Assembly: GCF_027943725.1 (NCBI RefSeq)
Contig: NZ_AP025696.1
Span: forward strand, 535,293 to 559,292
DNA: 24,000 nucleotides
Reading direction: 5' to 3'
From: Nitrosophilus kaiyonis
GTDB lineage: Bacteria > Campylobacterota > Campylobacteria > Campylobacterales > Nitratiruptoraceae
A program made the position numbers and the translations under genes. The notes under the pieces are model-generated. The model did not search any database. It had not been told where the DNA came from and saw nothing but the letters and a program-made list of their open reading frames with translations. Of this stretch, positions 1-24,000 are shown in pieces (the first letter of the stretch is position 1; the number at the start of each line of letters is the position of its first letter).

Positions 1-1388
1 AAGATATCGGCCTTATGCCTCAAGGTATAGGCCTTGTCCTTTATGATACATTAACAGTTAAAGAGCATCTTGACTTTTTTGCAGATATAAGATCTATAAA
101 AAAAGATAACAGTTTTTTTTCTTATCGCCAAAGACTTCTTGAAATGGCAGGCCTTGCAGAATTTACAAATAGAGTTGCAAGAAACTTAAGTGGCGGTATG
201 CGCCAAAAACTATCTCTAATTTGTACTCTTTTACACCGCCCAAAACTCTTGATTTTAGATGAACCAACAACAGGAGTTGATCCTCTAAGCAGATTAGAAC
301 TTTGGAAAATTTTAGATGATATTAGAAAAGAAGAAGGTACAGTCATTCTTGTAAGTACTGCTTATATGCAAGAGGCACAAAAAATGGATAAAGTTCTTCT
401 TTTTGATGATTCACAAATAATTGCAAGAGGAAAACCTCAAAATTTGGTTGATTCAATTGCCCCTTTTGTATATGATAAATTTGATTGTAAAGATTGTTTA
501 AATATTCATAAAAAAAGTTACTCTCTAACTCCCCTTGAAATGCCTCACGCCAAAGCTTCGCTTGAAGATATATTTTTTGTTAATGCACTTAAAAAAAACA
601 AAACTATTCCAAAAATTGAAATTGAAGATAGAAAAAGAAAAATAGATATCCCTCCTATAGTTATGGAAGCAAAATCTCTTACAAAAAAATTTGGAGAATT
701 TATAGCAAATGACCATATCGATTTAAAATTAAAAAGAGGTGAAATTCTTGGCCTTCTTGGAGCAAATGGAGCAGGAAAAACAACTTTTATCAAAATGCTT
801 TTGGGTCTTTATAAAATAGATGAAGGAGAGTTAAAACTTCTTGGAAAGAGTATAAAAAGCGGTAAAGATCGTCAAGAGTTAAAAGCAAAAATCGGTTATG
901 TTTCACAACGTTTTGCTCTTTATAATGATATGACTGTAAGAGAAAACCTTATATATTTTGCAAATATGCATAAAATAGATGCATTGAAAGCTATGAAAAA
1001 AATTAATCGATATGCAAAAGAGCTTGGATTTGAAGAGTATTTGGATGATTTTCCATCAATATTGCCATTAGGAGTAAATCAGCGTTTCTCGGTAGCTGCC
1101 GCACTTTTACATGAGCCTGTTGTTCTTTTTTTAGATGAACCGACAAGTGGAGTTGACGCAATTGCAAGAGCGCAGTTTTGGGAGATTTTAAGAGAACTAA
1201 AAAATAGATGGAATATTTCAATTCTTATAACAACACACTATATGAGCGAAGCTGAATTTTGCGATAGGGTTGCAGTACTTAAAAGAGGCAAAAAAATTGT
1301 TGATGACACTGTAGATAACCTTTATAAAAAGCATCCAAATGCTAAAAGTTTTGAAGATATATTTCTCTACTACTATAGGACAAAATAA
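1..1388 (+). CDS. ABC transporter ATP-binding protein with two tandem ATPase cassettes (YbhF-like), 5'-truncated by window edge
   Basis: The reading frame is open to the window start (in frame from nt 3: DIGLMPQG...). The first cassette has the ABC signature LSGGMRQK and Walker B LLILDEPTTGVD. The second, complete cassette has Walker A GANGAGKTT, Walker B LFLDEPTSGVD and H-loop TTHYM. A tandem ATPase followed by two ABC-2 permeases resembles the YbhF-YbhS-YbhR arrangement. Confidence 0.9.
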   Translation, partial: DIGLMPQGIGLVLYDTLTVKEHLDFFADIRSIKKDNSFFSYRQRLLEMAGLAEFTNRVARNLSGGMRQKLSLICTLLHRPKLLILDEPTTGVDPLSRLELWKILDDIRKEEGTVILVSTAYMQEAQKMDKVLLFDDSQIIARGKPQNLVDSIAPFVYDKFDCKDCLNIHKKSYSLTPLEMPHAKASLEDIFFVNALKKNKTIPKIEIEDRKRKIDIPPIVMEAKSLTKKFGEFIANDHIDLKLKRGEILGLLGANGAGKTTFIKMLLGLYKIDEGELKLLGKSIKSGKDRQELKAKIGYVSQRFALYNDMTVRENLIYFANMHKIDALKAMKKINRYAKELGFEEYLDDFPSILPLGVNQRFSVAAALLHEPVVLFLDEPTSGVDAIARAQFWEILRELKNRWNISILITTHYMSEAEFCDRVAVLKRGKKIVDDTVDNLYKKHPNAKSFEDIFLYYYRTK

Positions 1389-2503
1389 TGAAAATAAGAA
1401 CAATAAAAGCCTATATAAAAAAAGAGTTTACTGAGCTATTTAGAACTAAACTTATCATAATGGTCTATCTAATGCCTGCAATGGTCCTTTTTCTTTTTGG
1501 ATATGGAATAAGAATGGAAGTAACTGGCGCGAGATTATTAATTTTAGATAATGATAATAGTAAATATTCAAAAGAACTAATTAGCAAATTTGAACACTCA
1601 AAATATTTTAATCCGAAAATCTCTTATTTAAGTGAACAAAAAGCGCTAAAATTAATAAAAAAGGCAAAAATCGATGCTTTGCTTATAATTCCAAGCTCTT
1701 TTGAAAGAAGGCTCTTGCATAATCAAAAAAGTGAGCTAGGAATTTTTGTAGATGGATCTTTTCCTATGCGAGCAATGACAATTGAGGGATATATTGAAGG
1801 AGTTATATTAAATGCCGCAAGGGATATTGCATCAAAGATAGGACAAAAACCTCAAATCTTAATCAATCAAAGAAATCTTTTTAATCAAGCCATGCGTGAT
1901 GAAGATGCTATAGTTCCTGGACTTATTGGTCTTGTTTTATTGATTGCTCCAGCAATTTTATCTGCTCTTTTGATTGTTAAAGAGAAAGAAAAGGGTACAA
2001 TTTTTAACTTTTATGCATCTCCATTGAAAAAGAGCGAATTTTTAGCAGCAAAACTAATTCCAGTATTTTTACTCCACTCTATAAATATATTCACTCTTTT
2101 TTTAATAGCTATTTATATTTTTAATCTTCCTTTTCGTGGAAATTTTTTCCTATATTGGTTTGTAAGTGAAATATATATTTTAATAAGCTTATCCATTGGT
2201 CTTTTAATATCTGTAATAACAAAAAGACAAATTGTAGCAGTTGTATTGACAGTAATTGTCACAATTATTCCTGGATTTTTATATTCCGGAATTATAATGC
2301 CAATCTCCTCAATGAAGGGAGAATCCTATATTGAGGCCCATCTTTTTCCAGTTATGTATTATAATCATATAATTTATGATACCTTTTTAATTGGACAAGG
2401 ATTAGACTCCTTAAAAATAGTTTTTTACCTTTTTATATTGATTCTGTTTTTTCTTTTCTATTTTTTAACAGGTGTTTTTCTTCTTAAAAAGGAGATGCGT
2501 TGA
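1388..2503 (+). CDS. ABC-2 type transporter permease (YbhS/YbhR-like)
   Basis: Its start overlaps the upstream ATPase stop as TAATG (1386-1390). The protein has an N-terminal TM helix, a long extracytoplasmic loop and a cluster of C-terminal TM helices, which is the typical ABC-2 permease topology. Confidence 0.8.
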   Translation: MKIRTIKAYIKKEFTELFRTKLIIMVYLMPAMVLFLFGYGIRMEVTGARLLILDNDNSKYSKELISKFEHSKYFNPKISYLSEQKALKLIKKAKIDALLIIPSSFERRLLHNQKSELGIFVDGSFPMRAMTIEGYIEGVILNAARDIASKIGQKPQILINQRNLFNQAMRDEDAIVPGLIGLVLLIAPAILSALLIVKEKEKGTIFNFYASPLKKSEFLAAKLIPVFLLHSINIFTLFLIAIYIFNLPFRGNFFLYWFVSEIYILISLSIGLLISVITKRQIVAVVLTVIVTIIPGFLYSGIIMPISSMKGESYIEAHLFPVMYYNHIIYDTFLIGQGLDSLKIVFYLFILILFFLFYFLTGVFLLKKEMR

Positions 2504-3579
2504 AAGCCTTTTTATTTACTTTTAGTAAAGAAATTCTAACTTTTTTACGCTCAACAATGCTTGTTTTAGTAGTGCTTTACTCTTTTACTCTGGATGTTTA
2601 TATTGCCGGGGCTGGAATTGAGGTAAAACCAAGAAATGTAGCAATTGGTTATGTTGATGAGACAGGTGGAGGAATAAGCCAAAAGATACTCTCAAAACTT
2701 CATACTCCAGAATTTAAAATACCAAAACGTTTTTTATCCCAAAAAGAGTTAAGCAAAGCAATTTTTAACAAAGAGATAACTGTTGGTATTATTTTTGATA
2801 GAGAATTTGCAATAAATTATGCTCAAAAAAAACCTGCAACAATTAATCTTTTACTTGATGCCACAGCTGCAGCGCAAAGTTTTATAACCCTTACATACTT
2901 GCAAAATATTGTTCTTGATTTTCAAAACATTAACCTTCCACTAATATTAAAAACTCATAAACTTTTTAATCAAAATGCAAATACTCATATGTTCATCTCT
3001 TTGACTGAGCTTTTGTCTGTTATTACTCTTTTAATTGTTATTTTAACTGCGGTTGTTTTTGTAAAAGAGAAAGAGGATGGCACTTGGGATATTATGCTTT
3101 TAATGCCAGTAGATGCTAAAATAACAATATTGGCAAAAACTATCTCTCAAGTTGTAATTGTATTGGCTGGCAGTGTAATATCTGTTGGACTTGTGGTTAT
3201 TTCAGCCTTTGATACTCCGCTCAATGGCTCATTTTGGGCATTTATACTTCTTACATTTCTTTATGCTTTTAGCAGTGCAGGAATTGGGCTTTTTGTTGCA
3301 GCAGTCTCTAAAACAGTTATGCAAGTAGCACAACTTTCAATTATCATCATGATGCCGCTTATCTTTCTAAGCGGGGCTTGGACTCCAATATATGCAATGC
3401 ACCCTATTTTGCAAAAATTATCACTTCTTTCTCCTCTTAGATATTATATAGAAGGAAGTGAAAGCATCTTTTTTAGAGGTACATCTTTTATTGATTTATG
3501 GCCATATTTTACTGGAGTTACAATATTGGGACTTATATTATATATTTATGGATTTAGAAAAATTGGTAAACTATTTTAA
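2500..3579 (+). CDS. ABC-2 type transporter permease, second subunit (YbhR/YbhS-like)
   Basis: A TTG start at 2500 is preceded by AAGGAG (2488-2493) at 5-nt spacing and overlaps the upstream stop (TTGA). Topology matches the preceding permease: one N-terminal TM, a large loop, then multiple C-terminal TMs. Confidence 0.8.
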   Translation: MKAFLFTFSKEILTFLRSTMLVLVVLYSFTLDVYIAGAGIEVKPRNVAIGYVDETGGGISQKILSKLHTPEFKIPKRFLSQKELSKAIFNKEITVGIIFDREFAINYAQKKPATINLLLDATAAAQSFITLTYLQNIVLDFQNINLPLILKTHKLFNQNANTHMFISLTELLSVITLLIVILTAVVFVKEKEDGTWDIMLLMPVDAKITILAKTISQVVIVLAGSVISVGLVVISAFDTPLNGSFWAFILLTFLYAFSSAGIGLFVAAVSKTVMQVAQLSIIIMMPLIFLSGAWTPIYAMHPILQKLSLLSPLRYYIEGSESIFFRGTSFIDLWPYFTGVTILGLILYIYGFRKIGKLF

Positions 3580-3604
3580 TTTTTCAGATAATTAAAGGAA
3601 TAAT

Positions 3605-4252
3605 ATGACTGATACATATTTTTATACATTTTTACATGATATTATCGCACTTATAACTATCATTAATCCAATAGCTGCGGCAAGTATTATGATATCAATG
3701 ATTACTCCTCCAACTTCAACAAATATAATCCCTGTTGCAAAAAAAGCAACTGCAGTTGTATTTATCGCATCTTTATTAACACTTTTTTTGGGAGAATATC
3801 TGTTTAAATTTTTTGGAATAAATCTGCTTTCAATAAAAGTAATTGGAGGTACAATTTTAATGCTCATTGCAATCAATATGGCATACGGTCATCCAACTAA
3901 AGCAAGACATACACCAGAAGAGAATGAAGAAGCTCAAGAAAAAGATGACATATCAATCATTCCTTTAGGTATTCCTATACTGTTTGGACCAGGTTTAATT
4001 GCCACAATAATTGTATTAAATCATAATAACACTACTCAATTTAACTCAATTATCTCTTATTTAATATTATCATTAGCTATTTTTATCTCATCATTAATCA
4101 CATATTTAATTCTTAAATATGCAGGATTTATAAATAAAGCATTAGGCATTACAGGAATTAAAATATTAACTAGAATTATGGGATTAATTGTAGGTGCAAT
4201 TGCTTCTCAATTTCTTATAAGTGGTATTAAAGGATTATGGATGAGTAGTTAA
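3605..4252 (+). CDS. MarC family (UPF0056) integral membrane protein
   Basis: A 215-aa multi-TM protein. The segments ALITIINPIAA near the N-terminus and IIPLGIPILFGPGLIAT in the centre match conserved MarC-family motifs as I remember them. AAAGGA lies upstream of the ATG. Confidence 0.7.
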   Translation: MTDTYFYTFLHDIIALITIINPIAAASIMISMITPPTSTNIIPVAKKATAVVFIASLLTLFLGEYLFKFFGINLLSIKVIGGTILMLIAINMAYGHPTKARHTPEENEEAQEKDDISIIPLGIPILFGPGLIATIIVLNHNNTTQFNSIISYLILSLAIFISSLITYLILKYAGFINKALGITGIKILTRIMGLIVGAIASQFLISGIKGLWMSS

Positions 4253-4312
4253 ACAATTTTATATTTTTTTTAAAATGATTTGATATCATAATCAAAAAAA
4301 GAGAAAAAGAGA

Positions 4313-5632
4313 ATGAATATAATCATAGCTGGTGCAGGACAAGTTGGCTTTAGACTTGCAAAAAATTTATCTATTAAGCACAATATACATATTATAGATA
4401 AAAATAAAGATGCATTAAGTAGGCTTTCTGAATCTTTAGATGTTATGCCAATTTTTGGTAATATAGAAGACCCCGATACTTTCAAATCTCTCATTGATAG
4501 TAAGTTTGATATATTTATAGCAGTAACTGACAATGATGAAGCAAATATTTTATCAACTTTGATTGCTGATGATATTATAGATGTTGAAAAAAAGATCATA
4601 AGGCTTAGAAATCCATATTTTGCAAAAAGCTCAATTTCTAAAAAATTAAATATTAATGAGGCAGTTTTCCCTTTTGTTTTAGCCGCAAAATCTATAAAAT
4701 CTCTAATTGATTTTCCAAAAGCAAATAATATAAAAGATTTCATTTTTTCTCCATATAAATTAGTATCCCTCCAGATAACAGAACCTCAAATTACAGAAAT
4801 TTCAAAAATTATTTCACAAAAAATTGTAGTTGTTGGTATAGAAAGAGAGAAAAGATTTTTTATTCCAAATGAAAATGAAAAACTGCAAGAAAACGATCTT
4901 GTTTATATTTTTGGAGATGAAAAAGAAATAAAAAATATCTGTCAAATTTTAAACAAAAAAGCCCCTAAAGAGATTAAAAAAATAGCAATTTTTGGAGCCA
5001 ACCTTTTAGGAATAGAGATAGCAAAAGTTTTTTTAGAAAAAAAAGTTGATATTAAGATTATAGAAAAAGATGAAAATCTTTGCAAAAAAGCCTCAGAAGC
5101 TCTACAAGATAAAGCAATGATAATAAATAGCAAATATATTGAACATACAATATATGAAGAGGAAAATATTAAAAACGCAGATATGGTCATTTCAACAAGC
5201 AATGATGATGAAGACAATATCATTAGATGTTTAGAGGCTAAAGAGTATAATGTTAAAAAAACTGTTGCTATAAATAATAATATAGAGTTTTATAATCTAA
5301 TGCATAAACTAGGAATCATAGCAGTTAGAGGACCAAAAACAAGTGCATATTATTCTATTTTGGAAAAGATAGGCTCAAGTAATATTATTACCGAAAAACA
5401 TTTTTGTGGTGGAAGAGGAACAATATTTATGAGAAAAATTTTTCCAAATTCACCATTGATTGGCAAAACAATTAAGCCTTTAAAAATGGAAGATTCTCTT
5501 CTGTTTTTTATAAGAGATGGAATAATAAAAAAATTTGACCATAAAATAGAATTAAAAGAGGCTGATATTATAGTTGTATTTTTAAAATCATATCTTGAAG
5601 GAAAAATAAACAGGTGGATATCCAATCTATAA
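4313..5632 (+). CDS. trkA: Trk system K+ uptake protein TrkA (tandem NAD-binding KTN/RCK domains)
   Basis: There are two Rossmann glycine motifs, IIIAGAGQVGFRLAKNL at the N-terminus and IAIFGANLLGIEIAKVF near residue 225, each followed by a TrkA_C-like segment. The gene overlaps the downstream trkH. Confidence 0.9.
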   Translation: MNIIIAGAGQVGFRLAKNLSIKHNIHIIDKNKDALSRLSESLDVMPIFGNIEDPDTFKSLIDSKFDIFIAVTDNDEANILSTLIADDIIDVEKKIIRLRNPYFAKSSISKKLNINEAVFPFVLAAKSIKSLIDFPKANNIKDFIFSPYKLVSLQITEPQITEISKIISQKIVVVGIEREKRFFIPNENEKLQENDLVYIFGDEKEIKNICQILNKKAPKEIKKIAIFGANLLGIEIAKVFLEKKVDIKIIEKDENLCKKASEALQDKAMIINSKYIEHTIYEEENIKNADMVISTSNDDEDNIIRCLEAKEYNVKKTVAINNNIEFYNLMHKLGIIAVRGPKTSAYYSILEKIGSSNIITEKHFCGGRGTIFMRKIFPNSPLIGKTIKPLKMEDSLLFFIRDGIIKKFDHKIELKEADIIVVFLKSYLEGKINRWISNL

Positions 5633-7068
5633 AAAATATTCTAAAATTCATCTCAGCAATAGGAATTGGCGTATCAATTTTTTTTATAATTCCTTTATTA
5701 ACCGGTTTAGTTTATAATGAACCTATAAAAAAATATATTATTTTTAATCTTATTTTTTTAGGAATAAATTTTTTAATTTTCTCTTTTTTATCAAAACACC
5801 ATTTTAAAATGAATATAAAAGAGAGTATTTTTGCTGTTAATCTTGTATGGATACTTTTAGGAATCGGCGGCGGTATAGCCTTACACATAACTTCTAATAT
5901 CTCTTTTGCTGATAGTTTTTTTGAAGCAATTAGTGGATTTACAACTACCGGAGCAACAATATACAGTGATATAGAGAGTTTAAGTAAAACTACTTTAATG
6001 CTAAGAAGCCTATTTCACTGGCTTGGAGGAATGGGAATAATAGTTCTTGGTGTTGGACTATTAACTCTTATAAATCCAACAGGCTCTTTAACTCTTTTTA
6101 AAGCTGAGGCAACTGGAATAAATGTCGAAAAATTAACTCCAAAAATAAAAGATACTGCAATAAGATTATGGGGAATATATCTTCTTTTAACTATATGTGA
6201 TATTTTTTTATTGTATATAGGGGGAATGAGCCTTTTTGATGCTATAAATCACGCTTTTTCAACAATATCAACTGGTGGTTTTTCTACTATGAATGATAGT
6301 TTAGGCCATTGGAGAAATAACTATTTTATATTATGGGTAACCACAATTTTTATGTTTTTAAGTGGAATAAACTTTTTAGCACATTTGAGAATTTTTCATA
6401 AAGATTTTAGTGGATATCTCAGTGAAGAGGTAAAATGGTATACAATAATTTTTTTAATACTTGCAATATCTTTAACAGCTGTTCACTTTTATATAGGAAA
6501 AGACACTATTTTTCATTCAGCAACACATGCTTTTTTTACAATATCTTCAATCCTTACAACAACAGGTTTTGCATCAACTGATTATTCAAAATGGTCTCAA
6601 ATTGCAGTATCTCTTATTTTTTTAGCAATGTTTGTAGGAGGGAATGCCGGAAGTACTGCTGGAGGCGTTAAGGTAATAAGATATGTAGTCCTTTTTAAAA
6701 ATCTTTTTGCACAAATTAAACAAAATCTTCACCCTAATGCTGTTATTGGAGTTTATATTGATAAAAATAGAATAACAAGTAAAATATTGAATAGCGTAAG
6801 TGGTTTTTTTCTGCTTTTTGTTATAATTAATATATTTTTGACACTTTTTTTATATGCAAAAGGATATGATTTTTTAACCTCATTTTCTGCATCAATTGCA
6901 TGTATTGGAAATATTGGCCCTGGTTTTGGACATGTAGGACCTGCTGATAATTTCTCTTTTTTTAGTGATTTTGAAAAAGTAGTTTTATCTATTTTTATGA
7001 TTATTGGAAGATTAGAATTTTATACATTTGTTATTCTTTTTTCAAAAGAGTTTTGGAAAAAATTTTAA
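5614..7068 (+). CDS. trkH: Trk system K+ uptake protein TrkH (membrane subunit)
   Basis: A GTG start at 5614 overlaps the trkA end by 19 nt. The protein is polytopic and carries four pore-loop glycine motifs (TTTGAT, STGGFS, TTTGFAS, GNIGPGFG) characteristic of the TrkH/KtrB family. Confidence 0.9.
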   Translation: MDIQSIKNILKFISAIGIGVSIFFIIPLLTGLVYNEPIKKYIIFNLIFLGINFLIFSFLSKHHFKMNIKESIFAVNLVWILLGIGGGIALHITSNISFADSFFEAISGFTTTGATIYSDIESLSKTTLMLRSLFHWLGGMGIIVLGVGLLTLINPTGSLTLFKAEATGINVEKLTPKIKDTAIRLWGIYLLLTICDIFLLYIGGMSLFDAINHAFSTISTGGFSTMNDSLGHWRNNYFILWVTTIFMFLSGINFLAHLRIFHKDFSGYLSEEVKWYTIIFLILAISLTAVHFYIGKDTIFHSATHAFFTISSILTTTGFASTDYSKWSQIAVSLIFLAMFVGGNAGSTAGGVKVIRYVVLFKNLFAQIKQNLHPNAVIGVYIDKNRITSKILNSVSGFFLLFVIINIFLTLFLYAKGYDFLTSFSASIACIGNIGPGFGHVGPADNFSFFSDFEKVVLSIFMIIGRLEFYTFVILFSKEFWKKF

Positions 7069-7074
7069 AATAGT

Positions 7075-7398
7075 TTAAAAATTTATTATATTTTTTCTTC
7101 CAGGCTGTTCTATCTTTACATCTTTTTTCTTTATATAATAAAAATCTCCAGTTTTTAAAAACTCAATTTGAATAAATCCATCTTTCTCTTTTATATCTAA
7201 TCTTGCTTTTACTTTTTCTTTTGGATAAAAAACTCTGCATCCCCTTTTTATAATTTCTAAATTTACATCTTCTCCTTTTTTTGCAAGAGAAGTTATAGCC
7301 TTTATATCTTTTAAATCAGGACACCCTACGCTTGTATTGATAATAGTATCAGCCAAAAGTATAAATGGCAATAAAATAAAAACAACCTTTTTCATCAT
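7075..7398 (-). CDS. small secreted hypothetical protein (signal peptide)
   Basis: The 107-aa ORF begins MMKKVVFILLPFILLA, a typical signal peptide, and the mature part is charged with two Cys. A weak AAGG SD lies 5 nt upstream. I recognise no family. Confidence 0.5.
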   Translation of the reverse strand: MMKKVVFILLPFILLADTIINTSVGCPDLKDIKAITSLAKKGEDVNLEIIKRGCRVFYPKEKVKARLDIKEKDGFIQIEFLKTGDFYYIKKKDVKIEQPGRKNIINF

Positions 7399-7459
7399 AA
7401 ATGCCTTTAAGTTAACTATATTATAATTAAATATAGCATATTTTTCTTAAAGGCAAGAT

Positions 7460-8218
7460 ATGAATAAAAAAGAGTATAAAAAAACACTGTACTATCTACA
7501 AGTTGAACTTGTAAAATTTCAAAGCCATGTTATAAAAGAAGATATTAAAGTTTGTACAATTTTTGAAGGACGCGATGCCGCGGGGAAAGATGGAACTATA
7601 AAAAGATTTACTGAACATTTAAGCCCAAGAGATACAAGAGTTGTTGCATTAAGTAAACCTACTGAACTTGATAAAAAATATTGGTACTTTCAAAGATATA
7701 TCCACTATCTTCCTCGTGGGGGTGAGATGGTATTTTTCAATAGAAGCTGGTATAACAGGGCTGGAGTTGAAAAAGTTATGGGATTTTGCACACAAGAGCA
7801 GTATGAAAAATTTATGGAAGAGGTGCCAAATTTTGAACATTTAATAGTTCATGATGGAATGAAATTTACAAAATATTATCTTGATATTACAAAAGAAGAG
7901 CAAAAAAGAAGGCTTGATGAGAGAAAAAAAGATCCTTTAAAACAATGGAAGATAAGTCCTATAGATAAACTGGCTCAAAAACTTTGGAAAGAGTATTCAT
8001 TAGCAAGAGATGAGATGTTTGCCCGCACACATTTTGCATTTGCTCCATGGTTTGTTATTAAAGCAGATGATAAGAAAGAAGCAAGAATTAATTGTATAAA
8101 ACACTTTTTAAGCAGACAAGACTATCCAAAAAAAGATGAAAAACTACTTGTATATGATCCCAATATAGTATGTGAATTTGACAAAAGTTGCTATGAAAAA
8201 GGACTTATTGCCCCATAA
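7460..8218 (+). CDS. ppk2: polyphosphate kinase 2 family protein (single-domain PPK2), paralogue A
   Basis: Carries the PPK2 P-loop FEGRDAAGKDGTIKR, then FNRSWYNR and LKQWKISPID lid-region motifs. At 252 aa its size fits a one-domain PPK2. Confidence 0.9.
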   Translation: MNKKEYKKTLYYLQVELVKFQSHVIKEDIKVCTIFEGRDAAGKDGTIKRFTEHLSPRDTRVVALSKPTELDKKYWYFQRYIHYLPRGGEMVFFNRSWYNRAGVEKVMGFCTQEQYEKFMEEVPNFEHLIVHDGMKFTKYYLDITKEEQKRRLDERKKDPLKQWKISPIDKLAQKLWKEYSLARDEMFARTHFAFAPWFVIKADDKKEARINCIKHFLSRQDYPKKDEKLLVYDPNIVCEFDKSCYEKGLIAP

Positions 8219-8228
8219 AGGAGAAAAT

Positions 8229-8543
8229 ATGCACATTGAAAAATATATGTTTAAATATATTGATGCCATAAATGAAGAAAATTTTAAAGAGGCAGTTGAA
8301 ATATTGCAAGATAGCCTTAATTTTTGCAATGATGAGAGCTCTTTTGTTATAAAAGGCTTCATAGATGCTGCCAAAACATTAGATGCTCTAAAATATGGAG
8401 ATTTTGATATTGTTGAGGATTTATGGCTCTCTTATGAAAAGAGCAAAAGTAAAATCACACCCAAAAATAGATACTATTCTATTTTTTTAGAGATGAGTTT
8501 AATTGTAGAAGATATAAAAGAGTACTATGAAAGGATCATATAA
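8229..8543 (+). CDS. hypothetical protein (104 aa, predicted all-helical)
   Basis: I chose the ATG at 8229 because AAGGAG (8218-8223) sits 5 nt upstream. The track start at 8172 would overlap ppk2. The stop overlaps the next gene's start (TAATG at 8541-8545). No family recognised. Confidence 0.55.
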   Translation: MHIEKYMFKYIDAINEENFKEAVEILQDSLNFCNDESSFVIKGFIDAAKTLDALKYGDFDIVEDLWLSYEKSKSKITPKNRYYSIFLEMSLIVEDIKEYYERII

Positions 8544-9133
8544 TGATTGTAGATTTTGAAAATATATCTTTTAGTGATAGATATAAAATAATGAGTCACT
8601 CTATTATTCCAAGGCCTATTGCATGGATTGTTACAGAAAATGAAACTTTAAATATTGCTCCATTTAGCTATTTTTCAGCTTTAAGTTCAAATCCTGCTAC
8701 TTTAATCGTTTCTATTGGTCACAAAAAAGATGGCTCTTTAAAAGACACTTTAAAAAATATTCTTCAAACAAAAAAATGCACTATCTCTTTGGTCTCACCT
8801 GATCTTTTAGAAAAGATGCATCTATCATCAAAAGAGCTGCCTTATAATGTTAGTGAAGCTGATGTTTTTGATATAAAAACAGAAAAAATATTTAAAGAGT
8901 TTCCACCTATGATAAAAGATTCTCCAGCATCATTTTTTTGCAATTTTTATCAAAAAATTGATTTAGATGATAGTAAAACTATTCCTGTGATTTTAGAGAT
9001 TAAAAAATATTTTGTTAATGATAAATTTGTAAGTGATCCTCAAAAATATTATATTGAACTTGAACTTATTGCAAGAGTTGGAAAAGAGTATGCTTTATGC
9101 AATAAAAAAATAGAACCTCCTAAAATAACTTAA
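8543..9133 (+). CDS. flavin reductase-like domain protein (FMN-binding split-barrel family)
   Basis: The N-terminal segment YKIMSHSIIPRPIAWIVT...NIAPFSYF is the characteristic start of flavin reductase-like (NADH:FMN oxidoreductase, DIM6/NTAB) domains. The 196-aa size fits. Confidence 0.7.
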   Translation: MIVDFENISFSDRYKIMSHSIIPRPIAWIVTENETLNIAPFSYFSALSSNPATLIVSIGHKKDGSLKDTLKNILQTKKCTISLVSPDLLEKMHLSSKELPYNVSEADVFDIKTEKIFKEFPPMIKDSPASFFCNFYQKIDLDDSKTIPVILEIKKYFVNDKFVSDPQKYYIELELIARVGKEYALCNKKIEPPKIT

Positions 9134-9146
9134 ATTTTTTTTATTA

Positions 9147-9155
9147 TGGTATAAT
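9147..9155 (+). promoter_or_regulatory. candidate extended -10 promoter element TGGTATAAT for the radical SAM gene
   Basis: TGnTATAAT lies 36 nt upstream of the ATG at 9191, is preceded by a T-run, and is followed by SD AAGGAG (9180-9185). Extended -10 promoters without a clear -35 are typical of Campylobacterota. Confidence 0.4.
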
Positions 9156-9190
9156 ATATTATATATGAAAGCTTTACAAAAGGAGAAAAG

Positions 9191-10216
9191 ATGGTAGCTG
9201 ATGCATGGCTTAGCAAAGAGCTTAAAGATGGAAAAGTGGTATGTTTAGCATGTGCTCATGCATGTAAATTAGAGCCTGGCGAGTATGGAAAATGTGGAGT
9301 AAGAGTAAATCAAGATGGAAAACTAAAATCCACCGTATATGGCCTTGCTGCAGCTGCCCATATTGATCCAGTTGAGAAAAAGCCTCTATTTCATTTTTTA
9401 CCAAATTCTAAAGTTTTTTCTATAGGTACGGTGGGCTGCAACTTTTGTTGTCAATTTTGCCAAAATTGGGAGATAAGTCAGCATCCTCAAACACACAATT
9501 TTGAAGTATTTGGTGAAGAACTTATGCCTGAAACCATTGTAAAGTTAGCTCTTGAGACTGGATGCAAATCTGTCGCATATACATATAATGAACCAATTGT
9601 ATATTTTGAATATACATACGATACTGCAAAACTAGCGAAAGAAAAAGGTTTAAAAAATATATATGTAACAAGCGGATTTGAAACAAGAAAGGCTATTGAT
9701 GAGCTTGCTCCTTATATAGATGCCATGAATATAGATATTAAATTTTTTAAGGATGAAAGCTATCAAAAAATAAGCTGTGCAAGATTAAAACCAGTACTCG
9801 AAGCAATAAAATACGCCCATAAAAAGGGTATTTGGATAGAAACAACAACGCTTATAATTCCAGGTATCAATGATAGTGATGAAGAGTTAAGAGATATTGC
9901 AAAATTTCAAGCAGATGTTGATCCAAATATGCCTTGGCACATATCAAGGTTCCATCCAGATTATAAAATGCTTGATAGGCCCCCTACTCCAATTGAAACT
10001 TTAAGAAGAGCTTATGAGATAGGTAAAGAAGAGGGATTAAAATATATATATGTAGGAAATTATCCAGATGAAGATAGAGAAAGTACCTATTGTCCAAAAT
10101 GTGGCTTTAAAGTAATTGATAGATATGGCTATATTGGAGAGATTGTACATAACCATTTAACTGAAGATGGAAACTGTCCAAAATGTGGAACACATATTCC
10201 AGGAGTATGGAAATAA
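9191..10216 (+). CDS. AmmeMemoRadiSam-system-type radical SAM enzyme (PFL-activase-like)
   Basis: CX3CX2C radical SAM motif CNFCCQFC (residues 83-90, nt 9437-9460). N-terminal Cys cluster CLACAHAC...GKCGVR. C-terminal CPKC...CPKC zinc ribbon ending PGVW. The overall pattern matches the AmmeMemoRadiSam radical SAM family as I remember it. Confidence 0.8.
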   Translation: MVADAWLSKELKDGKVVCLACAHACKLEPGEYGKCGVRVNQDGKLKSTVYGLAAAAHIDPVEKKPLFHFLPNSKVFSIGTVGCNFCCQFCQNWEISQHPQTHNFEVFGEELMPETIVKLALETGCKSVAYTYNEPIVYFEYTYDTAKLAKEKGLKNIYVTSGFETRKAIDELAPYIDAMNIDIKFFKDESYQKISCARLKPVLEAIKYAHKKGIWIETTTLIIPGINDSDEELRDIAKFQADVDPNMPWHISRFHPDYKMLDRPPTPIETLRRAYEIGKEEGLKYIYVGNYPDEDRESTYCPKCGFKVIDRYGYIGEIVHNHLTEDGNCPKCGTHIPGVWK

Positions 10217-10217
10217 A

Positions 10218-10778
10218 ATGAATCCTCATATGTTTGAAAAAGAAACACTAAAAAATATAAATCTTTATTCCAAAAAAGTTGGAATCTCTTTAGCCCTTTT
10301 GGGCTCACTTGCTATTTTAGCAAATGTCATATTTCCAAATATCAAAATAGATATATTTATAGGTCTATTTCTATTTTTTACTGGTATATTGATTGCTTTT
10401 ATTTTATATAAAAACTATTATGAGAATAGATTATCTATTCTTCATCCATTGATACCTCTGATATCTGGATTAGTTTTTCTAACTCTTCCTCTTAAACATG
10501 ATTTAGCTATTTTGATAACAATTGTTTTTTATCTTTTTCTCGATGGATTTATAAAATCAGCAATAGGTATATCCTATAAACCCTTAAAAAAATATAGATA
10601 TATTATATATAGTGGAGCTTTTTCTATACTTCTTGCTATGTTTATAGTCTTTGGCTGGCCATTAACAAATTATTGGCTTTTAAAACTAATTGTTGGTGCA
10701 AATATCTTTTTTGATGGGATTATGTTTTTTAATTTTTCTTATGGAATTGAAGATGAGTTAAAACAACTTCAAACTTAA
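10218..10778 (+). CDS. integral membrane protein, HdeD/DUF308-like
   Basis: I chose the ATG at 10218, one nt after the radical SAM stop. The track start at 10167 would overlap the zinc ribbon of the upstream gene. About six TM helices with repeated small-residue-rich helices (LIVGANIFFDGIMFF) resemble DUF308. Family assignment is tentative. Confidence 0.5.
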   Translation: MNPHMFEKETLKNINLYSKKVGISLALLGSLAILANVIFPNIKIDIFIGLFLFFTGILIAFILYKNYYENRLSILHPLIPLISGLVFLTLPLKHDLAILITIVFYLFLDGFIKSAIGISYKPLKKYRYIIYSGAFSILLAMFIVFGWPLTNYWLLKLIVGANIFFDGIMFFNFSYGIEDELKQLQT

Positions 10779-10801
10779 AGCACCTATAAAAAATAGATGC
10801 T
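10779..10801. terminator. imperfect inverted repeat between convergent genes (possible bidirectional terminator)
   Basis: agcacctat-aaaaa-atagatgct forms a 9-bp stem with one mismatch. It sits in the 30-nt gap between the stops at 10778 (+) and 10809 (-). The stem is weak and AT-rich. Confidence 0.3.
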
Positions 10802-10808
10802 ATTAAAT

Positions 10809-11264
10809 TTATCTAACCTCCATTTTTATATAACCTTTTCCATTACTTGCCCAGTTTTGAACCTTCTTTTTATCATCACTGCTTAGTTTAGCATCTGGAT
10901 GAAGCCATAGATATTGAGGTAGAGGCATCGCAAGATTTATACTTCTAAATATTTTTTTCTTAAGCTCTTCTTTTTTTGCATTAGGATAACTATCCCAGAT
11001 AGAAAAATTAAGTGCTTTTCTACCTTCAACAACATCTCTTCTAACAACCCATTTCATTGGAGCAACATCTGCATACCATGGCCAGTTTGTCTCAAAGGAG
11101 TGGCAATCATAGCAACTCTTTTTAAAAATTGATTTTAAATCTTTTGAAATTTTAATCTCTTTAGTTTTATCAAAAGTTGGATTTGCTTTTTCATAAGATG
11201 GAATAAATTGAAATATTACAAAAATCACAATCAATACCCCTATAAAATATAAAAAACTTTTCAT
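10809..11264 (-). CDS. membrane-anchored haem-binding domain protein (Haem_bd-like, CxxCH)
   Basis: N-terminal TM helix, then CYDCHSFETNWPWYADVAPMKWVVRRDVVEGRKALNFSIW. This contains the CxxCH haem motif and the WPWY...APxxW...GRxxLNFS pattern of the haem-binding-domain family. The start abuts the upstream stop (11264/11265). Confidence 0.7.
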   Translation of the reverse strand: MKSFLYFIGVLIVIFVIFQFIPSYEKANPTFDKTKEIKISKDLKSIFKKSCYDCHSFETNWPWYADVAPMKWVVRRDVVEGRKALNFSIWDSYPNAKKEELKKKIFRSINLAMPLPQYLWLHPDAKLSSDDKKKVQNWASNGKGYIKMEVR

Positions 11265-11948
11265 TTATCCCCCTTTTAAGCTTAAATCTAAAATTTTTGC
11301 ACTTTTATACAACTTTTCATATAAAAACGAGCTTATATTAAACCATTTTTTACAATCTTTAATTATTGCACTATCACAAGTTATTACAATATCTTTTTGG
11401 TTTTTTAAAAATCTATCAACTTTATCTATTGCAACAGCCTTTATATTTAAATTCTCTTTTTTTGCTAAATCTTGAATTTTATTTGAGAGTTTTATGCTAT
11501 TGGATACTTTTTTATCAAAAACAAAAATAGCTTCTTCTGTTTCAAGAACTTTTAAAGCATTAAATAAAAACTTTATTGCTTCATCTGTTTCAAATACAAA
11601 TCTATAATTTCCGTAAACAGAACTTAAATCTCTATAGCATCCATCATAACATTTTATTATTATAGATTTTGCAAGAGCAGTTTCGGCAGTTATCAATATA
11701 TTAAATCCATCAATATAAACCTTTTTATTTTTGATAGACCTAACACCTCTTTTATATTTTATTGTAGCAGCTTTATAAAGAGCATCTCTTTGTATCGAGT
11801 ATAATTGATAATGGTTAGAAACAAAATCTATAACACTATCTTTTTTATATCCTCTTTTTATTAAAAAAATTGCATCATATACACTTTTTTTTAAATTTTC
11901 TAAATTTTTAAACAGTTTTGAAGTGTCAAAAGCTCCCCTATGCCTCAT
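11265..11948 (-). CDS. DUF434-like protein with C-terminal NYN/PIN-like domain (predicted nuclease or RNA-binding; function unknown)
   Basis: The N-terminal RGAFD...AIFLIKRGYKKDSVIDFVSNHYQL resembles DUF434 as I remember it. The C-terminal part has three acidic positions spaced as in YacP/NYN-PIN folds: VYIDGFNIL, IFVFDKK, VITCDSAI. The start overlaps the nadX stop (TAATG). Confidence 0.5.
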   Translation of the reverse strand: MRHRGAFDTSKLFKNLENLKKSVYDAIFLIKRGYKKDSVIDFVSNHYQLYSIQRDALYKAATIKYKRGVRSIKNKKVYIDGFNILITAETALAKSIIIKCYDGCYRDLSSVYGNYRFVFETDEAIKFLFNALKVLETEEAIFVFDKKVSNSIKLSNKIQDLAKKENLNIKAVAIDKVDRFLKNQKDIVITCDSAIIKDCKKWFNISSFLYEKLYKSAKILDLSLKGG

Positions 11949-12700
11949 TATGTGCCAACTATAAAATTGTTATCAATTTCATTTATCAAAGCAACAACAC
12001 TTAAAGCCGCAAGATAGCTTGTTTTAGGATTTTTTTCGCTTGGGAGATTATCAATTTTAATACTGCATTTTCCAAATACACCCTCTAATTCTACTTCATG
12101 AATATTATGCTCAACTTCAGGGTCAGCCCATATTTCAACATCGGCATTATAGTTTGTAACTATAGAGATAGTAACAGTTACATTAGTCTGCTTTGGAAAA
12201 CGTTTAATACATTCACTTGCCTTTCCTTTAAAGACAAGCTTTTTTTCATTTTTAAGTCCAAACTCTTTTGGATTTTTTACACTTTTTATAAAAACTTTTT
12301 TTGGATTTGTAAATGATAAAACTTTTGCATTATCTACTCCAAAAAGAGCTCCACTTGGAACTCTTATAAATAGATTTTTCTCTTTTGCTTTATCTATAAG
12401 GGAGTTTCTAAAATCATCTTCCATTAAAGCACCACTACTTAATATAATAAGATTTTTACCTTTTTCTAAAATTTTATTTGAAAGAGTCTTTACCGCTTCA
12501 TATGAAGCTGTCTCTAAAACTGTATCAAAGTCTTGTTTTATAAAATCATCAAAGCTCTCATAAGCTTTTGCCCCAAAAGCTTTCTCAAGTTTTTTTGCTT
12601 TTTCTAAATGTCTATCATATAATGCAACAACTTCACAATTTAATTTAAAACCACTTATAATTGAGGCAATATTTCCACATCCAATTATTCCTAATTTCAA
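11948..12700 (-). CDS. nadX: L-aspartate dehydrogenase (NadX-like)
   Basis: Rossmann motif GIIGCGNIA at the N-terminus, plus PSGALFGVD and NPKTSYLAALSVVALI, which are typical of aspartate dehydrogenase (DUF108 C-terminal domain). I prefer the TTG start at 12700 because GGAGG (12707-12711) lies 6 nt upstream. The track start (TTG at 12712) lacks an SD. Confidence 0.8.
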   Translation of the reverse strand: MKLGIIGCGNIASIISGFKLNCEVVALYDRHLEKAKKLEKAFGAKAYESFDDFIKQDFDTVLETASYEAVKTLSNKILEKGKNLIILSSGALMEDDFRNSLIDKAKEKNLFIRVPSGALFGVDNAKVLSFTNPKKVFIKSVKNPKEFGLKNEKKLVFKGKASECIKRFPKQTNVTVTISIVTNYNADVEIWADPEVEHNIHEVELEGVFGKCSIKIDNLPSEKNPKTSYLAALSVVALINEIDNNFIVGT

Positions 12701-12714
12701 GATAGCCTCCAATA

Positions 12715-13401
12715 TTACATATTTCTTATATCTATATACTCACCACTTGGATATTCCAATAATTTTTTAAAACTATCTATTAAAAGTTTTGCTGCATCTC
12801 TTGGATTTAGCCTTTTTGACTCTTTTAATCTTTTAATTGTTGGATATTTCTCATCATCACCATATTTTAATATATGCTCCATCATAGGTGTTTGAATAAG
12901 TCCAGGAGCCAAAGATATAAGATGTGTATTTGGCATCTCATTAGCATATAGCTTTATAAGCATATTTAAAGCGGCTTTGCTTAACGAATAAGCATTCCAG
13001 CCTCTTGCACCACTTATGCTTGCACCACTGCTTATTGCAACTATCTGATTAACTGCAACACCTTTTAGAAAATCAAGTATAACTTTGTTTGCATATACAT
13101 TTAGCTTCATCACATCTTCAATCTCATGTAAACTTGTATCACTCATATCTTTTATCTCACCTAAAATTCCCGCATTTAAAATTGCGATATCAAGTTCACA
13201 TTCACCTAAAAGATTATTAAGAGCATCTTTTATCTCTTCTGTCGCAAATAGATTTAGTTCATAAAAATATAAATTATCATACTTTTCAAACTCTTTTGGC
13301 ATATATCTACTTAAAGCATAAACTTTCTCACCAGCTTCCAAGTACTCCTGTGCCAAAGCTTTGCCAAGACCGCTACCAATTCCGGTTATAAAAATTTTCA
13401 T
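12715..13401 (-). CDS. short-chain dehydrogenase/reductase (classical SDR) family oxidoreductase
   Basis: Cofactor motif TGIGSGLGKALA, an NAG motif (LNAGIL) and catalytic YSLSKAAL (YxxxK). The GGAG SD overlaps the upstream ppk2 stop. Confidence 0.85.
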   Translation of the reverse strand: MKIFITGIGSGLGKALAQEYLEAGEKVYALSRYMPKEFEKYDNLYFYELNLFATEEIKDALNNLLGECELDIAILNAGILGEIKDMSDTSLHEIEDVMKLNVYANKVILDFLKGVAVNQIVAISSGASISGARGWNAYSLSKAALNMLIKLYANEMPNTHLISLAPGLIQTPMMEHILKYGDDEKYPTIKRLKESKRLNPRDAAKLLIDSFKKLLEYPSGEYIDIRNM

Positions 13402-13409
13402 ATTCTCTC

Positions 13410-14321
13410 CTATGCATCTATTTGAATATTTCTTCTATGATATCTTTGTACAATATCAGGGTCTGGATGGAGTGATACTTTTGCCTCCTCTTTACCCTTA
13501 TATGGTATCTGATTTAATACATATCGAATCGATTCAAGTCTTGCTAATTTTTTATTATTTGAATTTACTATGATCCATGGGCTATATGAAGTATGAGTTC
13601 TTGAGAACATCTCCTCTTTATAGTATGTTATCTTATCCCATAACTCTTGTGCTTTCATATCTACTGGGCTTAATTTCCACTGTTTTAATGGATTTTTCAT
13701 TCTCTCTTCAAATCTTTTCTTTTGTGTCTCTTTTGATATTGAAAACCAAAATTTAATAAGAATGATTCCATCATCAATTAAAGCATGTTCAATTTCTGGT
13801 ACCTCTTTCATAAATTTTTCATATTGCTCTCTTGTACAAAATCCATAAACAGGCTCGACTATAGCTCTATTGTACCAGCTTCTATCAAAAAAGGCTATTT
13901 CTCCAGGATTTGGAAGATGTTGGAAATACCTTTGAAAATAGAACTGTCCTTTTTCAACTTCAGTAGGTGCTGGAAGTGCAACAACTCTGTATTTTCTTGG
14001 ATTTAAATGCATTGTAAATCTTTTTATCGATCCACCTTTTCCTGCAGCATCACGCCCTTCAAAAATAATCATAACTCTTTTTTTATTTTCATATACCCAA
14101 TTTTGAAGTTTTATAAGCTCTATTTGAAGCTTTATTAGTTCATTTTCATATTTTACATATTCAACTGCTTTTTTTAATTTTTTCTTTTTTACCAACTGTC
14201 TAAGACCAGTTTTTGTTCTAAGTAGATGAAGCTGCTGTTCAAGGTCTTCTAATTTTTTCTTTAATTCTGGTTCTTGAATTCTCTCTTTTAAAAAATAGAG
14301 ATCTTCATATAAAGTAATCAT
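13410..14321 (-). CDS. ppk2: polyphosphate kinase 2 family protein, paralogue B (with about 50-aa extra N-terminal helical extension)
   Basis: P-loop FEGRDAAGKGGSIKR, then FDRSWYNR and LKQWKLSPVD. It aligns along its full length with paralogue A, roughly half identical by eye. A G-rich SD (AGGGGAGGA) lies directly upstream of the ATG. Confidence 0.9.
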   Translation of the reverse strand: MITLYEDLYFLKERIQEPELKKKLEDLEQQLHLLRTKTGLRQLVKKKKLKKAVEYVKYENELIKLQIELIKLQNWVYENKKRVMIIFEGRDAAGKGGSIKRFTMHLNPRKYRVVALPAPTEVEKGQFYFQRYFQHLPNPGEIAFFDRSWYNRAIVEPVYGFCTREQYEKFMKEVPEIEHALIDDGIILIKFWFSISKETQKKRFEERMKNPLKQWKLSPVDMKAQELWDKITYYKEEMFSRTHTSYSPWIIVNSNNKKLARLESIRYVLNQIPYKGKEEAKVSLHPDPDIVQRYHRRNIQIDA

Positions 14322-14361
14322 TCCTCCCCTTTATTTGGATTATTAAATTTGCAGTATGGAG

Positions 14362-14404
14362 TCTCTTTAACAATAAAGAGAGTTAGCAAAATTAGAAGCT
14401 AACT
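14362..14404 (-). terminator. two adjacent stem-loops downstream of reverse gyrase (candidate terminator, or ppk2 5'-UTR structure)
   Basis: Hairpin 1 is tctcttta-acaa-taaagaga (14362-14381; 8-bp stem). Hairpin 2 is agttagc-(10 nt)-gctaact (14381-14404; 7-bp stem). On the minus strand hairpin 2 is followed by a moderately T-rich ctctttattgtt. Confidence 0.3.
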
Positions 14405-14468
14405 TTAATATTTTCTTCTCCGCCCTAAATAAATTATATATCTTAAAAAATAAAATTTTGTTAAAAAT

Positions 14469-17400
14469 TTATAGATTTTTTACCTTATCATATAGATTTT
14501 TTAAAATATTTTTATAATCTATTTTCCCTTTTTCCACTTCATCCATAATACTTTCTAACTCTTTTGTATAGTTTTCATTCACAAAATAGTAAAATTTTGG
14601 ATGAGATTTAATCTCTTCATAAACCATTAAACCTTTTTTAGTGGCAAAGAGGGTTCCACCTTTTTGAAAAATATATCTTCTTTGCTGTAGCTTTTCTATT
14701 GTAATTGCATATGTTGAAGGTCTTCCAATTCCTTTTTCTTTCATCATTTTAATTATTTGCGCATAGCCGTATCTTGGAGTTTTTGAACGAGAAATAAAAC
14801 TCTTTTGAACTTCATAAACTCCCTCATTTACATTATTTATTTCAATTGGCCAAATTAAATTTATTCCATCTTTGATAATCTCTTTATAAAAACTAATTTC
14901 GCTCTCTTTATTTAAAGCTAAAACTTTAGCATATATTTCTAACACTACTGCCTCTTTCATACAAGAAGCAATAAAATTTCTAAAAATAAGATCATATAGT
15001 TTTAAGTGAGCTTGCGAAGGGAATTGGTTTTGCAATCTCATAAACTCTTCAAGCTCCTCTTTATCCATAGCTCGTGTTGGCCTAATAGCTTCATGTGCAC
15101 CCTCAAAAGACTTGTAACTTCTTGGTTTATAAAACTCTGCACCAAAATGCTCACTAATATACTCTTTTGCTATTGCAAGTCCAGCCGGGCTTACTCTTAT
15201 TGAATCTGTTCTATGGTAAGTTATAAAACCTGCTTCAAATAGATCTTGAGCAAGTTGCATTGTAAATTGTGGAGAAAAATGAAGTCTTGAAGATGCTTCA
15301 TATAACATAGCATCAGTAGAAAAAGGGACTCTAAAAAGCTCTTTTTTTTCCTCTTTTAAAAATTTAAGTTCAACTTTTTCCAAATAATTATAAAATTTTT
15401 TTGCATCATCTTTAATTTCGAAAATAAATTCTGCTTTCAATCTTTCAAATAGAGCTTCTACAACATATATTTTTTGTTTTACCTCTTTTTCTCTTAATAC
15501 TATCCACTCAAGAACAGCACTTTGAACTCTTCCTGCACTCAAACTTTTTTGATTAAACTTTTTTTGCAGATACTCTGAAATTTCAAAACCTATCCATCTA
15601 TCAGCAACACGTCTAACCAATTGTGCTTTTACTCTATTTTCATCTACCTCTCTTGCATTTTTTAAAGCATTATCAAAAGCCCATTTTGTTACTTCATGAA
15701 ATTCAGTTCTTTTTATATTGAGATTAAATGGGCGGCTATTTAAAAAAAGATCATATGCAATTTTTTCTCCCTCTGTATCCGGATCTGTTGCTATAAAAAC
15801 TTCACCTACTTCAATATCAAGCTCTCTAATAGCTTCCATAATTTTTAGCTTTGATTCATCTATTGGCTCAAAAACTTCAATAAAACCTGGCTTTGTCAAT
15901 ACACCATGAAATCCATCTTTCAATCCTAAATCAAAAACATGCCCTTTGGATGCTGTGATATTTAAAATTTTATCCTCTTTTGCTATCTCATAAACTTTTA
16001 ACCCTTTTGCCTCTCTAACTAATGGTTTACCATAAAAGTTAGCAATAGTTTTTGCTTTATTTGGAGATTCAACAATCACAAGAGCTGTTTTAAAAAAATC
16101 TTTACTCTCTTTAAAACTCCCCTGCATAGCCTTTTTTATCTTTTGACGATCACTGTCAATATCTTTTAAAATCTTTTCTATATCAACCTCATCAACTTTT
16201 TTAAACTTAATATCTTCACTAAACCATTTAACTTTTTTTTGCAAACTTTTAAAAGCTTTTTTACTATCAACTAATAAAAAGCTAAGCCCTTTTGTAAGGC
16301 CACCAGCATAAAGCCTACTTGTTCGCCCACTTGCTTGAATATAACCTGTTACATCTGCTGTTATAACTTTAAAATTTTCATTTTTAACTAATGATACATC
16401 TGGATTAGCATTTATTTTTTGAATAAAATCTTCACTCAATTTATTATAGATCCAATTGTAAATATTCTCAATTTTTTCTTTTACATTTTGCGAAAGTTTT
16501 GAAACTGGAATAAAAGCTACTTTTTTTAAATAGTTTATATTTTCTAAAGCCTCTTCAAAAAATGGCTCACTTTTAAGTGCAGGAATTAGTGCTAATAGGA
16601 AAAAATATAAAGAGGTTGGTTTTTGCAAATCAAGGCTAAATTCCAATTTTGGAACTCCAACAAAAATAGCATATCTTACAACATCTGGAAGATCTAAACC
16701 TCTTGCCAATGGATTGCGATAACTCGCAAATCCTACTACAACATCTACTTTTTTTTCCCTAAAATCTTCCTCTTTAAACTCTTCATAACTAACAGCTTTT
16801 ATACCTTTTTGATTGATAAAATTTAAATATCTATTAAGTTCATCTTTTGTTGCATTCGAAGGAAGAAATATAAGACCACCTTTTCCAAAAGCTTTTATTT
16901 TATTTATACTTTCATCCCATAAATCTTTTGGCTCTTCATATATATCTTCTATATTTCTTAAAGTAATACTTGGCCTGCTTACTTCAAAACCTAAAAGCTC
17001 TTTAAAAAGAAGGATTCTTCTGCTTTTTGGATTTGCAGTTGCACTTGATACTATAAGTATAGAGTCTCTTTTTTGAGCGATTTTTTCAATCTCGGCTCTT
17101 TTATTTTCAAACTCTTCCCAATTTATTCTTTTTTTTCTTACTAAAAGGGATTTATATTTTATAAATTCTAAAGTTTTTTGAATATCTTCATTATCAAAAC
17201 CTAAAAGCAGTAAAATTTTGTCTATATTTCTTGCCGATTTTAAAATAGAATCCACATCATCTACAAAAACAAAATCAAAAACTTTTGGAATAATTTCATA
17301 ATTTTTATATAAAAAAGGAGTTGTAGTAATTAAAATATCAAACTCACCATTTTCAATACGTTTTTTAACATCATCTTTTTCTTTTTTTGAAGCTCTTGAA

Positions 17401-17837
17401 TTATAAAAAAGAGTCTCTTCATCCATTTGCTCTAAGCGTTTATAAGCTTCTCTTGCAAGAAGAGTAGTTGGAAAAATAAGATAGCTTTTTTTGTTTTTCT
17501 TTTTTAAAAAACTTGCAACTAAAAGTCCAAAAGTGGTTTTGCCAATACCAGTAGGGGCCAATAGAGCAAATGATAAATTTAATAAAAGGCGCTTAGCCCA
17601 CATTAATTGTAGCTCTCTTGGCTCATATCCAATTTTTTCTTTAAAATATTTTTTAAACTCTTCAACCTCTTTTTGAAGTTCGCAAACTTTTAAAAAATCT
17701 CCATTTTTGAGCTCATTGCAAGGATCATTTACCTCTTTTGGTAAACATTTTTTACATACTAAGCCCTTTAAAAGCCTCTCACTGCAAATATCGCCCTTAC
17801 AATTAGGGCACATATTTTTATAAATAAGAGGTATCAC
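14469..17837 (-). CDS. rgy: reverse gyrase (helicase-like domain fused to type IA topoisomerase)
   Basis: N-terminal zinc finger CPNC...CKKC (nt 17745-17810). Helicase Walker A APTGIGKTT (nt 17532-17558) and DDVD box. TOPRIM VIVESPNKAKTI (Glu590) and ATDPDTEGE. Topo IA active-site ITYHRTDS (Tyr874). At 1122 aa the size is typical. The GTG start at 17837 has an AAGGA SD and overlaps the upstream stop (GTGA). Confidence 0.95.
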   Translation of the reverse strand: MIPLIYKNMCPNCKGDICSERLLKGLVCKKCLPKEVNDPCNELKNGDFLKVCELQKEVEEFKKYFKEKIGYEPRELQLMWAKRLLLNLSFALLAPTGIGKTTFGLLVASFLKKKNKKSYLIFPTTLLAREAYKRLEQMDEETLFYNSRASKKEKDDVKKRIENGEFDILITTTPFLYKNYEIIPKVFDFVFVDDVDSILKSARNIDKILLLLGFDNEDIQKTLEFIKYKSLLVRKKRINWEEFENKRAEIEKIAQKRDSILIVSSATANPKSRRILLFKELLGFEVSRPSITLRNIEDIYEEPKDLWDESINKIKAFGKGGLIFLPSNATKDELNRYLNFINQKGIKAVSYEEFKEEDFREKKVDVVVGFASYRNPLARGLDLPDVVRYAIFVGVPKLEFSLDLQKPTSLYFFLLALIPALKSEPFFEEALENINYLKKVAFIPVSKLSQNVKEKIENIYNWIYNKLSEDFIQKINANPDVSLVKNENFKVITADVTGYIQASGRTSRLYAGGLTKGLSFLLVDSKKAFKSLQKKVKWFSEDIKFKKVDEVDIEKILKDIDSDRQKIKKAMQGSFKESKDFFKTALVIVESPNKAKTIANFYGKPLVREAKGLKVYEIAKEDKILNITASKGHVFDLGLKDGFHGVLTKPGFIEVFEPIDESKLKIMEAIRELDIEVGEVFIATDPDTEGEKIAYDLFLNSRPFNLNIKRTEFHEVTKWAFDNALKNAREVDENRVKAQLVRRVADRWIGFEISEYLQKKFNQKSLSAGRVQSAVLEWIVLREKEVKQKIYVVEALFERLKAEFIFEIKDDAKKFYNYLEKVELKFLKEEKKELFRVPFSTDAMLYEASSRLHFSPQFTMQLAQDLFEAGFITYHRTDSIRVSPAGLAIAKEYISEHFGAEFYKPRSYKSFEGAHEAIRPTRAMDKEELEEFMRLQNQFPSQAHLKLYDLIFRNFIASCMKEAVVLEIYAKVLALNKESEISFYKEIIKDGINLIWPIEINNVNEGVYEVQKSFISRSKTPRYGYAQIIKMMKEKGIGRPSTYAITIEKLQQRRYIFQKGGTLFATKKGLMVYEEIKSHPKFYYFVNENYTKELESIMDEVEKGKIDYKNILKNLYDKVKNL

Positions 17838-18502
17838 TCTTTTCCTTGACTCAATAGAAACTCTTTAATTTCATGAAGTAAATTTGCAGGATTTTTTATA
17901 GGATAACTTAAATTTTTTGCAACATCTAAACCATCATATCCTTTTATATCTATACCTTTTAATAGATTTTCCAATTCTTGACTATTCGCAATTGGATAGC
18001 TTATACCTTTTGTATGTTTTAAAACTACATATGCCCAAGGAGCTTCACATTTAGCTGCTTTAATAACTTCACCAGCTATTTCATGACAAAATTCAAGCAT
18101 TGTTTGTGAATCTTGACCCTCTTTTACAAGTTTATATGCAAGTTTAGCAACTCCTCCAGCTGTATGCACTTTCATCTGCTGTTTTTCTTCAGAAGTTAGT
18201 TCATCAATATGCTCAATTTTATACATAGCAGCTTCAGGATCTGCTCTTAAAATATTTCTTACAGTATTTCTTGTAAGACCAACGTAATCTGCAATATCAT
18301 CTTCAGTTTTTAGATATTCCTCTCTTAAAACAATTGCAAAAGATGCTCTTGCAAGACTTGGAAGCCAAGTTAAAGTTCTAAATTCTGCAAGTTTTTTTAA
18401 TCCACCCAATAGATCAATTGCTTTATAAAAAACTCTCTCAACCAATCTTTCAACACCTTTTTCATCTATATTTAATCCGGCTCCTGTTAATACTATAGCC
18501 AT
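17834..18502 (-). CDS. HTH-containing partner protein of thermophile-type KaiC-like ATPases (near-KaiC regulatory domain-like); function unknown
   Basis: The ATG directly abuts the upstream stop (TAAATG), with AAGGAGG 5 nt upstream. A helix-turn-helix-like segment DIADYVGLTRNTVRNILR spans residues 68-86 (nt 18245-18301). The stop overlaps the rgy GTG start. The resemblance to the TIGRFAMs near-KaiC regulatory domain is from memory and needs an HMM check. Confidence 0.6.
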   Translation of the reverse strand: MAIVLTGAGLNIDEKGVERLVERVFYKAIDLLGGLKKLAEFRTLTWLPSLARASFAIVLREEYLKTEDDIADYVGLTRNTVRNILRADPEAAMYKIEHIDELTSEEKQQMKVHTAGGVAKLAYKLVKEGQDSQTMLEFCHEIAGEVIKAAKCEAPWAYVVLKHTKGISYPIANSQELENLLKGIDIKGYDGLDVAKNLSYPIKNPANLLHEIKEFLLSQGKE

Positions 18503-19390
18503 TTACGCCTCCTTGTTTTGTGATATTGGTCCCAATATTTTTACAATGCCAGTATCAGTTATTTGCATAAAATGTGTTCTTGTATCATGTCCACTCATTC
18601 TACAGCCATCTATTCTAAAAAGTCTCACTATATCACCTATATTTGCTTTATATAATTTTGCAGCATACCCACTAGTTATCAACTCTTTTGCTAAAACCAT
18701 AGTTCCATCAACTATATGTCCTACTGCAAAACCTCCAGCCGCTTCAGAGCTAAGTTCTTCATGTCCGCTTCTTTTTTGTGAAACAAAAAGTGCTGTTTGA
18801 TACCATTTTTTCATGAAATTAAAAACTCTTCTTACAATACTTCTTGCCATCATCTCTTTGTTTTCAAAAAGACCTGTTATTGAATCAATAACAGTAAATT
18901 TTATCTTATACTCTTTTATTGCAAAAGCTAATGTAGCAAGCAGGTCTGGTATATTTTCTCTAAGAGGAGTATGAGATGCAGCATCAATAACTATAATATT
19001 ATCTTCAAATTTTTTAAAATCATAGCCCATTGCTAAGGCTCTATATTTTATCGATGCTATTACAAAATTTGCAGGTGTCTCAACAGTTATAAATGCAACT
19101 TTGTTCCCTTTTCTTGCTTGCTCAACAGCAAACTGTTCTACCATTAATGATTTCCCAGTATCATTAACACCTGTTAAGTTAAATACACTATATTTAGGAA
19201 TTCCTCCTAAAGGAACCTTTTTAAGCTCATTTTTTACCTCTTTAACAGTAAAAAAAAGATCATCCAATCCCTCTATTCCAGTTGGAACACCTTCTAACTC
19301 TGGAGCCTTTTCTAAAGCTTTGCTACCAACTAAAATTCCCTCTTTTATTACTTGGGGCTCTTTATAATAGTGTTCTTCGCTTTGAGCCAT
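18503..19390 (-). CDS. single-domain KaiC/RadA-like RecA-superfamily ATPase (thermophile KaiC-domain family-like)
   Basis: TGIEGLDDLF N-terminal motif, Walker A GVNDTGKS (nt 19148-19171), FITVE catalytic Glu region, Walker B FTVIDSITGL, and C-terminal RLFRIDGCRMSGHDTRTHFMQITDTGIVKI, which is typical of KaiC-domain proteins. SD AAGGAG lies 5 nt upstream. Confidence 0.85.
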   Translation of the reverse strand: MAQSEEHYYKEPQVIKEGILVGSKALEKAPELEGVPTGIEGLDDLFFTVKEVKNELKKVPLGGIPKYSVFNLTGVNDTGKSLMVEQFAVEQARKGNKVAFITVETPANFVIASIKYRALAMGYDFKKFEDNIIVIDAASHTPLRENIPDLLATLAFAIKEYKIKFTVIDSITGLFENKEMMARSIVRRVFNFMKKWYQTALFVSQKRSGHEELSSEAAGGFAVGHIVDGTMVLAKELITSGYAAKLYKANIGDIVRLFRIDGCRMSGHDTRTHFMQITDTGIVKILGPISQNKEA

Positions 19391-19417
19391 ATCTGCTCCT
19401 TTAGCATATTTTAAAAG

Positions 19418-19426
19418 ATTATAACA
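19418..19426 (-). promoter_or_regulatory. candidate extended -10 promoter TGTTATAAT for the kaiC-like/HTH/rgy unit
   Basis: The reverse complement of attataaca is TGTTATAAT. It lies 27 nt upstream of the ATG at 19390, followed by SD AAGGAG (19396-19401). It is the only intergenic space (73 bp) upstream of the three coupled genes. Confidence 0.4.
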
Positions 19427-19463
19427 AAATTATGTTTTAAGTAAAGCTACAAAAGTATCATTT

Positions 19464-22400
19464 TCATTTTTTTCCAAATCCACCTCCACCTGGAGTTTTT
19501 ATAACAAGCCTATCAAACTTTTTTACTTTAATAGATGCTTTTGATGTTAAATTATAAATTTTTTTATCTCTAATTAATAGATTCTCTCCTTTTTTACCAT
19601 CTTCTCCACCATCCATTCCATAAGGAGAAAATACTCTTCTCTCAGTTAAAATAGATAAATTTAAAGCTTTTAAAAACTCAAACTCTCTAACTACCCCTTC
19701 TCCTCCTTTGTGTTTTCCCTCTCCTCCACTATTTTTTCTTAATTCAAACCTTTTAATTTTTACAGGATAGTTTCTTTCCAAAACTTCAACATCAGTTATT
19801 TTTGTATTTGTCATATGGGTATGAACACCATCTGCTCCATCACTATTTTTAGTTGCTCCTGCTCCTCCTGCTATAGTTTCATAATATCCAAAACTATCAT
19901 CTCCAAAAATGATATTATTCATACACCCTTGACTTGCTCCAGATACCTTAAAAGCTTTAAAAATTACATCTACAACTCTTTGTGATGTAGTAACATTGCC
20001 ACCTACAATAGCGCTATCAGAAGATGGATTTAAAATCGAATTTTCATCTACCAATATTTTAATTGGTTTTATAATTCCTTCATTTAAAGGAATATCCTCA
20101 TTTAACATAACTCTAATAGAATAAATTACCGCAGATTTAACAACTGAAAATGGTGTATTTTGATTTGATATAAGCTCATAAGAAGAACCCCTAAAATCAA
20201 AAACTGCATTTCCAAAATTATCAATTTCTACTTTTAATTTTATAGCTGCTCCATTATCTAAATAGTCTTGAGCCATAAAAATTTTCTCTTTTAAATTTTT
20301 AAAAAAATCTCTAACCTTTTTTTCACTTATCTCTTGAATCTTTTTCATATACCAAAAAACTTTTTCTTCATTTTCTTCAATCAACTCTTTTACACCCTCA
20401 ATTCCAGCCATATTTGCACTAATTTGAGCTTTTATATCACTTATATTATCTTCAATATTTCTAGCCCCTGCACTTTCAAATATCGCTCTTAATACACTCT
20501 CTTTAAACTCTTTATCCTCTACAACCTCAAAAGCTTCAATAATTGCTCCCTCTTCATGTAGGTTTTTTGAAAAAGGTGGCATGCTACCAGGTGTTATCCC
20601 TCCAATATCTGCATGGTGCCCTCTACTTGCCACCCAAAATAGAACCTCCCTTTTGTTCGAAGTCCCACTTCGAACAAAAGGGGTTATTACTGTAATATCA
20701 GGAAGATGCGAGCCTCCTTCATATGGAACATTTGTTATGAAACTAACATTTTTGCTTCTAAATTTTCCTTCAAACTTTTTTATAATAGATTTCACAACAC
20801 TGCTCATTGAGCCAAGATGCACCGGTATATGGGGAGCATTTGAGATTAGATTTCCATCTTTATCAAAAATTGCACAAGAAAAATCCAATCTCTCTTTTAT
20901 ATTTGTAGATACTGCAGTCTTTTGTAAAATCTCTCCCATTTTTGTAGCAATAAATTTAAATCTATTGGATAAAAGAGATATCTCAACCTCTTTAATTTTC
21001 TCCTTCTCTTTTAAATCTTCAAGCTCAATATGAATATCCCCATAATCATCTATCTTTGCATAACTCTTTTCATCAAGAAGTATGGTTGAGCTTTCTTGAA
21101 TTATTAAAGCAGGCCCTTCTATTTTCAATTGTGGAGATATCTCTTTATAAACTTTAGCCTTTTGCCATTTACCATTTAAGAAAATCTCTTTCTCTTTGAC
21201 AGGTTTTACATCTTTTTTTCTTAACTTTTTTCTATTTAAAACTTTGCTTTTTTTAATAAAATCTATCTTTATAGATTCAACTATAACCTCTTTTTTTAGT
21301 AAAAATCCAAAAATCTTTTTATGTTTTTCGCAAAAATCATCAAAAAAATTATCTTTATATTCAACCTCTATAATATTTTGTGTTCCTTCATACTTTAATA
21401 ATAGACTCTTTTTTATCTCATCGGCGCTATCTTTAAAACTGTTAAACTCTTTTTCTAAATCTATCTCTTTTACTCTTTTATCAAAACTTTTCTGATATGT
21501 TTTTACAATATCTGCATTTGCTATGCCAATGGCTGATAATATTCCTGAATCTTTATGTATATAAATCTTTTTTATTCCAAGTTTTCTTGCTACTCCAACA
21601 GCATGCTGTCCACCTGCTCCTCCAAAAGAGCAAAGAATATGATTTTTTACATCTATCCCTTTTTTAATTGTTATCTCTTTTATAGCATTTGCCATATTTT
21701 CATTTGCCACATCTATAAAGCCTTCAGCTATCTCTTCAATGCTTTTATTTATCTTTTTTGATAACTTTTCAAAACCCTCTTTAGCAGCTTTTATATTCAA
21801 TGGTTCATTTTGATTTTTACCAAATATTTTTGGGAAAAAATCAACTTCAAGTCTTTGAGTTACTAAATTTGCATCAGTAATACTCAAATACCCATTTTTC
21901 CCATAGCAAAGTGGCCCTGGATTGCTTCCTGAACTCTCAGGCCCAACAACAAACATCTCATTTTTATAAAAAAGTCTACTTCCTCCACCAGCTGCAACTG
22001 TATGAATATCTACACTTGGAACTGCTACCTTAACTCCTGCAATCTCATCATAATATTTTAATTCAACTTTACCATCATATCTACTAACATCTGTACTTGT
22101 TCCACCCATATCAAAACCTATTAAAGGAGTGCCTTTATATATGGATTTTAAAGCAACAACACCTCCTGCAGGACCACTTAATAGTGCAACACTTCCTCTA
22201 AAATCTTCACTTTTACAAAGATTTCCATCTGATTTCATAAAATACAATTTATTTAAATCACCTTTGAAATTTTTCACTATATTTTTTATGTATCTTTTTA
22301 AAACAGGAGTCAAATATGCATCTACTACAGCAGTATCTCCTCTTTCAACGGCCTTTGTTGAAGATGAGACTTCACTTGATATTGATATATTTTCTATTTT

Positions 22401-22934
22401 ATTTTTTATAGCTAACTCTTTAACTCTTTTTTCATGCTTATCAAATCCATATGAATGCAAAAACAAAACTGCTAAAGATTTTATATCTTTAAATTCAATA
22501 TTTTCATCCAACTCTTTTAAAACTTCAAAATAGCCATCTTCTGGATATACTCTCTCATCTATCTCAACTACTTTTTTATATAAAGGTTTTGGTTTTTTAA
22601 TATCAAGAACAAAAATATCTTCTCTATTTTGATAACCAATTTTCAGTAAATCTTTAAATCCTTTTGTAATAAAAAGAGTAACATCTTCTCCATTTCTCTC
22701 AAGAAGAGCATTTGTTGCAACAGTAGTCCCAAATCTTATCCATTCAAAATCTTCTAAATCTATTAATTCAGGTTTTTTATTAAAAATCTCTTTTAAAATA
22801 AGTCTAATTCCCTCACTATTTGAGTCTTCATAATGCTCACTCTCACTTAAAATCTTTTTTACATAAACTTTTCCATTATAGTTTGCATAAATATCAGTAA
22901 ATGTTCCTCCCCTATCAATTGCAATTTTTAACAT
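19464..22934 (-). CDS. fused hydantoinase A/B family protein, 5-oxoprolinase (ATP-hydrolysing)-like
   Basis: The 1156-aa protein starts with the HyuA N-terminus MLKIAIDRGGTFTDIY. The C-terminal half carries the HyuB signature TAVSTNIKERLDFSCAIFDKDGNLISNAPHIPVHLGSM. This is the fused architecture of the eukaryote-type OPLAH family. Confidence 0.85.
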   Translation of the reverse strand: MLKIAIDRGGTFTDIYANYNGKVYVKKILSESEHYEDSNSEGIRLILKEIFNKKPELIDLEDFEWIRFGTTVATNALLERNGEDVTLFITKGFKDLLKIGYQNREDIFVLDIKKPKPLYKKVVEIDERVYPEDGYFEVLKELDENIEFKDIKSLAVLFLHSYGFDKHEKRVKELAIKNKIENISISSEVSSSTKAVERGDTAVVDAYLTPVLKRYIKNIVKNFKGDLNKLYFMKSDGNLCKSEDFRGSVALLSGPAGGVVALKSIYKGTPLIGFDMGGTSTDVSRYDGKVELKYYDEIAGVKVAVPSVDIHTVAAGGGSRLFYKNEMFVVGPESSGSNPGPLCYGKNGYLSITDANLVTQRLEVDFFPKIFGKNQNEPLNIKAAKEGFEKLSKKINKSIEEIAEGFIDVANENMANAIKEITIKKGIDVKNHILCSFGGAGGQHAVGVARKLGIKKIYIHKDSGILSAIGIANADIVKTYQKSFDKRVKEIDLEKEFNSFKDSADEIKKSLLLKYEGTQNIIEVEYKDNFFDDFCEKHKKIFGFLLKKEVIVESIKIDFIKKSKVLNRKKLRKKDVKPVKEKEIFLNGKWQKAKVYKEISPQLKIEGPALIIQESSTILLDEKSYAKIDDYGDIHIELEDLKEKEKIKEVEISLLSNRFKFIATKMGEILQKTAVSTNIKERLDFSCAIFDKDGNLISNAPHIPVHLGSMSSVVKSIIKKFEGKFRSKNVSFITNVPYEGGSHLPDITVITPFVRSGTSNKREVLFWVASRGHHADIGGITPGSMPPFSKNLHEEGAIIEAFEVVEDKEFKESVLRAIFESAGARNIEDNISDIKAQISANMAGIEGVKELIEENEEKVFWYMKKIQEISEKKVRDFFKNLKEKIFMAQDYLDNGAAIKLKVEIDNFGNAVFDFRGSSYELISNQNTPFSVVKSAVIYSIRVMLNEDIPLNEGIIKPIKILVDENSILNPSSDSAIVGGNVTTSQRVVDVIFKAFKVSGASQGCMNNIIFGDDSFGYYETIAGGAGATKNSDGADGVHTHMTNTKITDVEVLERNYPVKIKRFELRKNSGGEGKHKGGEGVVREFEFLKALNLSILTERRVFSPYGMDGGEDGKKGENLLIRDKKIYNLTSKASIKVKKFDRLVIKTPGGGGFGKK

Positions 22935-22968
22935 AAGCCGCCTTTATGTAGAAACTCTAATTATTGAT

Positions 22969-22980
22969 ATTATAATTATA
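22969..22980 (-). promoter_or_regulatory. tandem TATAAT hexamers upstream of the oxoprolinase-like gene (candidate -10)
   Basis: The minus strand reads tataattataat, 35-46 nt upstream of the ATG at 22934. There is no TG extension. A weak AAGG SD lies 6 nt from the start. Confidence 0.25.
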
Positions 22981-23051
22981 CGAACCTAAAAGAAGTATTT
23001 ATGAAAATAGTAGCAATATTAGTCCGGCTTTTAATAAGAGATTTAAAAATA

Positions 23052-23423
23052 TTATCTAAAAGGAGTTGATATTTTTAGATATGAAAATAGTTTTATGATT
23101 TTATTTTTTAGATAATCTGCTTTATTAGTTTTATTATATTTTTTATAAATCTTTAAAGCTCTTTTTTTTAAATCTCTTGGTAGTTTTGGTGGATTTTTTG
23201 AGTATTTATACTTTTCAAGCTCTTTTAAAAGCTCTTTTACCTCATCACTATCTTTAAATTTTTGCAATCTTATAGAAAATTCATAAATATCATCTTTTGT
23301 ATTTAATCTAATCTTTTCTTTTTTTTGCGGTTTTAAAAGATAAAAAATAGTTATGATAAATAATAAACCTAAAAAGATAAAAATCTCGTGATGAAAATTT
23401 GGCAAAGGTAAAAGTTCCATCAT
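23052..23423 (-). CDS. hypothetical membrane-anchored protein (one N-terminal TM, lysine-rich C-terminus)
   Basis: The start overlaps the upstream DUF58-like stop (ATGA). The TM helix is IFIFLGLLFIITIFYLL. Its position after a DUF58 gene recalls the small DUF4381-type proteins of Bat/MoxR operons, but I see no supporting motif. Confidence 0.45.
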   Translation of the reverse strand: MMELLPLPNFHHEIFIFLGLLFIITIFYLLKPQKKEKIRLNTKDDIYEFSIRLQKFKDSDEVKELLKELEKYKYSKNPPKLPRDLKKRALKIYKKYNKTNKADYLKNKIIKLFSYLKISTPFR

Positions 23424-24000
23424 CTTCCTATAAAAAATCTATTTAGTTTTAAAAAAGTATCATCTATATCAAAAATCTCTAAAAAATCTATACCATTTTT
23501 TCTAAAATTTATATAGTTTTTGTCTAAAACTTTTTCAATATTTTTTCCATATGTTTTAAAATCTTTTCCTCTTAAGCTCAAACTTGATTTTTTTAAACTC
23601 TCATTATCGACACTTTCAAATTCTAAATCTTTATAAAATCCCTTTTCAATACTATCTCTTGCAACAAAAGCTATAACTTCGTGCTTTTTAGCAAACAGAC
23701 TTAAATCTATCTCATATAAAAAATCACCCAAAAAAACAATCAAAGATTTTTCTCTTATTTTATAAAAAAGCTCATTTATATCTTTAAAATCTGGCTTTAG
23801 TCCTATAATATTTTTATTATCAATATTTTTAGCAAAATCTTCTAAATCAAAAAAATTTTTTATATATTTTAGATTGTTTTTTTCTATAGCAGTTAATTTT
23901 TCTCTCTCTTTTAATGCGCTAAATCCAAGAAGCAAAAAAATTTCAACTAATGTCTCAAGCTTTAATCTTTTTGCACCAAAAAATAGTGAACCACTAAGAA
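23420..24000 (-). CDS. DUF58 (vWA-like, MoxR-associated) family protein, 5'-truncated by window edge
   Basis: My manual in-frame translation stays open from the track start (TTG at 23935) to nt 24000 (...LSGSLFFGAKRLKLETLVEIFLLLGF...). The SGSxxFG, LIVFLGDF and VIAFVARDSIE segments resemble DUF58 conserved blocks. Confidence 0.55.
   Translation of the reverse strand, partial: LSGSLFFGAKRLKLETLVEIFLLLGFSALKEREKLTAIEKNNLKYIKNFFDLEDFAKNIDNKNIIGLKPDFKDINELFYKIREKSLIVFLGDFLYEIDLSLFAKKHEVIAFVARDSIEKGFYKDLEFESVDNESLKKSSLSLRGKDFKTYGKNIEKVLDKNYINFRKNGIDFLEIFDIDDTFLKLNRFFIGR

Follow-up and report, generated by a model that had tools for sequence, protein, structure and literature searches.

Reverse gyrase is the DNA enzyme that marks out heat-loving microbes, and no other gene follows life at very high temperature as its gene does. 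How do the cells that make it keep it under control? To our knowledge, little is known on this point, and we know of no dedicated partner or regulator of the enzyme in bacteria. The question is raised by a locus of Nitrosophilus kaiyonis in which the reverse gyrase gene (rgy) stands behind a gene for a KaiC-like ATPase and a gene for a small partner protein. We analysed this locus within a 24,000-nucleotide stretch of the genome (the window), in which the three genes follow one another on the minus strand in the order ATPase, partner, rgy. Their features are as follows, the Shine-Dalgarno and ribosome-binding sites and the hairpin having been read directly:

19418..19445, minus strand: promoter-like element, with a -35-like TTTACT (19445-19440), a 16-nt spacer and an extended -10, TGTTATAAT (19426-19418)
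19396..19402, minus strand: Shine-Dalgarno AAAGGAG of the KaiC-like gene, its GGAG core conserved in the upstream alignment
18503..19390, minus strand: KaiC-like ATPase gene, 295 aa, TIGR03878
18508..18514, minus strand: Shine-Dalgarno AAGGAGG of the partner gene, within the 3' end of the ATPase gene
17834..18502, minus strand: partner gene, 222 aa, TIGR03879
17843..17847, minus strand: ribosome-binding site AAGGA of rgy, within the partner gene
17834..17837, minus strand: partner/rgy overlap GTGA (-4 nt), with the partner stop TGA at 17836-17834 and the rgy GTG at 17837-17835
14469..17837, minus strand: reverse gyrase gene (rgy), 1122 aa, GTG start, TIGR01054
14382..14403, minus strand: weak hairpin GTTAGC-N10-GCTAAC with a T-rich stretch behind it, 66 nt past the rgy stop

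The sequence supports one compact transcription unit. At the first junction, TAAATG, the ATPase stop TAA (18505-18503) stands directly before the partner ATG (18502-18500), leaving a gap of 0 nt, and at the second the genes overlap by 4 nt; an earlier, sequence-only reading of this DNA had placed genes, junctions and Shine-Dalgarno sites in the same way, and all match the sequence. That reading had also seen a sole promoter-like element in the 73-nt gap upstream of the ATPase gene (19391-19463), which is borne out: throughout the window, the minus strand has no TGnTATAAT other than the extended -10, and in an alignment this motif is invariant in eight Nitratiruptoraceae-clade loci, at a similar distance from the start codon. 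The element matches the scan at 10 of 12 positions plus the TG; because sigma-70-like matches in the region show no overall excess over shuffles (28 against 26.5), the promoter call is based on conservation and not on the scan. Minus-strand terminator-like matches comprise three within the ATPase and partner genes, with only 3 G-C pairs each, and a fourth in rgy, with G-C at three of its six pairs. The hairpin past rgy, missing from the terminator scan output, is put forward with low confidence as a possible operon end.

By family and domains, the third gene encodes a full-length reverse gyrase, with ATP-dependent positive supercoiling as its predicted activity. Its product scores 1202 bits against TIGR01054 (cut-off 471.7; aligned 1-1121) and has the architecture of zinc finger, helicase-like domain, Toprim and topoisomerase IA (Pfam zf_Rg, DEAD, Toprim, Topoisom_bac). 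The GTG start proposed earlier is upheld by zf_Rg, whose profile positions 1-49 of 49 fall on residues 1-50, by the TIGR01054 alignment, which begins at position 1, and by the N-terminus M-I-P, which is found again in homologues from bacteria and archaea whose rgy start likewise overlaps the partner stop.

The ATPase and the partner belong to the families that the sequence-only reading had named for them. The ATPase matches thermo_KaiC_2 (TIGR03878) at 447.9 bits (cut-off 232.2), residues 32-290 covering profile positions 1-259 of 259, and contains one PF06745 domain (Pfam, 7.5e-56, residues 35-283). Of 124 family members, at least 95% share its Walker A (G..DTGKS), its TVE.PA glutamate and its Walker B (IDS.TG). 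The best PDB sequence matches are KaiC, with E down to 5e-16, and the match to the Sulfolobus RadA paralogue SSO2452 (2w0m; E 4.9e-11) is comparable. Like the ATPase, aRadC-type RadA paralogues such as SSO2452 are single-domain RecA-superfamily ATPases of similar size, with a possible shared link to DNA transactions through the gene neighbours of the pair, but by NCBIfam score the window protein is nearer the KaiC and ArlH families (68 bits) than RadA or RadB (about 30 bits). Homology to the KaiC fold does not make this a circadian KaiABC clock, which we reject: the window ATPase has one KaiC domain where clock KaiC has two (about 500 aa), it reaches 31.6 bits against a circ_KaiC cut-off of 546, its partner is a predicted helix-turn-helix protein unrelated to KaiB, no KaiA or KaiB family was found among the window genes scanned, and the host is a non-photosynthetic vent bacterium. 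PADLOC anti-phage defence models matched neither the ATPase nor the partner.

The partner, 100% identical to a Nitrosophilus kaiyonis protein, matches near_KaiC_dom (TIGR03879) at 127 bits (cut-off 65.1) over residues 30-129. Its AlphaFold2 model (pLDDT 88) suggests an N-terminal helical domain with a candidate helix-turn-helix at about residues 67-86 (helices at 67-74 and 78-86), predicted to be sigma-70-region-4-like, and a C-terminal domain lacking an assigned fold. Matches to Pfam Crp and HTH_23 are sub-threshold, a PDB profile search gives weak matches to helix-turn-helix segments, and the best Foldseek match is the helix-turn-helix domain of ParB, weak at E 0.5; no solved homologue was found among PDB structures. 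Multi-domain relatives carry tandem partner domains only, and neither partner nor ATPase was seen fused to rgy or to the other.

The catalogue entry for the TIGR03878/TIGR03879 pair is not known to assign it a function or to connect it with reverse gyrase. The searchable literature agrees: like the sequence-only reading, which knew of none, we found no functional description of the pair or of the three-gene unit, and NCBI names TIGR03879 proteins 'KaiC associated regulatory domain-containing protein'. The window proteins fit the catalogued pair: both exceed the curated cut-offs by a wide margin, and their genes adjoin, as is expected from the family definition. ATPase and partner adjoin in most of about 160 related loci, Aquificaceae being the exception in that no adjacent ATPase gene was detected beside the partner. 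The sampled distribution appears confined to thermophile lineages. Relatives of the partner occur in 481 of 185,579 species genomes, and nearly all source names point to vent or hot-spring lineages or to MAG bins from samples of that kind; Thiohalomonadaceae MAGs contribute two relatives that are weak and short.

New with respect to the catalogue is the recurrent third gene, rgy, which directly adjoins the pair in 37 of 146 informative related loci. These loci span 15 of 49 partner lineages when partners are clustered at 80% identity and 9 of 22 at 70%, and any other neighbour family reaches at most 4 of the 49. Among the rgy-adjacent lineages are Nitratiruptoraceae, the Persephonella clade and Bathyarchaeota-like and Thermoplasmata-like archaea, with the complete genome of Nitratiruptor sp. 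SB155-2, Persephonella MAGs, Bathyarchaeota and one Thermoplasmatales MAG as named carriers. The neighbourhood, whose conservation the sequence-only reading had set as its own test, thus recurs in two bacterial phyla and several archaeal lineages; because the flanking genes vary between lineages, it is only the triad of ATPase, partner and rgy that is conserved. Both co-directional and divergent geometries are present (loci L060, L061, L074 and L140), the divergent one in Hydrogenothermaceae and one archaeon. Independent events can be told apart by type: a bacterial-type pair stands co-directionally with one type of rgy (i) and divergently with a second (ii) that is only about 41% identical; an archaeal-type pair stands with a third (iii) and, at locus L131, with type i. 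Since the rgy genes concerned belong to three or more subfamilies, the linkage has arisen or been retained on several occasions, and the unit has been kept or re-formed in several bacterial and archaeal thermophile lineages.

How closely are the three products bound to one another? The sequence-only reading took the 4-nt overlap as a sign of stoichiometric co-production, which proves a weak argument. Putative translational coupling of partner and rgy, through an overlap of 4 or 8 nt or across a gap no wider than 12 nt, does recur in Nitratiruptoraceae and three archaeal clades (the -4 overlap recurring in L009-L012, L014, L024, L030, L131, L133, L155, L157 and L176), but among the 19 same-strand junctions of the window, 12 overlap or leave at most 2 nt, so such an overlap is ordinary for N. 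kaiyonis; moreover, the partner also overlaps pyruvate kinase by 4 nt in Nautiliaceae, and in the Persephonella clade a terminator hairpin separates partner and rgy. Nor is the pair likely to be an obligate reverse gyrase subunit, because it is often encoded elsewhere, about three quarters of sampled loci having no rgy next to it. It often stands alone, as in Archaeoglobus (e.g. Archaeoglobus profundus) and Nautiliaceae, and 57 of 103 non-rgy loci show a self-contained bicistron followed by a convergent gene. What stands of the proposal that the pair regulates or assists reverse gyrase are the family identities and the conserved neighbourhood.

Our preferred, if still tentative, reading is that the pair acts as an ATP-driven sensor-regulator of an operon in which rgy lies. 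The RecA-fold, probably hexameric ATPase would read a physical or metabolic state through ATP turnover, most plausibly temperature, else DNA or energy status, and alter the DNA binding of its helix-turn-helix partner, which would act on the promoter in front of their own operon. With rgy as third cistron or divergent neighbour, reverse gyrase output would be set by the same switch; with rgy elsewhere in the genome, the pair may act in trans or on other targets. The predicted sigma-70-region-4-like fold, the intact ATPase motifs, the conserved promoter and the repeated, independent adjacency to rgy favour this predicted function. The co-occurrence of co-directional and divergent geometries is typical of a regulator and its target, and the Persephonella hairpin fits control of rgy by read-through instead of fixed stoichiometry. 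In the related Nautilia profundicola, rgy is heat-induced more than 100-fold (PMC2628731); therefore, a heat-responsive rgy regulator must exist in this group. In Pyrococcus furiosus, the KaiC-domain gene PF1931 and the adjacent predicted transcription regulator PF1932 are strongly heat-induced targets of the heat-shock regulator Phr (PMC10746257); this arrangement in a hyperthermophile resembles the window pair and is probably a candidate sister pair (thermo_KaiC_1 plus a short partner), but no adjacency to reverse gyrase is reported for it (PMC10746257). KaiC-like ATPases have also been proposed as archaeal signal-transduction hubs (Makarova, Galperin and Koonin 2017, cited in PMC5847659). 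In these hubs, too, a single-domain KaiC-family ATPase would be encoded next to a small putative output protein that has a DNA-binding fold, and the predicted logic, ATPase state in and transcription out, would be shared, whereas the window subfamily is also bacterial and tied to one identifiable client gene. A full-text search for 'reverse gyrase' with 'KaiC' did not return the 2017 paper, which the searched collection may lack. Against a regulator speak the failure to find an operator, with no shared palindrome rising above shuffles when the regions upstream of the ATPase gene were compared across 42 lineages; the conservation of the partner, unusually high for a transcription factor that acts locally (Campylobacterota and Aquificota partners share 65-70% identity, bacterial and archaeal ones about 40%); and the many loci that carry the pair away from rgy.

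That same conservation would be expected of a protein contacting conserved partners, and thus speaks for the main rival, a possible but rather doubtful one, in which ATPase and partner work physically with reverse gyrase on DNA as its loader, its recruiter to damaged or unwound DNA or a modulator of its activity, the operon ensuring co-production, by analogy with RecA/Rad51 paralogues and RecQ-Top3 type enzymes. The near-equal match to SSO2452, the weak fold match to ParB, the tight partner-rgy junctions across clades and the neighbours of the pair elsewhere agree with such a machine; these neighbours include RecG (three lineages), SMC (Thermodesulfobacteria), HU (Aquificaceae), Hjc (an archaeon) and, in Deferribacteres, RuvABC, two genes away with QueH in between. 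The frequent solitary bicistrons, the divergent and convergent arrangements, the Persephonella terminator, the generic nature of tight overlaps and the lack of fusions count against it. We consider it unlikely that the pair are dedicated cofactors, an ATP-driven DNA-binding complex recruiting or gating the enzyme at melted or damaged DNA; if they were, catalysis would fall to reverse gyrase within a thermoprotection machine of three proteins common to bacteria and archaea.

The pair could instead be a module that serves signalling or housekeeping in thermophiles generally, without being tied to rgy directly in function. The genes would then be neighbours since both are useful only at high temperature, and would be expressed and passed on together as a small thermoadaptation cassette. 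In bacteria, horizontal transfer of rgy is known (PMC6878951); the correlation between partner and rgy identities (r = 0.85) would suit inheritance or transfer of the two together; both pair families appear to keep to thermophiles in the sampled data; and in many lineages the pair lies beside unrelated genes. A cassette, however, does not predict linkage re-formed with three rgy subfamilies in three geometries, and no other thermophile-linked gene recurs beside the pair; this explanation, too, seems improbable to us. Mere chance in one compact genome, for which the tight same-strand packing of the window might speak, is refuted by recurrence in 15 of the 49 partner lineages, drawn from two domains, and retains next to no probability: given some 1,700 genes and one flanking position on either side, adjacency is expected at about 0.001 per independent lineage, and four events at below 1e-6.

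The sensor-regulator reading and its main rival would both give reverse gyrase what it has seemed to lack. The recurrent triad points to a regulator or helper of the enzyme that has yet to be described, and is a concrete candidate for its missing control or helper. It also places two protein families, catalogued with no function, in a biological context for the first time, and as Nitratiruptor sp. SB155-2 and Nitrosophilus kaiyonis both carry the triad, experiments may be feasible.

Nitrosophilus kaiyonis is a vent member of the Campylobacterota, in the Nitratiruptor group; the window's partner protein has a 100% identical match in this species. On the minus strand of the window, genes for a KaiC-like ATPase, its helix-turn-helix (HTH) partner and reverse gyrase (rgy) follow one another as consecutive ORFs, which we call the triad, the first two being the pair. 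The remaining genes are ordinary housekeeping genes: an ABC-2 transporter, TrkAH, two polyphosphate kinase 2 (PPK2) genes, a radical SAM protein and an aspartate dehydrogenase.

Features of the triad and its surroundings
19464-22934, minus strand, fused gene for hydantoinase/oxoprolinase A+B (1156 aa), adjoining the triad on its upstream side
19390..18503, minus strand, KaiC-like ATPase (295 aa), first of the three ORFs
18502..17834, minus strand, partner (222 aa), second ORF
17837..14469, minus strand, reverse gyrase (1122 aa, GTG start), third ORF
13410-14321, minus strand, PPK2 gene, directly downstream of rgy
11265-11948, minus strand, DUF434/DUF5616 protein, in the same-strand gene string downstream of rgy
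7460-8218, plus strand, PPK2 gene

Among the related loci that we fetched (handles beginning with L), the fused hydantoinase/oxoprolinase gene also lies directly upstream of the triad in L016, L024 and L030, and a related gene is found nearby in L011; Nitratiruptor sp. SB155-2 has no such gene upstream of its triad. A PPK2 gene is also present near the pair in L092.

The sequence-only reading had assigned the two small proteins to the thermophile KaiC-like and near-KaiC families, and profile searches bear this out: the ATPase scores 447.9 bits against TIGR03878 (cut-off 232) and is a member of thermo_KaiC_2, with one copy of the Pfam KaiC domain, while the partner scores 127 bits against TIGR03879 (cut-off 65) and carries near_KaiC_dom. 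The third protein is a reverse gyrase (TIGR01054, 1202 bits) with zinc-finger, helicase-like, Toprim and topoisomerase IA domains. Its proposed GTG start is supported because the zinc-finger model aligns from residue 1 and because bacterial and archaeal homologues likewise start with M-I-P, their start codon running into the partner stop.

The ATPase stop and partner start read TAAATG, with AAGGAGG 5' of the junction, and the partner stop overlaps the rgy start as GTGA, with AAGGA 5' of it. The 73-nt gap at 19391-19463, described as holding the only obvious promoter-like element, contains TTTACT-16 nt-TGTTATAAT. Of the three copies of TGnTATAAT in the 24-kb window, just one is on the minus strand, and the ORFs and junctions read as described; what had been said of the sequence itself was therefore correct throughout. 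TGnTATAAT is unchanged across eight loci of the Nitratiruptoraceae clade, at about 8-10 nt before the ribosome-binding site in seven of the eight and about 15 nt before it in the window. Among 42 lineages, no shared palindromic operator 5' of the ATPase gene rose above shuffles.

The pair and rgy form a conserved gene linkage that extends across bacteria and archaea. In a scan of one genome per species, 481 of 185,579 genomes held a relative of the partner, and the best 80 of these loci were fetched and searched with the three window proteins and our own ORF calls; the locus scans used narrower partner alignments, a diverse 24-sequence alignment being too variable. Among these best 80, ATPase, partner and rgy are co-directional in ten genomes of the Nitratiruptoraceae clade and in a Persephonella clade, and the complete genome of Nitratiruptor sp. 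SB155-2 has the co-directional triad, likewise with a 4-nt overlap, between different flanking genes. In three Hydrogenothermaceae genomes, rgy and the ATPase gene are divergent, with a short spacer of some 55 to 110 nt between them. With distant, archaeal-type partners as seeds, a metagenome scan yielded 302 loci. Among the best 80, 19 have rgy directly after the pair on the same strand, one has it divergent and one convergent, and in one it lies 5 kb off. The rgy-linked loci match named proteins of Bathyarchaeota-like and Thermoplasmata-like groups and unassigned archaea, and on a Bathyarchaeota contig the triad is visible directly in the called genes. A large Archaeoglobus group has the pair without rgy.

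The sequence-only reading had called for a tabulation of rgy neighbourhoods; in the partner loci tabulated here, the adjacency recurs. Of the 146 loci whose flanks were long enough, 37 have rgy adjoining the pair. When partners are grouped into lineages at 80% identity, these loci fall in 15 of 49, and at 70% in 9 of 22; such counts, drawn from two best-80 samples, do not give an unbiased frequency. No other neighbour family recurs in more than 4 of the 49 or 2 of the 22 lineages. At least three subfamilies are represented among the linked rgy genes, namely that of Nitratiruptoraceae and Persephonella (48-68% mutual identity), a Hydrogenothermaceae type found in the divergent arrangement (about 41%) and the main archaeal type (36-40%), and in the partner tree the rgy-linked groups are separate clades with unlinked relatives in between. 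By our own arithmetic, in genomes of about 1,700 genes each independent lineage has a probability of about 0.001 of showing the adjacency by chance, so several independent linkage events cannot be chance. At one locus (L131:7065-12073), an archaeal-type pair overlaps by 4 nt a reverse gyrase gene that groups with the Nitratiruptor/Persephonella type (45-50% identity, versus 36-38% to other types). Its contig encodes an archaeal-type TrpE and is probably archaeal in origin. The combination suggests that the pair recombined here with a transferred rgy.

The junction between partner and rgy varies among these lineages, so coupling is common and not universal.

Spacing between the partner stop and the rgy start codon
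Nitratiruptoraceae and several archaeal loci: -4 nt
Thermoplasmata-like loci: -8 nt
Bathyarchaeota-like loci: -1 to +12 nt
Persephonella clade: 52-64 nt

In the Persephonella clade, a GCGGGC hairpin with a run of seven U occupies the gap (L001:8654-8718; L019, L020, L021, L022). It has folding energies of -15 to -21 kcal/mol, z-scores between -3 and -5 and the canonical form of an intrinsic terminator, about 20-30 nt before the rgy start codon; in this clade, to judge from the hairpin, rgy may depend on conditional read-through. The 4-nt overlap of the window had been taken to suggest stoichiometric co-production. The overlap itself holds and recurs in several lineages, but alone it says little, because junctions just as tight make up 12 of the 19 between same-strand genes of the window and because the partner elsewhere adjoins pyruvate kinase, a TamB-like gene or Hjc equally tightly.

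Within 10 kb of the pair, rgy is absent from Nautiliaceae, Thermodesulfobacteria, many other Hydrogenothermaceae and, around the partner, Aquificaceae. The Nautiliaceae partner overlaps pyruvate kinase by 1 or 4 nt, with DAHP synthase upstream (L007:7153-10033; L040-L043, L050, L053, L056, L066), a coupling as tight as that with rgy but with a metabolic enzyme. In Thermodesulfobacteria, SMC (1130-1154 aa) follows the pair on the same strand (L062, L063, L068, L083; e.g., L063:9052-14172); in Thermodesulfobacterium, the weak rgy-like matches some 9 kb upstream are topoisomerase I rather than rgy and begin at the Toprim domain. In seven Aquificaceae loci (L064, L067, L071, L073, L078, L080, L084), tblastn at E 1e-8 or better detected no KaiC-like gene adjoining the partner; five of them share a block of ribosomal protein S1, HU, partner, TamB-like protein and RecG (e.g., L073:9455-16388), and L067 and L071 have a 91-aa ORF between partner and TamB-like gene. 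Unrelated lineages carry DNA-transaction genes near the pair: RecG is directly upstream of it in Sulfurihydrogenibium (L082:6604-9009) and two genes off in Nautilia lithotrophica (L005:2740-4521) and Aquificaceae (L073:14028-16388); Hjc is directly downstream in an archaeon (L093:7623-7994), and a Deferribacteres MAG has RuvABC two genes downstream, with QueH in between (L089:9172-11182). A DNA-repair theme (RecG, SMC, HU, Hjc, RuvABC) is true of some bacterial lineages, but the archaeal non-rgy neighbours are housekeeping genes unrelated to it.

Across 124 sequences, the ATPase family is very conserved and keeps Walker A, the catalytic glutamate and Walker B intact; among solved structures, KaiC, PH0284 and the RadA paralogue SSO2452 come closest to it. 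The partner belongs to a small family, which makes up 106 clusters at 50% identity in a set of 1.84 billion representatives. The AlphaFold2 model of the partner (pLDDT 88, confident) is almost entirely helical, with a predicted HTH near residues 67-86 and a C-terminal domain set apart from it. No solved structure is similar over the full length of the protein, and the best matches, to ParB and other HTH domains, are weak. Longer relatives are not ATPase-partner fusions; either they repeat the partner domain two or three times in tandem or they are unrelated radical-SAM fusions. Four related partner proteins (P0121, P0129, P0132, P0137), of up to 408 aa, carry at least two near_KaiC domains in tandem, reminiscent of multi-HTH DNA-binding proteins. 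Neither small protein matched defence-system models.

We favour a reading in which the pair would act as a sensor-regulator of rgy, because the partner has a predicted DNA-binding fold, co-directional and divergent geometries both exist, many genomes carry the pair as a bicistron of its own, Persephonella has a terminator before rgy, and heat induces rgy more than 100-fold in a related bacterium (PMC2628731). In Pyrococcus, a KaiC-domain protein and a regulator paired with it are heat-induced (PMC10746257); a profile search with the short partner family, aimed at Pyrococcus PF1932, found 18 proteins, none from Thermococcales, so this link is a lead only. The main rival is a physical accessory role of the pair on DNA, to which the widespread translational coupling, the RecA fold of the ATPase, the very high conservation of the partner and the scattered DNA-transaction neighbours all point; given the unrelated archaeal neighbours, we keep the repair theme solely as support for this role. 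In a third reading, pair and rgy would travel together without direct interaction.

The pair is catalogued in NCBIfam without function, and full-text searches on the family names, or pairing reverse gyrase with KaiC, brought up no account of the linkage, although a prior mention is possible in the key KaiC-like ATPase comparison, which lay outside their reach. A KaiC-like ATPase with a putative HTH output is a known kind of system; what we rate as new is its linkage to reverse gyrase. Nautilia lithotrophica (L005, GCA_054656815.1) carries the pair and was reported to be PCR-negative for rgy (PMC2628731), and if its genome is truly without rgy, the pair must have another client.
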